Assembly: GCA_963723515.1 (NCBI GenBank)
Contig: CAVRQT010000003.1
Span: 640,001 to 704,000 of the forward strand
Reading direction: 5' to 3'
DNA length: 64,000 nt
Source: Vulcanimicrobiota bacterium
Lineage (GTDB): Bacteria; Vulcanimicrobiota; Vulcanimicrobiia; Vulcanimicrobiales; Vulcanimicrobiaceae
This document shows positions 1 to 64,000 of this stretch, piece after piece. The position numbers and the translations under genes are program-made. Each line of letters starts with the position of its first letter. Position 1 is the first letter of the stretch. The notes below the pieces were generated by a model. The model saw nothing but the letters and a program-made list of their open reading frames with translations. It was not told where the DNA came from and ran no database searches.

Positions 1-103
1 AAACATCCACCCCGGTGACCTAGGGCATGCTCGCATCGCAGCCGATATTGCTGGATGCGCTGCGGCACCGCCGAAAACCGGCGGCTTCTTGTCCGCCCTA
101 TTT

Positions 104-1171
104 CTAGCTCGTCTTCTCCGTCTGAAGCAACGCCTTCTTGCGTTCAACGCCCCACCGGTAATCCGCAACGTCTCCGTCCGCGCGAATCACGCGGTGACAA
201 GGAATCACCAGGGCGACTCTATTGCTTGCGCACGCCTTTGCGACGGCGCGCGATGCCCCGGGACGTCCAATGAACGCGGCCACTTCATTATATGAACGCG
301 TTTCTCCATACGGAATTTCCTGAAGCGCCTGCCAAACGGAAGATTGAAATGGCGTGCTGTCCAGGTCGAGAGGGACACGATCGCCGTGCGTGCCGCGAAG
401 TTGCCGTTGAACCGCTTTTTCGGCAGCGTCGAGATGGGATTTCGTTTCAGCATCTAGACGATCAGAATACTGAACAAGCGTGGCATTGGGATATTCCGCG
501 CGGAGATCCGCTTCAAGCCGTTTGGCATCGTCACCAAAGTAGATGGCGGCAACGCCGCGAGTGGTAGCCGCGAGCAACGCGAAACCAAGCGGCGTTTTCC
601 TCGCGCGGAACGCGATGACTTTGCCGGCGCCGCGTCGTCTGTATTGTCCGGGCGTCATTCCAAGAGCTCGTAGCGCGTCCGGATAGGCCGCCCGTTCGTC
701 GGGGTAACCCGCGTTGATCGATGCGCTTGCAACGCTTTCGTCTTTGCGAAGTCCCGCTTTTAAGCGTTCCGCGCGGCGTGTCGCGACGTACACGCGCGGC
801 GAAACGCCGACGTGCCGCTTAAACAGACGCTGCAGATAAAACGGACTTAGGGCAACGTATTTCGCGAGATCCGTCAACGTTACGCGCTCGCCAAGGCGGC
901 TTTCGAGTAAGTCGAGCGCCGAACGAACGATTCGTTCAGAATCTTGTCCGCTAACCGGACGGCACTTTGCGCACTCGCGAAATCCGCCATCGGTCGCGGC
1001 TTCGGGTGAAGCAAAGAAGAGCACGTTTTCTTTGCGGGGGCGACGCGCACTGCACGACGGTTTGCAGTAGACGCCCGTCGTCTTGACGCCGTACACAAAG
1101 GCCTGGTCGAACCGGTCGTCGCGCCGCACGACGGCGCTCCAACGGCGTCGATCCGAAAGCTGCTCGCTCAT
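104..1171 (-). CDS. ada: Bifunctional transcriptional activator / O6-methylguanine-DNA methyltransferase Ada
   Basis: Zn-binding N-domain (GVKTTGVYCKPSC..FRECAKC), AraC HTH and C-terminal PCHRV active site; start taken at the ATG of MSEQ. Confidence 0.93.
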   Translation of the reverse strand: MSEQLSDRRRWSAVVRRDDRFDQAFVYGVKTTGVYCKPSCSARRPRKENVLFFASPEAATDGGFRECAKCRPVSGQDSERIVRSALDLLESRLGERVTLTDLAKYVALSPFYLQRLFKRHVGVSPRVYVATRRAERLKAGLRKDESVASASINAGYPDERAAYPDALRALGMTPGQYRRRGAGKVIAFRARKTPLGFALLAATTRGVAAIYFGDDAKRLEADLRAEYPNATLVQYSDRLDAETKSHLDAAEKAVQRQLRGTHGDRVPLDLDSTPFQSSVWQALQEIPYGETRSYNEVAAFIGRPGASRAVAKACASNRVALVIPCHRVIRADGDVADYRWGVERKKALLQTEKTS

Positions 1172-1335
1172 ATGCGCGGACCCCATCCCGCAAACGTGGT
1201 CCTCAAGTCGCGCAAAGCGCAACGCTCGTTCGGGAATTCGGTACTCATTCGCCCAACGCTAGGCTGCATATCCGTCTTGATCATGCTCCTACTCTAGAGC
1301 GTTAGGAGCAGAGCGTCCATCCAAAAAGTTGCGCT

Positions 1336-1560
1336 CTAATTCGTTGGGCAAGGCTCCATGCCAAGGCTGGTCAGTTCGATGTCGCTGTAGCGAAAATTCG
1401 TTGATTCGAGTGGCCTGCGATCATCGTTCGAAACGCGATTTCGAATGTCAGCGAGCATCTGCTCCGCGTAACGCTTTTCGTATGGGCCGAGTTCGAGGGC
1501 GTCGCCCGCGAGCGTGCGGCCGACGATGATCCAGCGAGAATCGCTCCCGAGGTCTCTCAT
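1336..1560 (-). CDS. Small hypothetical protein (74 aa)
   Basis: ORF fills the intergenic gap with plausible composition; TGgTACTCT extended -10-like motif about 10 nt upstream. Confidence 0.5.
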   Translation of the reverse strand: MRDLGSDSRWIIVGRTLAGDALELGPYEKRYAEQMLADIRNRVSNDDRRPLESTNFRYSDIELTSLGMEPCPTN

Positions 1561-1676
1561 GGCTACGACCAGAGTACCACTCCCGCGCTACAGGAATCCC
1601 GGCAAAACCGTCTTATAATCGGCGACTTGGGCAGGCCCGCCACTAAAATCGCGGCGTAAAGGTTGGACAACCGGGA

Positions 1677-1758
1677 GGGCAAGTGGCGGAACTGGCAGAC
1701 GCGCTGGATTTAGGTTCCAGTGGGGTAACCCATCAGAGTTCGAGTCTCTGCTTGCCCA
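1677..1758 (+). tRNA. tRNA-Leu (anticodon TAG)
   Basis: Acceptor stem GGGCAAG/CTTGCCC, anticodon arm CTGGA-TTTAGGT-TCCAG, long variable arm, GTTCGAG T-loop; no encoded CCA. Confidence 0.95.
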
Positions 1759-1776
1759 TTGGCGCGCCGTCTCGAT

Positions 1777-1848
1777 GCGGAAGTAGCTCAGTGGTAGAGC
1801 ATCGCCTTGCCAAGGCGAGGGTCGCGAGTTCGAATCTCGTCTTCCGCT
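1777..1848 (+). tRNA. tRNA-Gly (anticodon GCC)
   Basis: Acceptor stem GCGGAAG/CTTCCGC, anticodon loop TTGCCAA, GTTCGAATC T-loop; no encoded CCA. Confidence 0.96.
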
Positions 1849-1850
1849 CA

Positions 1851-1962
1851 CTTCGCTTCTCCCCACAAATTGCAAAATTTGCGGGGGCCCCGTACAGTTT
1901 AACAGGCGCTCCGCTCGAGCAGCTTCGCTGCCCCCCGTGCGCAAAGCGCACGGGGCCCCCCA
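1851..1962 (+). repeat. Two REP-like hairpin units (CTTCGCT..CCCC-stem-loop-GGGGCCCC)
   Basis: 1851-1892 and 1923-1962 share the 5' CTTCGCT, C-run/G-run stem ends and GGCCCC tail but have different inner stems; related copy near 49140-49175. Confidence 0.55.
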
Positions 1963-1998
1963 ACCGTAACTAGTGGAATTTGCCTACCTCTATTTGAC

Positions 1999-3309
1999 AT
2001 GACATTAGCTGATGCGAAGTCGACCTTAACCAGGCTGGCGCCGACCGAGGTGCAGCTCGACATTCCGATATCCGCTGAAGAGCTCAGCTCCGCTGAAGAG
2101 CGCGCCTTTCGCACGTTGTCTCGCAATACGAAAATTCCGGGCTTTCGCCCCGGCAAAGTTCCGCGCAAGATCTTCGAGCAGCAGTATGGTGACGAGCTCA
2201 TTCACAATCGCGCGATCGAAGATGTCGTCCCGGAGGCGTATTCGAGAGCGGTGCGCGAGCACGAGTTGGCGCCGATCGACCGTCCCAAAGTCGAAGTGCT
2301 GCCGGCGGAAGATGACCGCCCGTTGCAGCTCAAGGTCAACGTCTCGGTGCGTCCGGATATCGACCTTCATCCTTACAGCGGTATCTCACTCGAGCGTTTG
2401 CCCGTCAACGTGACCGATGAGGAGGTCGACCGAAGCCTGCAATCGTTGGCGCGCGACCGCGGCACGCTCGTGCCGGTCGAGCGATCCGCGCGCATCGGCG
2501 ACTTCGTCGTCCTTGACTACCAAGGGAAGGTCGACGGCAAGCCCTTTGAAGGCGGAGAGGCCGAAGGCCAGACGATCGAGCTTTCGGAGGAACGGTTTGT
2601 GCCGGGGTTCGCCGCGGGGATCGCGGGTATGCGAGCGGGCGATTCCAAGGAAGTGCGCGCCGCATTTCCGGACGACTATCCGAAATCAGACCTCGCCGGC
2701 AAAGATGTCGTTTTCGACGTAACGCTCCATGAAGTTAAGGAAATGGAGTTGCCGGCGGTGGACGACGAGTTTGCAAAGACTGTCTCAACGCATGCGACGT
2801 TAGAGGCATTGAAGGGCGATATTCGTCAGCGCCTCGCGGCGATCGGAGAGAGCCGCGTTCGTAAACAACTCGAGCAGACGCTGATGCAAAAACTGATCGC
2901 CGAGCACGAGTTCTCGCTTCCGCAGAGTCTGGTCCAACGTGAAACGGAGAGTCTGCTCAGCGACGCACATGCGTTCGCGGAGCGGTTGGGGCTGAGCTGG
3001 GACGATTACCTCGCGCGAAGCGGCAACACCGAGGATCAGCTTCGCGCGGAAATGCATGAAGAGGCGCGGCGGCGCGTCAAGGGCGCCCTGCTGCTCGCTG
3101 CCATCGCCAAAACCGAAAACATTCGGGCAACGCCCGCAGACGTCCAGCGCGAGATCGTCGCACTCGCCGAACAGTACGGGCAACCGCCCCAGCGGATCCG
3201 GGAGGTGATGGGAAACAACCTCGCTTCGCTGATGGAAGGAATCGTTCGCAGCAAGACGATGGAGTGGCTCATCGAACACGCCAATATTCAAACGACCGAT
3301 GGAGCTTAA
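1999..3309 (+). CDS. tig: Trigger factor
   Basis: GFRPGKVP ribosome-binding signature, FKBP domain, tig-clpP-clpX synteny. Confidence 0.97.
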
Positions 3310-3310
3310 G

Positions 3311-3928
3311 ATGGATCACCTCGTCCCGATGGTTGTCGAGCAGAGCGCGCGCGGTGAACGAGCCTTTGACATCTACTCGCGACTGCTGAAGGATCGCATC
3401 ATCTTCGTCGGTGGCCCGATGGACGACCATTTGGCGAACCTCGTCATCGCGCAGCTGCTCTTCCTCGAGCGCGAGGATCCCGACAAAGACATCGACATGT
3501 ACATCAATAGCCCTGGCGGCAGCGTGACGGCTGGGCTTGCGATCTACGACACCATGCGCTACATCAAGCCGGACGTGGCGACGATCTGCGCCGGCATGGC
3601 CGCGTCGATGGCGTCGATCATCTTGACCGGCGGGGCGAAGGGCAAGCGGTTTGCCCTGCCTTATGCGAAGATTCTGATCCATCAGCCGTGGGTGCAGCAA
3701 GTCGGGGGGCAGGCAACCGACATTGAGATTCACGCCCGAGACCTGATTGCCACCCGGCGCATGCTCGCGAGCATTTACGAGGAGACGACGCAGAAGCCGA
3801 TCGAGCAGATCCTCAAGGATATCGAGCGCGACTTCTACATGACTGCCCAGGAGGCGGCTGAATACGGTATTATAGATAGCGTGATTCGGAAAGACACGCG
3901 CGCGGTCGCCGCTCCGGTCAAGACCTAG
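3311..3928 (+). CDS. clpP: ATP-dependent Clp protease proteolytic subunit
   Basis: [24 protein letters not shown] and IHQP motifs; GGAG SD before the ATG at 3311. Confidence 0.97.
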
Positions 3929-3948
3929 GGAAGCGAAGCGCCTTCTAA

Positions 3949-5208
3949 ATGTTTCGGTTTGGCGACGAAAAAGGGCAATTGAAGTGCAGCTTCTGCGGCA
4001 AATCGCAGGAGCAAGTGCGCAAGTTGATCGCCGGTCCCGGCGTCTACATTTGCGACGAATGCATCGAGCTCTGTAATGAAATCATCGAAGAAGAGCTCTA
4101 CAAGAACGTTGACGAGAATCTCCGTCTGCGCAACATTCCGAAGCCCAAAGAAATCAATCACATCCTCAATCAGTATGTGATCGGTCAAGAGCGAGCCAAG
4201 AAGTCACTCGCCGTCGCGGTTTACAATCACTACAAGCGCATCAACATGGGCGGCTCCGCCGACGACGTCGAGCTGCAAAAGTCGAACATCTTGCTGGTCG
4301 GGCCGACGGGTTCCGGTAAAACCTATCTGGCTCAGACGCTCGCCAAGATCTTAGACGTGCCACTCGCGATGGCCGACGCAACGTCATTGACCGAAGCCGG
4401 TTACGTCGGTGAAGATGTCGAGAACATTCTGCTCAAGCTGATTCAGGCTGCAGACTACGACGTCAAGCGCGCGGAGAAGGGCATCGTCTACATCGATGAA
4501 ATCGACAAAATCGCGCGCAAGAGCGAGAATCCGTCGATTACGCGCGACGTTTCCGGTGAAGGCGTCCAACAAGCGCTCCTCAAGATCCTAGAAGGTACGA
4601 CTGCCAACGTTCCACCTCAAGGCGGTCGCAAGCATCCGCATCAAGAGTTCATCCAAATCGATACGACCAACGTGTTGTTCATCTGCGGCGGCGCATTCGA
4701 CGGTCTCGACCGAATGATTGAATCGCGCGTTGCCAACAACAGCATGGGCTTCCGCGCTCAACCGGAAAGCAAACGGGAGTTTCGCGTCGGCCGATTGCTC
4801 GAGCAGCTGATGCCGGAAGATCTGCTGAAGTTCGGTTTGATTCCGGAATTCATTGGGCGACTGCCGATCGTGGTGACGCTCGATGCGCTCGATGAGCTCG
4901 CCTTGCGGCGCATTTTGGTCGAACCGCGCAACGCGCTCGTCCGTCAATTCCAAAAGATCATGGGAATGGACGGCGTGGAGTTGACCTTCACGAAGGAAGC
5001 GCTCGTCGCGATCGCCATTAAAGCGCAGAGCCGCAAGACCGGCGCGCGCGGCCTTCGCTCGATTCTCGAAGAAGTGATGCTCGACGTCATGTACGATTTG
5101 CCGTCGCTGAGCGGCGTGAAGAAGTGCGTGGTGAATAAGGAAGTCATCGAAAAACGCGAGCAGCCCACGCTGATCTACGCTGAACGTCAGAAGGACATGC
5201 CCGCCTAA
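3949..5208 (+). CDS. clpX: ATP-dependent Clp protease ATPase subunit ClpX
   Basis: CSFCGK zinc finger, GPTGSGKT Walker [15 protein letters not shown]. Confidence 0.98.
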
Positions 5209-5210
5209 CC

Positions 5211-5627
5211 GTGCGCGCGTTCGGCATCGCTTGGTGTCTGTGCGGACTCCTCTGTGCACACGCCGGCGTTGCGCTCGCCAAACCACCCGCTCCGCCTGCG
5301 ATTACGATGGTGTTCGGCGACATTCCGGTAGCGCCGGGCAGCTTTCCCGATTACCGGCCGCGTCAATTCGCGCTTCGTGGAACGTTGCAAGTCAAGCCGC
5401 AAGCGTTCAACTTCGCAAGCTACACGAATGCAAACGCGATGCTTGCGTGGTACCGCCGGCAGATGCCGGCCCACGGCTGGCACGTCCAGTCAATGCACGC
5501 AAACTACCCGTATCCCGGTGCAAACTCGCTGATTAGCTCGCGTCGCGGCGAGGCCGCGACAATCGTGGTCGAGCCGGCGCGCTTCGGTTCTCGCGTCAGC
5601 ATCATCAAACTGAATACGGCGAAATAG
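5211..5627 (+). CDS. Hypothetical secreted protein
   Basis: N-terminal signal peptide ending in ALA; tight spacing between clpX and valS. Confidence 0.7.
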   Translation: MRAFGIAWCLCGLLCAHAGVALAKPPAPPAITMVFGDIPVAPGSFPDYRPRQFALRGTLQVKPQAFNFASYTNANAMLAWYRRQMPAHGWHVQSMHANYPYPGANSLISSRRGEAATIVVEPARFGSRVSIIKLNTAK

Positions 5628-5630
5628 CGT

Positions 5631-8239
5631 ATCGCTAGCGAAGTCTCTAAAGCGTACGACCCGAAGGCCGTCGAGCAGCGTTTGTACGAGCGGTGGGAGA
5701 AGGCCGGCTACTTTCACGCGGAGCCGGACCCCGCGCGGCCGCCATACATCATCTGCATGCCGCCACCGAATGTCACGGCGCGCGCTCACTTAGGACACGG
5801 TTCGACCTACACGCCGATGGATGTGCTCGTGCGCTACCATCGTATGCTTGGCGAATTGCGCCGATTGGCTTCCCGGAACCGATCACGCGGCGATCGCGAC
5901 GGAAGCCGTGCTCGTGCGTCAATTGGCGGAGCAAGGGCTCTCGCGCGAGTCTCTGGGACGCGAAGAGTATCTTCGGCGCGCCTGGCAGTGGTCGGTTGAA
6001 ACAGGGGCCTCGATCGAGCAGCAATTCCGGCGGCTCGGATTCGGTCCCGATTGGGCGCGCTCGCGCTTTACCATGGATGCGTCGCTCGCAGCCGCTGTCA
6101 CAAAAGTTTTTGTAACACTGTATCGCGACGGGCTGATCTATCGCGATAAGCGATTGATCAACTGGGATCCCGCCGCGCAAACGACGGTGTCGGACGCCGA
6201 AGTAGAACACGTCGAACGGAGCACGAGCCTGTGGACCGTTCGCTATCCATTCGCAGACGGTTCATCGGGCGGCGCCGATATTGCGACCACGCGCCCCGAG
6301 ACGATTCTCGCCGACGTTGCGCTCGCCGTGCATCCTGAAGATCGGCGCTTTGCATCACTCATCGGCAGGCGGGTCCGCGTGCCGCCGATGCTCGAACGCG
6401 ATATTCCAATTATCGCGGATGCGGCGGTCGATCCGGCATTCGGCACCGGCATCGTGAAAGTTACTCCGGCACATGACCAAACCGATTACGAAATCGGCCT
6501 CCGGCATCATTTGCCGATGCCCTCAGTCATCGGCCTCGATGCACGAATCAGAAGCGACGACCTGCCCGTCGGCAGATACGGCGGGATGGATCGCTTCGCG
6601 GTGCGACAAGCGATCGTCGAAGATCTTGAGAAGCTCGCGCTGATCGTTCGGATCGAGCCGTACGTGCATAACGTCGCAACGAGCGAGCGCTCCGGCGAGA
6701 TGATCGAGCCGCTGCTCTCGCTGCAGTGGTTCTGCAAGATGAAGCCGCTTGCGGAACCGGCGTTACAGGCGTATCGCGATGGGCGGCTGCGTTTCATCCC
6801 ATCGAGATATGGCCGCACCTACGAGCAATGGCTTGAGAACATCCGCGATTGGAATGTCTCGCGGCAGATTTGGTGGGGCCATCAACTTCCGGTCTGGTAC
6901 ACGCCGGACGATCGAGTCGTCGTTGCCGAGACGGAAGAAGAGGCGCACGAAATCGCGCGCCGGGAGTTCGGCACGACAGATCTTCGCCGCGATGCCGATA
7001 CGCTCGATACCTGGTTCTCGAGCGCGCTGTGGCCGTTTTCGATTCTCGGCTGGCCGAAGCAAACGCCGGAACTTGCGCAGTGGTACCCGTCGCAAGTCCT
7101 GATTACCGGCTGGGAGATCATCTTTCTTTGGGTTGCAAGGATGGTAATGCTGGGCCTACGGTTCATGGGAGAAGTCCCGTTTCCCGACGCATTTATCACG
7201 CCGCTCGTCTTCGATGCCCGGGGGCGCAAAATGAGCAAATCGCTCGGCAACGCGATCGATCCCCTGGACATCGTCGAGAAGTACGGCGCGGATGCGTTTC
7301 GCATGGGAATGATGCGGCAGATGCGGCTCGAGGGCCAAGAGCTGCGATTTCAGGAGAAACGTTGCGAAGAGGCGCGCAACTTTAACAACAAGATTTGGAA
7401 CGCGACCCGATACGCATTGAGCATACCGGAGGGTTTGCCGGCGCCATTGGCCTTGCCGCCGGCGAATCAGTTATCGCTGGCCGACAAGTGGATTTTGTCT
7501 CGGCTGCACGATGCGGTCGGAACGGTTACAGAAGCCCTGAACGGCTACGATTTCGGCACCGTAGCGGAGACGTTGTGGCGCTTCATCTGGTACGACATGT
7601 GCGATTGGTACGTCGAAGCGGCGAAGCTGCCGGCGCAGCTCGCGCGCGGCGGTGCTCTCTTTTGTGTTAAATACGGCGATGCGGTTATTGCATCCGATCG
7701 AGCCATTCATCTCCGAAGAAGTGTGGCTCTCTCTCCCGCATGACGGCGAGAGCATCATGACGGCGTCGTGGCCGGATAAAGCCGAGATTCCAAGTGACCC
7801 CCAAGCGGCAATGCAGTTTGAAAGCATGCAGCGGGTGGTCGAGCGTCTGCGAAACATGCGTGCCGAGATGGGCCTCCAGCCGAGCGCCCGCCTCAGCGTC
7901 CAGATGCCGCGAACAGTGCCGAAAGAAATCGCGGACTTACTTCTATGGTACGTCCGAGGCGATGCAGAACCGATCGATGGGCCCTCAGCGACGATCGAGG
8001 AAGCATTGGACGCGGTTCGTGCGCAGGCACCGCGTGACGTGCTTCTCGAGCGTTACCGCAAGGAGGCGGCGCACTTGGAAAGCGAGATCGAACGCGTGCG
8101 GCGGAAATTGAGCGACCGGCAGTTCGTCGGCAAAGCGCCGGCAGCGGTCGTCGAGCGCGAACGCGAGAAGCTCGCTCGATTTGAAGCGGAACTCGCGCGC
8201 AGACGCGCCGGACTTGAAGAGCTGGGGGAGATCGCCTGA
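5631..8239 (+). CDS. valS: Valyl-tRNA synthetase (two apparent frameshifts near 5856 and 7640; start apparently ATC)
   Basis: KAYDPK..PPPNVT..HLGH in one frame, PGTDHA..ISRQ-like..KMSKS in the next, LHPIEPFISEE plus coiled-coil tail in the third. Confidence 0.93.
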
Positions 8240-8241
8240 CG

Positions 8242-8785
8242 ATGCGCACCGCTACGGGAGAAGACAACGCTCATCGGCAGCGCTGAAATCGAGCGGATCA
8301 TCGCGCGGTTAGCGCATCAGATCGTCGAGCCGCAAGATGCGCAACGAGGCCTCTTCTTGATGGGCGTTCGCCGCGGAGGCGAAGCGCTCGCGATGCGCCT
8401 TGCGGAGAAGATAAAAACAATGAGCGGAGCGCAGCCGCCGCTGGGTTTTCTCAACATTAACCTTTACCGCGATGATGACGTTTCTCATGAAATGCCTGAC
8501 TCGGTCATTCCGTCCGACGTGAATGGAAGGACCGTCGTGCTTGTGGATGACGTCCTCTACACCGGTCGCACGGTTCGTTCAGCGCTCGATGCCGTCACCG
8601 ACCTCGGACGTCCCGGCGCGATTCGTTTATGCGTGCTGATCGATCGCGGATTGCGCGAACTGCCGATCCAGGCCGACTATGCGGGACGCACGATCGCAAC
8701 GACTCCGGAGCAACGCGTCGTTGTTACGCTAGCGCGAACTCCGGATCAATCCGATGAGGTAAGCATTCTTGCGAGCGCGCCGTAG
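8242..8785 (+). CDS. pyrR: Pyrimidine regulator / uracil phosphoribosyltransferase PyrR (5' end needs one indel near 8256-8258 or a non-canonical start)
   Basis: IARLAHQI upstream of the called ORF; LYRDD, VVLVDDVLYTGRTVRSALD, DRGLRELPIQAD. Confidence 0.9.
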
Positions 8786-9689
8786 CCTCATCGATCTCGA
8801 TGATCTCACGCCGGCGGAGATCGAGTACCTTTTTAAACGGACGCAGCAATTCGAGCAGAAGCTTCCCAAGCGCGGATTGCTCGATGAGATCGCATGCGTC
8901 AACATGTTTTTCGAGCAGAGCACGCGCACGCTGGCCTCATTCATGCTGGCACAGCAGCGCCTAGGTGCAGACATCATCACCCTCGATCCGAGCGACACGA
9001 GCCTCGGCAAAGGCGAGCGCCTCGAAGACGCGGCGATCACGCTCAATGCAATGGGGTTTTCGGTAATGGTGATCCGCCACTCGGAGCCTGGTTTTCCGCG
9101 CCAAATTGCGATGGCGTTTGACGGGCATGTTGTCAACGCCGGTGATGGCGCGCACGCCCACCCGACGCAGGCACTGCTGGACCTGTACACGATGTGCAAA
9201 GAGTTCGGCCAGCTCAAAGGGCGCAAGGTCGCAATCGTCGGCGACATCCTGCACAGCCGCGTAGCGCATTCGAACATTCAAGGCCTGAAGAACTTAGGCG
9301 CCCAGATCGTCCTCGTCGGGCCGGAATCATTCTTACCGGAATCGTTTGCCTCGGAGAGCATTCACGTCGAGCGCGACTTCGATAAGGTCTTGCCGGAAGT
9401 TGATGCGATCATGCTGCTGCGCATTCAGCGCGAACGTTTTGCCGTGACGCCGACGCTGATCTCTGATGAGGACTTTATCCGCGGCTACCGTCTCGATGCG
9501 AACCGCCTGACGCGCCTGAAGGAAGATGCAATCGTCATGCACCCCGGACCGTACAATCGCGGCATCGAGCTCGTCGATGAAGTGCTCGCATACGCCGGAT
9601 GGCGATACGCGAATCAGGTTCGCCATGGCGTCTTCATGCGGATGGCGGTCCTCGACTTCTTGGTCAACGGTCAGCAAAAGAGCGCCTGA
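8769..9689 (+). CDS. pyrB: Aspartate carbamoyltransferase catalytic subunit
   Basis: FFEQSTRT, NAGDG..HPTQALLD, GDILHSRV, HPGP. Confidence 0.96.
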   Translation: MRARRSLIDLDDLTPAEIEYLFKRTQQFEQKLPKRGLLDEIACVNMFFEQSTRTLASFMLAQQRLGADIITLDPSDTSLGKGERLEDAAITLNAMGFSVMVIRHSEPGFPRQIAMAFDGHVVNAGDGAHAHPTQALLDLYTMCKEFGQLKGRKVAIVGDILHSRVAHSNIQGLKNLGAQIVLVGPESFLPESFASESIHVERDFDKVLPEVDAIMLLRIQRERFAVTPTLISDEDFIRGYRLDANRLTRLKEDAIVMHPGPYNRGIELVDEVLAYAGWRYANQVRHGVFMRMAVLDFLVNGQQKSA

Positions 9690-10915
9690 TGCTCGTCTCC
9701 GGCGGCAGAGTGATCGATCCGGCGCAAGAGTTGGATCGCCGGCTTGACGTGCGCGTTGAGAACGAGAAGATCGTTGAATTAGGAGAGCATTTGACGCCGT
9801 CGGAAGATGAGGTCGTCTTCGACGCAAGCGGCGCGTATGTTGCGCCGGGATTCATCGACATGCACGTGCATTTGCGTGAGCCCGGCTTTCCGGAAAAGGA
9901 GACGATCGCGACCGGTTGCGCAGCGGCGGTCGCCGGTGGATTTACGGCGGTTGCGTGCATGCCGAACACGCAGCCCGCGATCGATGAGAAGGCAGTTCTG
10001 AAGAAGGTTCTAGATGCGGCAAAAGGGGCGGCCTTGGCGCGCGTCTACCCGATCGCCGCGATAACCCGCGGCAGAGCGGGACGCGAACTTCTGGATTATG
10101 CCGCTCTAGCGGCCGCTGACGCCGTCGCCTTCAGCGACGACGGCCAAGCTGTGGACGATGGGGGAATTCTTTTTGAGGCGGCCGTTCGTGCGCGCGATGT
10201 GGCACACCCATTCATCTCACATTGCGAAGATGAACGATTGAAGCGCCTGGGGGCTTCGGCCGCCGAAGACGTTGTCGTCGCGCGAGACCTCATCATCGCG
10301 CAAGCAACACGCAAGGCGTGGCATATCGCCCATCTCTCGACGACCGAATCGCTTGCGTTGCTGAGGTGGGCACGCAGTCGCGGAAATGCGGCAACCTGCG
10401 AAGTGACTCCGCACCACCTCTGCTTTACCGACGACCTGATTGCGCAATGGAACGGCAAAGCGAACGTCAATCCGCCGCTTCGGCGGGAAAGCGATGCGGC
10501 GGCGTTGCGTGAGGGCGTGCGCGATGGAACGGTTGATGCATTCGCGAGCGACCACGCCCCGCATGAGTCGCGCGAAAAGACGCGCTCCGTGGATCGCGCG
10601 GCGCCTGGATTCAGCGGGCTGGAAGTTGCGGCGGGTGCCTATGCGCTCGCCGTGCCCGACCTTTCGCTCATGCGCTACGTCGCATTGCTCTCGACGAATC
10701 CCGCGCGCATTCTCAACGTCGGCGGGGGATCGCTGCGATTGGGAGTGCCGGCGGACATGACGATTTTTGCGGATCGGCCGTGGACTGTCGATACGGCGCA
10801 CTTCTATTCTAAAGGAAGATGCACGCCGTTCGAGGGCAAGCGGCTACCGCGAAAAGCGATCGCGACGATCGTCGGCGGCCGGATTGTGATGGCCGATGGG
10901 AAGGTGAAAAGCTGA
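9689..10915 (+). CDS. pyrC: Dihydroorotase
   Basis: PGFIDMHVHLREPG, MPNT, CEVTPHHL, VNPPLR, SDHAPH; TGATG overlap with pyrB. Confidence 0.95.
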   Translation: MLVSGGRVIDPAQELDRRLDVRVENEKIVELGEHLTPSEDEVVFDASGAYVAPGFIDMHVHLREPGFPEKETIATGCAAAVAGGFTAVACMPNTQPAIDEKAVLKKVLDAAKGAALARVYPIAAITRGRAGRELLDYAALAAADAVAFSDDGQAVDDGGILFEAAVRARDVAHPFISHCEDERLKRLGASAAEDVVVARDLIIAQATRKAWHIAHLSTTESLALLRWARSRGNAATCEVTPHHLCFTDDLIAQWNGKANVNPPLRRESDAAALREGVRDGTVDAFASDHAPHESREKTRSVDRAAPGFSGLEVAAGAYALAVPDLSLMRYVALLSTNPARILNVGGGSLRLGVPADMTIFADRPWTVDTAHFYSKGRCTPFEGKRLPRKAIATIVGGRIVMADGKVKS

Positions 10916-11991
10916 AGCCGGCGGCGCTTTTTCTCGCCGATGGCACCCGCTTCGATGGGGGCGGCCTGGAGTTCGAAGGCGTGGCGCTCGGCGAGGCGGT
11001 TTTTTACACCGGCATGACAGGCTATGAGGAAGCCTTGACCGATCCATCCTATGCGGGACAGATTTTGACGTTCACCTATCCGATGATCGGCAACTATGGC
11101 GTCTCGCACAGCGCGGCACAGTATCCACGCGCCTGCGTTGCCGGCGCCGTCATCAAGCATTTGAGCGCCCATCCTTCGCATCACGCATCCGCAATCGGCT
11201 TGCGCGAGTGGCTCGGCGAGCAAAGGATCGCGACGATGGTCGGCGCAGATACGCGCTCGATCACGATCGCGCTGCGCGAACACGGCACGATCTGGGCGGC
11301 GCTTGCGGTCGGCGAAGACGCGTTGCAAAGGGCTGAAAGCGAGCTCACGACGTTCGCGCGGCGCGCCACGACGAAAGACCTCGTGCCCAGCGTCGCCACA
11401 AACCACGAGCACCACGAAGGCAGCGCGCGTGGACCCCACGTCGTCGTGATTGACTGCGGCGTGAAACGTGCGGTTTTGCGAGAGTTAGAAGCGCTCGACG
11501 CCGCGATCACGGTCGTGCCGTTTGACATGCCTGCCGAGGAAATTCTGAAGCACGATCCACGGGCGATCGTCGTCTCCCCGGGGCCGGGTGATCCGACGGA
11601 TCTTGCGGGCACGATCGAAACGTTACATCAATTGGTCGGAAAGCGGCCGATCTTCGGCGTCTGTCTGGGGCATCAGTTGCTGGCGCTGGCTTGCGGCGGC
11701 AAAACGTACAAACTCCCCTATGGTCATCGTGGCGGCAACCAACCCGTTAAGGACCTGGAGGGCGGCGAAGTGCTCATCACCGCGCACAATCACGGGTACG
11801 CCGTCGACTCAGCGTCGCTGCCCAACCACTTGATTCCAACGATGGTCAATCTCAACGACGGAACGAACGAAGGCTTTCGGCATCGCGATTTGCCGGTCGC
11901 GGCGGTTCAATTCCATCCCGAGGCCTCGCCGGGTCCGTTCGACGCACGGCGTCTCTTTGCGCAATGGTTCAACGAAGTCGGACTGCTCTAG
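10912..11991 (+). CDS. carA: Carbamoyl-phosphate synthase small subunit (probable CTG start)
   Basis: GEAVFYTGMTGY..LTDPSY.GQI, GVCLGHQ, QFHPEASPGP; homology begins at CTG AAG CCG GCG, overlapping the pyrC TGA. Confidence 0.95.
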   Translation: MKPAALFLADGTRFDGGGLEFEGVALGEAVFYTGMTGYEEALTDPSYAGQILTFTYPMIGNYGVSHSAAQYPRACVAGAVIKHLSAHPSHHASAIGLREWLGEQRIATMVGADTRSITIALREHGTIWAALAVGEDALQRAESELTTFARRATTKDLVPSVATNHEHHEGSARGPHVVVIDCGVKRAVLRELEALDAAITVVPFDMPAEEILKHDPRAIVVSPGPGDPTDLAGTIETLHQLVGKRPIFGVCLGHQLLALACGGKTYKLPYGHRGGNQPVKDLEGGEVLITAHNHGYAVDSASLPNHLIPTMVNLNDGTNEGFRHRDLPVAAVQFHPEASPGPFDARRLFAQWFNEVGLL

Positions 11992-12821
11992 GCGCCCTCT
12001 TCGCCGTCGTGACCACGGCGCAAAGCGTCGCCTTTGCGCAAGCGCTGCCGCGCCTGCACGTCATTTCATTCACGATGCGCGCGGATATGCAGGCGCCGCA
12101 TGCCGGAGAGCCATTCCATCTGGAGATCGAAGGTCGGCTACGCGAGCCGCTGAGTGGCGTTGATTTTGTCGTCCTGCCGAACTTGGCCGGCTTGGAGCCG
12201 CTGGGTGACGAGCGGCACGTGTTTACGATGCAAAGCGGGACCAACTTTGCCGAGACGCTCACAGTCGTCGCGCACAACGGCGGCGCCGTGCATCTGAACG
12301 GCGCTTATTTCGATGCGATCGATCCGCGTGACGGCAAAGCGAAGCGCTATTATTCGAACGATCTCGTGCTGAACGTGATCGGTTCGACGCCGGCGCCGGC
12401 CGAAGGCACCGGCTGGCTTCTGGCTTTGCTTATGAGGCTTGTCGCGGCGCTGCTTCTCGTTTTCTTGGTGGGCGGGTTGCTGTTCAGAAAGAAAGCGCGA
12501 CGGCCTCAACCGCTGGTGCTTTCGACCCCGCCGCAGACGATCGGCCAGGCAACGCCAACCGAAGATGCAGTATCAATAGCACTCGGCGATTTGAAGCGTG
12601 CGCGAAGTCGCGATGCCGTTATGGCGCTGCGAGGCGCACTGTGGAAAACGGCCGGGGCGCGCGGCGGGGAGACGCTGGACGAGCTGCTCTCGCGCAACGG
12701 CGTCGCGGGACCGCTGCGTGCATCGCTGCGTTCGCTCGAGCGCGCTGCATTCGTCGCGGACGAGCGGCTCGGCAGCGCGATTGAGGATGCGATCGCGGTC
12801 GTCGGAAAGCAGCTTTCGTGA
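11964..12821 (+). CDS. Membrane-anchored protein, BatD-like partner of MoxR/VWA cassette
   Basis: Signal peptide, beta-rich domain and one TM helix; coupled to moxR. Confidence 0.6.
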   Translation: MVQRSRTALGALFAVVTTAQSVAFAQALPRLHVISFTMRADMQAPHAGEPFHLEIEGRLREPLSGVDFVVLPNLAGLEPLGDERHVFTMQSGTNFAETLTVVAHNGGAVHLNGAYFDAIDPRDGKAKRYYSNDLVLNVIGSTPAPAEGTGWLLALLMRLVAALLLVFLVGGLLFRKKARRPQPLVLSTPPQTIGQATPTEDAVSIALGDLKRARSRDAVMALRGALWKTAGARGGETLDELLSRNGVAGPLRASLRSLERAAFVADERLGSAIEDAIAVVGKQLS

Positions 12822-13765
12822 CGCGTACCACGCCACAGCAGTTGCTCGCGGCGCTTCGCGAGACGATCGTCGGCCAGGAATCGGTGACCCAAGCCCTGGT
12901 TTTGGGCTTGATTTCAAACGGGCATGTCCTACTCGAAGGGCCGCCCGGACTGGCAAAAACATTGGCCTGCCGCGCGCTTGCGGCCGCCTTGGACGGCTGC
13001 TTCAAACGCATTCAATTCACGCCCGATTTACTGCCCAGCGATATTGTTGGAACGCGCATCTTTGACCAGCGACAAGCTGAATTCACGACGAGCTTCGGCC
13101 CGATCTTTGCAAATGTCGTCCTCGCCGACGAGATCAATCGCGCGCCGGCCAAAGTGCAGTCGGCGTTGCTCGAAGCGATGCAAGAGCATCAAGTCACGAT
13201 CGGACCGCACACCCATCCACTTCCCGATCCATTCATCGTGATGGCGACGATGAATCCGCTCGATGCTGACGGCACCTACGCCTTGCCGCTCGCGCAGATG
13301 GACCGATTCTTGCTCAAAGTGAATGTCGGATATCCCACCGCAGACGAAGAGCGGCTCATTCTCGAGCGTTTTGCGATTGCCGAAACGCCGCTGCGCTCCG
13401 GCGCCGCAACGTTGAACGACGTGCTCGCTTGGAGAGAAGAGGCGCGCGCGATCTATCTCGACGAGAAACTGAAGGCGTATATCGTTGCGCTCGTTGGGAT
13501 GACGCGAAATGCGGCTTCAGTGTCCGCGGTCGGGGACCACGTGATCGACCGGGGAGCGAGTCCTCGCGCCACGCTGGCGCTGGCCTTCCTTTCACGCGCC
13601 AAAGCGCTCTTGGACGAACGCGATTATGTGTTGCCGGACGACGTTCGAACCGTTGCGCCGCTCGTGCTGCGTCACCGCCTCGGACTGAACTATCGCGTCT
13701 TGGCCGACAACCTGGATCCGGAAGCGATTCTCTCGTCGCTGATTGCGGCGGTGCCGGCGCCGTGA
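12818..13765 (+). CDS. moxR: MoxR family AAA+ ATPase
   Basis: GHVLLEGPPGLAKT, RIQFTPDLLPSD, DEINRAPAKVQSALLEAM, GASPRA. Confidence 0.95.
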   Translation: MTRTTPQQLLAALRETIVGQESVTQALVLGLISNGHVLLEGPPGLAKTLACRALAAALDGCFKRIQFTPDLLPSDIVGTRIFDQRQAEFTTSFGPIFANVVLADEINRAPAKVQSALLEAMQEHQVTIGPHTHPLPDPFIVMATMNPLDADGTYALPLAQMDRFLLKVNVGYPTADEERLILERFAIAETPLRSGAATLNDVLAWREEARAIYLDEKLKAYIVALVGMTRNAASVSAVGDHVIDRGASPRATLALAFLSRAKALLDERDYVLPDDVRTVAPLVLRHRLGLNYRVLADNLDPEAILSSLIAAVPAP

Positions 13766-14592
13766 AGGGCGAACTTCGGCGCGCGCTGCTGCTCGGGCGG
13801 CGGCGGCCTCGCCTCATTGGCGAGGGATCGCCTACCGCAATCCGCGGCGACGGCTACGAATTTGCGGAATTGCGTGAGTACGTCGCCGGCGACGATCCGC
13901 GCCGTATCGATTGGGCGGCAACGGCACGTGCGGGGCCGCTCCAGACGCGCGTTGTCTTGGAAGATGTTGCGCTAACGCTGGGCGCAATCGTCGATCGATC
14001 GGAGTCCATGCGCCTTGGACGGCAACGTCCGCTCTCGACTGCCGCATTCGAAGCGCTGCAAACCTGGTACGACGCCGCCGAAACGGACGATCGCTGCGTT
14101 CGGGTTACCGCTCGAGGGGTGCACGCTCCGCCGGCATTGCGCGGCCGCCGGAGTGCGCTGGTCTGCGCGAACATCGCAGACAACGAACCTTTCGTTTTGC
14201 GCAGAGCGCTTGAGATCGCCAGGCACGCGCTATCTCCGGGCGCGGCGTTTCTCGCTGTTAGCGATTTTTACGACCTTCACGACGGCGACGATTTGCTGCT
14301 GCGCAGCTTGGCTCGGCGTCTCGATTGCACGGCCTTGATTGCGCGCGATCCGTGGTTCGATGAGCTGCCGCTGCGCGGCTTCGTGGCCGTGCAAGATGCG
14401 GAGAAGAAGAGGCAACGGCGCCTCTTTATCGGCGCGCCGGAACGCGAGCGTTACCATCGCGCAGTCCTGGCGCGCGAGAAGTCCTTGCGGGACCGCTTTG
14501 AAAACGCCGGTTGGCGAACGGGTGTGTTGTATGAAAGCGACGGAAGGGCTTCGCTTTACCGAGCCTTCGGAATCCCGGCGGCAATCACATGA
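13762..14592 (+). CDS. DUF58 domain protein
   Basis: G.EFAELREYVAGDDPRRIDWAATAR motif; GTGA overlap with moxR. Confidence 0.92.
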   Translation: MKGELRRALLLGRRRPRLIGEGSPTAIRGDGYEFAELREYVAGDDPRRIDWAATARAGPLQTRVVLEDVALTLGAIVDRSESMRLGRQRPLSTAAFEALQTWYDAAETDDRCVRVTARGVHAPPALRGRRSALVCANIADNEPFVLRRALEIARHALSPGAAFLAVSDFYDLHDGDDLLLRSLARRLDCTALIARDPWFDELPLRGFVAVQDAEKKRQRRLFIGAPERERYHRAVLAREKSLRDRFENAGWRTGVLYESDGRASLYRAFGIPAAIT

Positions 14593-15515
14593 TCGATTTC
14601 AGCCGTCCCCTGTGGCTGCTTATCGCTTTTGCGTTGACCATGGCAGTTTTGTTGATCTACCGTATGCTATTGCGCGGTCGAACCGCGAACGCGCTTACAT
14701 ACACAAATCTCGAGTTCTTCGTCGATGCGATGCAGCCGCGAAAGTGGCCGGCAGTTGCGATTTATGCGACCTTTGCTATCGCGACGGTCCTGCTCTCGAG
14801 CGCTTTAGCCGGCCCGCATATCAGCGCGCGACTGCCGGCCAAAGATGCTGCCGTCGTGCTCTGCATCGACACATCAGGGTCCATGAACGCAACCGACGTC
14901 CAACCGACGCGGTGGGATGCCGCTCGAAACGCGGCACGAACATTCATGAGGCAGCTTTCGGCCGGAACGCGGCTTGCCGTCGTCACCTTCGCATCGAGCG
15001 CAGAGCTGATTCAACCGCTAACATCGGATCGCGATCAAGCGCTCACGGCGCTCGATCGAATTCCGCCCGCAGACGGTGCAACCGCAATCGGCGATGCATT
15101 GATGCTTGCAAGCCGGCAATTACCCGCAGGAGGCCACCGCGCGATCGTCTTGATGACCGACGGCGTCAACAACCGGGGCGCCGATCCATTGCAAGCCGCC
15201 GACGCAGTAGCCGCACGCCATATTCCGATCTATACGGTCGGCATTGGCACCAGCGATAGCGGCCTCTTGATTCCGGGAACTGCTGAACCTGCACAACTCG
15301 ATGAAGACTCTTTGCATGCCATCGCGCAAAGCGGCGGAGGAGCATATGCGAGAGTTTCCGATGCCGCAAGTTTGGAAAACGCGCTCGCGCATCTGGGGTC
15401 GAGCACCACGTTCGAACGCCGGCGGATCGACGCGTCGCTTCCGTTTGCGTTCTTCGGCGGTCTGTTGCTGTTGGCCACAATCTTGACGTCGCTTGCGGCA
15501 GGCCGGTTTCCCTAA
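14589..15515 (+). CDS. VWA domain membrane protein (BatA-like)
   Basis: N-terminal F..P.WL TM segment, MIDAS DTSGSM, TAIGDAL, LMTDG, C-terminal TM. Confidence 0.92.
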   Translation: MIDFSRPLWLLIAFALTMAVLLIYRMLLRGRTANALTYTNLEFFVDAMQPRKWPAVAIYATFAIATVLLSSALAGPHISARLPAKDAAVVLCIDTSGSMNATDVQPTRWDAARNAARTFMRQLSAGTRLAVVTFASSAELIQPLTSDRDQALTALDRIPPADGATAIGDALMLASRQLPAGGHRAIVLMTDGVNNRGADPLQAADAVAARHIPIYTVGIGTSDSGLLIPGTAEPAQLDEDSLHAIAQSGGGAYARVSDAASLENALAHLGSSTTFERRRIDASLPFAFFGGLLLLATILTSLAAGRFP

Positions 15516-15517
15516 CG

Positions 15518-16603
15518 ATGTGGGAACCGTTTACTGAGGGTGCGCGGCGCGCGATTGTCCTCGCGCAAGAGGCGGCGGCCAAATACGGCGGCCGCTGCAT
15601 CGATACGCAGCACATCGTCATGGGGCTGCTCGAAATCGACGAAGGGCCACTGCTGCCGCTCTTCGAGCAGCGCGATCTCTCGATTGACGCCTACCGCGAA
15701 AAGCTGATCGGTGATTCGCATGAAGCGTCTTCCAATGATGAGGAATTCGCCTTCGCGCCGGACGCGAAGCGTTTGATCGAAGCCGCTTTTGAATGCGCGC
15801 GCGAATGGGGAATGGATTACATTTCAGCCGAGCATCTCGTCGGGGCGGTCGAGCGCGTCCCCAAGAGTAACGCAGCGCAGTATCTGCGCGAACTAGGATT
15901 CGATCTTGCGCAGATCGGTGCGTCGATGCGCGTCCAAGCGCTAGCCTCGCGCCGCTCCACTCCATCACGACTCCGCGCACACGCCCCTGCAGCACCGAAT
16001 CTTCCCGAACTGAGCGAAGAGAACGTCGGGGACGATCCGATTGCATTACTGCAGCGCTGGCTGATGGACGCCGGTGCAGCAGAAGTGACGGAGCCGACCG
16101 CGATGGCGCTTTCAACGGTCGACGACAACGGACAAGCCAGCTCGCGTATGGTGCTGCTCCGCGGGCTCGACGAACGCGGCCTCGTATTTTACACGCATTA
16201 CTTGAGCCGCAAAGGCGGCGAACTCGCGCGCAATAATCGTGCGGCGCTGCTCTTTTGGTGGGGCAACTTGCGCCGTCAGGTGCGGATCGAGGGGCTCGTC
16301 GAGTCGATCAGCGACGAAGAATCAGATGCATATTTTGCGTCGCGACCTCGCGAACATCAGCTCTCCACATGGGCCTCGGATCAAAGCGAGCCGCTGGAAT
16401 CTCGCGCCGCGCTTGAAGCACGCGTTGAAGATTATCGTTCGCGTTTCGAAGGCGAAGCCGTTGCTCGTCCGCATTCTTGGGGCGGATATCGCCTGCAGCC
16501 GCAGCGCATGGAGTTCTGGCAAGGACGCGACAATCGTCTGCACGATCGCTTGGCGTTCATAAAAGAAGGCACAACGTGGCGCCTGCAACGCCTGAGCCCA
16601 TGA
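15518..16603 (+). CDS. pdxH: Clp N-terminal repeat domain fused to pyridoxine/pyridoxamine 5'-phosphate oxidase
   Basis: Residues 1-130 carry two ClpN repeats (FTEGARRAIVLAQE..HIVMGLL; AKRLIEAAF..ISAEHL); the C-terminal half has PdxH motifs RMVLLR, RQVRIEG, YFASRP, EFWQGRDNRLHDR and RLSP. Confidence 0.88.
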   Translation: MWEPFTEGARRAIVLAQEAAAKYGGRCIDTQHIVMGLLEIDEGPLLPLFEQRDLSIDAYREKLIGDSHEASSNDEEFAFAPDAKRLIEAAFECAREWGMDYISAEHLVGAVERVPKSNAAQYLRELGFDLAQIGASMRVQALASRRSTPSRLRAHAPAAPNLPELSEENVGDDPIALLQRWLMDAGAAEVTEPTAMALSTVDDNGQASSRMVLLRGLDERGLVFYTHYLSRKGGELARNNRAALLFWWGNLRRQVRIEGLVESISDEESDAYFASRPREHQLSTWASDQSEPLESRAALEARVEDYRSRFEGEAVARPHSWGGYRLQPQRMEFWQGRDNRLHDRLAFIKEGTTWRLQRLSP

Positions 16604-16610
16604 GGATCAC

Positions 16611-16905
16611 CTCGCTCACGGTAGCCCTGCCTATTTAACCCCATCCGCGTCGCAACGTCTGGGGGTGCGGACATGACAATAAAAAAGAGTACTAAGGATG
16701 GATTGGCTTGAGACGGGGCGACGGTTCACTCGGGGGTGTATGGAGCACACAGGATGCACGTAGTGAGAAGACTTGTGCGGAATCAAGAGAGCAAATTTGC
16801 ACAAGTTGTAAATTTGGGAACGTCCGCCTGAGGGGACCGTCGCCTCGTAACAAGCCGTGAGCACGGGACTTAAACGAGCACTCGCCTAACGTAGCGACGC
16901 GGATG
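16611..16905 (+). ncRNA. Unclassified highly structured RNA / carB leader
   Basis: Nested stems with G-U pairs on the + strand: 16642-16658/16889-16905, 16705-16734/16827-16856, 16752-16756/16821-16825, 16771-16781/16796-16806. Confidence 0.6.
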
Positions 16906-19900
16906 CCCCAGCGTAGTGTACTCGTGATCGGCTCCGGCCCGATCGTTATCGGGCAGGCCGCGGAGTTTGACTACGCCGGAGTTCAAGCATGCCGTGCGCT
17001 ACGCGAGGCCGGACGGCGCGTCGTACTCGTCAATTCCAATCCCGCGACGATCATGACGGATCCCGAGATTGCCGACGCGGTATATCTCGAGCCGCTTACC
17101 AGTGCTTCGCTCGAGACGATCATCGAGCGTGAGATGCCCGACGCGTTGCTTCCGACGCTCGGCGGACAAACCGGTCTCAATCTTGCCGTTGAGCTGCACG
17201 AGAGCGGCGTTCTAGCGCGGTGCGGCGTCCAATTGCTCGGCACGCCGATCGCAACGATTCGCCTGGCTGAAGACCGCCGTCTATTCAAAGAGAAGATGAT
17301 CGCAATCGGCGAACCGGTGCCTCCGAGCGAAGTCGTTACCGAAGTTGAAGCCGGCGTCGCGTTCGCAAGACAAGTGGGCTATCCGCTTGTCGTGCGACCC
17401 GCGTACACCTTAGGCGGAACGGGCGGCGGCGTCGTGCATGACGAGCCAGAGTTGCGCGAAACGCTCGTCACCGGCCTCTCGCTGAGTTTGATCGGGCAAG
17501 TTCTCTTAGAGACCTCGCTCCTTGGCTGGAAAGAGATCGAGTACGAAGTGTTGCGCGACCGCGCGAACAACTGCATCGTGGTCTGCAACATGGAGAACGT
17601 CGATCCCGTCGGCGTGCACACCGGCGACTCGATCGTCGTGGCGCCATCGCAGACACTCTCCGATCAAGAGTATCAGCTGTTGCGCACGGCGAGCATCAAC
17701 GTCATCCGCGCGCTCAATGTCGAAGGCGGCTGCAACATTCAGTTTGCGTTGCATCCGGAGCGCAGCGAGTATCGGATCATCGAAGTGAATCCGCGAGTGT
17801 CACGCAGTTCTGCATTGGCTTCAAAAGCGACCGGATATCCGATCGCCAAGGTCGCAACGCGGATTGCGCTCGGAGAGACGCTCGACGAAATCCCAAATCC
17901 GGTTACTGGCGTAACAAAGGCCGCATACGAACCGACGCTCGACTACGTCGTCGTGAAGATCCCGCGCTGGCCGTTCGATAAGTTTCCGTTCGCCGACACC
18001 TCTCTGGGCACGCAGATGAAATCGACGGGCGAAGCAATGGGGATCGGCCGAACCTTCGGTGCGGCGCTGATCAAAGCGATGCGGGGTCTCGACCTCCGGC
18101 GGGAAGTCTTGACCGGTGACGGGCTGCGTCGCTGGAACACCGATGAGCTGATGTCGATCGTGAGCCGCCCAAATCATGAGCGGCTCTTTGCAATCGCGGA
18201 GTTGCTACGGCGAACTCCTCGCGAAACGCGCGCAGCGCAGGTCGATCTGATCGCCTCTCGCTCCAGCATCGATCGCTTTTGGCTGCATGAGATCAACGAG
18301 CTGGTCGATCTCGAAGCGCGCTTGGGCGATTCACCATCGAGCGCGGAACGTGCCGCAGCGCTTGAACTCGGTTACGCGGGAGCGAGTTCGGCGGACGGGA
18401 CCGCCGCATTTCGCATGGTGGACACTGCCGCCGCCGAGTTTCCCGCGAAGTCGCCGTACTACTATATCTCGCGTAACGAACAAGATGAGATGCGAGCGCC
18501 TCACAACGAGCCGGTCATCGTCGTCGGGAGCGGGCCGATTCGCATCGGTCAAGGCATCGAGTTCGACTACTCGTGCGTGCACGCCGCATGGGCCTTGCGC
18601 GATGCCGGGCGCGCGTCGGTCGTCATCAACAACAATCCAGAGACCGTCTCAACCGACTTTGACATCTCGGACGTGCTTGTCTTCGAGCCGCCAGGCGCCG
18701 ATGAAGTTGAGGCGGTCTATCACGCGACAAACGCGCGGGGCGTCATGCTCGCGTTCGGTGGGCAGACCGCGATCAATCTGGCGGATCAACTTGCCGCCCG
18801 CGGCGTTAGAATCGTGGGAAGCGATCGCCGCAGCCTTGATATGGCTGAGGACCGGCGAAAGTTCGACGAAGCGCTGCAGCGGCTCGGTGTTTCGCGGCCG
18901 CCCGGTCGTGCTGCGACGTCCTTCCGTGAAGCGCGTGCCATTGCGCGTGATTTAGGATTTCCGGTCTTGGTGCGTCCGTCGTACGTCTTAGGCGGCCGTG
19001 GAATGGAGATCGTCTACAATGAAGGACAGCTCGCGTCATACGCCGAGGCAGCGCCGCCGATTTTGCCCGAAGCACCGTTGCTCGTCGATCGCTATTTGCG
19101 TGGATTAGAAGCCGAGGTAGATGCGGTATTCGACGGCGAGGATATCCTGATTCCGGGAATCTTCGAACACATTGAGCGCGCCGGCATCCACTCGGGCGAT
19201 TCGATCAGCGTGTATCCAACGCAGACGCTTTCCGCCGATATGGAAGCGCGCCTCGCGGACTTGACGGCTTCAATCGCACGTGAACTGCAAATTCGCGGCC
19301 TGATCAACATCCAATTCGTCATCCACGAGGGCCGCCCGTACATTTTGGAGGCGAATCCGCGCGCGAGCCGCACCGTACCGATCATTTCAAAGGCAACGGG
19401 CGTCAACATCGTCGCGGCGGCGACGCGCATCGCACTCGGCGAGCGTCTTGCGGACATGGAATACGGAACCGGCTTGCGCCCGCGCGCCCCGTTCTGCGTC
19501 GTCAAAGTCCCCGTTTTCTCGTTCGCAAAAATGCGCGGCGTCGAGACGATCCTCGGTCCGGAGATGAAGTCCACGGGCGAAGCGCTCGGCATGGACTTCT
19601 CCTTTGCCGGCGCGCTGCGAAAAGGGTTCATCGGCGCCGGCATTCGTTTGCCCGAGCCCGGCGGACGCGTTCTCGCGACGGTCGCGGATCAATCGAAGGC
19701 CGATGCGATTCCGGTCTTGCGGCGCTACGCCGATCTCGGATTCGTGCTCTATGCAACGGAGGGGACTCAAGCGGCGCTCGCGCAGGCCGGTATCCGCGCG
19801 CAGCGCATCAATAAGATCGCCGGCGGTTCACCGCACACGCTGGACTTGATCACCTCGCGCGCCGTTGACTTGGTCATCAACGATGCGACTGGTCCGCGCG

Positions 19901-20064
19901 AGATCAACGACAGTTATCGGATCCGCCGCGCCGCCGTTGAGGCCAACATTGCGTGTTTGACGAGTCTTGACACTGCGAACGCGCTGGCGGATGCATTGGA
20001 AACCACTTCGGGTCCGCCGCGCACGCTGCAAGAGTATCGCGCGCTAGAACTCGCCGTCGGATGA
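16903..20064 (+). CDS. carB: Carbamoyl-phosphate synthase large subunit
   Basis: VIGSGPIVIGQAAEFDY, two ATP-grasp halves, MGS domain. Confidence 0.98.
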   Translation: MPQRSVLVIGSGPIVIGQAAEFDYAGVQACRALREAGRRVVLVNSNPATIMTDPEIADAVYLEPLTSASLETIIEREMPDALLPTLGGQTGLNLAVELHESGVLARCGVQLLGTPIATIRLAEDRRLFKEKMIAIGEPVPPSEVVTEVEAGVAFARQVGYPLVVRPAYTLGGTGGGVVHDEPELRETLVTGLSLSLIGQVLLETSLLGWKEIEYEVLRDRANNCIVVCNMENVDPVGVHTGDSIVVAPSQTLSDQEYQLLRTASINVIRALNVEGGCNIQFALHPERSEYRIIEVNPRVSRSSALASKATGYPIAKVATRIALGETLDEIPNPVTGVTKAAYEPTLDYVVVKIPRWPFDKFPFADTSLGTQMKSTGEAMGIGRTFGAALIKAMRGLDLRREVLTGDGLRRWNTDELMSIVSRPNHERLFAIAELLRRTPRETRAAQVDLIASRSSIDRFWLHEINELVDLEARLGDSPSSAERAAALELGYAGASSADGTAAFRMVDTAAAEFPAKSPYYYISRNEQDEMRAPHNEPVIVVGSGPIRIGQGIEFDYSCVHAAWALRDAGRASVVINNNPETVSTDFDISDVLVFEPPGADEVEAVYHATNARGVMLAFGGQTAINLADQLAARGVRIVGSDRRSLDMAEDRRKFDEALQRLGVSRPPGRAATSFREARAIARDLGFPVLVRPSYVLGGRGMEIVYNEGQLASYAEAAPPILPEAPLLVDRYLRGLEAEVDAVFDGEDILIPGIFEHIERAGIHSGDSISVYPTQTLSADMEARLADLTASIARELQIRGLINIQFVIHEGRPYILEANPRASRTVPIISKATGVNIVAAATRIALGERLADMEYGTGLRPRAPFCVVKVPVFSFAKMRGVETILGPEMKSTGEALGMDFSFAGALRKGFIGAGIRLPEPGGRVLATVADQSKADAIPVLRRYADLGFVLYATEGTQAALAQAGIRAQRINKIAGGSPHTLDLITSRAVDLVINDATGPREINDSYRIRRAAVEANIACLTSLDTANALADALETTSGPPRTLQEYRALELAVG

Positions 20065-21464
20065 CCAATCGCGTCATCGCGCAGCTGCGCACGCTCTTCG
20101 TGATCCTATTCGTTCTGCTCATCGCGCGTCAAATCTACGTTCAATTAGTGGCCGGACCGGGGTACGCGGCAAAAACGTACAATCCACGCCATGCGGTGCT
20201 CTCGCAACGTCGTGGCCGGATTCTTGCAAGCGACGGCACGGTGCTCGCGCAGACACTGCACAAGCAGCGGGTCTATCCGTTCGGAACGCAACTCGCGCAA
20301 ACTGTCGGCTACGTCTCGTTGCGTTTTGGGGCATCCGGCATCGAAGCCGCCTACGATTCAGCGCTGACGCCGCCCGACACGACGGGCGATCCAATTGCGC
20401 AGGCTGCCGAGATCCTGCAATCGCTTGGAGGCCGTAGCTCGCAAGCCTATGGCGCGGACGTTGTGACGACGCTAAAGGTTCCGATTCAATCGCTTCTGGC
20501 AAGTGAACTGGCGCAACACGCGCGCGGCGCCGGCATCGTGATCGATCCCCGCAGCGGCGCGGTTCTGGCGATGGCGAGCGTGCCGAGTTTTGATCCGAAC
20601 ACGGTCGAACAAACCTTTCCGGAGCTCGCGCATGCAGATAATAGTCCGTTGATTAACCGCGCCACCGACGGTCTCTATCCGCCGGGATCGACGTTCAAAA
20701 TGGTGACGGCTGCCGATGCGCTAGACAGCGGCACCGTTACGATGAGCTCGTCGTTTGACGACCCCGGATACTTCGTGATCGGCGATTACACGGTGCATGA
20801 CAACGAAGGCGAAGCGACTGGATATCTCGATTTGACCGGCGCCTTTGCGCAGTCGAGCAATGTGGACTTCGCGCAGATCGCACTGCGTCTGGGTGCGGAC
20901 CGTTGGTTCGATTACGCGCAGCGGTGGGGGTTAGGCGGCTCCCTCGACTTCCAGTTGCCGGCGCAGCGCGACCGGCTTCCGCCGCGCGATCAACTCTACC
21001 CGGGTACGCTAGCGCAGCTCGGTTTCGGACAGGCAAACTTGCTTGTCACGCCGCTGAGAATGGCGTTGATTGCTTCGACGATAGCGAACGAAGGAATCAC
21101 ACCGCGCCCATTCATCGTGCGTACGATTGTGCGCACCGGATCGTCCAGTTCATTCGGAGCGGCGCAACTCGCACAACCGATTTCAACGGAGACGGCGAGC
21201 AATGTGAAGAAGATGATGGTCGCGGTGGTCAAGTATGGAACCGGCACGTCTGCGGCGTTGCCGAACGTCACCGTGGCGGGGAAGACCGGAACGGCAACCA
21301 ACCCGGCCGGCGCACCGCACTCCTGGTTCGTCTGCTTTGCGCCTGCGGAAGCACCGCGCGTCGTCGTTGCCGTCGTAGTTGAAAACGCCGGCTATGGTGC
21401 CGCGGTCGCCGCGCCGATCGCCCGCCGCGTCTTGCAAGCGGCGTTGCTGGCGGTGCCAACATGA
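20061..21464 (+). CDS. Class B penicillin-binding transpeptidase (PbpA-like)
   Basis: RGRILASDG, PPGSTFK (SxxK), SSN (SxN), GKTGTA (KTG). Confidence 0.93.
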   Translation: MTNRVIAQLRTLFVILFVLLIARQIYVQLVAGPGYAAKTYNPRHAVLSQRRGRILASDGTVLAQTLHKQRVYPFGTQLAQTVGYVSLRFGASGIEAAYDSALTPPDTTGDPIAQAAEILQSLGGRSSQAYGADVVTTLKVPIQSLLASELAQHARGAGIVIDPRSGAVLAMASVPSFDPNTVEQTFPELAHADNSPLINRATDGLYPPGSTFKMVTAADALDSGTVTMSSSFDDPGYFVIGDYTVHDNEGEATGYLDLTGAFAQSSNVDFAQIALRLGADRWFDYAQRWGLGGSLDFQLPAQRDRLPPRDQLYPGTLAQLGFGQANLLVTPLRMALIASTIANEGITPRPFIVRTIVRTGSSSSFGAAQLAQPISTETASNVKKMMVAVVKYGTGTSAALPNVTVAGKTGTATNPAGAPHSWFVCFAPAEAPRVVVAVVVENAGYGAAVAAPIARRVLQAALLAVPT

Positions 21465-23542
21465 TCGAGCAGATGTTCAACAACCGCTATCGTCTCGACG
21501 CGAAGCTCGGCGAGGGCGGCATGGCAACGGTCTACTGCGGGACGGATACGCTCTTACGGCGGCGCGTGGCAATAAAAGTGCTGCGTTCGCAATACGCCGG
21601 TGATCACGAGTTCGTCCGGCGCTTCTATCAAGAAGCAGAGTCGGCGGCACGACTGCAACATCCAAACATCGTCAACACGTACGACGTCGGGCGTGAAGAC
21701 GATACCTACTACATCGTCATGGAACTCGTTGACGGTCCCTCACTTGCGGACCTGATCGCTTCGGACGGCAAGATTCCCGAGCCGGTTGCGATCGACTATG
21801 CGACGCAGATCTGCAATGGTCTCGCGTACGCGCACCGGCAAGGGCTGCTGCATCGCGACATCAAGCCCGCCAATATCCTGATCACGCAAGACGATGTGGT
21901 GAAGATCTCCGATTTCGGTATCGCGCGGGCGGTGTCGCAGCAGACGATGGCGATGACACGCCCCGGAATGGTCATGGGGAGCGTTTACTACCTCTCGCCT
22001 GAGCAAGCACAGGGACACGAGCTTCATGAGAGTTCGGATCTCTACAGTCTGGGCATCGTGCTCTTTCAGATGCTGACCGGCAAGTTACCTTACAGCGGTG
22101 AGTCGCCCGTCACGGTCGCGCTCAAGCACATCAGCGATCCGGTTCCCACGCTCAACGTCGATGCACTCGGAATCAGCCCCGCGCTCGCCGCGATCGTCAA
22201 TAAGTTGCTGCAAAAACGTCCGGAGCATCGGTTCGCCTCCGCGAGCGAAGTGGCAACCGCGCTCCGGGAAGCGCGTGAGCGCCCGGCATTTGCGGCGTAT
22301 CCGACGCTCGACGATGCGCCGACGCTGATGCACGGTGCGTATGGAGGCGACCTTCCACGCCGGCCGTCACGCTCGCCCGACCGCCCGCTGCCATACACAA
22401 GTTTTACGGACGCGGAGGCGCGTAGCGATCGCTCTCGCGCGGCGGGAATGGTTGTGCTTGTCACCGCGTTGGCGCTCGCAACGGTCGCCGGATATTTCTT
22501 CGTCGGACGTGGCGGCATCGCGAAGATCATCGCCCCGCCCGTACATGTCGGCAACTACGTCGGTTTAAGCGATGCGCAAGCACAACAGCGGATCGTCAAC
22601 GCGGGCTTGGCGGCGCACATCACGTTGCAGCCGAGCGAAACCGTTGCGCCGAGTCGCGTCATCTCGCAACGTCCCTCTGCGGGAAGCAGCGTTGCGAAGG
22701 ACGCCACGATCGAGCTTCTCGTGAGCAGCGGCCTTCCAACCGTCGGTCTGCGCGACGTCCGAGGACTCACCGCAACGGACGCCGAGCGCATCTTAAACGA
22801 AGACAAATTCAAAGCGGTTGAGCGCCTTGTTTTCGATGCGTCGCCGAAGGACAGCGTGATCAGTCAAGACCCGCCGCCCGGTTCGAAGGTGCGTGAAGGG
22901 ACGATGGTGACGCTCACGGTCTCTCAAGGGCCGCCCGCGGTCGCGATGCCGAATCTCGTCATGCAAGACGTCACGGCAGCGACGAAATTGCTCGCACGTC
23001 TCAAATTAAAGCTGAAGGTCATGGAGCGGTTCCCAAGCGACACGATTGCGGCCGGAAAGATCACGCAGCAAGACATTCCTCCGCAGACGCGCGTCGATCC
23101 GGGCACGGTGGTCAATGTCGCGGTCAGCCAAGGCCCGACCAGCGCAAACGTGCCGAGCGTTAGTACCCTCAGTCTCAAAGACGCAATTGCGAATCTGCAG
23201 GCCGCGGGATTTAAACCCATCGTGCAATACAGCGCCGGCCCCGACGCGAGCGTGAACGGGACGATCATTCAGCAATCGCCCGATCCGGGTACGCCGTTGC
23301 CGCGCGGCTCAGCGGTAACGATTCTGCTGTCCGTCAGCGGTGAAGTGCCGGATACGCAAGGCATGTCGCCTTCCGATGCTAAGGACACGCTCGAAGCCGC
23401 CGGCTACCATGTCGGAACGACAATCTTTATCCCGGACGGCGCCGACGGCCGCGTCGTCCGAACGGATCCTCCCGCCGGAACGAAACGCCCGCAAGGACAG
23501 CCGATTACACTTTACGTCAACAACGCGCCGCCGAGTCAGTGA
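21461..23542 (+). CDS. pknB: PASTA-domain Ser/Thr kinase (PknB/PrkC/Stk1 family)
   Basis: LGEGGMATVY, HRDIKPAN, DFGIARA and SPEQ motifs, TM helix, about five PASTA repeats. Confidence 0.95.
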   Translation: MIEQMFNNRYRLDAKLGEGGMATVYCGTDTLLRRRVAIKVLRSQYAGDHEFVRRFYQEAESAARLQHPNIVNTYDVGREDDTYYIVMELVDGPSLADLIASDGKIPEPVAIDYATQICNGLAYAHRQGLLHRDIKPANILITQDDVVKISDFGIARAVSQQTMAMTRPGMVMGSVYYLSPEQAQGHELHESSDLYSLGIVLFQMLTGKLPYSGESPVTVALKHISDPVPTLNVDALGISPALAAIVNKLLQKRPEHRFASASEVATALREARERPAFAAYPTLDDAPTLMHGAYGGDLPRRPSRSPDRPLPYTSFTDAEARSDRSRAAGMVVLVTALALATVAGYFFVGRGGIAKIIAPPVHVGNYVGLSDAQAQQRIVNAGLAAHITLQPSETVAPSRVISQRPSAGSSVAKDATIELLVSSGLPTVGLRDVRGLTATDAERILNEDKFKAVERLVFDASPKDSVISQDPPPGSKVREGTMVTLTVSQGPPAVAMPNLVMQDVTAATKLLARLKLKLKVMERFPSDTIAAGKITQQDIPPQTRVDPGTVVNVAVSQGPTSANVPSVSTLSLKDAIANLQAAGFKPIVQYSAGPDASVNGTIIQQSPDPGTPLPRGSAVTILLSVSGEVPDTQGMSPSDAKDTLEAAGYHVGTTIFIPDGADGRVVRTDPPAGTKRPQGQPITLYVNNAPPSQ

Positions 23543-24045
23543 GGTTGCGCGTTCTCGGAATAGATCCGGGACTGCGCGTAACGGGGTATGGCGCGATCGA
23601 ATGCAATGGCAGCGCCGTCGCGTTGCTCGAAGCCGGCATCGTCGCTCCCGACGTGAGGGCGACGCTCGAAGACCGTCTCGCCTCGTTGCACCGCGGTATT
23701 TGCGAGGTCGTCGCGGCAACGCGTCCGGACGCCGTCGTGATCGAAGAGCTCTTCAGCGCCTACCGTAATCCGCTGACCGCGGTGATGATGGGCCATGCGC
23801 GCGGCGTTCTCTGTCTTGCCGCAGCGCAACAACGCGTGAGCGTCCACGCACTCGCGCATTCGGCGGTCAAGCGCGCTTTGACGGGCTCCGGCGCAGCACG
23901 CAAAGAACAAGTGCGTTCGATGGTCGTTCAATTGTTACGATTGAAAGAGCAGCCCGAACCGACGGACGTCTCAGATGCGCTGGCCCTCGCGCTTGCATTT
24001 GCGCATCGAAGCGGACGGGCTTCGCTCAATGGAGATCGGCACTAA
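23539..24045 (+). CDS. ruvC: Holliday junction resolvase RuvC
   Basis: VLGIDPG..TGYG, IEE, VK..LTGSGAARKEQV, DVSDALA. Confidence 0.96.
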   Translation: MRLRVLGIDPGLRVTGYGAIECNGSAVALLEAGIVAPDVRATLEDRLASLHRGICEVVAATRPDAVVIEELFSAYRNPLTAVMMGHARGVLCLAAAQQRVSVHALAHSAVKRALTGSGAARKEQVRSMVVQLLRLKEQPEPTDVSDALALALAFAHRSGRASLNGDRH

Positions 24046-24659
24046 TCTTCTCTCGTATTCGCGGCCAGATCGTCGAACGCGGCGAAGATCGCGTGGTGCT
24101 CGAAAGCGGCGGCCTTTCGTACGAGATCTTGCTCCCGCCATGCATCTCGGAGAAGGTGGGCGGAACGGATGGAACAGACGTCGCGCTCGAGATCCACTCC
24201 GTCCTGAATTTGGAAGGCAATGCCGGCCGCTTTTCATTCTACGGCTTCACGAATGCGATCGAGCGTGAGTTCTTCGAGGCCTTGATCAGCGTCGCAAGCA
24301 TCGGCCCAAAATCCGCTGCGCGCGCCTTTTCGCAGCCGATGTCGAAGATCGCTGAGGCGATCGAGCGCGGTGACCATGCGTTCTTGCAGACGCTGCCCGG
24401 AATCGGTCAGCAAAAAGCGCGCGATATCGTCGCCAAGCTGCAAGGAAAGGTGGCGCGCTTTCTCTTGATTCAAGAAGCGCCAACGCCCGCGCATCCACCG
24501 ATTCCCGACTTCGCGGATGAAGCGCTTGCGGTGCTGCTGCAGCTGGAGTACAAGCGGAGCGAGGCGGAGGCGATGATCCGTTCAACGCTTGCGGCTGCGC
24601 CGAACATTCGCGACGCGGAGACGCTTCTCGCGGAAATCTACCGGCAGAGAACGGCGTGA
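24045..24659 (+). CDS. ruvA: Holliday junction branch migration protein RuvA (probable ATC start)
   Basis: IFSRIRGQIVE..VVLESGGLSYEI, FYGF..ERE.F..LISVASIGPKSA, LPGIG; TAATC overlap with GGAG upstream. Confidence 0.93.
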   Translation: MFSRIRGQIVERGEDRVVLESGGLSYEILLPPCISEKVGGTDGTDVALEIHSVLNLEGNAGRFSFYGFTNAIEREFFEALISVASIGPKSAARAFSQPMSKIAEAIERGDHAFLQTLPGIGQQKARDIVAKLQGKVARFLLIQEAPTPAHPPIPDFADEALAVLLQLEYKRSEAEAMIRSTLAAAPNIRDAETLLAEIYRQRTA

Positions 24660-25720
24660 CGGAAAACGCACGAAAGAAGATGCTCGGACCGGAGGACGCT
24701 TCGGCGCGGGTTATCGATCCGGCAACGTCGCTCGAAGATGAAGTGTATGTTGCATCATTGCGGCCGCGCAGTTTCGATGAGTACGTCGGCCAAGTCGACG
24801 TCGTTGAAAATCTCAAGATCGCGATCGATGCAGCGCGCCAGCGCGATCAAACGCTGGAGCACATCCTCTTTTACGGGCCGCCCGGTCTTGGAAAGACGAC
24901 GCTGGCGTCGCTGATCGCAAAGGAGCTCGGTAACGCGCTGCGGCCGACGTCGGGGCCGACGCTCGAGAAACCCAAAGATCTGGTCGGGATCTTGACGGCG
25001 CTCGAGGCGGGCGACATTTTCTTCGTTGATGAGATCCATCGGCTCGGAAGAGTCGTTGAGGAGTTCCTCTATCCGGCGATGGAGGAGTTCAAGATTGACT
25101 TCATCGTCGATCGCGGCGCATACGCAAAGACGTTAAAGCTGCCGCTCAAGCAGTTCACACTCGTGGGCGCGACGACTCGCGCCGGCATGCTCTCCGCGCC
25201 GCTGCGCGAGCGCTTTGGCATCACCTACCATCTCGACTACTACTCACCGGAGGAACTCGCAAAGATCGTCACCCGTTCTGCCACCTTGCTGACCGTTCCG
25301 ATCGACGAAGATGCCGCGCGCACGATCGCTTCACGCAGTCGCGGCACGCCGCGCATTGCAAACCGCCTGCTGCGGCGCGTTCGGGACTACGCGCAGGTTC
25401 GCGCCGGCGGCCACATCACCAGGGAAGTGGCGGATGAGGCGCTGCGGCGCGAGGGTGTCGACGAGCTCGGACTCGACAAACTCGATCGAGCGTTTCTGCG
25501 GACGATTATCGAGAATTACGGCGGCGGACCGGTAGGCATGGCGGCGATTGCGGCGACGCTCACCGAAGATTCGGAGACGCTCGAGGACGTCGTCGAGCCG
25601 TTTCTTCTGAAAGAAGGGCTTGTCGTACGAACGGCAAGCGGACGCAAAGCGACGCCGGCAGCATACGAACATTTTGGAATCGCGCAGCGCGGAGCCGCGC
25701 GTCAAGAGCGTTTGATCTAA
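24656..25720 (+). CDS. ruvB: Holliday junction branch migration helicase RuvB
   Basis: LRPRSFDEYVGQ, GPPGLGKTTLA, DEIHRL, SRGTPRIANRLLRRVRD. Confidence 0.98.
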   Translation: MTENARKKMLGPEDASARVIDPATSLEDEVYVASLRPRSFDEYVGQVDVVENLKIAIDAARQRDQTLEHILFYGPPGLGKTTLASLIAKELGNALRPTSGPTLEKPKDLVGILTALEAGDIFFVDEIHRLGRVVEEFLYPAMEEFKIDFIVDRGAYAKTLKLPLKQFTLVGATTRAGMLSAPLRERFGITYHLDYYSPEELAKIVTRSATLLTVPIDEDAARTIASRSRGTPRIANRLLRRVRDYAQVRAGGHITREVADEALRREGVDELGLDKLDRAFLRTIIENYGGGPVGMAAIAATLTEDSETLEDVVEPFLLKEGLVVRTASGRKATPAAYEHFGIAQRGAARQERLI

Positions 25721-26733
25721 TGATGAACCGCAAAACGTTCTGCCTAGCCTCGAGCGCCGCAGCGGCGTCGGTTGCATTCGCGCGCGCTGCCTTTGCCGTC
25801 GACGTTCCGACGATCCGCGTCTTGCTTGGCCGGGGAAGCGCGTTGCCTCTGGACGCCGATTCGTTCTCGTTCGGCACGCGAGTCTTTCGCGGACGGTTCT
25901 CCGCCTTGCCCGACGGTCAAGTGATCAACATCGTCACGCTCGAGCAGTATTTATACGGCGTCGTACCGATGGAGACACCGCGTGTCTGGCCGGCTGCGAC
26001 CTTACAAGCGCAAGCGATTCTGGCGCGCACGTTCGCCTTGGCAAGAATCAATACGGAACGGCCGTACGATCTTGTCGCGTCACAACGCGATCAGGCGTAC
26101 GGCGGCGTCAGCGCGGAGCATCCGGAGACAACCGATGCGGTCAATGCGACCGAAGGTCAAATCGTGATGTACGATGGCGCTCCCGCTTCCGTTTCGTATA
26201 TGTCGTGTTGTGGCGGCCATACCGAGGCGGCGTCGGACGCTTGGACCGGCGGAGCGGATCATCCCTATCTGCAAGGTGTCGTCTGCAACTATTGCTCCGC
26301 TTCGCCCGATTACCGATGGACCGCAACCGTTGCGTGGCTCCCGTTTGTCAACGCGCTCTCACCGCAGTTCGACGGCTTTGGGCCGTTGCACAGCGCGACC
26401 ATTGCTGCCCTAACACGCAGTGGACGCGCGAAGATGCTGCGCTTTTCGGACGGCGCTCAGCAACGTATGGTGAGCGGCGCGGACTTTCGGCGCGCCGCGG
26501 GAGCGGCGACCGTCAAGAGTCTGCTCTTGCGATCGGTACGCGTCGGTCAGAGCGGCACCGATCTCGCCGATCCGGCGGAGAATTCGCCGGCCATCGTGGT
26601 CGATGGAGCCGGGCGCGGGCATGGCGTCGGATTGTGCCAGTGGGGCGCCCGCGGACTTGGATTGCAAGGCCGCCCAGCGGACGAGATCGTCGGATATTAC
26701 TTTCCGGGGACGCAAGTCGCCCGAGTTTCCTAG
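25720..26733 (+). CDS. SpoIID/LytB family lytic transglycosylase
   Basis: LEQYLYGVVPME, LQAQAILART, DQAYGG, GHGVGLCQWGA, YYFPG. Confidence 0.92.
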   Translation: MMNRKTFCLASSAAAASVAFARAAFAVDVPTIRVLLGRGSALPLDADSFSFGTRVFRGRFSALPDGQVINIVTLEQYLYGVVPMETPRVWPAATLQAQAILARTFALARINTERPYDLVASQRDQAYGGVSAEHPETTDAVNATEGQIVMYDGAPASVSYMSCCGGHTEAASDAWTGGADHPYLQGVVCNYCSASPDYRWTATVAWLPFVNALSPQFDGFGPLHSATIAALTRSGRAKMLRFSDGAQQRMVSGADFRRAAGAATVKSLLLRSVRVGQSGTDLADPAENSPAIVVDGAGRGHGVGLCQWGARGLGLQGRPADEIVGYYFPGTQVARVS

Positions 26734-27812
26734 CGCAAGCCACGGCAATCGGTGCGGAGCGGCTGACTGCCGCATACGATTACGAACTGCCGACGGAACT
26801 GATCGCGCAAGAGCATGCGCGACCCCGGGATGCTTCGCGTCTTCTGGTCGCACGCGATGCTGCGCTCGAGCATCGCATCTTTCACGAATTGCCGGGCATC
26901 TTGCGCCCCGAAGACCTGCTGGTCCTCAACGATACGCGTGTCATCGCGGCGCGCGTGTATGGACGGCGCATTCCGACGGGCGGCAAGTTGGAAGTCTTGC
27001 TATTGCGGCCGGCAGCCAAACCGGAATACGATCCAAGCGCGACGCGCTGGTTGGCCCTCGCAAATCCCGCACGAAAGGCGCGCGCGGGCGATCGCATTCA
27101 ATTCGATCGTTTCGGAACCGCGACCGTCACCGGCGTCCACGAAGACGGCGCGCGTGAGCTGCAACTCGATTTGGCGGTTTCGCTTGAAGAATTTCTTACC
27201 GCTGCCGGCCGTCTGCCACTGCCTCCCTACGTGCACGACGATTCCGCACGGAACCAAGAAGACTACCAGACGATTTTCGCGGCACATCCCGGAAGCGTCG
27301 CGGCGCCGACTGCGGCGCTGCATTTTACCGAGCGCACGTTTGGCGATCTTGCGAGGCGCGGCATCGAGAGTTGCTTTCTCACGCTGCAGGTTGGTTTAGG
27401 GACGTTTCGGCCAGTGCGCACCGAATCGGTCGATGCGCATCGGATGCACGTCGAGTGCTTCGACATTCCGGCGCGGACAGCGCAAATCGTGACGGATGCA
27501 AAGCGGAGTGGACGCCGCATCGTGGCCGTCGGCACAACCGTGGTTCGTTCTTTGGAAGGCGCTGCGGCGGATGACGGATCGCTTCGTGCCGGTCCAGCAC
27601 AGACTGATCTTTTCATCACGCCAGGCTATCGCTTCCGCATCGTGGACGCGTTGCTGACGAATTTCCATTTGCCACGCTCAACATTGCTGATGCTCGTCAG
27701 CGCATTTGCGGGCCGAGAGCGCGTCCTCGAGGCGTATAAGGAGGCCGTTCGGCGGCGATATCGCTTCTTTTCGTTTGGCGACGCAATGCTGCTGTGCCGG
27801 GTAAAGCAGTAA
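26730..27812 (+). CDS. queA: S-adenosylmethionine:tRNA ribosyltransferase-isomerase (start uncertain, CTA at 26730 or CTG at 26763)
   Basis: YDYELP..LIAQ, NDTRVI.AR, PLPPY, YQTIFA..GSVAAPTA, TNFHLPRSTL, YRFFSFGDAM. Confidence 0.95.
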   Translation, partial: LAQATAIGAERLTAAYDYELPTELIAQEHARPRDASRLLVARDAALEHRIFHELPGILRPEDLLVLNDTRVIAARVYGRRIPTGGKLEVLLLRPAAKPEYDPSATRWLALANPARKARAGDRIQFDRFGTATVTGVHEDGARELQLDLAVSLEEFLTAAGRLPLPPYVHDDSARNQEDYQTIFAAHPGSVAAPTAALHFTERTFGDLARRGIESCFLTLQVGLGTFRPVRTESVDAHRMHVECFDIPARTAQIVTDAKRSGRRIVAVGTTVVRSLEGAAADDGSLRAGPAQTDLFITPGYRFRIVDALLTNFHLPRSTLLMLVSAFAGRERVLEAYKEAVRRRYRFFSFGDAMLLCRVKQ

Positions 27813-27840
27813 TCCAAGACGCGCTGGTACGCGTACCAGC
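27810..27840 (+). promoter_or_regulatory. Putative ECF-sigma promoter (TAATCC-N16-CGTA) overlapping a perfect 18-bp palindrome
   Basis: GCTGGTACGCGTACCAGC at 27823-27840; CGTA ends 8 nt before the cupredoxin ATG. Confidence 0.4.
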
Positions 27841-27843
27841 AGC

Positions 27844-28176
27844 ATGAAGAAGATATCTATCCTCATGCTTGCGACGCTCTTGGGCAGCGCCGCACTGATC
27901 GGTAGTGCGCCCATGACCTCAGTCGTTCACGTCAAAGACTTCGCATTTCGACCGGCGTCATTGACGGTGACGGCGGGTCAACGCGTTACGTTTCAAAACG
28001 ACGACGATGAAGCCCATACGGTGACGGCGACCGACAAATCGTTTGACTCCGCCGGTCTGGATAGTGGCCAGAGTTGGACGCATACGTTCGATAAGCCCGG
28101 AACGTACACGTATTTCTGCGCGCTCCATCCCTACATGAAAGGCAAAATCATCGTGCTTCCGGAGAAGCGGTCGTGA
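27844..28176 (+). CDS. Cupredoxin (plastocyanin/amicyanin-like) copper-binding protein
   Basis: Signal peptide, N.D..AHTVT, YFCALHPYMKG type-1 Cu ligands. Confidence 0.93.
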   Translation: MKKISILMLATLLGSAALIGSAPMTSVVHVKDFAFRPASLTVTAGQRVTFQNDDDEAHTVTATDKSFDSAGLDSGQSWTHTFDKPGTYTYFCALHPYMKGKIIVLPEKRS

Positions 28177-29051
28177 AACGCCGCGACTTCGTCGAGCATG
28201 TCGGCTGGACCGGGGCCGGAATCGCTTGGACGTTAACTGCTGCCGGCACGCTGACCGCGGCGGCCAGTGCTGCCGGGAGCGGCTTGACGTTCGTGCAGAT
28301 CAGCGACAGCCACATCGGCTTTTCGCGTCCGGAGAATCCCGACGTCATCGGGACCCTGCGCAAGACGGTACAAGCGATCAACCGGCGTGCGGTTCGGCCG
28401 GCGTTCGTCGTGCATACCGGCGACATCACGCATCTCTCAAAACCCGAACAATTCGATACCGCGAAGTCGGTCCTCGCGGAGCTCGATGCGCCTGTTTTGT
28501 ATTTGCCCGGTGAACACGACGTGATTGGATCGCCCGCTGAATACTTCAAATTCTTCTCTCGGCCCGATGCGAAGGATGGGTGGTTCTCATTCGATCAAGC
28601 CGGTGCACATTTTGTCGTGCTGGTCAACGTCTTCAATTTCGAGCGCATGGGTCTCATGGGTCAGACGCAACTCGATTGGCTAACCAAAGATCTCGCTTCG
28701 CAAAAGACGTCAACACCCATCGTCGTCTTCGCGCATGTGCCGCTATACGCGCTGTATCCGCAATGGGGTTGGACCACTGAAGACGGCAGCAAAGCACTCG
28801 CGTTGCTGCGGCGCTTCGATCGGGTTACGGTTTTGAGCGGCCACATTCATCAGATCATCGAGCACACGGAAGGTAACATTCGATTTGCGACCGCGAATTC
28901 GACGGCGTATCCGCAACCAAAGCCCGGAACCGCTGCCCAGCCCGGTCCACTCATGGTGCCTCCAAGTCAGCTGCTCGGAGTAATCGGCTACCGGACGGTG
29001 CAACTTCAAAACGATGGGGGAAGCGCGCTTTCCGACGTCCGCTTGGGGTGA
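28173..29051 (+). CDS. Tat-exported metallophosphoesterase (Icc/CpdA-like)
   Basis: KRRDF Tat motif, QISDSH, TGD, PGEHD, GHIH. Confidence 0.92.
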   Translation: MKRRDFVEHVGWTGAGIAWTLTAAGTLTAAASAAGSGLTFVQISDSHIGFSRPENPDVIGTLRKTVQAINRRAVRPAFVVHTGDITHLSKPEQFDTAKSVLAELDAPVLYLPGEHDVIGSPAEYFKFFSRPDAKDGWFSFDQAGAHFVVLVNVFNFERMGLMGQTQLDWLTKDLASQKTSTPIVVFAHVPLYALYPQWGWTTEDGSKALALLRRFDRVTVLSGHIHQIIEHTEGNIRFATANSTAYPQPKPGTAAQPGPLMVPPSQLLGVIGYRTVQLQNDGGSALSDVRLG

Positions 29052-29574
29052 TCTGCAGCTCGAAAGCGATTTTGCGGAACGCCGCGCCGGCGCATTCGAG
29101 CGAGCTTACACGGTGTTCATGCCGCTCTTAGTGTCGGTTGCCGATACGGTGCTGCACGATCGCATGGAAGCACAGGATTGTGCGCACGAAACGTTCATGA
29201 AGATCTGGAACGATCCGCAGAGCTATCGGCGCGGCCGCGGCGAGCTGTATCCGTTCTTGACCGTCTGCGTCCGAAACAGGGCGATCACGACAATTCGCGC
29301 CTCCGAGCGACGCGCTGAAATCGTGGCGGCGCAACCGCGCGAGAGCGCGATCGAGACGTTCGAGATTACGGACTTCCTGCAGCGCTCCCAGCTTGCGGCG
29401 GCGTTGAAGACCCTGCCGCGCGAACAGTGGGAAGTCTTGCGGCTTTCATTTTTCGATTATTTGACGCACGAACAGATCGCGCGGCGATTAAATTTGCCGT
29501 TAGGCACAGTCAAGAGCCGAATTTCGCTCGCCTTACGAAAGCTACGCGCCGCCTTGCCGGATGATGCTGCATGA
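29014..29574 (+). CDS. ECF RNA polymerase sigma factor (SigK-like)
   Basis: Region 2 (AQDCAHETFMKIW..RNRAI) and region 4 (LTHEQIARRLNLPLGTVKSRI). Confidence 0.92.
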   Translation: MGEARFPTSAWGDLQLESDFAERRAGAFERAYTVFMPLLVSVADTVLHDRMEAQDCAHETFMKIWNDPQSYRRGRGELYPFLTVCVRNRAITTIRASERRAEIVAAQPRESAIETFEITDFLQRSQLAAALKTLPREQWEVLRLSFFDYLTHEQIARRLNLPLGTVKSRISLALRKLRAALPDDAA

Positions 29575-30218
29575 ATCACCTCGAGGAACTCGCCGAGCTC
29601 TACGCACTCGGCTCGCTTACCGCTGAAGAAGAAGTACGTTTGAACGCTCATATTGCAACGTGCGAAGAATGCCGAAAACGCGTCAACGACGCTGAGAAAG
29701 TCGTCGCTAGAGTGGCGACCGAGCAGGCGAAGAGCAGGATGCCGGGCCGACCGGTTGCGATTTCGCGCCGCCCTTCGCCCGTGTGGCGCTATGCCATCGG
29801 ATTTGCGGCCGGTTTGATTTTGCCGCTGCTCTTGCTCGTTCCGCCGGCCTTACGAGCTCGTTACAATGCGCAAGAGTCGCACGTTGCTTTCTCGGCCCTT
29901 GTCAACAGTCACTTTAGTCATGTTGCGTTCGTGCGCCGAACTGCTGATGCGCCGCGCGCGAAGTTGCTCTACGAACGAACCGGTGCTTGGCTTCTTGTGG
30001 TCGCGTTGAACTCGAAAAGCGATCTGGCGGTCTTGCTGCGCAGCGGCCACACCGTCCGCGCCGCCGGAACGATTCACGCGAATCTTCCGGATGCGGAGGT
30101 GTTCGTCCCTGAACCAGGCGCCGTAAGCGAGGTACTCTTAGCGCGTGGCGGAGTCGTTGTTGGCGACGCGCGACCCGTATTTACTTCCCAATCTCCGGGG
30201 AACGGGGCGCCACGGTGA
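29571..30218 (+). CDS. Zinc-finger transmembrane anti-sigma factor
   Basis: YALGSL..HIATCEEC (HxxxCxxC) plus a TM helix; ATGA overlap with the sigma gene. Confidence 0.88.
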   Translation: MNHLEELAELYALGSLTAEEEVRLNAHIATCEECRKRVNDAEKVVARVATEQAKSRMPGRPVAISRRPSPVWRYAIGFAAGLILPLLLLVPPALRARYNAQESHVAFSALVNSHFSHVAFVRRTADAPRAKLLYERTGAWLLVVALNSKSDLAVLLRSGHTVRAAGTIHANLPDAEVFVPEPGAVSEVLLARGGVVVGDARPVFTSQSPGNGAPR

Positions 30219-31839
30219 TCGTCTTGGCGCCGGTGTAAGACACGAGCCCCGGCGCGGCGCCGCGGCGCTTGCGCACGTGTTTTCGCGACGTGTAGTCGAC
30301 GTCGACTTTCTGTCGTTGCTTCGCGCGAGAAAAGAATGCGGCAAAGGATGCCGCAAGTTCGAGATCGTTCTCGGGAGCTTCCCTTCGGTCGTCCCGTTGC
30401 AAGATGACATGCGCGCCGGGAGTATTGCGCGCGTGAAACCACAGATCGCTCGAACGCGCGACCGTAAAGGTTAGCTCGGCATTCTCAACCGGCGAGCGTC
30501 CGACGAGAATTCTTGAGCCGCCCGGCGCGGTGACGACGATCCGCTCGCGCTTCGCGCGACGTTTCGGCACGCCGGGAGGCGGCTTGATTCCGAGCACCGT
30601 TTGAGCGGCTTGTGCGACGTCCGCCAGATCATCATCGGCGGCGCGTTCCAGCTCCCAAGCAATATTGTCGACGTCTTTGCCTTTTTGCACGAGCGCCGCG
30701 CGACGCTTTTCCAGCGGTGCAAGAGAGCTGCCCAAGCGCTTGTACCGCGCGAAAAGCGATGCGGCAGTCGTTTTGGCTGCTGCTTGCTCCCCTGGATTGC
30801 GCTCGTAGAGCGTGGCGAAAATAGCCTCGGCTTCCTTACGTAACGCGTCGCGTTCCTCGACCGCTTCGAGCTGCTTGTCGATGGCGGAGATTTGCGTTTG
30901 TATCTTCGATTGCTCTTGAGCGAGCTTCTTGGCGAGTTCTCGGCGGCGCTTCGCGGGCTCACCCTCGCTCGCCGCGCTCTTGCTCGCTCCGGTGATTTCA
31001 TTGAAGAGCGGCAGCAATTCTGCTGCACGCGAGCAATCGAGCGCGGCGAATTGGCGCAGCGGCACCACGTGCGCCTGCACGAGTCGGCTGCCCTCGCGAT
31101 ACACGAAGAGCTGTTCCGACTTCGCGGCTTGCTGCGCGCGGTCCAGCAACTGATCGGCTTCGGCTAGAAGCTTACGCGCCCGCTGCTCGGGACGCTGCGA
31201 CGCGTCCTCACCGTCGCTCAACAACGAATTCGCCAGCAGCTGCGGCAACTGCGGCCGGACGCCGCGCAAGGCACGCCCGGCAGCAGCTTCGTCTTGCGCT
31301 TGCAGTGCAACCGTGAGGTCGTCTACAGCCCGTGGCGATGGCTGTTGCGGCGGAGGCGGTTCGTATCGCGCGCCCGACCGAATCGTCCGGCCGGCTCGCG
31401 CGGCCGATCTGAACTCTTTGTAAGCGGCGACGATCGTATGGTCTTTCAGTAAGAGGAGGTTACCGAACCGCGGGATGAGCTCGGCAAGCATCTGGTAGCC
31501 GGCCTCAACGCCGAATCGCGACCGCGCTGCGAATTCGAAGCCTACGATCCGCTCGCGTGCAATCGCGCCTACCTGCGTGAGCGTTAAACCGCGCAGTGTG
31601 GCACCTGCCCTGCGAATAAAGCCCGCCTCCGGCGTGAGCCTAAGGGCGCCTGAGCCGATTGTGATGATCGGTACGCGTCCGAAGAGATCGAAGATGATAA
31701 AGCGTGTGGTCCCTTTGCGCCAGCACTCGAGCGCGACGCGCCCGTCGTCCAGGTGGCCGAGCGCGGTGACGCGAGAACGGCCGGCTGCGGCATCGAGCTC
31801 GCCGGAAAGCCGTTCGATGAGGAGCCAATCGGTGAACAC
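30181..31839 (-). CDS. NFACT family protein (RqcH/FbpA-like ribosome quality control factor)
   Basis: N-terminal NFACT-N (ERIVGFEF..AELIPRFGNLLL), coiled coil, NFACT-R (ILVGRS..ENAELT..DLWFHARNTPGAHVIL..VDYT). Confidence 0.88.
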   Translation of the reverse strand: MFTDWLLIERLSGELDAAAGRSRVTALGHLDDGRVALECWRKGTTRFIIFDLFGRVPIITIGSGALRLTPEAGFIRRAGATLRGLTLTQVGAIARERIVGFEFAARSRFGVEAGYQMLAELIPRFGNLLLLKDHTIVAAYKEFRSAARAGRTIRSGARYEPPPPQQPSPRAVDDLTVALQAQDEAAAGRALRGVRPQLPQLLANSLLSDGEDASQRPEQRARKLLAEADQLLDRAQQAAKSEQLFVYREGSRLVQAHVVPLRQFAALDCSRAAELLPLFNEITGASKSAASEGEPAKRRRELAKKLAQEQSKIQTQISAIDKQLEAVEERDALRKEAEAIFATLYERNPGEQAAAKTTAASLFARYKRLGSSLAPLEKRRAALVQKGKDVDNIAWELERAADDDLADVAQAAQTVLGIKPPPGVPKRRAKRERIVVTAPGGSRILVGRSPVENAELTFTVARSSDLWFHARNTPGAHVILQRDDRREAPENDLELAASFAAFFSRAKQRQKVDVDYTSRKHVRKRRGAAPGLVSYTGAKTITVAPRSPEIGK

Positions 31840-31904
31840 GCAGCGGTCTCCGACAAAAATCGTCTTCGGCCTTCGCGGGGAGGCCTTGGCTCGATGAGTG
31901 GGAA

Positions 31905-32534
31905 TTGCGTGCACTCGTGGTTGGCCCGGGTCTGCTCTTCGTGGTCTCGGGGCCATCTGGTGCCGGAAAGGATACGTTGGTCGAGGCGCTGCGCCAGCGC
32001 ATTCCGCGACTGCGTTATTCGGTTTCGGCGACAACGCGGTCGCCTCGCGTGGGCGAGCGCGACGGAGAAGCGTACTTTTTCGTTACGCATGCGGAGTTCG
32101 AGCGGCGGGTCGCCACGAACGCGTTTCTGGAATACCGCGAGTATAACGGGCAGCTCTACGGGACGCCGCGCGATTTTGTGGAGCGGACGTTAACCGAAGG
32201 CTACGATCTGGTCGTGAAGCCTGAGGTCAACGGAGCGCTTTCAATCAAATCCGCCTTCCCGGATGCGGTGCTGATCTTTCTGCTGCCGGACAAGTTCTCG
32301 CACCTGCGCGAGCGGTTGCTGGAGCGGCGCACGGAGACGATCGAAGAGATCGCAGGCCGACTCGAGATCGCGCACGTTGAGATGAAGTACCTCCGCAGCT
32401 TCGATTACGTGGTGATCAACGAGCAGCGGAAACATGCACAAGCCGTCGACGACCTGGAAGCGATCATGCGAGCGGAGCGTTTCAGGATTCATCGGTGGGG
32501 AGATGATTCGATAAAGGAGTTAGAACATTCGTAA
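31905..32534 (+). CDS. gmk: Guanylate kinase
   Basis: VSGPSGAGKDT, SVSATTRSPR.GE.DG..YFF, YGTP. Confidence 0.96.
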   Translation: MRALVVGPGLLFVVSGPSGAGKDTLVEALRQRIPRLRYSVSATTRSPRVGERDGEAYFFVTHAEFERRVATNAFLEYREYNGQLYGTPRDFVERTLTEGYDLVVKPEVNGALSIKSAFPDAVLIFLLPDKFSHLRERLLERRTETIEEIAGRLEIAHVEMKYLRSFDYVVINEQRKHAQAVDDLEAIMRAERFRIHRWGDDSIKELEHS

Positions 32535-32749
32535 TGGACCAAATTTTTGGTGATTTAGAGGCGCTGATGGGCCACGTCGATTCGAAGTTCACATTAGTAA
32601 ACGTTGTGACGAAGCGCGCCAAGCAACTGAACAACGGCGCGCCGCCCCTGACGGAGCACGTCAACCCGAATAAACCGGTTTCCACCGCGTTCAACGAAGT
32701 TGCGGCAGGAAAAATCGACTACAAGCGGACGCGCGAAGGCATCAAGTAA
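32534..32749 (+). CDS. rpoZ: RNA polymerase omega subunit
   Basis: SKFTLV.VVTKRAKQL..KPVSTAFNE; gmk-rpoZ synteny. Confidence 0.93.
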   Translation: MDQIFGDLEALMGHVDSKFTLVNVVTKRAKQLNNGAPPLTEHVNPNKPVSTAFNEVAAGKIDYKRTREGIK

Positions 32750-32785
32750 AGCTCAGGGTGACAATCACGATGGGTATGCAATAGC

Positions 32786-34624
32786 ATGTGTGGTATTGTC
32801 GGCTATATCGGGCGGCGCGACAGCGTTCCGATCATTCTCGACTCCCTGCAGCGCTTGGAGTACCGCGGATACGATAGCGCCGGCATCGCGGTACTTGACT
32901 CGAAGGGCACGCTGAAAGGCACGAAAGCCGAAGGCAAACTCTCGCGCCTAGCCGAGTTGCTAAGAAACGGAGCGCGGCTCTCAGGAGAGGTCGGTGTCGG
33001 TCACACGCGTTGGGCAACGCACGGGCGGCCGTCTGATGCCAACGCACATCCGCATCTCGACTGTGCCGGAAAAATCGCCGTCGTGCACAACGGCATTATC
33101 GAGAACTACGTGCCGCTGCGGGCGGGCTTGCTTGAGTCGGGACACACGTTCGTGAGCGAAACCGATACGGAAGTGCTCGCGCATTTGATTGAAGCACACT
33201 ACACAGATGATCTTGAGGAGGCCGTGCGCCGCACGCTGCCCGAGGTGCGTGGCGCGTACGCAATCGGCGTCATCTCATCGGATGATCCCGACCGTCTGAT
33301 CTTCGCGCGCAACGGTGCGAGCCCGCTCGTTGTCGGAATCGGCGACGGCGAGATGTTCGTCGCGTCCGATACGCCGGCGATTCTGCAGTACACGCGCAAA
33401 GAAGTGATCTTGCAAGAAGGCGAGATGGTCGTCGTCGGCCGCGACGGCTACCGCTTGACGGCATACGACGGGACGCCCGTCGAGCGCGATGTCGTCCAAG
33501 TCACTTGGGATGCGACGTCGGCCGAGAAGAGCGGCTTCAAGCATTTTATGCTCAAGGAGATCTTCGAGCAGCCTAGCGTGATCAAGGAAACGATGGCCGG
33601 ACGGATCTCCGAAAAGAACGACGTTCAACTCGGCGCCGAACTTGGCCTGAGCCCTGAGCGCCTTTCGCAGATTTCAAAGATCGCCATCACCGGATGCGGC
33701 ACGGCGTACCATGCCGGCATGGTCGGGATGTATCTCTTGCGCTCGCTCGTGCAACTGCCGGTCGAGCTCGAATTGGCGAGCGAATTCCGCTATGGCGATC
33801 CGGTGATCGATTCGACGGCGCTCACGATTGCGATGTCGCAATCCGGTGAGACCGCGGATACGATTGAGGCCGTCAAGATTGCTAAGGCCGCAGATTCGGC
33901 GGTGCTCGGCATCTGCAACGTCGTCGGCTCGCATTTGACGCGTCTCGCGGACGGCACGCTCTTTACGCGGGGCGGCCCTGAAATTGGGGTTGCAGCGAGC
34001 AAGACGTACGTCTCCCAAGTAACCGCGATGACGCTCTTGGCGCTCTATCTTGCGCGGCTGCGCAAGACGACGCCGGAAGAGCGGGCACGCGAAATCGCGG
34101 ATAACATGAAGCTGCTGCCTGCAGCCGTTGACGTGGCTCTGAACACCTCAGATGAAATTCGCAAGGCAGCCAAAACGATTCGCAAGTGCACGTCGATTCT
34201 GTTCATCGGGCGGTATGTCAATTTTCCGACGGCGCTCGAGGGCGCACTGAAATTGAAAGAGATCTCGTACATCCATGCTGAGGGCTACGCCGCCGGGGAG
34301 ATGAAGCACGGGCCGATTGCGCTCCTCGACGCGCGCGTACCGGTGGTCGGAATCCTCACCGATGGACGCGTGCGCGAGAAGACGCTGTCGAATTTAGCGG
34401 AATCGCGGGCGCGGGAAGCACCGATCGTGGTCGTTGCCAATTACGGCGACGAAGAAGCGGAAGCGATCGCGGACCATATCTTCTGGGTTCCGAAAGTCGA
34501 CGAACTGCTCTCGCCGATCGTCAACATTATTCCGTTGCAGTTGCTCGCCTACCATATCGCGGACATCGAAGGCAAAGACGTCGATCAGCCGCGCAATCTT
34601 GCCAAGACCGTTACGGTCGAATAA
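32786..34624 (+). CDS. glmS: Glutamine-fructose-6-phosphate transaminase
   Basis: MCGIVG, LEYRGYDSAG, GHTRWATHG, PRNLAKTVTVE. Confidence 0.98.
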   Translation: MCGIVGYIGRRDSVPIILDSLQRLEYRGYDSAGIAVLDSKGTLKGTKAEGKLSRLAELLRNGARLSGEVGVGHTRWATHGRPSDANAHPHLDCAGKIAVVHNGIIENYVPLRAGLLESGHTFVSETDTEVLAHLIEAHYTDDLEEAVRRTLPEVRGAYAIGVISSDDPDRLIFARNGASPLVVGIGDGEMFVASDTPAILQYTRKEVILQEGEMVVVGRDGYRLTAYDGTPVERDVVQVTWDATSAEKSGFKHFMLKEIFEQPSVIKETMAGRISEKNDVQLGAELGLSPERLSQISKIAITGCGTAYHAGMVGMYLLRSLVQLPVELELASEFRYGDPVIDSTALTIAMSQSGETADTIEAVKIAKAADSAVLGICNVVGSHLTRLADGTLFTRGGPEIGVAASKTYVSQVTAMTLLALYLARLRKTTPEERAREIADNMKLLPAAVDVALNTSDEIRKAAKTIRKCTSILFIGRYVNFPTALEGALKLKEISYIHAEGYAAGEMKHGPIALLDARVPVVGILTDGRVREKTLSNLAESRAREAPIVVVANYGDEEAEAIADHIFWVPKVDELLSPIVNIIPLQLLAYHIADIEGKDVDQPRNLAKTVTVE

Positions 34625-34661
34625 AAAGATACTCCCGCTTTCCAGCGAAACCTGAAACTCC

Positions 34662-35882
34662 GTGCCTGCGAGAAGGCGGCGCGGTTGCCGGATCATTGTT
34701 GCGCTCGGACTTGCGTTCTTTCTTTCGGCGCAAAATGGTAGCGCATCTCGCCTCACGGAGCGGATTCGTGAAGAGCAGCTCCGTGTAGAGCAACACCATC
34801 GTCAGCTGGAGGAGCGTCGCGCGCAATTGCGCTTCGAGCAATTGCGTGAAAGCAATTTAAGCCAGCAACTGGATCAGACGAACCACGCGATCGGCGGGGT
34901 CAACGCGCGGCTCGATGAGCTCGATGGTCAAGTGCAGGTCAATCAGCGGCGCCTAGCTTGGAATCAGGTCGAGCTCGCTGCAGCGCAAGCGACGCTGCGG
35001 CGGCACAATGATGCGTATCGCAAGCGCCTCGTTCAGATTTACGAACATAGCGACATCGGCTATTTAAGCGTGCTGCTCGGCGCAACGTCGTTCACGGAAT
35101 TCGTCGAACGACTGCACGATCTGCAGCTGCTCGTTAAAGCGGATCAAGAGGCGATCGCCCAGCGCAAAGCGGCGGAAGCCGCAGTGCGACGCGTGCAGGC
35201 GCAACTCGAGGGCACGCAACTGCAGCTTGAAGGGCTGGCGCAGCAGCAACAGCAGGCGCGAACGCAGTTACAGGGGCTGGCCAGCGAGCGCCAACAACTC
35301 GTCGCGGTCGCATCGGAACAGCGGCAACAGGTTGCGGCGGAAGTGGCGCAACTCGAAGAACTCTCAGCACAGGAAGAGGCGAATCTCGAAGCGCTGATCG
35401 CGCAGCGGCAAGCGGAACTTGAAGCTGAGCGTGCGGCAGCCGAACGCGCGCGCCGCGCCGGTCAACCCGGACCACCAGGCCCGGCAACGGCAGCTTCGGG
35501 GTACTTTCAGTGGCCGGTGCACGGGCCAATTACATCGCCGTTCGGGTGGCGGATCCACCCTATTGCCGGTGTCCGCCGCTTCCATGAAGGCATCGACATC
35601 GCGGCTGACTCGGGGACACCGATCGCCGCCGCTGAGGCCGGCCGCGTGATCTACGCCGGCTGGTACGGCGGCTACGGCAACTACATCTCGATTGACCACG
35701 GCGGCGGCGTCTCAACCGGATACGGCCACTGTTCGGCGATTTACGTCTCTGTCGGGCAGGACGTCTCTCGGGGGCAAGCCATCGGCGCTGTCGGGTCGAC
35801 CGGATACTCGACCGGCCCCCACCTGCATTTCGAGGTGCGCATCAACGGCAAGCCGATCGATCCGCTGACGCGGCTACGTTAA
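34662..35882 (+). CDS. Coiled-coil + M23 peptidase (EnvC/CwlO-like)
   Basis: Long heptad region, then HEGID, YGH and [10 protein letters not shown]. Confidence 0.92.
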
Positions 35883-35934
35883 TGTGCCGGCCGCTGGCGG
35901 AATCGACGCGTCCTTGGCGAGAAGCAGGCGGCTG

Positions 35935-36681
35935 ATGATCCGCAATGATGGCCGCGCGCCGAATCAGCTTCGCTCCGTGAAGATTGAGCCGAACTTCCTA
36001 AAGTTTGCGGAAGGCAGCGCGTTGATCTCCCTTGGCGACACACGTGTCCTATGCGCCGCCTCGATCGATGACAAGGTTCCGCAGTGGATGAAAGGCCGCG
36101 GCGTCGGCTGGGTGACGGCCGAATACGCCATGTTGCCGCGCGCAACCCAGGATCGTACGGCCCGGGAAGCGTCTCGCGGGCGCATCGGCGGACGCACGCA
36201 TGAGATTCAGCGCATCATCGGGCGCGCGCTGCGAGCCGTCACCGACATGCACAAGCTCGGCGAAAGAACCGTTTGGCTCGACTGCGACGTGTTGCAAGCT
36301 GACGGCGGAACGCGTACCGCAGCGGTCACCGGCGCGTACGTGGCGTTGGCACTCGCGCTGCTCAAGGCGTTCGATCCAAAGACGGAAGGTTGGCCGCTGC
36401 GCGCTCAGATCGCCGCCACCAGCGTCGGCTTCATCGATGGTGTCGCGTTGCTCGATCTCCCGTATGAGGAAGATAGCCGGGCAGAAGTCGATATGAACGT
36501 TGCCATGACCGACGCCGGCCGCTTCGTCGAGCTGCAAGGCACCGCCGAAAGCGTGCCGTTCGATCGCGGCGCGCTCGACGTACTGCTCGCGCTGGCCGAG
36601 CGAGGCATCAACGAGCTCTTCGGGGTTCAGCGTCGCATTCTCGAACCGTTTGGATTCCCGTCGCTCCTGCATGCCGGTTGA
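35935..36681 (+). CDS. rph: Ribonuclease PH
   Basis: [47 protein letters not shown]. Confidence 0.97.
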
Positions 36682-37015
36682 CGCCGCCGCGCTTCGCGCG
36701 CTGGTCTCTTTGGTCGGTGAGTTTTACATTACCCAACGGCGGATGAAGAACGCGCAGCAGCGAATCGCGGCATTGCTTGAGCGGGAGGACGTTTCGGAAG
36801 AAGAAGCACGGCGCTATGTTGCGGCCGTCAATGAGTACTTCCAGAGCTTCGAGCGCGAAATCCGCGCGCATCTGCGATCGCTGGACGGCCGGCTGGCCAA
36901 CGCGTATCAGGTGCAGTTTAATTTGACCACCGAGCGCGAAGTGGCCGTAAAGCGAATGGAAGCGACGCGCGCGGTGATTGCGGCCGCGGTCAACATTGGA
37001 GATCGTGCGCTCTGA
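36671..37015 (+). CDS. Hypothetical helical/coiled-coil protein
   Basis: Overlaps rph and mlaE in an operon; amphipathic helical composition. Confidence 0.75.
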
Positions 37016-37794
37016 AAGCCCTCGAAGATCTCGGCAAAGGCACGACCGACGTCTTAGAGTACGCCGGCGGTCTGACGGAGCTCGGTGGCGAGACGCTTTC
37101 GTTCATTGCGAAGCTTCGCATACGGCTCGCAGAGACCGTTATCCAATGCTATTTGCTGGGCGTGCAGTCGCTGATCATCGTGCTACTGACCTCGCTGTTC
37201 ACGGGCATGGTCTTTTCGTTGGAATCCGCCTCCCAAGCTGTAGCATACGGCGTAGGCAATCTGGTCGGCGGCGCAGTTTCTTATACGTCAGTGCGAGAGC
37301 TCGGCCCGATGCTCTCGGCGGTTGTTGTTGCGGGTCGCGTCGGCGCGGCGATCGCAGCGGAGTTGGGCTCGATGGTGATTACGGAGCAAATCGAGGCGCT
37401 GCAATCGCTCGGACTCGCGCCCGCGCGCTTCTTGGTCGTGCCGCGACTGCTCGCGTTGATCGTCATGTTGCCGCTGTTGGCAATCTTTGCCGACGTTGTC
37501 TCGATCGTGGGTGGAATGTGGATTGCGCAGGCGTACGCCCACATCAGCTACGAGACGTTCATGTCGTCGGTGCGGCAAACGATCACATTTTCCGACGTGA
37601 CGCGCGGTCTCCTCAAGTCGGTCGTCTTCGGAATCATCATCGCCTTGATCGGCTCGTATCAGGGCCTGCGAACAAAAGGCGGAGCCGCGGGCGTCGGAAA
37701 CTCGACCACGGGCGCAGTCGTCATTTCTATCATCCTGATCTTTGTTTCCAACTTTATCCTCTCGTATATCTTGTACGGCGGGGCGACGGGATGA
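37012..37794 (+). CDS. mlaE: MlaE family ABC permease (probable CTG start)
   Basis: RELGPMLSAVVVAGRVGAAIAAELGSM.ITEQIEAL; the reading frame extends 47 codons upstream of the called TTG to a CTGA overlap. Confidence 0.94.
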   Translation: MKALEDLGKGTTDVLEYAGGLTELGGETLSFIAKLRIRLAETVIQCYLLGVQSLIIVLLTSLFTGMVFSLESASQAVAYGVGNLVGGAVSYTSVRELGPMLSAVVVAGRVGAAIAAELGSMVITEQIEALQSLGLAPARFLVVPRLLALIVMLPLLAIFADVVSIVGGMWIAQAYAHISYETFMSSVRQTITFSDVTRGLLKSVVFGIIIALIGSYQGLRTKGGAAGVGNSTTGAVVISIILIFVSNFILSYILYGGATG

Positions 37795-38564
37795 CCGTCC
37801 AAGCACTCGATGACAACCTGATCGCTCGCGTCGACAACGTGACGATGTTGTACGGCGACAAGATCATCCTTGAGGACTGCTCGCTCGACGTCGTTAAAGG
37901 CGCGATCACGTGCGTGATTGGCCTCTCGGGCGCCGGCAAGTCAACGATCTTGCGACTTCTCAACGGCTTACGCAGGCCGCAAAAGGGGCACGTCTATGTC
38001 AAGGGAGTCGACATCTGCCACATGCCGGAGCGCGAGCTGATCGATTTTCGCAGCGCCATCGGCTTCGCGTTCCAATTCGCCGCGCTGCTCGATAGCATGA
38101 CGGTCGGTGCAAATGTTGCATTGCCGCTGCAAGAGCACACGCGCATGGCAACCGATGAAATCGAGGAGACTGCCAAGGCGACACTGGACAGCGTCGGCTT
38201 AGAGGGCACCTACGAAATGTATCCGAGCGAGCTCTCGGGTGGAATGCTCAAGCGCGCTGGATTCGCGCGCGCTGTCGTTACGAACCCCGATATCGTGCTC
38301 TACGATGAGCCGACGACCGGTTTGGATCCGATCATCACCAACCTTTTGACGGATACGATCAAGCATTTGCGCGCCAAATTGAACGGCACGGCGGTCGTCA
38401 TCTCGCACGACTTGCATAGCATCTACATGATGGCCGACTATATTGCGATGCTTTACGAGGGCGCGATTATCGCGTACGGACCGACGCAGGAGGTTCGGCG
38501 TTCGCCAAATCCCATCGTTCAACAGTTCTTGCAGGGCAGCGAGGTGGGTCCAATCCCTGTCTAG
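37791..38564 (+). CDS. mlaF: MlaF family ABC ATPase
   Basis: GLSGAGKS, FQFAALLDS, PSELSGGM, YDEPTTGLDP, SHD. Confidence 0.94.
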   Translation: MTVQALDDNLIARVDNVTMLYGDKIILEDCSLDVVKGAITCVIGLSGAGKSTILRLLNGLRRPQKGHVYVKGVDICHMPERELIDFRSAIGFAFQFAALLDSMTVGANVALPLQEHTRMATDEIEETAKATLDSVGLEGTYEMYPSELSGGMLKRAGFARAVVTNPDIVLYDEPTTGLDPIITNLLTDTIKHLRAKLNGTAVVISHDLHSIYMMADYIAMLYEGAIIAYGPTQEVRRSPNPIVQQFLQGSEVGPIPV

Positions 38565-38581
38565 CACAAATAGAAGCAGCG

Positions 38582-40138
38582 ATGTCTAAGCAGGCACAAG
38601 TCGGATTCTTCGCCTTGATTGCGCTGGCGTTGCTTTTCGGCGTCTTCTTTACCATCACAGATTTTGAGACACGGCACAGCGGCTATCGGATTGGCGTTCA
38701 TTTCAATACGGCTGCCGGTCTGCATTCGGGTGCGCTGGTGTACTTCAGCGGGGTAACGGCGGGATCGGTCGATACAATCGATCTGTTGCCCGATCACACG
38801 GTCGACGTGATCTTGGCCATCAACAAAGACATCGACATTCCGCGCGATTCGAAGTTCCTGATCCAAGCGCCGCTAACGGGAGATCCGAGTCTTGTCATTT
38901 TGCCGCCGCCGCCGCCGCCGCGACCGGAAGGCATCGTCGGCCCAACGCCGGCGCCGACTCCCGCCGCGTTGCTCGCCCGAGAAGTGCTGCCAATCGACCA
39001 GCAGCCACAGGGAACGAACACCGCGACGATCTCGGATCTGCTCGAGCAGGGCCAAGGCGAAGTCAAGCGGCTCGATACGATGCTTGCCGAACTGCAAAAG
39101 CGTGAGCCGGCGTTGCTCAGCGAGCTGCAAACGACGCTTGCTAACGCCAACACGCTGACTTCGAACGCCAACGAACAGGTGCAATCGCTCTTTGGAACGC
39201 TGCAGCCGGCGATTACGCGCGCCAGCGATAACATCGTCGAACTGACGAACACGTTGAATCAAACGGTGGCCTCGAACTCCGGCAAAGTCGACACACTTCT
39301 GACGACGCTCAATGGCACGGCCGTTTCGCTCAACGAATCGATCAACGCGCTGAAGAGCATCGCTACAAACCCGAACGTCAAGCAAAACTTGCTCCAAACC
39401 ACGAGAAGCGTTGCGCAAACCACCCAGATTCTCTCGCAGCTCACGTCAGATCTGCGCCAGATTACCGGCAATCCGCAGACTCAGTCGCAACTGCGCGATA
39501 CGGTTGCGCAACTCGATGCCGCAACGCAGAAGGCCAATTCACTGCTGGCCTCGCTCGGCGGCGTGAGCCACGTGTACGGCGTTGATACCGGCGCGACGCC
39601 GTCACCCGGCGGGGCGGGCGCACCGCCGCCGAATGGTCCGCCGGCCGGTCCAGGCGGCGTATCGCCGCAACTCAAAAACAAGATCTCCGGTATTGCGCGC
39701 AACCTCTATGCAATCCAAGTCCGAGTCAGCGGCCTCTCAACGCAACAAGTCAATAACGGCTCGAACCCGCTGCTGACGTCGGATCGCGGACCGCAGGCCG
39801 ATTTCAACGTGATGTTCCTGCCAAAGGCGAACACGAGCTTGCTGGTCGGCGCGAACGACATCGGCACGAACAGGACGACGTGGAACTTCGCGGAGCTCTC
39901 CAATTTCGGAAGTGGGTTTCGCCTCGGCGGTGGGGTGTTATACTCGCGACTCGGCGTTATGGCCCAGTACTGGCGCGATCGCCTTGGCTTGGAAGGACGC
40001 CTCTACGACACGCGCCGTCCCACGCTCGACACGTATGTGAACGCGCAGATCACGCCGCTCTCACAACTCTTCATCGGCGAGCGCGATGTGACGCGGCCCG
40101 AGCGGCGTACCGTTTTCGGCCTCCAGCTTCAGTTTTAG
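38582..40138 (+). CDS. mlaD: Extended MlaD/MCE protein with helical stalk and C-terminal beta-strand domain
   Basis: N-terminal TM, MCE motif AAGL..GALVYFSGV..GSV, long helical region, C-terminus ending FGLQLQF. Confidence 0.9.
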   Translation: MSKQAQVGFFALIALALLFGVFFTITDFETRHSGYRIGVHFNTAAGLHSGALVYFSGVTAGSVDTIDLLPDHTVDVILAINKDIDIPRDSKFLIQAPLTGDPSLVILPPPPPPRPEGIVGPTPAPTPAALLAREVLPIDQQPQGTNTATISDLLEQGQGEVKRLDTMLAELQKREPALLSELQTTLANANTLTSNANEQVQSLFGTLQPAITRASDNIVELTNTLNQTVASNSGKVDTLLTTLNGTAVSLNESINALKSIATNPNVKQNLLQTTRSVAQTTQILSQLTSDLRQITGNPQTQSQLRDTVAQLDAATQKANSLLASLGGVSHVYGVDTGATPSPGGAGAPPPNGPPAGPGGVSPQLKNKISGIARNLYAIQVRVSGLSTQQVNNGSNPLLTSDRGPQADFNVMFLPKANTSLLVGANDIGTNRTTWNFAELSNFGSGFRLGGGVLYSRLGVMAQYWRDRLGLEGRLYDTRRPTLDTYVNAQITPLSQLFIGERDVTRPERRTVFGLQLQF

Positions 40139-40174
40139 CCCGCCGGAGCTAAATTCCAGGCAACGCCGGAAATC

Positions 40175-41147
40175 ATGGTCGAGAAGCGGTTGCGGATCGG
40201 AATCACCGGCGCCGGCGCGATGGGAACGCTCTTCGGCTACCATCTCGCGCAGCTTTGCGATGTGACGATGTTCGACCAGAATGCGGCGTTGCTCGAGTGC
40301 ATCAAACGCGATGGGTTGCGCGTAAACGACACACCCGCGCGTTCAGTCGCCGTTGCACGCACGGTAAGCGATCTCTTCGGCTCGTCGATGCTGTTCTTGT
40401 TCGTCAAAGCTGTCGATACGTTGCGCGCGCTGCGTCCATTTGCAGGACAACTGAATCCCGCTACGCCGGTTGTCTCTTTGCAAAACGGCATCCGTAACGA
40501 GAGTGCGATCAAGGCCGCACTGGGTGGAGCGGTTCCGGTTGTGCTTGGAATCACAACGGAGTCTTCGCTGAGCACTGGACCGGGTCAGGTGCATAGTCCA
40601 CGCAGCGGTCACACGATTGTCGGTTCAGGAGGCGCTGCGCCCGAGACATCGCAACGCGTCGCGCAGCTGCTTTCGGCGACCGGCTTGCGGACGTCCGTCG
40701 TCTACGATATTCGGCCGCACCTGTGGGGCAAGCTCATCGCCAATACGGCGATCAACGCGCATAAGCGCGCTGCTCGACTGTCCCGCGGGGGCGATCATTC
40801 CCGACGAAAACGCGACGCGGCTCGCGAAGGCCCTTGCGCGCGAGGCGGTTGCGGTTGCAACGCAATCGCGCATCAATCTGCCGTATTCAGATGCGTGGGC
40901 GTATGTAGAAGAAGTGATTGCGGTCGGCGCGGATTCGAAGAGCTCGATGGCGTTTGACCTTGAAACGGGCCATCCGACGGAGATCGATCATATCAACGGT
41001 GCGATCGTTGCGGCCGGACGCCGGGTCGGCGTGCCGACGCCGTACAACGAGGCAATCGTACAATTAATCAAAGCGCGGGAATCGATCGCAGCCGCGGTGC
41101 CATCACTGCCCACGGTGCCTCCCGTGGAGTCCGAGGCGTCGGCCTAA
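40175..41147 (+). CDS. panE: 2-dehydropantoate 2-reductase (frameshift near 40760)
   Basis: GAGAMG, SLQNG, WGKLIANTAINA, then in a shifted frame SSMAFDL..G.PTEIDHINGAIV. Confidence 0.92.
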
Positions 41148-41182
41148 GCGCTGATATCAGAGCTCTCGTGGACGCTAGCGCG

Positions 41183-41945
41183 CTACATTTGCGGCGTTAA
41201 TTTCAGCATCCGAATGCTGCCGTTCGTCACGCGCACGTCGATCTTGCGGCTGCCGCCGCGGCCGATTGCGCCGACGATCGTTTCGACGTTTCCGCTTGCT
41301 GAGCCGCGCAGGTTGAAATCGGTAAAAATCGTTCCGTGATCGGTGTGCAGGTCGACGTTCGCATCGGCCGTTGCCGGCACCCAAACCTCGACGTCGCCGC
41401 GTTCGGCTGAAAAGTGCAGCGTGCCCGGCCACTGTGCGTCACCAAACAAGACGGTGACATTGCCCTCCTCAGTCGCCGCATTTGCGTAACCTGGGAATTT
41501 GAATTTTGATATCGCCGCTGCGTGCCCGCGCGTCAACGGGCCCGGCGACGTCCGTCGCGTGAATCGATCCGTTGGCGGTGAAGATCGAAAGCCGGGCTTG
41601 CTTGGGGACGCGCACGGTGTAGTCAATCGGCGGCGCTGAAGCGGCGAGGCAGCCCTCATTGAGATGCTGCACGCTGAGCGGTTCAGGGCAAATCGTCATT
41701 GCGGATCGATCGATTTTGATGCTCGTACGTGCCTGCTTCGAAGCGCTCATTTGCGTGACGGTGTATTGATTGGCCGGTTCGCCCTGTGCCGGCGCGTAGG
41801 CGTAGATCGTGCCGCGCTCATCGAGCACATTCATCACTCTTCCATTGAAGCGGCCCGTTTGCGTCATCGAAAATTGATGCCGGCTACACCCGCCCAACGC
41901 CAAAATGAACGGCAGAAGAAGAAGGGCGGTCGCGCGATTACTCAC
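41183..41945 (-). CDS. Lipoprotein with DUF4097-like beta-strand repeats (frameshift near 41493)
   Basis: Lipobox LGGC, then TVRVP..TANGSI..SGDI / GNV..GDV..HGTI..TNGSI repeats split over two frames. Confidence 0.75.
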
Positions 41946-42876
41946 CGCGGTCCCGCGGATGCGCCTCGTCGTAGGCGCGTTTCTTATGTTCGAATGAGAC
42001 GTTCGTGTAGATCTGCGTCGTTGCAAGACTCTGATGCCCGAGCAACTCCTGAATGGTTACCAGATCGACGCCGTGTTCGAGCAAGTGCGTGGCGAAGGAA
42101 TGGCGTAACGTGTGTGGGCTGGCGGCGAGTCGCAGTCCGCTGATTTTGTAAATCGTGTGAAAGATGTGCCACACATGGCGCGGCGTCAGTCGCTTGCCAC
42201 TGCGGCCTAAAAAAAGTGCCTCATCGTGGCTTTGCGGCCGGTGTGCTAGATAATCGGCGATCGCGCGGGCGGTCGTTGCATTGATGATCACGATGCGTTG
42301 TTTATTGCCTTTGCCGGTTACAAGGATCGTGCGGCGGCGCAAATCGACATCGTTGAGGTTGATGCCGGCGACTTCGGCGCGTCGGATGCCGCTGGCATAA
42401 AGTAATTCCATGATCGCATGGTCGCGCAGTCGTTGAACGTCGGAGCGTCCGGCCACCGTGGTGCGCAGCAATTTGCGGACGTCGGCTTCCGGAAGCACCT
42501 TGGGCAGTTTCTTGCCGATTTTCGGTGCTGGAATGTGGACCGCGGGGTCGTCCTCGCGATAGTTGTGGGTCTTGAGAAATTTGTAAAACGAGCGCAGCGA
42601 GGCGATCTTGCGGCGGACGGCGGTGGCTTCATACGCCCGCGGCCCGGCCAGGGTCATAATGAACTGCCGAATGTCAGACGATGTTGCCGTGCGCAATTGC
42701 GGCCACGTCTTTTCGGCCGCGCGTTTGCCGCGCTTTGGCTTTTTGTCTTTGGCAAGAAAGGCGCCGAAAAGTTCGATGTCGCGCCCGTAGGCATCACAGG
42801 TCAGCGGGCTGCGTCCGAGCTCCAAGCGCAGATGGGCGTTATGCGCGGAAATGAGGGGATCGGCGGCTAGGCGCAT
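41938..42876 (-). CDS. Xer-type tyrosine recombinase (XerC/XerD/XerA-like)
   Basis: SAM-like N-domain, LYASGIRRAE, GKGNKQR, HTLRHSFATHLL..IQELLGH..TTQIYT; true start may be the ATG at 42896 if the A-run lost one base. Confidence 0.95.
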   Translation of the reverse strand: MRLAADPLISAHNAHLRLELGRSPLTCDAYGRDIELFGAFLAKDKKPKRGKRAAEKTWPQLRTATSSDIRQFIMTLAGPRAYEATAVRRKIASLRSFYKFLKTHNYREDDPAVHIPAPKIGKKLPKVLPEADVRKLLRTTVAGRSDVQRLRDHAIMELLYASGIRRAEVAGINLNDVDLRRRTILVTGKGNKQRIVIINATTARAIADYLAHRPQSHDEALFLGRSGKRLTPRHVWHIFHTIYKISGLRLAASPHTLRHSFATHLLEHGVDLVTIQELLGHQSLATTQIYTNVSFEHKKRAYDEAHPRDRGE

Positions 42877-42900
42877 GAGGTGCTTTTTGTGCTCATTCCT

Positions 42901-42928
42901 ATATCACAGAATAACAGTTTCATGATAT
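42901..42928. other. dif-like 28-bp recombination site
   Basis: ATATCACAGAA-TAACAG-TTTCATGATAT: 11-6-11 layout with arms 8/11 inverted-identical, immediately upstream of the recombinase. Confidence 0.7.
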
Positions 42929-43125
42929 TCGCGCAAGAGGCGAAACGGACGAATGCTCTCCAAATGCAACGGAAACTCGAAAATGCTCTTCTACGCCTCA
43001 TGGAGAGCGTTCGTCCGTTTCGATCTGCGAATATCAAGAAACTGTAGAGACGAGGAGGTAAAACCATGCGCTGCGTTGTCCGAGAGCATGCGCCCGTTTC
43101 GATCTGCGAATATCATGAAACTGTA
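42914..43125. repeat. Three ~45-bp repeats containing one dif arm (one inverted, two direct)
   Basis: A 42914-42962 (inverted), B 43001-43046, C 43082-43125; consensus GAGAGCRTKCGYCCGTTTCG..GCGAATATCAWGAAACTGT. Confidence 0.85.
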
Positions 43126-43247
43126 TAAAGCAAATGGCGATGGCTGAAGGTCGATCCGACTGCGTGGCGTCGAGGCAAGCGTAGCAAGAACTGCTAGGGG
43201 ACTGAAAGAATTTTGGGCATACGAACACGCCGTCGGAGGACCGCGAT

Positions 43248-44222
43248 ATGGTGTTCTCAGCAAGCCTCCTTAGCAAACGGCGTGGGTTTGGCGTTACGCT
43301 GGCATTCATAGTTGCCTGCGCCGGGTGCGGTGGATCGAATCTGACTTCGCCGATCCTGCGCCCAAAGCCGACCCCTTTGGAACGCGCCTATGTCGTGAAC
43401 AGCGCCCCGCCGGGTTCTAGCGGGGATGTCTTTGGCTACGACCTCCCGCTGGCAGCATCAGCGCAGCCGAGCGTCGACCTTAAATTTCAGAATAACGCGT
43501 TCAACCAGAACGCCTTGCCGACCGACGATTGCGGTGACCGGCACGGTAACCTCTACGTCATTCTGCCATCAGCGCATCAATTGACCGGTGGTCCGCTCGA
43601 TGCGTACACGCCGCCGATCACGTCGTCGTCAACGCCGGCGTTTACACGGAACGACGACAACTTTGAACATTGCGCCACCGATCCAAACGGCGATCTCTTC
43701 GTAACCACGCGATCGTTCATTGTCGTTACGCTCGGCGGTCTCGACGTTTTACGGGCACCTGTATCGACGACATCACCCTTGAAGGTAATCTTTCAAATTG
43801 TGGCTGGTCCGCCGTTGTTCGAATTCGTCGGATCGGTGACGGCCGATGCCGCCGGCGACGCTTTCATCACCACCAGCATTGGAATCCAAGAATGGAATAT
43901 GAGCGGCAAGCTGCTGGCGACCTTCGGCACGACGGGACTAGGCAGCCTCGCGATTGGCCCCGACGGCAATCTTTACGTGCCGAATGGCGGAATTGACGTT
44001 TACAAGCCGGGCGGCTTTCACAACGGCGGCGTCAAGGATCACACGATCGGCCTCGGTGCGTTCAATGCATTCAACGTGGCGTTCGACGATGCGGCCAATA
44101 TGCTCGTTCTTGGAAGCACATCGGCGGGAACACCGGAACTCCGCGTTATTCCGCCGCCGTACACAGCGGTCAACTTCTTGCTGCGCGTCATGGGCGACAA
44201 CGGGCTGGCAATAACGCCGTAA
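43248..44222 (+). CDS. Secreted/lipoprotein with beta-propeller-like repeats
   Basis: Lipobox-like CAGC; repeats D..GNLYV, DPNGDLFV, GPDGNLYV, AFDDAANM. Confidence 0.75.
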   Translation: MVFSASLLSKRRGFGVTLAFIVACAGCGGSNLTSPILRPKPTPLERAYVVNSAPPGSSGDVFGYDLPLAASAQPSVDLKFQNNAFNQNALPTDDCGDRHGNLYVILPSAHQLTGGPLDAYTPPITSSSTPAFTRNDDNFEHCATDPNGDLFVTTRSFIVVTLGGLDVLRAPVSTTSPLKVIFQIVAGPPLFEFVGSVTADAAGDAFITTSIGIQEWNMSGKLLATFGTTGLGSLAIGPDGNLYVPNGGIDVYKPGGFHNGGVKDHTIGLGAFNAFNVAFDDAANMLVLGSTSAGTPELRVIPPPYTAVNFLLRVMGDNGLAITP

Positions 44223-44229
44223 CGCTGCG

Positions 44230-45102
44230 CTACGCTAGCCAATCACGGGTCAAGAGCAACCAAAACGCAAGGCCCGCGAAGCGGCCGTAGCGTTTGAAAC
44301 GCCGTTCGATCGTCTTATCTGTGCCGCGGCGTTTCCCCGAAATCGCGAGATACTTCGGGCGGGTCCATGAGTCGAAGACGAGTTTCCCATAGCGGCCCAG
44401 CAGCAACATGATATGAGCTGCGGCGTATGGGCCAACCCCGGGCAGCGCCAATAAGCGTTCTTCTGCTTCTTCATCTGTAAGGCCGTTGGCCGGACGCAAC
44501 GCCTCAAGATCGATGCTCTTTTGGGAAACCTTTTCCGCGAGCGTGCGCAGATACGCACCACGGTAGCCGGCGCGTGCGACGTTCGTGTAAAAGTCCAGCG
44601 AAGCTTGTGCCATTGCCTGAGGCGTTGGAAACGCACCCTGGCCGAGGTGCTCGACAAGCGCGCCGACCATGCGAACGGTTCCCGACCAGGCGCAATTCGT
44701 CGTGCAGATCGTCTTAACGACGTCTTCGAAGACCGTTGGGCTCGCAAGTAATCGCCCCGCGCCCTCTGATGCCCACGCCAAATCCGGATCGTCGCGAATC
44801 GCGTCGTAGAACGGTCCCAAATTCTCGTCCAAGCGAAACATTCTGCGGACGATCTCCATCACGCGTCGTTCCTGCGTCGCGCTGAGTGTCCGATCGCATG
44901 AAATAAGCAAATCGGTATGCTGCGCTTCAAATTGCAGCGTACGAATGGCGCCATTCAGCCGCAGGCGATAACGATAGCGCTGCGTATTGGATCCCTCGAC
45001 CGCCGGTGGGAGCGACGTGCAACCATGCGAGTCGATCGTGCGCGCAAAATCGATCGGTTCGCCTGAGGGACCTCGCAACGGAATAACCGCGATGCGATGC
45101 AT
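44230..45102 (-). CDS. HhH-GPD family DNA glycosylase (OGG1/AlkA-like)
   Basis: GRLL.SPTVFEDVVKTICTTN, FPTP, GYRG.YL, LLALPGVGPYAA, DSW. Confidence 0.85.
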   Translation of the reverse strand: MHRIAVIPLRGPSGEPIDFARTIDSHGCTSLPPAVEGSNTQRYRYRLRLNGAIRTLQFEAQHTDLLISCDRTLSATQERRVMEIVRRMFRLDENLGPFYDAIRDDPDLAWASEGAGRLLASPTVFEDVVKTICTTNCAWSGTVRMVGALVEHLGQGAFPTPQAMAQASLDFYTNVARAGYRGAYLRTLAEKVSQKSIDLEALRPANGLTDEEAEERLLALPGVGPYAAAHIMLLLGRYGKLVFDSWTRPKYLAISGKRRGTDKTIERRFKRYGRFAGLAFWLLLTRDWLA

Positions 45103-45128
45103 CGCAGCTTGCCGTGAATTCGCTTTAG

Positions 45129-45572
45129 CTACGAGACGTAGGAGACGTTCACGGGGAAGCCGGCTGCCTCCGCATTCTGCAAGACGCCGAAGACATGGCC
45201 CAGCTCTTCTTCTATCGCGACGATTTCGCCGGCGCTCACGCCGACAGGCGCGGCATTTTGCCATAGGATGCGGCGCGCGGTTTGCAATGCAGCGCGCAAT
45301 CGCTGCGGCGTCGCCTCCATAACCGGCCAATCTTGCATCGAAGCCGGCGGCACGATGCGCCAGCCATTTCCTGACGCGATGCCTTCATCGAAGAATGCAT
45401 GCGGAATGCTGGCCAGCATCTCGACCGCTTCACGATCGGCCGGCCGAAGGGTCAACCCCATCTCGCTGAGCCGCACGATATAGCGGAAAAATGACGCATT
45501 GCCGACGGTGTACGAACCAGCCGGCGAGGCGACATTTACGTGGATGAGGTTCGAATCGTGCTGAAAATCCAT
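45129..45572 (-). CDS. Hypothetical protein coupled to mdh
   Basis: TAATG overlap with the mdh stop; typical composition. Confidence 0.75.
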   Translation of the reverse strand: MDFQHDSNLIHVNVASPAGSYTVGNASFFRYIVRLSEMGLTLRPADREAVEMLASIPHAFFDEGIASGNGWRIVPPASMQDWPVMEATPQRLRAALQTARRILWQNAAPVGVSAGEIVAIEEELGHVFGVLQNAEAAGFPVNVSYVS

Positions 45573-46519
45573 TACGCTTTCTGTGCGATCGCTTCTTCAG
45601 GAAGTGCCTTCACCAAATCTTCTACCGCTTTCGCACTCTTCTGTAACGCGGCGTGTTCCTCCGGTGTGAGCTTGATTTCGATGATTTTCTCCAAACCGCG
45701 TGCGCCAAGCTGGCAAGGGACGCCGATGAACAGATCGCGGATCCCGTACTCGCCTTGCAGGTATGCAGCGCATGGCAGAATTTGGTGCCGGTCGTTCAAG
45801 ATCGAATCGACCATCTCGGCGATCGAGCGCGCAGGCGCATAATACGCGCTACCACTCTTGAGCAAGTTGACGATCTCACCGCCGCCTTTGGCGGTACGTT
45901 CGACGAGACGATCTATGACCGCCGTATCCAAAAGCTCGGTGATCGGGATTCCAGCGACGGTCGAGTACCGCGGCAGCGGGACCATTTGATCGCCATGGCC
46001 GCCGAGCACGAATGCATGCACGTTGTTGACGCTGACACCGAGTTCGTTGGCGACAAACGTTGAGAAACGCGCGGAATCCAAAACGCCGGCCATCCCGAGC
46101 ACTCGCTCGCGCGGAAAGCCGCTGATGCGGCGCGCGACTTCGCACATCGCATCCAACGGATTCGTCACGACGATCAAGATGCACGACGGTGAACGTTGCA
46201 CGACCTGTCGCGTTGCATCGCCGACGATCTCAGCGTTCATCCGCACGAGATCATCGCGGCTCATGCCGGGTTTGCGCGGAAAGCCCGCCGTAATGACGGC
46301 GATATCCGAGCCGCTCGTGGCTTCGTAGTCGTTCGAACCGACAACCGAAACATCGGCTTTTTCGACCGGCAACGCTTGCTGTAAATCGAGCGCCTTCCCT
46401 TGCGGTACACCTTCCACGATGTCGACCAAAACGATATCCGCGAGCCCTTTTGCGGCCAGCCAATGAGCGGTCGTCGCGCCGACGTTTCCGGCACCGACGA
46501 TCGTGACTTTCCTGCGCAT
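45572..46519 (-). CDS. mdh: Malate dehydrogenase (LDH-like)
   Basis: [40 protein letters not shown]. Confidence 0.97.
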
Positions 46520-46592
46520 GCTGCTCCTTATATGAGAGGAAGAAACCGCGCGACGCTTACTGCGCCATCAGCGGGCTCTCCTTTGAACGTCG

Positions 46593-46601
46593 TGCTATCA
46601 T
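46593..46601 (+). promoter_or_regulatory. Extended -10 element (TGcTATCAT) for leaderless gltA
   Basis: Ends 6 nt before the ATG at 46608; no SD. Confidence 0.55.
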
Positions 46602-46607
46602 AGCGGC

Positions 46608-47777
46608 ATGACCGATCAAGCATCCACGATTGCGCCGCCTGCACCGAGCCAAACCGGACTGCGAGGCGCCGTCGTCGGGGATACGAGACTCTCGTCAATC
46701 AACGGTGAACGCGGCGAGCTGATCTATCGCGGAATCGATATTCGCGAGCTTGCGGTTGCTTCGACCTTTGAAGAAGTCGCCTATTTGCTGTGGTTTGGCG
46801 CGCTGCCGACAAAGGCGCATCTCGACGATTTCAGAGCGCGATTGCAGAACCACCGTACGCTGCCGGCCGAAGTCGTCTCGCTGCTGCGATGTTTGCCGCC
46901 AAAACATACGCCGATGAACATCCTGCGCACGATCGTCTCGGCGCTGGGCGTCATCGATCCACAAGGCGCCGACATGTCCCCCGATTCACAGGTTGAAAAG
47001 GCGCTCGTTCTCACTGCCGGCGTTCCGAGCATCCTCGCGGCATACCACCGCATCTCGGAGGGGCTCGAACCGATGAATGCAGATCCTGCCTTCGACACCG
47101 CCGGCAACTTCTTGCTGATGTTTACGGGCAAAGCGCCCGATGAACAAGCGGTCCGCGTGCTTGATGCGGCGCTGATTTTGCATGCGGATCACGGCATGAA
47201 CGCATCGACGTTTGCGGCGATCGTGACGGCAGCGACGCTTTCGGACATGTATTCCGCCGTCACCTCCGCGATCGGCGCGCTCAAAGGCCCCCTGCATGGC
47301 GGCGCTAATGAAGGCGTCATCATGAACCTGCTCGAGATCGGCGACATGCAAAACGTCGATCCGTGGGTCGCGCAAAAACTCGAGGCGCACGAAAAGATCA
47401 TGGGGTTCGGACACGCCGTTTATAAGGCGTACGATCCGCGCGCCGCCGAATTGAAGCGAATCGCTAAGGAAGTCGGCACCCGTGCCGGCACGACAAAGTG
47501 GATCGAGATGACCGAACGGATGGAGCAATCCGTTTGGGATCGCAAACAGCTGTATCCGAACGTCGATCTCTATTCGGCCTCTGTCTATTACACGCTGGGT
47601 ATTCCGACGCAATATTTCACGCCGGTCTTTGCGATCAGCCGTGTCGCAGGATGGTGCGCGCACATTATCGAGCAGTACGCGGACAACAAGTTGATCCGGC
47701 CACGCGCCAACTACGTTGGTCCGCGCGACGTCAAATACGTTCCCGTCGATCAGCGGAGCGAAGATATCGAACTCTGA
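46608..47777 (+). CDS. gltA: Citrate synthase (type I / methylcitrate synthase family)
   Basis: LHADHGMNASTF, LKGPLHGGANE, GFGHAVY..DPRA, YPNVD. Confidence 0.95.
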   Translation: MTDQASTIAPPAPSQTGLRGAVVGDTRLSSINGERGELIYRGIDIRELAVASTFEEVAYLLWFGALPTKAHLDDFRARLQNHRTLPAEVVSLLRCLPPKHTPMNILRTIVSALGVIDPQGADMSPDSQVEKALVLTAGVPSILAAYHRISEGLEPMNADPAFDTAGNFLLMFTGKAPDEQAVRVLDAALILHADHGMNASTFAAIVTAATLSDMYSAVTSAIGALKGPLHGGANEGVIMNLLEIGDMQNVDPWVAQKLEAHEKIMGFGHAVYKAYDPRAAELKRIAKEVGTRAGTTKWIEMTERMEQSVWDRKQLYPNVDLYSASVYYTLGIPTQYFTPVFAISRVAGWCAHIIEQYADNKLIRPRANYVGPRDVKYVPVDQRSEDIEL

Positions 47778-47778
47778 A

Positions 47779-49071
47779 ATGCTGACCGCGCCGCAGCTGC
47801 GCGGGTATAGCGATTCCGACGCACCCTCAGATGCGATCTACAATCGATGCGTGCGTTGCGGCCTATGTCTTTCGAGTTGTCCAACCTATCTTGAAACGCT
47901 CACCGAAACCTCCGGCCCCCGCGGTCGCATCAGTCTGATCAAATCCGTCGGTGAAGGGCGTTTGGATCTACTGAGTCCCGGATTCACCCATCAAATGTCG
48001 GAGTGTCTTGGCTGCCGCGCCTGTGAAGCGGTTTGCCCGTCCGGCGTTCACTACGGTCAGTTGATTGAAACGGCACGCGCGCAGATCGCACGCGCCGATC
48101 CGGGCGGATTTTGGGAAAGAGTCGCCCGCGTTCTCGCATTTCGGGTGGTCTTCACGAGCTTGCGCCGTATACGCATCGTCGCGAGAATATTGCGCCTTTA
48201 TCAACACTCCGGCTTACAGAATTTTGTGCGCCGCTCAGGCCTCTTACGCTTGCTCGGACTCGAACGAATGGAACGGCTGGCGCCGCCGATCTCGGCCTCC
48301 TTCTTCATTCCGCGCGATCAACGGTACGATGTTCCCGAGGCACGCGGGACGGTGTTCTTGCACGCGGGTTGTGTCATGCACGTCGCCTACGCGACCGTCA
48401 ATGAAGCTACGGTTCGGATGCTCCAGCGGGCGCGTTTCGCGGTGGTCGTTCCGACGGGTCAAGGCTGCTGCGGGGCGTTGAACGTGCATGCCGGCGAACG
48501 TGATTCGGGGCGCGCGCTCGCGAAACGAAACATCAGCGCGTTCGAGCGCTCCGGCGCGAATTTTTACGTCGTCAATGCTGCCGGCTGCGGCGCCGCGCTC
48601 AAAGAGTATGGCGAGTGGTTTGCCGGCGATCCGGTTTGGGAAGCGCGCGCGGCCGCTTTTAGCGCCAAAGTGCGTGACGCGCTCGAGCTGCTTGCTGATG
48701 CCGACTTGCCGGTGCCCAGCCGTCGCATTGAAGAGACGGTGACCTACCAAGAACCCTGTCATCTGGTGCACGCGCAACGGATCGCGAATGCTCCTCGCGC
48801 GCTGCTCAATGCTGTTCCCGGCCTACGGTTGGTTGAGATGACGGAGAGCAGCGTCTGCTGCGGCTCTGCCGGCCTTTACAACCTGACCCAACCCGCGATG
48901 TCCGGGCGCCTAGGCCGGCGCAAGATTGAAAACGCGCGAGCAACCGGCGCGCAAATCATCGCTACAGCCAACCCTGGATGCGCGATTCAACTGCGCGCTC
49001 TGTGCGAAGAATCTGCGCCGCAGATGCGTACAGCGCACGTGGTCGAACTGCTGGACGAAGCGTTCAATTAG
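47779..49071 (+). CDS. glcF: Fe-S oxidoreductase, GlcF family
   Basis: Two CxxCxxCxxxCP clusters and two CCG domains. Confidence 0.85.
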   Translation: MLTAPQLRGYSDSDAPSDAIYNRCVRCGLCLSSCPTYLETLTETSGPRGRISLIKSVGEGRLDLLSPGFTHQMSECLGCRACEAVCPSGVHYGQLIETARAQIARADPGGFWERVARVLAFRVVFTSLRRIRIVARILRLYQHSGLQNFVRRSGLLRLLGLERMERLAPPISASFFIPRDQRYDVPEARGTVFLHAGCVMHVAYATVNEATVRMLQRARFAVVVPTGQGCCGALNVHAGERDSGRALAKRNISAFERSGANFYVVNAAGCGAALKEYGEWFAGDPVWEARAAAFSAKVRDALELLADADLPVPSRRIEETVTYQEPCHLVHAQRIANAPRALLNAVPGLRLVEMTESSVCCGSAGLYNLTQPAMSGRLGRRKIENARATGAQIIATANPGCAIQLRALCEESAPQMRTAHVVELLDEAFN

Positions 49072-49175
49072 ATAGCGTTGCACCATGCGCAACGCTTGGC
49101 GCTACGATCGCTTTTGTCACGATGCGACAAAAAACGATCTCCGCGCCCCCGCCGAAACTATTGCGGCGGGCCCCC

Positions 49176-49550
49176 TCAGGCTTGCGCGGTGAGCGAGCCG
49201 GTGTCATCGAGCGCATCATCAACCGTTGGATAAATGCCGAAGACGCGCACGAGCCCGGTGATGTTGAAGAGACGCGAGAGCGGGCCTTCTTTCACGACGA
49301 GCCGGAGACACCCGTTGTGCTCTTGGGCTCGCCGTTGAGCGCCGATCAATGAGCCGAGACCAGTCGAGTCGATGTAGTCGACGCGCGTAAGGTCGATGAT
49401 GATCTCTTCTTTGCCGGCTTGTGTGGCGTCAAGCAACGCCGAGCGCAGCGATGGCGAGGTCGCGATGTCAAGCGTTCCGCGCAACGCGAAGACCTGTGCT
49501 AGCGGTCGCGGCTCACCTAAAACGTCGATCGAGAGCTGATCGGAAGCCAT
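49176..49550 (-). CDS. STAS domain anti-sigma factor antagonist
   Basis: GTLDIAT, IIDLTRVDYIDSTGLGSL, ITGL. Confidence 0.92.
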   Translation of the reverse strand: MASDQLSIDVLGEPRPLAQVFALRGTLDIATSPSLRSALLDATQAGKEEIIIDLTRVDYIDSTGLGSLIGAQRRAQEHNGCLRLVVKEGPLSRLFNITGLVRVFGIYPTVDDALDDTGSLTAQA

Positions 49551-49660
49551 CGGCTCGACGCTTCTGCGGGCGCTGTTGAGCGGTCCTGTTCACGGATGTG
49601 GGTATGTAGAATGACAGACTCCACGATTCGTTACTCGCGAGGAGGAAAATCAAGAAAACT

Positions 49661-50101
49661 ATGGCCAGAAAAAAATCGAGCCGGAAGAAATCTTCGGGCA
49701 AGAAATCCTCGAGCAGGCGAAAACGCAGCTCGAGCAGCCATCGTTCTAGCTCCCGGCGTAAATCAAGCGGCCGTAAGAAATCGAGCAGTCGCTAGAAATC
49801 GAGCAGCCGCAAAAAGTCGAGCGGACGCAAAAAATCATCGCGTAAGAGCTCGGGCCGCAAATCTTCCGGCGGCCGGAAGAAACGGGGCGGCCACAAGAAA
49901 TCACGTCGGAAATACGGTCCGAAGGCATCGCGCAAAGTCGAGCGGAGCATGCACGAGATGAAGCGTGGCAAACTGCGTTCCGGACGTTCCGGCAAGAAAG
50001 TGAAAAGCCGCAAACAAGCGATCGCGATCGGCCTTTCTGAAGCGCGTCGTTCAGGCGCGAAAGTACCCAAGCGCAAAGGACGCAGCCGCAAGAAGAGCTA
50101 G
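49661..50101 (+). CDS. Highly basic R/K/S-repeat protein with DUF6496-like domain; in-frame TAG at 49793-49795
   Basis: GAGGAGG SD; MARKKSSRKKSS.. repeats, then KVERSMHEMKRGKLRSG..KVKSRKQAIAIGLSEARRSGAKVP; not in the ORF track. Confidence 0.85.
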
Positions 50102-50122
50102 AACCTAACCTTCGCAAAGCGA

Positions 50123-50157
50123 CCTCCGGCGAAGCCGCGTGAAGACTGCGCCGGAGG
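50123..50157. terminator. GC-rich hairpin between convergent genes
   Basis: CCTCCGGCG ... CGCCGGAGG inverted repeat; no U-tract. Confidence 0.4.
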
Positions 50158-50160
50158 CTG

Positions 50161-51096
50161 CTACTCTTTAGGCGCAGCGAACGCCGCTGCGCCCTCGTCC
50201 CATCGCCAGAGGGAGTCGTTCGTGAGATGCACGCCGCCGATCCAACGGTCGCAGACGCGCAGCGCGAGCCAATCTTCCACTCCCGCGAGCACCCGCCGGC
50301 CCAGCGGCGTCAGGCGGTAGCCGTTTTGAATTTCTTGCAGCAGCGGCGCAGCATGGTCGCATAAATCCTCGAAACGTTTGTAAAACGGCGCGTCTCCTAG
50401 GAACGCTGCTTCTTCACGAAGTTGTGCTAGGCGGAAGATATCGTCTTTGGCATGCGCACCTTCGGCGACAGCTTCGAGGATGTGACGCTGCGTGCGCGAG
50501 AGGCCGGATTGGGACGAAGGATATTCCTCAAATAAGCGCCTTAGCGCGCTAGAGAGGTGCCTCAATTGTGAGGGCGTGCCGGCTTGAATTTGAAAAAGCC
50601 GCTCCGGCGTGGCGCTGCGATATGCTTCCCAAACGTCTGAGGCACCGTGCAATGTCTGCTGGGAGACCGGGCGGCGGCTGTTTTGTAAGGCAAGCAGTTC
50701 CGGCGCGGCGAGCAATCCTAAAAAATCATCGGTTTGAATCAGTTGTAATTTTCCGAGCGGCAAGGATTGACCGGCGAGGTAATCGAGGATTTGCAACAAC
50801 TGCAGTTGGTCGTAGAGGTCATGCTCAAACCACAGAACGATCTCATCGAATTCCATGCAGCGCGCAATCGTTGCGTCGCGCTTTTCAAAATCGTGACCCA
50901 ATTTGATTGGGTTTCCATATCCGGCGACGCCGAGATATTGCGCGCGCAGCGCGCTCAGTTCGGGAAGCGCTAAGCCTGCTGGAACCGGACCATCGTGCAG
51001 CGCGTCACGCCATGGCAGCTGCGTGCCGACGAGGCCGCCTTTGCGCCAGGTATAGACGACCGAATCGCCGTTGGTGACATGAAGTTTCGCGGCCAA
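50161..51096 (-). CDS. DUF1835 domain protein
   Basis: LHVTNGDS, WRDALHDGPV, IVLWFEHDLYDQLQL, GLSRTQ. Confidence 0.8.
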   Translation of the reverse strand: MAAKLHVTNGDSVVYTWRKGGLVGTQLPWRDALHDGPVPAGLALPELSALRAQYLGVAGYGNPIKLGHDFEKRDATIARCMEFDEIVLWFEHDLYDQLQLLQILDYLAGQSLPLGKLQLIQTDDFLGLLAAPELLALQNSRRPVSQQTLHGASDVWEAYRSATPERLFQIQAGTPSQLRHLSSALRRLFEEYPSSQSGLSRTQRHILEAVAEGAHAKDDIFRLAQLREEAAFLGDAPFYKRFEDLCDHAAPLLQEIQNGYRLTPLGRRVLAGVEDWLALRVCDRWIGGVHLTNDSLWRWDEGAAAFAAPKE

Positions 51097-51097
51097 T

Positions 51098-52374
51098 CTA
51101 TGGGTAGAGCCCACGCTCCGCGGTTGCTTCCGCCACGCGGCTGACGGCGACCGCATACGCGCCCCGTCGCATGTCAACGCCGTAACGCCGCGCTTGGTCC
51201 GCGGTTTCCGCGAAGGCGCGCGTCATCTTCTGCTTGAGCCGCTTGTTGATCTCGTCTTCTTCCCAGAAATTGTTTTGCAGATCTTGCACCCACTCGAAGT
51301 ACGAAACCGTCACGCCGCCTGCATTCGCGAGAATGTCTGGCAAGACCATGATGCCGCGCTCGTAGAGGATGTTGTCCGCTTCGGGCAGCGTTGGACCGTT
51401 TGCGGCTTCCGCAACGAGCTTGGCTTTGATCGAGCGCGCATTATCTTCGGTGATAACTTTCTCCAAAGCCGCCGGCACGAGAACATCGCAGTCGCACTCG
51501 AGCAAGTCCCGATTTGGAATCGGCTCGCCGCTTTCGAAGCCGACGACCGAGCCGGTCGCCTCCTTGTGCGCGATCAACTCGGGGATGTTGATTCCGCGCG
51601 CGCGGTAAACGCCGCCGCGCGAGTCAGAAACCGCAACAATCGTGTAGCCGCGTTGGGCCATCAGCTCGCCCGCATGCAGGCCGGCGTTTCCGAAGCCTTG
51701 GATCGCGACGCGTGCGCCTTGGATTTGCATGCCGAGCGCGTTCATCGCTTCATCGACGACATACAGACAGCCGCGCGCGGTCGCTCGGTCGCGTCCCAGC
51801 GACCCACCGATCGAAATCGGCTTTCCCGTCACAACGCCCGGAATCGAATAGCCGTGCTGCATCGAGTACGTATCCATGATCCAGGCCATGATCTGTGGCG
51901 TCGTGTAAACATCAGGAGCCGGAATATCTTTCTCGGGCCCGATGATAATCGATATTTCGGTTGTGAAGCGCCGCGTCAAATTCTCAAGTTCTTGAAGCGA
52001 CATTGCTTTGGATCGCAGATAACGCCGCCTTTTGCGCCGCCGAATGGAATATTGACCAGCGCACACTTCCACGTCATCCACATCGCAAGCGCTTTGACTT
52101 CATCGAGCGTCACGTCGGGATGAAAGCGAATGCCGCCCTTCGATGGTCCGCGAGACATGTTGTGCTGCACGCGATAGCCGGTGAAGACTTTGAACGCTCC
52201 ATCATCCATCCGTACCGGCACGGAAACTTCCAAGACGCGCTTGGGATAGCGCAGGTACTCGTGCACTGAGGCGTCCAGGCCGGTCAAAGCCGCGACCTCG
52301 TCGAGCTGGTGTTGGGCCATCTGCCAAACGTTGTCGGTGCTGGGTGCCGCAGAGCGGTCGATCGTTAATGTCAT
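51098..52374 (-). CDS. gdhA: Glu/Leu/Phe/Val dehydrogenase (frameshift near 52007)
   Basis: GPSKGGIRFHP, PFGGAKGG, then DIPAPDV, VTGKP..GGSLGR, QGFGNAG, NAGGVTVSYFEW. Confidence 0.93.
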
Positions 52375-52490
52375 TCCGTAACCCCGTTCTTTAAGAAATG
52401 CGGTTTTGAACCCCGTTGCGCCGTTCCTACAGCGTTGTTTTACGCCGCCGGGGGCACGCAAGGGGCGGGTGCCGTAAATCTGATGCACCC

Positions 52491-52952
52491 ATGAGTTCAG
52501 AGCGTTTGCAGATGTTCGTCAGAGAGGCTGTTCCAAAGGATTGCAGTGCAATCGTCTCCCTGGCCAAGCAGCTTGGTTACGAAGTCGCTGTTGAAAGGAT
52601 CGAGCAAACACTGCTCGAGCGAGCAGCAGATAACGACGTCTTCGTCGCGGTGATTTCCGATGCGGGCGTCATCGGCTGGATTCAAGTCACCGTTCGCAAT
52701 GCATTGCTTGGCGCGGATGTCGCCGAGATTGAAGGCCTGGTCGTTGAAGAGCGATATCGCTCGCGCGGCGTCGGTCCGCTGCTCCTGCAGCGAGCACGCG
52801 AGTGGGCCGCTTTAAATGGATGCGCGGTGCTTCGTGTGCGTTCGAACGTGATGCGTGACCGCGCGCACGGATTTTACAATCGCCTCGGCTTCAGGCGCAT
52901 TAAAACACAACACGTCTTTGAAGAACGGTTGTCAAAAGGACAAGTTTCTTAG
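52491..52952 (+). CDS. GNAT family N-acetyltransferase
   Basis: LVVEERYRSRGVG motif A, AHGFYNRLGF motif B. Confidence 0.9.
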   Translation: MSSERLQMFVREAVPKDCSAIVSLAKQLGYEVAVERIEQTLLERAADNDVFVAVISDAGVIGWIQVTVRNALLGADVAEIEGLVVEERYRSRGVGPLLLQRAREWAALNGCAVLRVRSNVMRDRAHGFYNRLGFRRIKTQHVFEERLSKGQVS

Positions 52953-52955
52953 GCA

Positions 52956-53027
52956 CTGGGGCGGCTGGATTCGAACCAACGCATGCCAGATTCAAAGTCT
53001 GGTGCCTTACCGCTTGGCTACGCCCCA
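52956..53027 (-). tRNA. tRNA-Gln (anticodon TTG)
   Basis: Reverse complement TGGGGCGTAGCCAAGCGGTAAGGCACCAGACTTTGAATCTGGC..GGTTCGAATCC..GCCCCAG; no encoded CCA. Confidence 0.96.
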
Positions 53028-53134
53028 GCCGGCAATCGCGTCAGGCGTTTTGAAAAGGCGTCGGCGGGCGCCTGACGCCTGGCGCTCCGGTTGATTCTAT
53101 CACGATGGAATAGAACCAACCTGCGCCGTTTACG

Positions 53135-53792
53135 CTACCCTTTATGCGCGACGCGTTTTGCGCCGAGGTATCGCGCCGCCCAATAGCTTTCGCCCAGGCT
53201 GCTGACCATGACCCCGCGGCTTGAACTGGCATGGACGAAGCGTCCGCCGCCGAGATAGATCCCGACGTGTGATGGCCCCGCTTCGTAGGTTTGGAAGAAG
53301 ACGAGATCTCCGATGAGCGGTTGACCGCTCACGCGCCGTCCCGCGTAGAATTGCGCGTCGGCAGTCCGAGGCAGGTAGATTCCGGCCATTGCGAAGACGT
53401 GCTGCACGTAACCGGAGCAATCAAACCCATAGCCGGAGGTGCCGCCGAAAACGTACGGCGTACCGATAAATCGTAATGCGTCGCGGGTGAGTGCGCGGGC
53501 GATGGTCGACGCACGGCGCACGACCCGAACGGCAAGGCGCGTGAGGGTGCGCGGCGCCGATGCGGCCGCGGCGGTAGCATGCTCGTACGCCGGTTGGGTC
53601 TCAACGATGGCAGGCAGCGCTTCAGCGCTGGTGGCGGAGGCCGCAATGTCCGAATTGTCCGAGGCCGACACGCTATCCCGAATGGAATTTGCGACCGGTG
53701 GAACGCGGTGCGTGCCTTCATCGGCGAGCGCAAAGCCGGCGGTAGTGAGACAGTAAAACCAAAAATAGCCCGGCTGCGAATAGAATACGCAA
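53135..53792 (-). CDS. Secreted NlpC/P60 (C40) cell-wall peptidase (one extra base in T-run near 53760)
   Basis: GTPYVFGG..GFDCSGYV, GDLVFF, SHVGIY..FVHAS; GAGGAG SD then TTG and a signal peptide in the adjacent frame. Confidence 0.9.
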
Positions 53793-53811
53793 AAGAAGCT
53801 CCTCTTCCAAA

Positions 53812-53935
53812 CTACTTGCGGGGTTAGTTGACGGGTTCGGACGAGAAAGACTTGCCCTAGGGCCGACCGGCCCACTCACCCCTACCGGAGGAGTTCCCCC
53901 GCTCCACGTGCCCTAGGCACGCGGATTCAGTGACT
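53812..53935 (-). ncRNA. Cyclic di-AMP (ydaO/yuaA) riboswitch
   Basis: CTGAATCC..GGGGGAAC..GGGGTGA..TAGGGC..CCGAACCCGTCAACTAACCCCG consensus blocks upstream of a C40 peptidase. Confidence 0.9.
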
Positions 53936-54006
53936 AGCTAAGCCGCCCGGGTTTACCGCGCAGGCGGCATCTCCTTCCCTTCGCTGGCATACGATGTGCG
54001 ATTTTC

Positions 54007-55372
54007 TTATACCGGTCGAACGCGAGTCGAGGCCCGCGCGATTTTCGTCGCTAGCTCGTTAGCCAACGCGATCGATCTGTGCTTTATCTTTGCCTTCGAC
54101 CATGATGCGAATCAGCGGCTCGGTTCCCGACGGCCTCACCAGGATGCGACCGGTGGCTCCAAGCTGCTGCTCCGCGACGCCGATCGCCTCACGTACATCG
54201 GCATCGTCAAGCGCCTCCCTGTTTGACGCCCGTACATTGACGAGGATCTGGGGATACGAACGCATGTTCGCGGCGGCTTCATGCAGCGTCGAGTTGCTGG
54301 CGGTCAGCAAACTGAGCAGCGTGACGGTCGTCATCGGCCCATCGCCCGTCGTGTTGCGGCGCAAATCGATGATGTGACCCGATTGCTCGCCGCCCAGAAC
54401 GTAGGCTCCGGCCCGCATCGCCTCGAGGACGTAGCGATCCCCGACCGGCGCCCGCAAGAGCGTGATCGCGCTGCCTTGAGCGCCTCCTCGAGCCCTAAGT
54501 TGCTCATGACCGTGCCGACAACCGAATCACCCGTTAATTCACCGTTGTGATGCAACGCTTGCGCCAAAATCAAAAGGACGTGGTCGCCGTTCAGCAGAGT
54601 GCCGCGCTCGTCGACGAACTGCGCGCGATCGGCATCTCCATCGTAGGCGACGCCGATGACGTGCTCTTCGCCGCGGTCGATCAGTTCGCGTACGCGCTGC
54701 GCGAGCGGTTGCAAATCGGTCGCTCCGCAAGCGACGTTGATGCGTGCTCCATCGGCATCACAATTCAGCTCGTGGACCGTCGCGCCGAGTTTGCGCAACA
54801 CGTAGGGTGCGATTGCATATGCCGCGCCAAACGCGGCATCGACGACGACCGTCAAGCCGCTCAAATCTCCTGCGTGCTCGTACAAGGCGTCGTAATAATG
54901 CGCGCCGAGATTGAGCGCGATACGCGCAACGCCGACATCGGTACCGGTCGGCCGCGCGGCACCCTCATCGCGATCGAGCGCATCTTCGATCACCTGCTCC
55001 ATCTCATCCGATAGCTTGAAGCCGTCGGCGCTGAAAAACTTGATCCCGTTATCGGCGATCGGATTGTGGGAGGCGCTGATCATGCAGCCGGCTGCTCCGC
55101 CGGTCCGCCGCGTGACGATCGCGACGGCCGCCGTCGGGCAAAATTCCCACAGAAACCACATCGCGTCCGGCTGACGTGATGCCTGCGACGAGAGCCGCCT
55201 CCAGCATCGTACCGGAAATCCGCGTATCGCGTCCGACGACGAACGGCGCTTTGGCACCCGCATTTGGAACGAGAATTCGGGCCGCCGCTCGCCCCAGCCG
55301 AAAGGCAAGCTCGGGACTGAGTTGCGTGTTTGCAATTCCCCGTACGCCGTCGGTGCCGAAGAGGCGGCTCAT
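54007..55372 (-). CDS. glmM: Phosphoglucosamine mutase (three apparent frameshifts near 55143, 54470 and 54065)
   Basis: [56 protein letters not shown]. Confidence 0.93.
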
Positions 55373-56025
55373 CGCTCAGCTGGTGTGAAGTGTGCGCGCA
55401 CTCGCACTAAGTTTGGCGAGACTTGCACGCCGCTCACTTCCGTGCCGAGCGAATCGACGGCGATCGGCCGTACCATTGCATCGAACAGTCCGGCGGCGTT
55501 CGGCAATGGAACGTCGGCGCGAATCGCGGCAACGCGCGAGACTTCATCCGATGCTCCCCTAGCAACGGCTTGAACCGGCAAAATCTTGGCATCGCTTGCG
55601 ACGACCGCGTGTCGCGTGCCCGAGTAGTAAATAGCGACGGGGAACGTCTTCTGCGCCATCCGTTCTATTGCGAGCGTGACCGATGCGGGACTCAAGGAAC
55701 CAATGACGACGCTCGGCGCGACGAGGCGGATCGGGACGTTGTACACGCCGGCGCCTAAACCGTTCAAATCGAGCACCGCTTTAACGTCGTCGGGGCGAAC
55801 CGCGCTTCCGCCGCGCTTGGGCGGCGCGACCGTTACGACGGCCTGCTTTTCAGTGAAACTCGCGATGTACCCTAATCCCAAATGCGTCGTCGTGATTGGT
55901 ATGCTCAATTGCTCCGAGCGGGCTGCGATGACGGGGCTATTTGCAAACCGAAAGTATGCCCAGCCGGCCAGCGCCAGCACCAGCGACACCGCCTTAAGCA
56001 AGAAGTTGTTTTTAAAGATCTGCAA
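55369..56025 (-). CDS. cdaR: CdaR/YbbR-like regulator
   Basis: N-terminal TM ([16 protein letters not shown]) and YbbR repeats; lies between cdaA and glmM. Confidence 0.85.
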
Positions 56026-56878
56026 CGCGCTGTTTTTCCGCCGGACGGCGTGCAAAGATCGCGCGGATTTGCGCAATGACGTCTTCGCGTACTTTGGTGC
56101 GCGGGGCGCGAATGCAGGCTAAGAGCAGACGGTCAAGGCGCGCTTCATCGCCGATGTCGCGGGAAAGGCGGCCTTCACGCGCAACGGCAACGTGTCCGGT
56201 CTCCTCCGAAATCACGATCACGACGGCATCGGCTTGTTCGGTCAAACCGAGGGCCGCGCGGTGACGTGTACCGAGACGAGGCTCAGCCAGCGATTGCTCC
56301 GCCAGCGGCAAGAAGCAGCCGGCGGCAACGATCGTTTGATCGCGTATCAGGACTGCGCCATCGTGCAACGGCGATCTCGGTGCAAACAGCGCGAGCAGAA
56401 GCTCTCCCGACAGTTCACCGCCGATCGCCGTCCCGCTCTCGATGATATCTTGCAGTCCGCTGGATTGTTCGATGACAATCAATGCACCGTAGCGGTTACG
56501 CGCCAACACGAAGGCGGTCTTTGAAATCGTGGCAATGACGCGATTTTCTCCGCGCAGCGTGCGGCTCTCGGAGCGATCGAACCGGAAGAGTCCGCCACGA
56601 CCGAGGCGCTCGAGTAGCCGGCGCAGCTCGGGCTGAAAGACGATCGGCAAGCTGACGGCCGCCCCGAGCACGATTAATTGCAGAATCGTGCCGAGCAACA
56701 AGAGGTGCGCCATATTCGCGAGCCCGAGCAGCAGCACCAGGAAGAGAACGCCGCCGAGGATTTGCACGGCGCGCGTGCCGCGAATCAACAGCAACACGTA
56801 ATAGATCAAAATGCTCGTCGCAACGATGTCGATAATATCGTTAATGCCGATGTACTGGCCGATTTCAGTGATCGGCAT
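56012..56878 (-). CDS. cdaA: Diadenylate cyclase CdaA
   Basis: Three TMs, IVFQPELRR, SPLHDGA, LGTRHRAALG, ISEETG. Confidence 0.96.
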   Translation of the reverse strand: MPITEIGQYIGINDIIDIVATSILIYYVLLLIRGTRAVQILGGVLFLVLLLGLANMAHLLLLGTILQLIVLGAAVSLPIVFQPELRRLLERLGRGGLFRFDRSESRTLRGENRVIATISKTAFVLARNRYGALIVIEQSSGLQDIIESGTAIGGELSGELLLALFAPRSPLHDGAVLIRDQTIVAAGCFLPLAEQSLAEPRLGTRHRAALGLTEQADAVVIVISEETGHVAVAREGRLSRDIGDEARLDRLLLACIRAPRTKVREDVIAQIRAIFARRPAEKQRVADL

Positions 56879-57413
56879 CGCCGAGCAAGGCCTCCAGGAC
56901 GCGCGATTCGTTCAATTCAGGCTCTTGTAAGCCGTCGGCGGCAATCTGCGCCTCGCTCTCCGAGGTGATCGGCGAGAGCAGGGCGGTGCGGTGTACCGTC
57001 GACCCGTAGCGGCCCAATTCCACGTCAATGAGCGCACGCACGAGCCGCCACGATGTCTGTGCCGGCAAAAATTCGATGACCAAATCGCGCTCGATTACTT
57101 CCGCCGACAAGACGCCTTTCGGCGCTCCATTGCCGGTCAGCGCCGGAACGAGAGAGCGCAAACCTTCCGGTACCTCCGGCTCGATCGAGAGCGCGAGGAT
57201 TGGCTCGGCAAAACGCCTTGTGTTTCCGTATGCGGAAAGGAATTCGTCGGCAGCGTCATCGCGCACCGCGGTCAGCAGTGCATACGAACGTGCGAAGCGT
57301 TCGCTGCGCCGAAGCTGCAATTCCCAGCCGGCGTCGCGCGCATCCGCTGCTAGCGAGGATGCGTCGGTTGGGGAAAGCATGCGATCGAATCGCAGCGAGA
57401 GATAGGTTTTCAT
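56865..57413 (-). CDS. Hypothetical protein leading the cdaA operon
   Basis: GGAGG SD before MKTYLSLRF; overlaps the cdaA start. Confidence 0.7.
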   Translation of the reverse strand: MKTYLSLRFDRMLSPTDASSLAADARDAGWELQLRRSERFARSYALLTAVRDDAADEFLSAYGNTRRFAEPILALSIEPEVPEGLRSLVPALTGNGAPKGVLSAEVIERDLVIEFLPAQTSWRLVRALIDVELGRYGSTVHRTALLSPITSESEAQIAADGLQEPELNESRVLEALLGDADH

Positions 57414-57493
57414 CGCCTCCTGCATCGTTAGCCGCTTGCATGGGGCTTTCATCCGGGCACACCGTCGAACCGGTAGACCCCGCCTTACCCATA

Positions 57494-57502
57494 TGGTACA
57501 AT
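57494..57502 (+). promoter_or_regulatory. Extended -10 element (TGgTACAAT) for leaderless rpsT
   Basis: Ends 7 nt before the GTG at 57510; no SD. Confidence 0.6.
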
Positions 57503-57509
57503 GCGCCCC

Positions 57510-57846
57510 GTGCCAAATATCAAAGCCGCCATCAAATCGGTCCGCCAGACGGAAAAGCGACGGCAACGCAACCTCAGCGCGAAGACGCGCTTGAAGACGC
57601 TTCACAAGAAGGCGCTGCAAGTACGCCGACGCAGCGTTTAGCCGCACCGTCGAATCGGAGTTCGACAAAGCCGCCGCAAAAGGCGTGATTCATCCGAACA
57701 AAGCGGCACGACGCAAAGCGCGTCTGGCGAAGGCCCTGCGTACGATCGCCGCGGCCCCTGCGCACAAAGAAACGAAGCGCGCCGGCCGCAAGAAGACGGC
57801 GACGCGCAAGTCCACACCGCGCGCGGCCGCTAAGAAACGAAGCTAA
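57510..57846 (+). CDS. rpsT: 30S ribosomal protein S20 with basic C-terminal extension (frameshift near 57620)
   Basis: MPNIKAAIKSVRQTEKRRQRN..KTRLKT, then FDKAAAKGVIHPNKAARRKARL; not in the ORF track. Confidence 0.93.
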
Positions 57847-59501
57847 GCGACTAAGACGTAATCGCCCGGCGCGGCCTCTTGCGGCGGGTGCTCGGCTGAA
57901 CCAAGTTTAGGAGCCGAAACCTTAGCGCCGCTGCGCTCCCTGAGCCACGCGAACCAATCGGGCCACCACGATCCTTCATGCTTAGTCGCCGATGCAAGCC
58001 ATGCGTCGGGATCGGGCGGACAATCGGAAGCTCCCCACCACGAGCCCTTGCCTTTCCGCGGCGGATTGATGATGCCGGCGATATGGCCCGAAGCACCTAG
58101 CCGAAAGGCCGGCTGCCCGGCAACCAGCTGCGTGAGCTTATACACGGACTTCCACGGCGCGATGTGATCTTCGATCGTCGCCACACAGTAGACGTCGTTT
58201 TCGATTTCGCGCAAGTCGAGCGGCGTGCCGTCGATTTCGAGCGCGTTAGCGTGCACCAGGTTGTTCTCCATATACATGTTGCGCAAGTAGTACGAGTGCA
58301 TCGCGGCCGGCATGCGAGTCGAGTCGCTGTTCCAGTAAAGCAAGTCGAAGGCCGGCGCTTCTTTGCCGAGCAGATAGCGATTGACCGCAACGGACCAAAT
58401 CAAATCGTTGCTGCGCAGCATGTTGAAACTGTCGCTCATCTCTCGCGCATCGAGGTAGCCGCGTTCATCCATCTTCTTCTCGATATGTGCGAGCGCGTCT
58501 TCACCGAGAAACGCCTCAATCTCGCCCGCGTCCTCAAAATCGATCAACGAAGCAAGGAATGTCGCAGTGCCGATCGTGCGCTCACCGCGTTTCGCGAGAT
58601 AGGCTAGGAGCATTGCCAAGAGTGTCCCGCCGATACAGTAGCCGACGGCATTGCACAGGTCGGCGCCGGCGATCTGGGCGCTGATGCGAGCGCATTCGAG
58701 CGGCCCGCGCACGAGATAGTCCCGCATCGTCAGGTCGCGCATCGACGCATCCGGATTACGCCAAGAGATGACAAACGTCGTAAATCCTTGATCGACGAGC
58801 GCTTTGATCAAACTATTCTCGGGTTGCAAATCGAGGACGTAGTATTTGTTGATCCACGGCGGCACGATGATGACCGGCGTTTGATGGACCTTCTTCGTTG
58901 AGGGTGCGTATTGGATCAGCTCGCAGAGATCGTTGCGATGCACGACACGGCCGGGCGTCACAGCGACATTCTTACCGACGCGGAACGCCTTCTTGTTGAC
59001 GAGGGCCGGACGGCCGGCGTTCTCGCGGATGTCTTCGATCAGGTTTTCCATTCCTTTGGCCAGGTTTTGACCGCCGGTTCGGAGCGTCTCCTCAATGACG
59101 AGGGGGTTGAAAAATGCGAAGTTGCTCGGGCTCATCGCATCGGCGAACTGCTTGGCAAAGAACTTCGCACGCCGGATCGATTTCGGATCGGCGCCCGGCG
59201 TATTTTCGATGCTTGCCAGCACGGCGTCGGTCGCGAGCAAGTAGGCATCTTTGAGCGCGCGCAGTCCCGGATTCTCTTCCCATGCCGGATGCGCGAAGCG
59301 TTTATCGGCCGGCTTTCTTTCCGCAACAGCTTCATCTTGCGCCTCGGCGGTGCCGCTTAGCATGTTGAGCCAGCCGCGCGCAAGTTGCTGCTGCGAACGA
59401 AAGAGATGTTCGGGATCGGAAAGCATCGCTTGCCAGACAGCAGCCCCGGCCTGTCCGATTCCTAGCGGATCGAAGAGATTCGTAAAGGTTTCTTTGGTCA
59501 T
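57843..59501 (-). CDS. phaC: Class I/II polyhydroxyalkanoate synthase
   Basis: DKRF..W, VPPWINKYYVLDL, GYCIGG lipase box, LYWNSD, DHIAPW, SGHIAG, SWWPDW. Confidence 0.95.
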   Translation of the reverse strand: MTKETFTNLFDPLGIGQAGAAVWQAMLSDPEHLFRSQQQLARGWLNMLSGTAEAQDEAVAERKPADKRFAHPAWEENPGLRALKDAYLLATDAVLASIENTPGADPKSIRRAKFFAKQFADAMSPSNFAFFNPLVIEETLRTGGQNLAKGMENLIEDIRENAGRPALVNKKAFRVGKNVAVTPGRVVHRNDLCELIQYAPSTKKVHQTPVIIVPPWINKYYVLDLQPENSLIKALVDQGFTTFVISWRNPDASMRDLTMRDYLVRGPLECARISAQIAGADLCNAVGYCIGGTLLAMLLAYLAKRGERTIGTATFLASLIDFEDAGEIEAFLGEDALAHIEKKMDERGYLDAREMSDSFNMLRSNDLIWSVAVNRYLLGKEAPAFDLLYWNSDSTRMPAAMHSYYLRNMYMENNLVHANALEIDGTPLDLREIENDVYCVATIEDHIAPWKSVYKLTQLVAGQPAFRLGASGHIAGIINPPRKGKGSWWGASDCPPDPDAWLASATKHEGSWWPDWFAWLRERSGAKVSAPKLGSAEHPPQEAAPGDYVLVA

Positions 59502-59562
59502 CGTTTACCGCATGCGGCGCACCCCCAATTAGGGCGCGGCCAGTATCGTACCTTCCATCGGT

Positions 59563-61953
59563 TTACGGATCGACGTCGATCGTCGTGCGCGTCGTCCGGT
59601 CGCGGTGAGCGCGCGGCAATATTGCGTCGCGCAGATAGCGGCGCAGCGCGGGCGCTTGGTGTGTCTTCAGAGCGATTCGGTAACGCCACTCGTCATTGAG
59701 CCGCGCGATCGGAAAGGGCGCCGGTCCTAAGATTTCAGCGTTCCCATCAGCGCGCAGGAGCGAGGCATATGTATCGGCGCGCTCCACGACAGCCTCGCGG
59801 TTCTTGCCGATCACTCCGACGTAGATCAGCCGCACGTACGGCGGCCACTGGGCGGCTCTTCGTTCTTCAAGTTCGCGTTTTGCGAAAGTGTCATAATCGT
59901 GCTGCGCAGCCAGACGGATCGCGGGATGTTCCGGTACGTACGTCTGAATGATCGCTTCGCCGGGCTGCGCTCGACCGCTGCGTCCGCATAATTGCGCGAG
60001 CAGCGCAAAGGTTTGCTCCGCTCCGCGAAAATCACTTCCGTAAAGACCAAGTTCGGCTAAAACGACCGCCGCGAGCGTCACTTGCGGAAAGTCGAGCCCC
60101 TTGGCCACCATCTGAGTGCCGACGAGCACGTCGGCGTCGCCGTCGAACTCGTCCAGAAGGCGCGCATGGTCGCCAACGTGCGTCGTCGTGTCGCTGTCCA
60201 TCCGAACGACGCGCGCACCGCTGAACAGGCGCTGCACCTCCGAAGCGACCTTCTCCGTGCCGATTCCGAAGTCGCGCGTTGTCGCCGCAGCACACTGCGG
60301 ACACCGCTCGAAGAGCATTTCTTGCGCATCGCAGTAGTGGCAGCGCAATAGACTTTCGCTGCGATGCACCGTCAATGCGACCGCGCACCGTTTGCAGCTG
60401 GGCACGAAGCCGCAGTTGCGGCATAACAAGAAGCGCGCCGTTCCGCGACGGTTGATCAGCAAAACGCATTTCTCGCGCCGGTCGAGCCGTGCACCGAGCG
60501 CCTCGATCAACGGAGAACTAAGAACCGTTCGACTGCCTCCCTCCGCTTCTGCCGCCATATCGACGATGCGAACGGTGGGCAACGGCTGTGCACTGGGGCG
60601 TCCGTGCAGGCGCAGATACGTTAAGCGTCCCGCTTGAGCGGCCGCATACGATTCAACCGACGGCGTGGCGCTCCCCAGAACGAGGACCCCGTTTTCAAGT
60701 TGCATTCGCTTGCGGGCGACCGTGACCGCGTCGTAGCGCGGAACGTTCTCTTGCTTGTATGCGCTTTCGTGTGCTTCATCAACGATCAGGATTCGTACGT
60801 TTCCCAGCGGCGCAAAGACAGCGCTTCGGGCGCCTACGACGACGTCGATATCACCACGCGCCGCAGCTTGCCAAGCGTCGTACCGTTCGCGCTCCGAGAG
60901 CGCGGAATGAAAGACGGCCACGCGGCCGCCGAAGGCATCGCGAAAGCGACGCGCGGTTTGCGGGGTTAACGATATCTCCGGAACGAGAACGATTGCGCGG
61001 CCGCCGGCCGCGATCACCTTTTCGATGGCGCGAATGTAGATCAGCGTCTTGCCGCTTCCAGCAACGCCGTGCAAGAGAATTTGACTGAACCGTCGTTCCT
61101 GCGCGCGCGCCTGAATCTCGGCGACCGCATCGGCTTGCTCCGATGTCAGCGTAAAGGCGTCGATCGCGGCGTCACGTTGGAAAATGTTGTTCTTCGGCGC
61201 GCGTTCGACTTGGCGCAACGCGCCCGCCTTGACGGCTCGCGCGATTAGTGCGCGTGAATACCCAGCCAAGAGTGCGTCGGCTCTCCAAACGCCGCCTTGA
61301 TCGGCGACGAACTGAACGAGCTTGGCGGCGCGGGGCCCGCGAACCACCCGGTCGCTCGCATGCAGCCAGGCTTCCGTGTACGCGTGCATGCGTGGATCGA
61401 GGAATGTCCGTCTGCGGGTCAACGCTCCGCCCCCTTCGAGCACTTGCACGTATCGCAGCAGCGAGCGACGGTCGCCGCATCGGCGTGCTTCAGGGTGTCT
61501 GAGCAAAGCGCCGAGCGTAAAGCGGTCCGGGAGTTCACTCCAAATCAGCTTGATGAGCCGCGGCGGTATGCTTGCGTATCGCTCCTGCGTAGGGGCCGTG
61601 CGTTCGCGCTCGAGCTCGTCGACATTGCGCGGAATCGCAGAGCTCAATACGACCGCGCACAGCGCTTCGCCGAGCGTACAGACATAATACTCCGAGATGA
61701 ACTTCGCAAGCGCCAGCCCGGTACGATCAAAAGCCGGCGGCACGGCGGTCTTCTCAATGATGGGGCGCAACGGGCGTTCGTCAAGACGCTCGTGCGGCAC
61801 CGAGATGACGAAGGCAAACGTTTGACGTTTCCCGAGTGGCACGCGAACGACGTCGCCGATGCGGATCTCGTCTTCGGTGCACGCATACGTGAGCGGCAGA
61901 TCGAACCGCGACGATCGAAGTATCGGGAGCGCCTCGACGGCGCGCCGGCTTAC
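59563..61953 (-). CDS. priA: Primosomal protein N' (probable GTA start overlapping upstream TAA)
   Basis: FDLPLTY..GDVVRVPLG N-terminus, GVAGSGKT, VPEISLTPQ, DEAH, Cys clusters, GTQMVAKGLDF. Confidence 0.96.
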   Translation of the reverse strand, partial: VSRRAVEALPILRSSRFDLPLTYACTEDEIRIGDVVRVPLGKRQTFAFVISVPHERLDERPLRPIIEKTAVPPAFDRTGLALAKFISEYYVCTLGEALCAVVLSSAIPRNVDELERERTAPTQERYASIPPRLIKLIWSELPDRFTLGALLRHPEARRCGDRRSLLRYVQVLEGGGALTRRRTFLDPRMHAYTEAWLHASDRVVRGPRAAKLVQFVADQGGVWRADALLAGYSRALIARAVKAGALRQVERAPKNNIFQRDAAIDAFTLTSEQADAVAEIQARAQERRFSQILLHGVAGSGKTLIYIRAIEKVIAAGGRAIVLVPEISLTPQTARRFRDAFGGRVAVFHSALSERERYDAWQAAARGDIDVVVGARSAVFAPLGNVRILIVDEAHESAYKQENVPRYDAVTVARKRMQLENGVLVLGSATPSVESYAAAQAGRLTYLRLHGRPSAQPLPTVRIVDMAAEAEGGSRTVLSSPLIEALGARLDRREKCVLLINRRGTARFLLCRNCGFVPSCKRCAVALTVHRSESLLRCHYCDAQEMLFERCPQCAAATTRDFGIGTEKVASEVQRLFSGARVVRMDSDTTTHVGDHARLLDEFDGDADVLVGTQMVAKGLDFPQVTLAAVVLAELGLYGSDFRGAEQTFALLAQLCGRSGRAQPGEAIIQTYVPEHPAIRLAAQHDYDTFAKRELEERRAAQWPPYVRLIYVGVIGKNREAVVERADTYASLLRADGNAEILGPAPFPIARLNDEWRYRIALKTHQAPALRRYLRDAILPRAHRDRTTRTTIDVDP

Positions 61954-62660
61954 GGTTTGCGTTTCGGCGCGCAGGTCTTCACGACTTCGCGAACCTGCTG
62001 CGTCGTTTGTGCCTCAGTCTGGGCAAGCTGCCCGCGCAGCGTCTGAACGTCTTCAAAGACGTTCGTCGTCAGCGCCCCGATGTCGCTTAGTGCCATCGAG
62101 GGATGGGCGGCCTTTGCGGCTTGCAGCTGTTGGGCCTGGACGCTTTCGGTAGGTCCTGAGGCTGCAACCATCTTGCGTTCCGTTTCATCGCCGCTATAGA
62201 GCAGACTCATGTCGGCGGTATCGGCATAGCCGTTGAGTTGGTCGGCAACCGCATTCTGTTGTGCGACGACCGTGTCCAGGGAATCGGCAACGTTCGAAAA
62301 ATGGTGTGATTCTTCCGGGTTGGCGCTTGCGGCGGCAAGAACGTGCAGCTTCATCAGCTCCTTCTTCGCGTCGTCCAAGTTTTTGAAGATCTGAAGCCCC
62401 AGCTGACGCGTTCGGTTGACGGCGAAGCGCGTGGTCGCTTCGTTGGCCGAATCGACATTGGCAAGGCCGACGACTGCTTTCGAAATCGTGCCGTCGTTAC
62501 GAATGAGCATCGGCAGAACGCGCAAGAGAGTCCGCTGGCCGTCGCTGCAGTGGCCGCGCGAATAAACGTTGCCGATCAACGGCGGAAGCGTCGGCTGCGG
62601 TGTTGGAATCGCTATTGCCGACGCTGTGATGACCGGAAGGAGAAACCCAAACATACTCAC
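61950..62660 (-). CDS. Hypothetical secreted helical protein
   Basis: Signal-like N-terminus, PTP..PPLIG.V motif, helical heptads, Cys near both ends. Confidence 0.75.
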   Translation of the reverse strand: MSMFGFLLPVITASAIAIPTPQPTLPPLIGNVYSRGHCSDGQRTLLRVLPMLIRNDGTISKAVVGLANVDSANEATTRFAVNRTRQLGLQIFKNLDDAKKELMKLHVLAAASANPEESHHFSNVADSLDTVVAQQNAVADQLNGYADTADMSLLYSGDETERKMVAASGPTESVQAQQLQAAKAAHPSMALSDIGALTTNVFEDVQTLRGQLAQTEAQTTQQVREVVKTCAPKRKP

Positions 62661-62682
62661 CTGTTATAACATAACCTCTGCC

Positions 62683-63774
62683 CTAGACAAACTCTCGCGC
62701 CGAGGGGACCGTGACGCAAGCCGCGACCGCGCGCCGCAGCACGCGTGCGGGGAGCTCGATGCCGCGTTCGACATCACCAATCGCCAGCGGCAGCACGAAC
62801 TGAAGACGCCCCCCTTCACGCTTCTTGTCAACGCCGAGGCACCGAAAAATCTCCTCCGCGGGGACGCTTGTTCGTAGCGGCAGGCCAAGTAAGGCCAGCA
62901 GCGTGAGGACCCGCCCGTGCTCGACTCGGGTAAATCGACCGATCGCGAGCGCGGCGACGCCTGCCGCCCGCAATCCGATTGAAACGGCGGCGCCGTGCGA
63001 AACGCGATATCGGCTCGCACGCTCGATCGCATGCGCAAAGGTGTGACCTAGGTTCAGGATATCGCGAGCGCCGGCTTCGGCCGCATCGTCAGCGACGTGC
63101 ATGGTCTTCACTTTTATCGCTTCTTCAACGACCTCGTTCCACGGCCAGCTTGGAAAGGGCAGCGCGGCGACCTCTTCCAGCAACGTGAACAAAGGGTTGC
63201 CTTCGATGATGGCGGCCTTGACGATTTCGGCGAGGCCCTCGCGAAGGCGCGCGTACGGCAACGTTCGCAAAGCGTCGAGGTCGCAAAAGACCGCGCTCGG
63301 CTGATGAATCGTTCCCGCGAGATTTTTTCCGCGCATCAGATTGACGGTCGTCTTACCGCCGATGGCGGCGTCAACCATCGCCAGTAGCGTCGTCGGAATT
63401 CCAATATACTCAACGCCGCGCATGCAAAGCGCGGCGGCTAACCCAAAGAGATCCGCGGCGAGACCGCCGCCGACGCCGAGGATCACCGATGAACGTTCGA
63501 TTCCTGCGTCGATCAAGGCATCCAAAACGCGCTCGACGTTTTCAAGCGTTTTCCCGCGCTCGTCTAATGAAAAGCGTTGAATCTGTCCGCTTTTCTTGAT
63601 TCCTCTAGTGAAGTGCTCCGCGAAGGACGCGACGTTTCGATCGGCCACGACGAAGACGCCGTTGCGATTCCCTAAGAACCGTTGAAGTTCGCTCCGAAGG
63701 GTATGTCCCACGACGATCGGATAGCCGAGATCGTCGTTGCGGATCAAAGAGCGAGTCTCTTGCGATGCATCCAC
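62683..63774 (-). CDS. aroB: 3-dehydroquinate synthase
   Basis: GGG..D..G, PTTLLAMVDAAIGGKT, GKNL.G, LNLGHTFAHAIE, HGAAV, DKK. Confidence 0.96.
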   Translation of the reverse strand: MDASQETRSLIRNDDLGYPIVVGHTLRSELQRFLGNRNGVFVVADRNVASFAEHFTRGIKKSGQIQRFSLDERGKTLENVERVLDALIDAGIERSSVILGVGGGLAADLFGLAAALCMRGVEYIGIPTTLLAMVDAAIGGKTTVNLMRGKNLAGTIHQPSAVFCDLDALRTLPYARLREGLAEIVKAAIIEGNPLFTLLEEVAALPFPSWPWNEVVEEAIKVKTMHVADDAAEAGARDILNLGHTFAHAIERASRYRVSHGAAVSIGLRAAGVAALAIGRFTRVEHGRVLTLLALLGLPLRTSVPAEEIFRCLGVDKKREGGRLQFVLPLAIGDVERGIELPARVLRRAVAACVTVPSAREFV

Positions 63775-64000
63775 TCGACGATGTGATCGACGATCTGCGG
63801 TGCTCGAAGATGATCCGCAGTTACGGTCAGGTCGGAACTTGCGTAGCTCGCGCTTCGCTTCTCGTAAAGCTCTCGAATGTGGTGGAGCGATGGATGCGGT
63901 CCAAGCAACGGCCGCACGCGGCGACTGTGGGCGAGGCGCCCGGCAATCACTTCGACCGGCACCTTAATGAAAATCCGATACGTGTGCTTCTTCAGGAGTT
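63744..64000 (-). CDS. aroK: Shikimate kinase, 3' part (start outside window)
   Basis: ..RIFIKVPVEVIAGRL..RPLL..LYEKR..Y; precedes aroB. Confidence 0.85.
   Translation of the reverse strand, partial: LLKKHTYRIFIKVPVEVIAGRLAHSRRVRPLLGPHPSLHHIRELYEKRSASYASSDLTVTADHLRAPQIVDHIVEWMHRKRLAL

Follow-up and report, generated by a model that had tools for sequence, protein, structure and literature searches.

The window analysed here, the whole stretch of 64,000 nucleotides, belongs to the housekeeping chromosome of a Candidatus Eremiobacterota bacterium and shares its gene order with the related loci L001 and L002; no phage or mobile genes were found among the 50 window proteins scanned. The region considered comprises a gene encoding an Xer-family tyrosine recombinase, a dif-like palindrome that precedes the start of xer by 24 nt, three copies of a repeat (A, B and C), the first of which corresponds to half of the palindrome, and a divergent gene encoding a secreted protein or lipoprotein (Table 1). 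Elsewhere in the window, a c-di-AMP riboswitch was recorded at 53797-53942 on the minus strand, upstream of an NlpC/P60 gene, and a diadenylate cyclase gene at 56012-56878.

Table 1. Features of the xer region, with positions counted along the window
Feature	Position	Strand	Remarks
Xer-family tyrosine recombinase, 312 aa	41938..42876	-	Catalytic motifs intact
Full dif-like site	42901..42928	.	11-6-11 imperfect palindrome, 8/11 symmetric, 75% AT
Putative xer promoter over the site	42908..42936	-	-35-like hexamer 42931-42936, 17 nt, extended -10 42908-42913
Copy A	42914..42962	-	Outer flank, xer-distal arm and 4 spacer bases; repeat template
Spacer 1, the hairpin loop	42963..43000	+	Possible decayed copy of the A flank at ~42966-42991
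Copy B	43001..43045	+	Inverted half-site; arm 43031-43041 (10/11); 4/6 spacer bases; far arm 2/11
Spacer 2	43047..43081	+	Strong RBS 43053 and ATG 43066; 20-codon ORF through C, stop 43128
Copy C	43082..43124	+	Inverted half-site; arm 43110-43120 (11/11); 4/6 spacer bases; far arm 2/11
Divergent secreted or lipoprotein gene	43248..44222	+	NHL/beta-propeller-like, rare; 4 matches including itself among 7518 candidates

When the recombinase was compared with protein family models it passed only the broad archaeal XerA model, scoring below the cut-offs of XerC (TIGR02224, 300.8 bits against 335) and XerD (268 against 330), and also below those of XerS (130 against 267) and IntI (TIGR02249, 109 against 265). 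E values were 2e-19 for XerH and 1e-48 for XerD. The named relatives of the protein are Candidatus Eremiobacteraeota, and homologues 86-94% identical exist. In a tree built from 45 of the 80 loci and 10 of the 120 listed homologues, from which XerS and XerH references are absent, the window protein and the recombinases that are accompanied by a site form one clade (support 98/94). Four of the loci (L004, L006, L007 and L010) are titled Burkholderiales, yet in the tree their Xer sits with that of L009 and with the Eremiobacterota clade; they are possibly mislabelled bins or carry a transferred gene.

Related palindromes were found upstream of the xer homologue, at a distance of 65-183 nt, in five of the nine clade loci (L001, L002, L003, L005 and L006), and no dif-like site was found in the DNA fetched around xer in the remaining four (L004, L007, L009 and L010). 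With a leave-one-out profile, each site came first in its own locus (4/4). A scan for AA-N6-TT palindromes was positive in 20 of the 80 loci, merely 2.3-fold over background, and therefore served for leads only. The skew of L005 reaches its maximum at 9832, at its site (p = 0.0003), the skew of L002 has no sign change and that of L004 shows the opposite trend. Other features of these loci were noted along the way. In L005 the symmetry extends beyond the 11-bp arms (9751-9828, 16 of 25 outer positions), and nine DnaA-box-like motifs lie within 500 bp (11152-11545), 250-650 nt downstream of xer and 1.4 kb from the site. The L006 site, which comes after a stop codon and could serve as a terminator too, is part of a longer symmetry with perfect 18-bp arms (9680-9721). 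Intergenic stretches 2 kb upstream of xer in L009 (7586-8030) and L010 (7759-8160) share motifs by eye and possibly represent non-coding RNA.

In the window, the dif-like site is one of three AT-rich intergenic palindromes of ~28 bp with a 6-bp centre. Its centre agrees with that of difSL, as the sequence is printed in PMC2965235, at 10 of 12 bases, and it is the only such position among 127,989. Under the family profile trained without the window it ranks 4th of about 64,000 positions, with a score of 10.0 vs 20-31 for the training sites, as a divergent member of the family. The cumulative GC skew has its maximum at 43333, ~400 nt from the site, with a left-right difference of p = 0.003 by permutation of 1-kb blocks, and among roughly predicted genes those on the plus strand make up 30 of 34 to the left, those on the minus strand 14 of 18 to the right; these two signals are not independent, the skew being weak, confounded with gene orientation and seen over 64 kb only. 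The KOPS motif GGGNAGGG does not occur in the window, and KOPS-type motifs were uninformative. The xer-proximal arm matches the canonical XerD arm at 8 of 11 positions, a level reached at 21 positions in the window, and from this match a second recombinase acting at the site is possible; the symmetry of the arms, 7-11 of 11, would instead suggest that there is only one Xer in the genome.

Given the palindrome beside xer, the switch in skew and gene orientation, the palindromes of the clade and the agreement with the difSL centre, a candidate xer-linked dif, overlapping a likely promoter as difSL does with xerS, is the most likely identity of the site at A. The dif label, which the sequence-only reading had merely assumed, thus appears to be supported by the comparison with relatives and with difSL. 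No published description of this family of dif-like sites was found, nor any mention of Eremiobacter- or Vulcanimicrobi- names in the papers searched or report of such half-site copies, in a literature whose coverage is thin for subscription papers. As for the promoter, its overlap with the site is putative and comes from a script scan and from a similar extended -10 sequence in L002; a stricter promoter scan returned none.

Alignment bore out the repeats reported in the sequence-only reading. The three copies, of 44-49 nt each, stand far above background and form a single cluster within the 64-kb window. B (43003-43046) and C (43082-43125) are 91% identical across 44 nt at a spacing of 79, and A aligns with each of them in inverted orientation at ~85% identity (E 1e-8 to 1e-9) with one 4-nt gap, the middle of A being 4 nt longer than that of B or C in the alignment. 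Local alignment scores were 61 for the inverted and 68 for the direct pair, against a maximum of 30 in random window stretches of the same size (above 30 in 0 of 3000). B and C each differ from the rest by two private substitutions, one of them inside the arm of B, a pattern that drift would give.

The claim that both B and C are truncated inside the 6-bp spacer was also correct: each ends after four of the six bases, and beyond them no far arm was found whichever spacer length between 2 and 10 was tried. Shifted far arms, whose best tail probabilities over the nine spacer lengths were 0.02-0.08, were rejected. The predicted fold of A with B holds as well, the array having fold z-scores of -7.45 on the plus and -6.73 on the minus strand with none of 200 shuffles as good; it adds no separate evidence, since the repeats themselves produce the strong fold. 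The two spacers, described earlier as unrelated, indeed show no relation (p about 0.5). In spacer 1, what may be a decayed copy of the outer flank of A reached p about 0.01 uncorrected and is borderline only, as the one significant result of 16 comparisons, the other 15 being non-significant.

It could be argued that none of this concerns Xer: the palindrome might be an operator for a transcription factor or belong to the promoter, and the copies might be a REP/MITE or result from faulty assembly. In L001 and L002 the alignment with A can also be centred on the extended -10, a second register with 17 of 28 matching positions vs 18 of 28 for the site register, and the window does show apparent frameshifts typical of an indel-prone assembly. 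These occur relative to L002 in several genes (~40732-40764, 41500 and 54480-55370; panE, a DUF4097 gene and phosphoglucomutase) and are probably sequencing indels, so that single-base indels in the array need caution. The copies, however, differ by substitutions, unlike an assembly echo. Of the dispersed copies to be expected of a REP/MITE, which the sequence-only reading had weighed against its own proposal, none was found elsewhere in the 64 kb or in the 80 loci searched, and the REP-like tag with which B ends is present just once in the window. Rfam gave no family at gathering score over the array (three matches to miRNA hairpins were below threshold). Moreover the site family tracks one recombinase clade and the endpoint of the copies is repeated in a second locus, so that we regard a reading without Xer as highly improbable.

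This second locus is L003, whose recombinase is 45% identical to that of the window and whose site (51-78) is different in sequence. Both halves of this site recur in inverted form between 15 and 145: a copy of the left half lies upstream (15-37) and one of the right half downstream (128-145), each tail-to-tail with its original, in the same layout as the window copies. Each of them carries exactly four of the six spacer bases from its own side, and the two copies therefore overlap on the central two bases. Among 50 arm matches listed, from six sources, only the two of L003 and the window's B and C reach four bases into the spacer, the other 46 reaching 0-3. Inverted repeats of at least 18 nt, allowing one mismatch and a distance of up to 250 nt, are rare, 41 being found in the 1.10 Mb of the other 70 loci; the window and L001-L010 together have nine, of which five touch an arm of a dif-like site. 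The proposed link to Xer and the truncation in the spacer both stand, and this independent locus repeats the truncation, a recurrence that consists of one case found after the fact, in which the left copy lies 14 nt from the contig end.

In a comparison among relatives, which the sequence-only reading had asked for, the array is lacking in four of the five related site-bearing loci, with no half-site copies in L001, L002, L005 and L006. An array absent from most of these loci is evidently not needed.

The explanation that we favour, with a probability of about one half, is that A is the dif-type site of the adjacent Xer and that B and C are by-products of local inverted duplication, with an end set by Xer. 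Fold-back or template-switch synthesis would have duplicated a 45-nt stretch of the xer-distal half locally and in inverse orientation, or the inverted copy would have come from one Xer strand exchange that replication then resolved. A second event, or a duplication, would have produced the second copy, and afterwards drift would have affected all three, with the middle of A altered by 4 nt. That the copies end in the crossover spacer may be explained by the fact that Xer nicks, swaps strands and holds the junction there. Action of Xer at A is inferred, and so is its chemistry as the cause of the endpoint, since an end after four of six bases is not where a 6-bp spacer would be expected to be cleaved. 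As B and C have no far arm, normal recombination should fail on them, and each may bind one Xer monomer.

It should be noted that the common ends of B and C, their 91% identity and their unrelated spacers hint at selection or at unit-wise arrival, which they fit better than two random accidents. A rather unlikely reading takes up this point and sees B and C as kept for their function, as monomer-binding half-sites or as a hairpin, in autoregulation of xer, as a brake on FtsK or as a decoy for dif-hijacking elements. According to the published descriptions XerS and XerH bind single half-sites (PMC2965235, PMC5241119), XerH cleaves a substrate with the left arm only as well as the full site (PMC5241119) and a recombinase (XerD) on a half-site slows FtsK in an orientation-dependent manner (PMC2800217), so that B and C need not be inert; autoregulation has also been proposed for difSL-xerS (PMC1914069). 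On the other hand, binding needs neither the 29-nt flank nor the spacer bases, central contacts of XerH being described as sparse (PMC5241119), the array is absent from four related loci, and one of the substitutions falls within the arm of B. Overall, the array is real, Xer-linked and apparently undescribed, and most likely a dif module with recombination scars and not a new working system. Of the sequence-only reading, the Xer link and the truncation in the spacer survive; its integration-scar, CTX and shufflon models each fall short on a tested feature, and its accessory binding array stays among the rather unlikely readings.

The first of these models was repeated integration and excision of double-stranded DNA at dif. 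Integration of a double-stranded circle duplicates the site in direct orientation, as described for LME-1 (10.1101/2021.09.12.459815), and direct repeats would be expected also here; B and C are inverted relative to A, and a double-stranded IMEX scar (attL/attR) does not fit.

A small invertible switch was also proposed; with asymmetric sites like those of a shufflon, we consider it very unlikely. If A recombined with B or C by inversion, the sole plausible -35 would be carried away from xer and toward the lipoprotein side: at the position of this hexamer A matches at three of six bases and B and C at one of six, and a TATAAA hexamer follows C at 43124. The contig of L003, too, ends beside its repeats. 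These promoter calls are weak, and recombination at the sole dif would be costly. Moreover, two of the six core bases differ here, which by the chemistry of tyrosine recombinases should block the second exchange. In the R64 shufflon (Rci/sfx), direct and inverted repeats likewise lie beside a tyrosine recombinase and one arm is conserved; the conserved arm faces into the segment and the variable side faces out, as they do here (PMC11852207). The sfx sites as described, however, retain the whole core plus one arm (PMC11852207), against four of six core bases in the array, which counts against the shufflon model. The present locus is further unlike R64 in having a chromosomal Xer enzyme of 312 aa, where Rci is described with an extra C-terminal domain (PMC11852207), and no alternative coding ends.

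The gene that follows the array was suggested to be captured cargo, for which there is weak support. Between xer and the glycosylase gene, L001 and L002 have an ArsB/CitMHS transporter gene and the window has the lipoprotein gene, so the occupant of the slot does differ; these hosts are distant, however (58-59% at the amino acid level), and the lipoprotein gene has an ordinary composition (GC 0.585, GC3 0.68 for a median of 0.70). Its protein has no match in Pfam or NCBIfam, and its Atlas look-alikes are at 0.96-0.97. The AGGAGG-plus-ATG signal in spacer 2, the sole one in 64 kb, and the ORF after it are possibly the relic 5' end of an earlier gene lost from the slot.

A reading built on these facts takes the array as the relic of a CTX-like single-stranded element or of integron-like capture, with A and B as the pair left by one-strand integration, C as a second arrival and the RBS of spacer 2 and the lipoprotein gene as captured 5' ends. 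Integrons are organised as intI, attI and cassettes with attC hairpins, the recombinase being divergent from the gene slot, and the divergent arrangement of xer, site and possible cargo recalls this layout. The variable slot and the fact that the only strong RBS of its kind follows B agree with such a relic, and so would the fold-backs of L003, through which, taken as a pair, both arms would become duplex on a single strand. CTX integration is described as leaving an inverted pair of dif-like sites ~90 nt apart, likewise tail-to-tail (PMC3089051). Nevertheless B and C lack a far arm at all the spacer lengths tried, and the protein scan, as already said, returned no phage or mobile gene. Nor did the search of phage and plasmid sequences, which had been suggested for a mobile origin, give support: BLAST of the intergenic region and of L003:1-220 found none in phages and in plasmids one match of 32-39 nt each, at E 0.3-0.6, which we treated as chance. 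The recombinase lies under the IntI cut-off and the lipoprotein gene is separated from the next gene by about 10 nt, leaving no room for an attC. We judge this reading unlikely.

The resemblances themselves deserve a closer definition. In CTX, attP is described as a hairpin in which two dif-like sites, complete with both arms, pair with each other (PMC3089051), and the array shares with attP1/attP2 the inverted dif-derived segments, a hairpin of ~130-150 nt and a partly unpaired spacer (PMC5357621, PMC3089051). The hairpin of A and B pairs one arm only where both are required, the intact site is the host's own and there are no phage genes; with the far arm of B and C at 2 of 11 and no phage or mobile genes linked, an intact CTX-type attP was rejected. 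To an integron the locus is similar in its Xer-related recombinase divergent from a variable slot, in the site between them and in the hairpin-forming sequence. It differs by the single gene, the failed IntI model (109 of 265 bits) and no attC-like site after the gene, and was not accepted as one.

If A is a dif-type site with duplicated halves, as we favour, the least that follows is a candidate dif family for Eremiobacterota and relatives, with an XerC/D-like enzyme and a gene-linked symmetric site centred as difSL. The endpoint at four of six bases, present in two loci with different sites, may be the trace of a side reaction of Xer at the terminus that has gone unrecognised, and would give a concrete route from a duplex site to a hairpin site, which bears on the origin of attC- and CTX-type substrates. 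In L003, one strand could be folded into two adjacent hairpins that would cover the whole site with both arms duplex. It is conceivable, if distinctly unlikely, that the clade uses a foldable dif, inverted copies letting a single strand present the site as hairpins, so that the host's dimer resolvase could recombine single-stranded substrates and capture or swap the neighbouring gene; the copies would then end two bases short of the cut, with one arm in the window and both in L003. If true, the system would stand as a living intermediate stage, with dif/Xer on one side and the hairpin sites known from integrons and CTX phage on the other.

Two other known systems are close to the favoured explanation. 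In the terminus of Lactobacillus delbrueckii ssp. bulgaricus an inverted duplication that includes dif is attributed to fold-back synthesis after a break (PMC5345009). The scale is different, with 38-76 kb and whole dif sites there (PMC5345009) against 45 nt ending inside the spacer here. The other comparison is with difSL/XerS of streptococci and lactococci and difH/XerH of Helicobacter and Campylobacter (PMC5357621, PMC2731167, PMC1914069, PMC2965235). Membership of the XerS or XerH family was rejected, the window protein having 312 aa vs about 355 aa and the XerS score already given, and being XerC/D-like and in a clade of its own; the arms differ, and flanking inverted half-sites do not appear in the descriptions of difSL and difH compared. 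What these systems have in common with the window is an AT-rich palindrome beside the recombinase gene, near the switch in skew.

Follow-up and report, generated by a model that had tools for sequence, protein, structure and literature searches.

Inverted one-arm copies of dif recur upstream of a lone xer gene in a class of Vulcanimicrobiota

Two single-recombinase modules have been described, XerS/difSL in streptococci and lactococci and XerH/difH in Helicobacter and Campylobacter (PMC5357621, excerpt). XerH contacts the central region of its site only sparsely (PMC5241119, excerpt). On the hairpin substrate of CTX phage, Xer swaps a single pair of strands with short homology, ligation after exchange requires pairing right beside the cleavage site, and a further exchange there would yield a linear, covalently closed chromosome (PMC3442271, excerpt). 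Inverted repeats at the terminus are known from Lactobacillus delbrueckii ssp. bulgaricus, where they measure 38-76 kb, include the whole dif and go back to one ancestral event (PMC5345009, excerpt). Here we describe a dif-like site beside a single xer gene in a Vulcanimicrobiota bacterium, together with inverted copies of one half of that site. The window, the whole stretch of DNA that was analyzed, is 64,000 nt long, and coordinates without a locus name are window positions.

Table 1. Features of the xer-dif region and its repeat copies.
Feature	Position	Strand	Remarks
Xer-family tyrosine recombinase, 312 aa	41938..42876	-	TIGR02224 300.8 bits, TIGR02225 268.4 bits
dif-like site, 11-6-11, ATATCACAGAATAACAGTTTCATGATAT	42901..42928		assigned from uniqueness, conservation and skew position
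dif, xer-proximal arm R	42901..42911
dif, spacer	42912..42917
dif, xer-distal arm L	42918..42928
Copy A: arm L with its outer flank, plus four spacer bases	42914..42962	+	template form
A-B hairpin loop, 38 nt	42963..43000		holds AGAAGAG at 42986-42992, minus strand, pointing at dif
Copy B, inverted half-site	43001..43046	+	arm 43031-43041, spacer bases 43042-43045, no second arm
Unique 35-nt spacer between B and C	43047..43081		no other genomic copy; unrelated to the loop
Copy C, second inverted half-site	43082..43125	+	arm 43110-43120, spacer bases 43121-43124
Probable secreted NHL/SBBP-type beta-propeller gene, divergent	43248..44222	+	variable neighbour, not shown to be cargo

The xer gene was the sole Xer-like gene detected in the assembly, in which only one other PF00589 match occurred, a weak one at a contig edge. 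Its scores against TIGR02224 and TIGR02225 were both under the models' cut-off. At 312 aa against about 355, and with 129.8 bits against a XerS-model cut-off of 267, the protein falls outside the XerS family, and the XerH model was absent among its profile matches. An orthologue was present in 238 of 259 genomes, in a survey at a cut-off of 1e-50, which a divergent paralogue could escape (control run). All five single-contig relatives had one strong TIGR02225 match (246-279 bits) with every other at or below 86 bits; five Bacteroidales genomes, by contrast, gave two or three Xer matches each. The relatives are titled Vulcanimicrobiota or Eremiobacterota. Genome G042 holds a tandem pair of Xer-like genes (G042:C14:4682-7196).

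The dif-like site is an imperfect palindrome 24 nt upstream of xer. It was unique in the 2.11-Mb, 88%-complete assembly even when up to 7 mismatches were allowed. Near xer orthologues the dif arms were conserved and the spacer was variable, and a pattern for two dif types had a single match in each of 69 of the 385 class genomes and none in the controls. The cumulative GC skew of the contig peaked at 43333, about 400 nt from dif, on a curve that is flat for about 50 kb and for which a two-line fit sets the break about 29 kb further on. FtsK is present in the genome. On these sequence features, namely position, uniqueness and conservation, 42901-42928 is identified as the chromosome's dif, part of a terminus-located xer-dif module with a single recombinase.

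The spacing of the module differs among relatives, with dif about 910-920 nt upstream of xer and an apparent gene in between in L003 and L010, and a gap of about 2.4 kb in genus g47. In a second dif type (L009, L014, L133-L148 and others) the distal arm contains TATCCACA, which we take to be DnaA-box-like; 55 of 56 loci of this type had no inverted half-copy, and the sole match was weak. Elsewhere in the window, a ketopantoate-reductase-like gene at 40175-41147 seems split over two overlapping frames, which appears to be a frameshift or sequencing error.

A sequence-only reading of the window had proposed that one dif arm with its outer flank (A) recurs twice in the opposite orientation (B and C), and the positions and orientation of all three copies proved right. 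B and C (43003-43046 and 43082-43125) are direct repeats of 44 nt with 91% identity and a period of 79. Copy A matches them in inverted orientation in two blocks, 42914-42932 (19 nt, 95% identical to B and 100% to C) and 42941-42962 (22 nt at 95% to B, 20 nt at 90% to C), parted by an 8-versus-4-nt indel that the earlier reading missed and of which B and C share the 4-nt form. Both half-sites do end inside the spacer, with four of the six spacer bases matching before the sequences diverge. The 38- and 35-nt stretches between copies are indeed unrelated (no detectable similarity, shuffle p = 0.44), and A and B do fold back on each other, giving a 136-nt hairpin of about -42 kcal/mol as DNA. The 241-nt repeat region folded with z = -6.7 against 200 shuffles, and an Rfam scan of it returned only three sub-threshold miRNA hairpin matches.

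No copy of the repeat was found elsewhere in the 2.11-Mb assembly, and a REP/MITE or CRISPR-like repeat was rejected for want of dispersed genomic copies. An assembly artefact is unlikely because of the divergence between B and C and because 26 further loci, from separate assemblies, show this layout too. In L046, a close relative whose Xer is 91% identical, the proximal flank is like that of A and not of the B/C form, and copy A would accordingly represent the ancestral template. Copy C is probably a tandem duplicate of B from a later event, because it shares the 4-nt indel form of B.

We examined 197 loci, of which 182 had a recognizable dif and 160 were distinct, one genome supplying two. 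Excluded from the counts were 76 metagenome loci that were distant or lacked upstream DNA (L050-L125) and two Bacteroidales chance matches. The metagenome scan comprised 80 loci and contributed one close relative with upstream DNA, L046, which ends 62 nt above dif, too short to reveal copy B. The sample was non-random, as it consisted of the best-scoring Xer matches and included 46 of the 91 genomes of genus g59. Copies were called at an identity of at least 12/14 to each locus's own arm L plus three flank bases. The class had 42 such inverted arm-L copies in 27 of the 160 dif loci, all within 300 nt upstream (47 kb scanned), and no direct-orientation copies at the same threshold; the next 147 kb upstream and 36 kb on the downstream side were free of them. 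Lowering the threshold to 11/14 gave 46 copies in 30 loci, over a background of 3-4 matches per category. An arm-R version of the scan gave 13 upstream matches in eight loci, which we take to be the arm-L copies seen again, because the arms are quasi-symmetric and the copies follow L where the arms differ.

Carriers span seven genera and one metagenome contig, with 20 of 46 loci in g59 and single loci in g1 (this genome), g5, g35, g58, g82 and g83; there were no carriers in g47 (0 of 16), g33 (0 of 10) or 30-odd smaller groups. Copy number varied among relatives from one to three, in line with the sequence-only reading, and arrays were present in 11 carriers. The add-on is dispensable, because most loci (131 of 158) lack half-copies. 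A quick Xer tree of 86 rows, with 30 carriers at 11/14 and L046 scored as a non-carrier, gave 15 gains or losses, at least nine of them forced by well-supported branches. Seven genomes marked as unpublished (G059, G029, G235, G236, G257, G261 and G284) served only as non-carrier denominators, two of them also in the tree, and six more of this kind entered only the Xer tallies; no positive claim rests on any of these. As a control, 21 XerC/XerD-type dif loci of Bacteroidales, which are AT-rich and noisier, showed no adjacent-arm hairpin with spacer bases. Three of those 21 (L337, L372 and L378) have an extra XerD-type arm 40-100 nt off, on the XerC side of dif, two of them direct and one inverted.

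The anatomy of the copies was assessed after detection by the arm only, at 9/11 or better, which gave 46 copies in 30 loci, one of them probably chance, and one background match. Identity to the local dif was 37-44 of 46 at the four flank bases and 39-46 along the arm, except for one arm position at 29, the conservation of the arm being partly inherent in the detection threshold. At spacer positions 1-4 it was 31, 28, 36 and 27 of 46, and at the next three 4, 0 and 1; among the 29 nearest copies those three positions matched 2, 0 and 0 times against about 6 expected each. An exact end at spacer position 4 in all copies would be too strong a claim: 4 is the mode only (17 of 46 ungapped, 21 with one extra A), and no match run reaches position 5. 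Fifteen of the 46 had no ungapped spacer-base match, or eight when one extra A was allowed. Some copies do carry an extra A between the arm and the spacer bases, which would break the register of exchange and leave binding intact. Behind the 30 nearest copies the best match to a second arm was 3-6 of 11. The best-kept block, four flank bases plus arm, is about the site of one monomer, and the arm has been retained amid intergenic DNA that has diverged around it. Copies lay 15-16, 23-25, 35-48 or 102 nt from dif, and neither these distances nor the array periods showed obvious helical phasing, as judged by eye.

Where arms L and R differ, the nearest copies followed L at 65 arm positions, R at 11 and another base at 4; at arm position 7, the copy had the R-arm base at 10 of 18 informative loci. 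In the 15 long-loop loci of g59, copies were closer to the dif of their own locus than to that of a congener (p = 0.0006 for the arm and 0.0002 for the flank), and in its seven short-loop loci the same tracking gave p = 0.24 for the arm and p = 0.03 for the flank, kin not being independent. Spacer type was tracked between lineages (p = 0.003, seven non-g59 loci, kin again not independent), and within subclades, where the spacer hardly varies, p was 1.0. With 20 of the 27 carriers in one genus, all of these p-values overstate. In G160 the dif spacer has changed and the copy has not. We treat spacer identity as a mark of origin because the central region is contacted so sparsely by XerH (PMC5241119, excerpt).

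Together these data give good support to the view that B and C are fold-back duplications from the local dif and not foreign DNA. The end point of copying lies mid-spacer, where Xer exchanges strands, and the copies may arise from the processing of an Xer-engaged dif, either by transfer of one strand, for which 3-4 nt of homology would be required, or by a template switch halted at mid-spacer. We ascribe the mid-spacer boundary to Xer chemistry because ligation needs pairing beside the cleavage site and the central region is hardly read. After repair, the product would be an inverted arm that extends 3-4 bases into the spacer, which slippage could then duplicate, here C from B. The copies would be kept as extra binding half-sites for the same Xer, beside dif and the xer promoter region, where they might tune occupancy, autoregulation or the arrival of FtsK. 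Retention as half-sites is favoured because the block is monomer-sized, one position has the R-arm base and register-breaking insertions are tolerated, and an accessory binding array is the most likely of the functional readings. We put the probability of the full account, in which copies are made locally from dif by fold-back, retained because they offer Xer additional half-sites, and multiplied by slippage, at about 0.45.

Ranking close behind extra half-sites, though in itself doubtful, is a neutral reading of the same local origin, by which the copies would be repair by-products at dif, kept alike by template-switch correction and tolerated without SbcCD, a hairpin-cutting nuclease. This would fit the patchy presence of the add-on, its losses, the decayed copies found at the same offset in L230 and L245, and arrays that resemble slippage duplicates with unrelated periods. 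SbcD (TIGR00619) was found in 2 of 68 class genomes, both among the 42 non-carriers and none among the 26 carriers; its general absence permits hairpins and is common to carriers and non-carriers alike. This genome encodes Ku. Template-switch correction can hold inverted repeats perfect without selection (PMC5941160, excerpt), but it should lengthen the stem at both ends, whereas identity halts after spacer position 4. Plain copying does not predict the R-arm base at arm position 7, and retention of the arm amid diverged intergenic DNA also speaks against neutrality. A further reading, exchange on a cruciform, presupposes that three bound subunits are enough and that a branch point at 3-4 nt is favourable. 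It is conceivable, if improbable, that the A-B repeat extrudes as a mimic of an Xer Holliday junction, with the junction at spacer positions 3-4, two L arms opposite each other and one R arm; to the same slight degree we would credit the next step, in which the L-bound subunits carry out one pair of exchanges and so break the chromosome at dif, reversibly, to give two hairpin-capped ends. Less probable still is the wider proposal of a built-in cruciform with which a lone Xer would open and reclose the chromosome, a telomere-resolvase-like escape from dimers and catenanes with no synapsis of sister dif sites, arising repeatedly where SbcCD is mostly lacking. A cruciform does predict arm L only, inverted only and at short distance, identity that covers spacer positions 1-4 but leaves out 5-6, the lack of a second arm, and co-variation with the local dif. 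SbcCD is a barrier to hairpin ends, which are viable without it (PMC12624138, excerpt), and it was mostly not found in class genomes; the absence of SbcD, however, is not carrier-specific. Against the cruciform, 20 of 20 fetched carrier contigs run through dif with no stable linear form seen, the extra-A copies and G160 lose the required homology, and loops of 30-40 nt disfavour extrusion.

The remaining readings fare worse. The sequence-only reading had offered scars of an IMEX or CTX-type element with the neighbouring gene as captured cargo, or else a small invertible switch, and comparison did not support these ideas. A CTX-like scar left through a folded single-stranded attP is very unlikely and largely refuted. 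The geometry is like that of a folded attP, CTX likewise relies on short homology next to a single cleavage site, and extra direct dif-like sites in G015 imply that Xer-site insertions may occur in the group. A CTX attP, however, has two complete arm pairs and the half-copies have one arm, with no second arm behind it. The loop and flank of carriers are ancestral chromosome, common to non-carriers, and not element, because g59 carriers and non-carriers share the upstream gene, the dif-proximal flank and neighbouring genes. The 375 kb upstream of 20 carrier sites (within 20 kb of each) held no second dif and no tyrosine recombinase, and matches to half-sites there were at chance level only. IMG/VR gave 0 matches for two full-dif patterns and three near-identical ones for a 19-nt half-site, apparently in coding sequence and without dif context; a phage collection had no match, and a plasmid collection had one of 39 nt (E = 0.3) inside recJ. 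The supposed cargo, 43248-44222, has a host-like GC3 of 0.68 (xer 0.70) and no att-like site at its far end. A small switch flipped by Xer is barely credible: inverted sites do adjoin a tyrosine recombinase gene, but only half-sites are present, 14 of 15 long-loop loci, compared across species, keep the loop in the ancestral orientation, and in most loci just 15-48 nt part the arms. There is also a slim chance, marginally better than that of a CTX-like scar, that the repeat, once transcribed by read-through, shields dif and xer as an RNA terminator or attenuator. On the xer-sense strand G-T mismatches outnumber A-C (17 vs 7, p = 0.064), and the stem is followed by an A/U-rich run, but a single position, also R-like, accounts for 12 of the 17 G-T pairs, and the sense strand is the better folder in just 17 of 27 loci. 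Upstream genes in g59 are directed at dif about as often in carriers (14 of 20) as in non-carriers (17 of 26), the neighbour in the window is divergent, and a terminator scan over the repeats finds nothing.

The divergent neighbour had no Pfam or NCBIfam match for its product, and its Atlas features lay at 0.96-0.97 to clusters with NHL/SBBP shares of 13-48%, beta-propeller clusters that are common in this phylum. No homologue of it was found in the fetched loci; the next two genes past it were near xer or dif in 6 and 24 of those loci. In G015 (L380:1539, 3474; L381:11049), the two extra direct dif-like sites have different spacers and lie about 20-22 kb from the xer-linked dif. Genes between the G015 sites include SLT, LuxR-ATPase, TIM and Fic domains, with no integrase among the 18 ORFs scanned, and the extra sites are possible Xer-site insertions.

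Counts of GAAGAAGA were 44 versus 6 on co-directional genes and 3 versus 25 on head-on genes. Genome-wide (G000, contig C3), GAAGAAGA/AGAAGA was polar towards dif on both sides, whatever the coding strand, and GAAGAAGA is a candidate FtsK-orienting motif, a reading by FtsK being what we infer. AGAAGAG occurs at a similar offset in L046; across loci, AGAAG was enriched at distances of 50-125 nt upstream of dif, with CTTCT, its reverse, at 25 nt or less. By eye, a promoter-like TTGCGC-17-TATTCT overlaps dif on the minus strand at 42908-42936, several relatives (L004-L008, L017, L127) have TTG..-17/18-TATCAT, and the TTGCGC hexamer is missing from copies B and C. A sigma-70 consensus scan returned no promoter at threshold. 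The hexamers overlapping dif suggest that Xer may regulate its own gene.

A literature search that covered few subscription papers found no description of such add-ons or of a dif in this phylum. For a whole class of soil bacteria, the analysis defines the dif family and a module with a single Xer, along with a recurring feature, inverted one-arm copies that stop mid-spacer. Judged from its sequence, the add-on looks home-made and not phage-left, always on the same side of dif. Were the copies accessory sites, recombination at the chromosomal dif would, like that at plasmid sites, have partners acting in cis; as by-products, they would document an aberrant Xer reaction that is frequent, together with the point where it ends; and as a catalytic cruciform, they would link dimer resolution to hairpin-telomere chemistry.

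Compared with known systems, the module resembles XerS/difSL and XerH/difH in having one Xer, a dif that adjoins its gene, a terminus location and FtsK. Unlike XerS and XerH, its recombinase is an XerC/D-sized protein of 312 aa, nearer to the XerC and XerD models (300.8 and 268.4) than to XerS (129.8), and its site is 11-6-11 where difSL has 31 bp; for the XerS and XerH modules, the excerpted text mentions no inverted half-site add-on (PMC5357621). As in CTX-phi attP(+), inverted Xer sites about 90-100 nt apart are folded together, with homology beside one cleavage site, but attP1 and attP2 have both arms each and are phage-borne (PMC3442271, excerpt), whereas here there is one arm, chromosomal flanks and no element body. 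The cruciform would, like the telomere resolvases TelN, ResT and TelA, give hairpin-capped ends at the terminus; in contrast to those enzymes, the recombinase here is an ordinary Xer, the loops would be 3-40 nt of flank and not a folded spacer, and no linear form was seen. The repeats of L. delbrueckii ssp. bulgaricus are likewise an inverted terminus duplication that includes dif sequence and is attributed to fold-back synthesis (PMC5345009, excerpt), but those described here are 15-45 nt long, hold a half-site only, and have been gained or lost many times.
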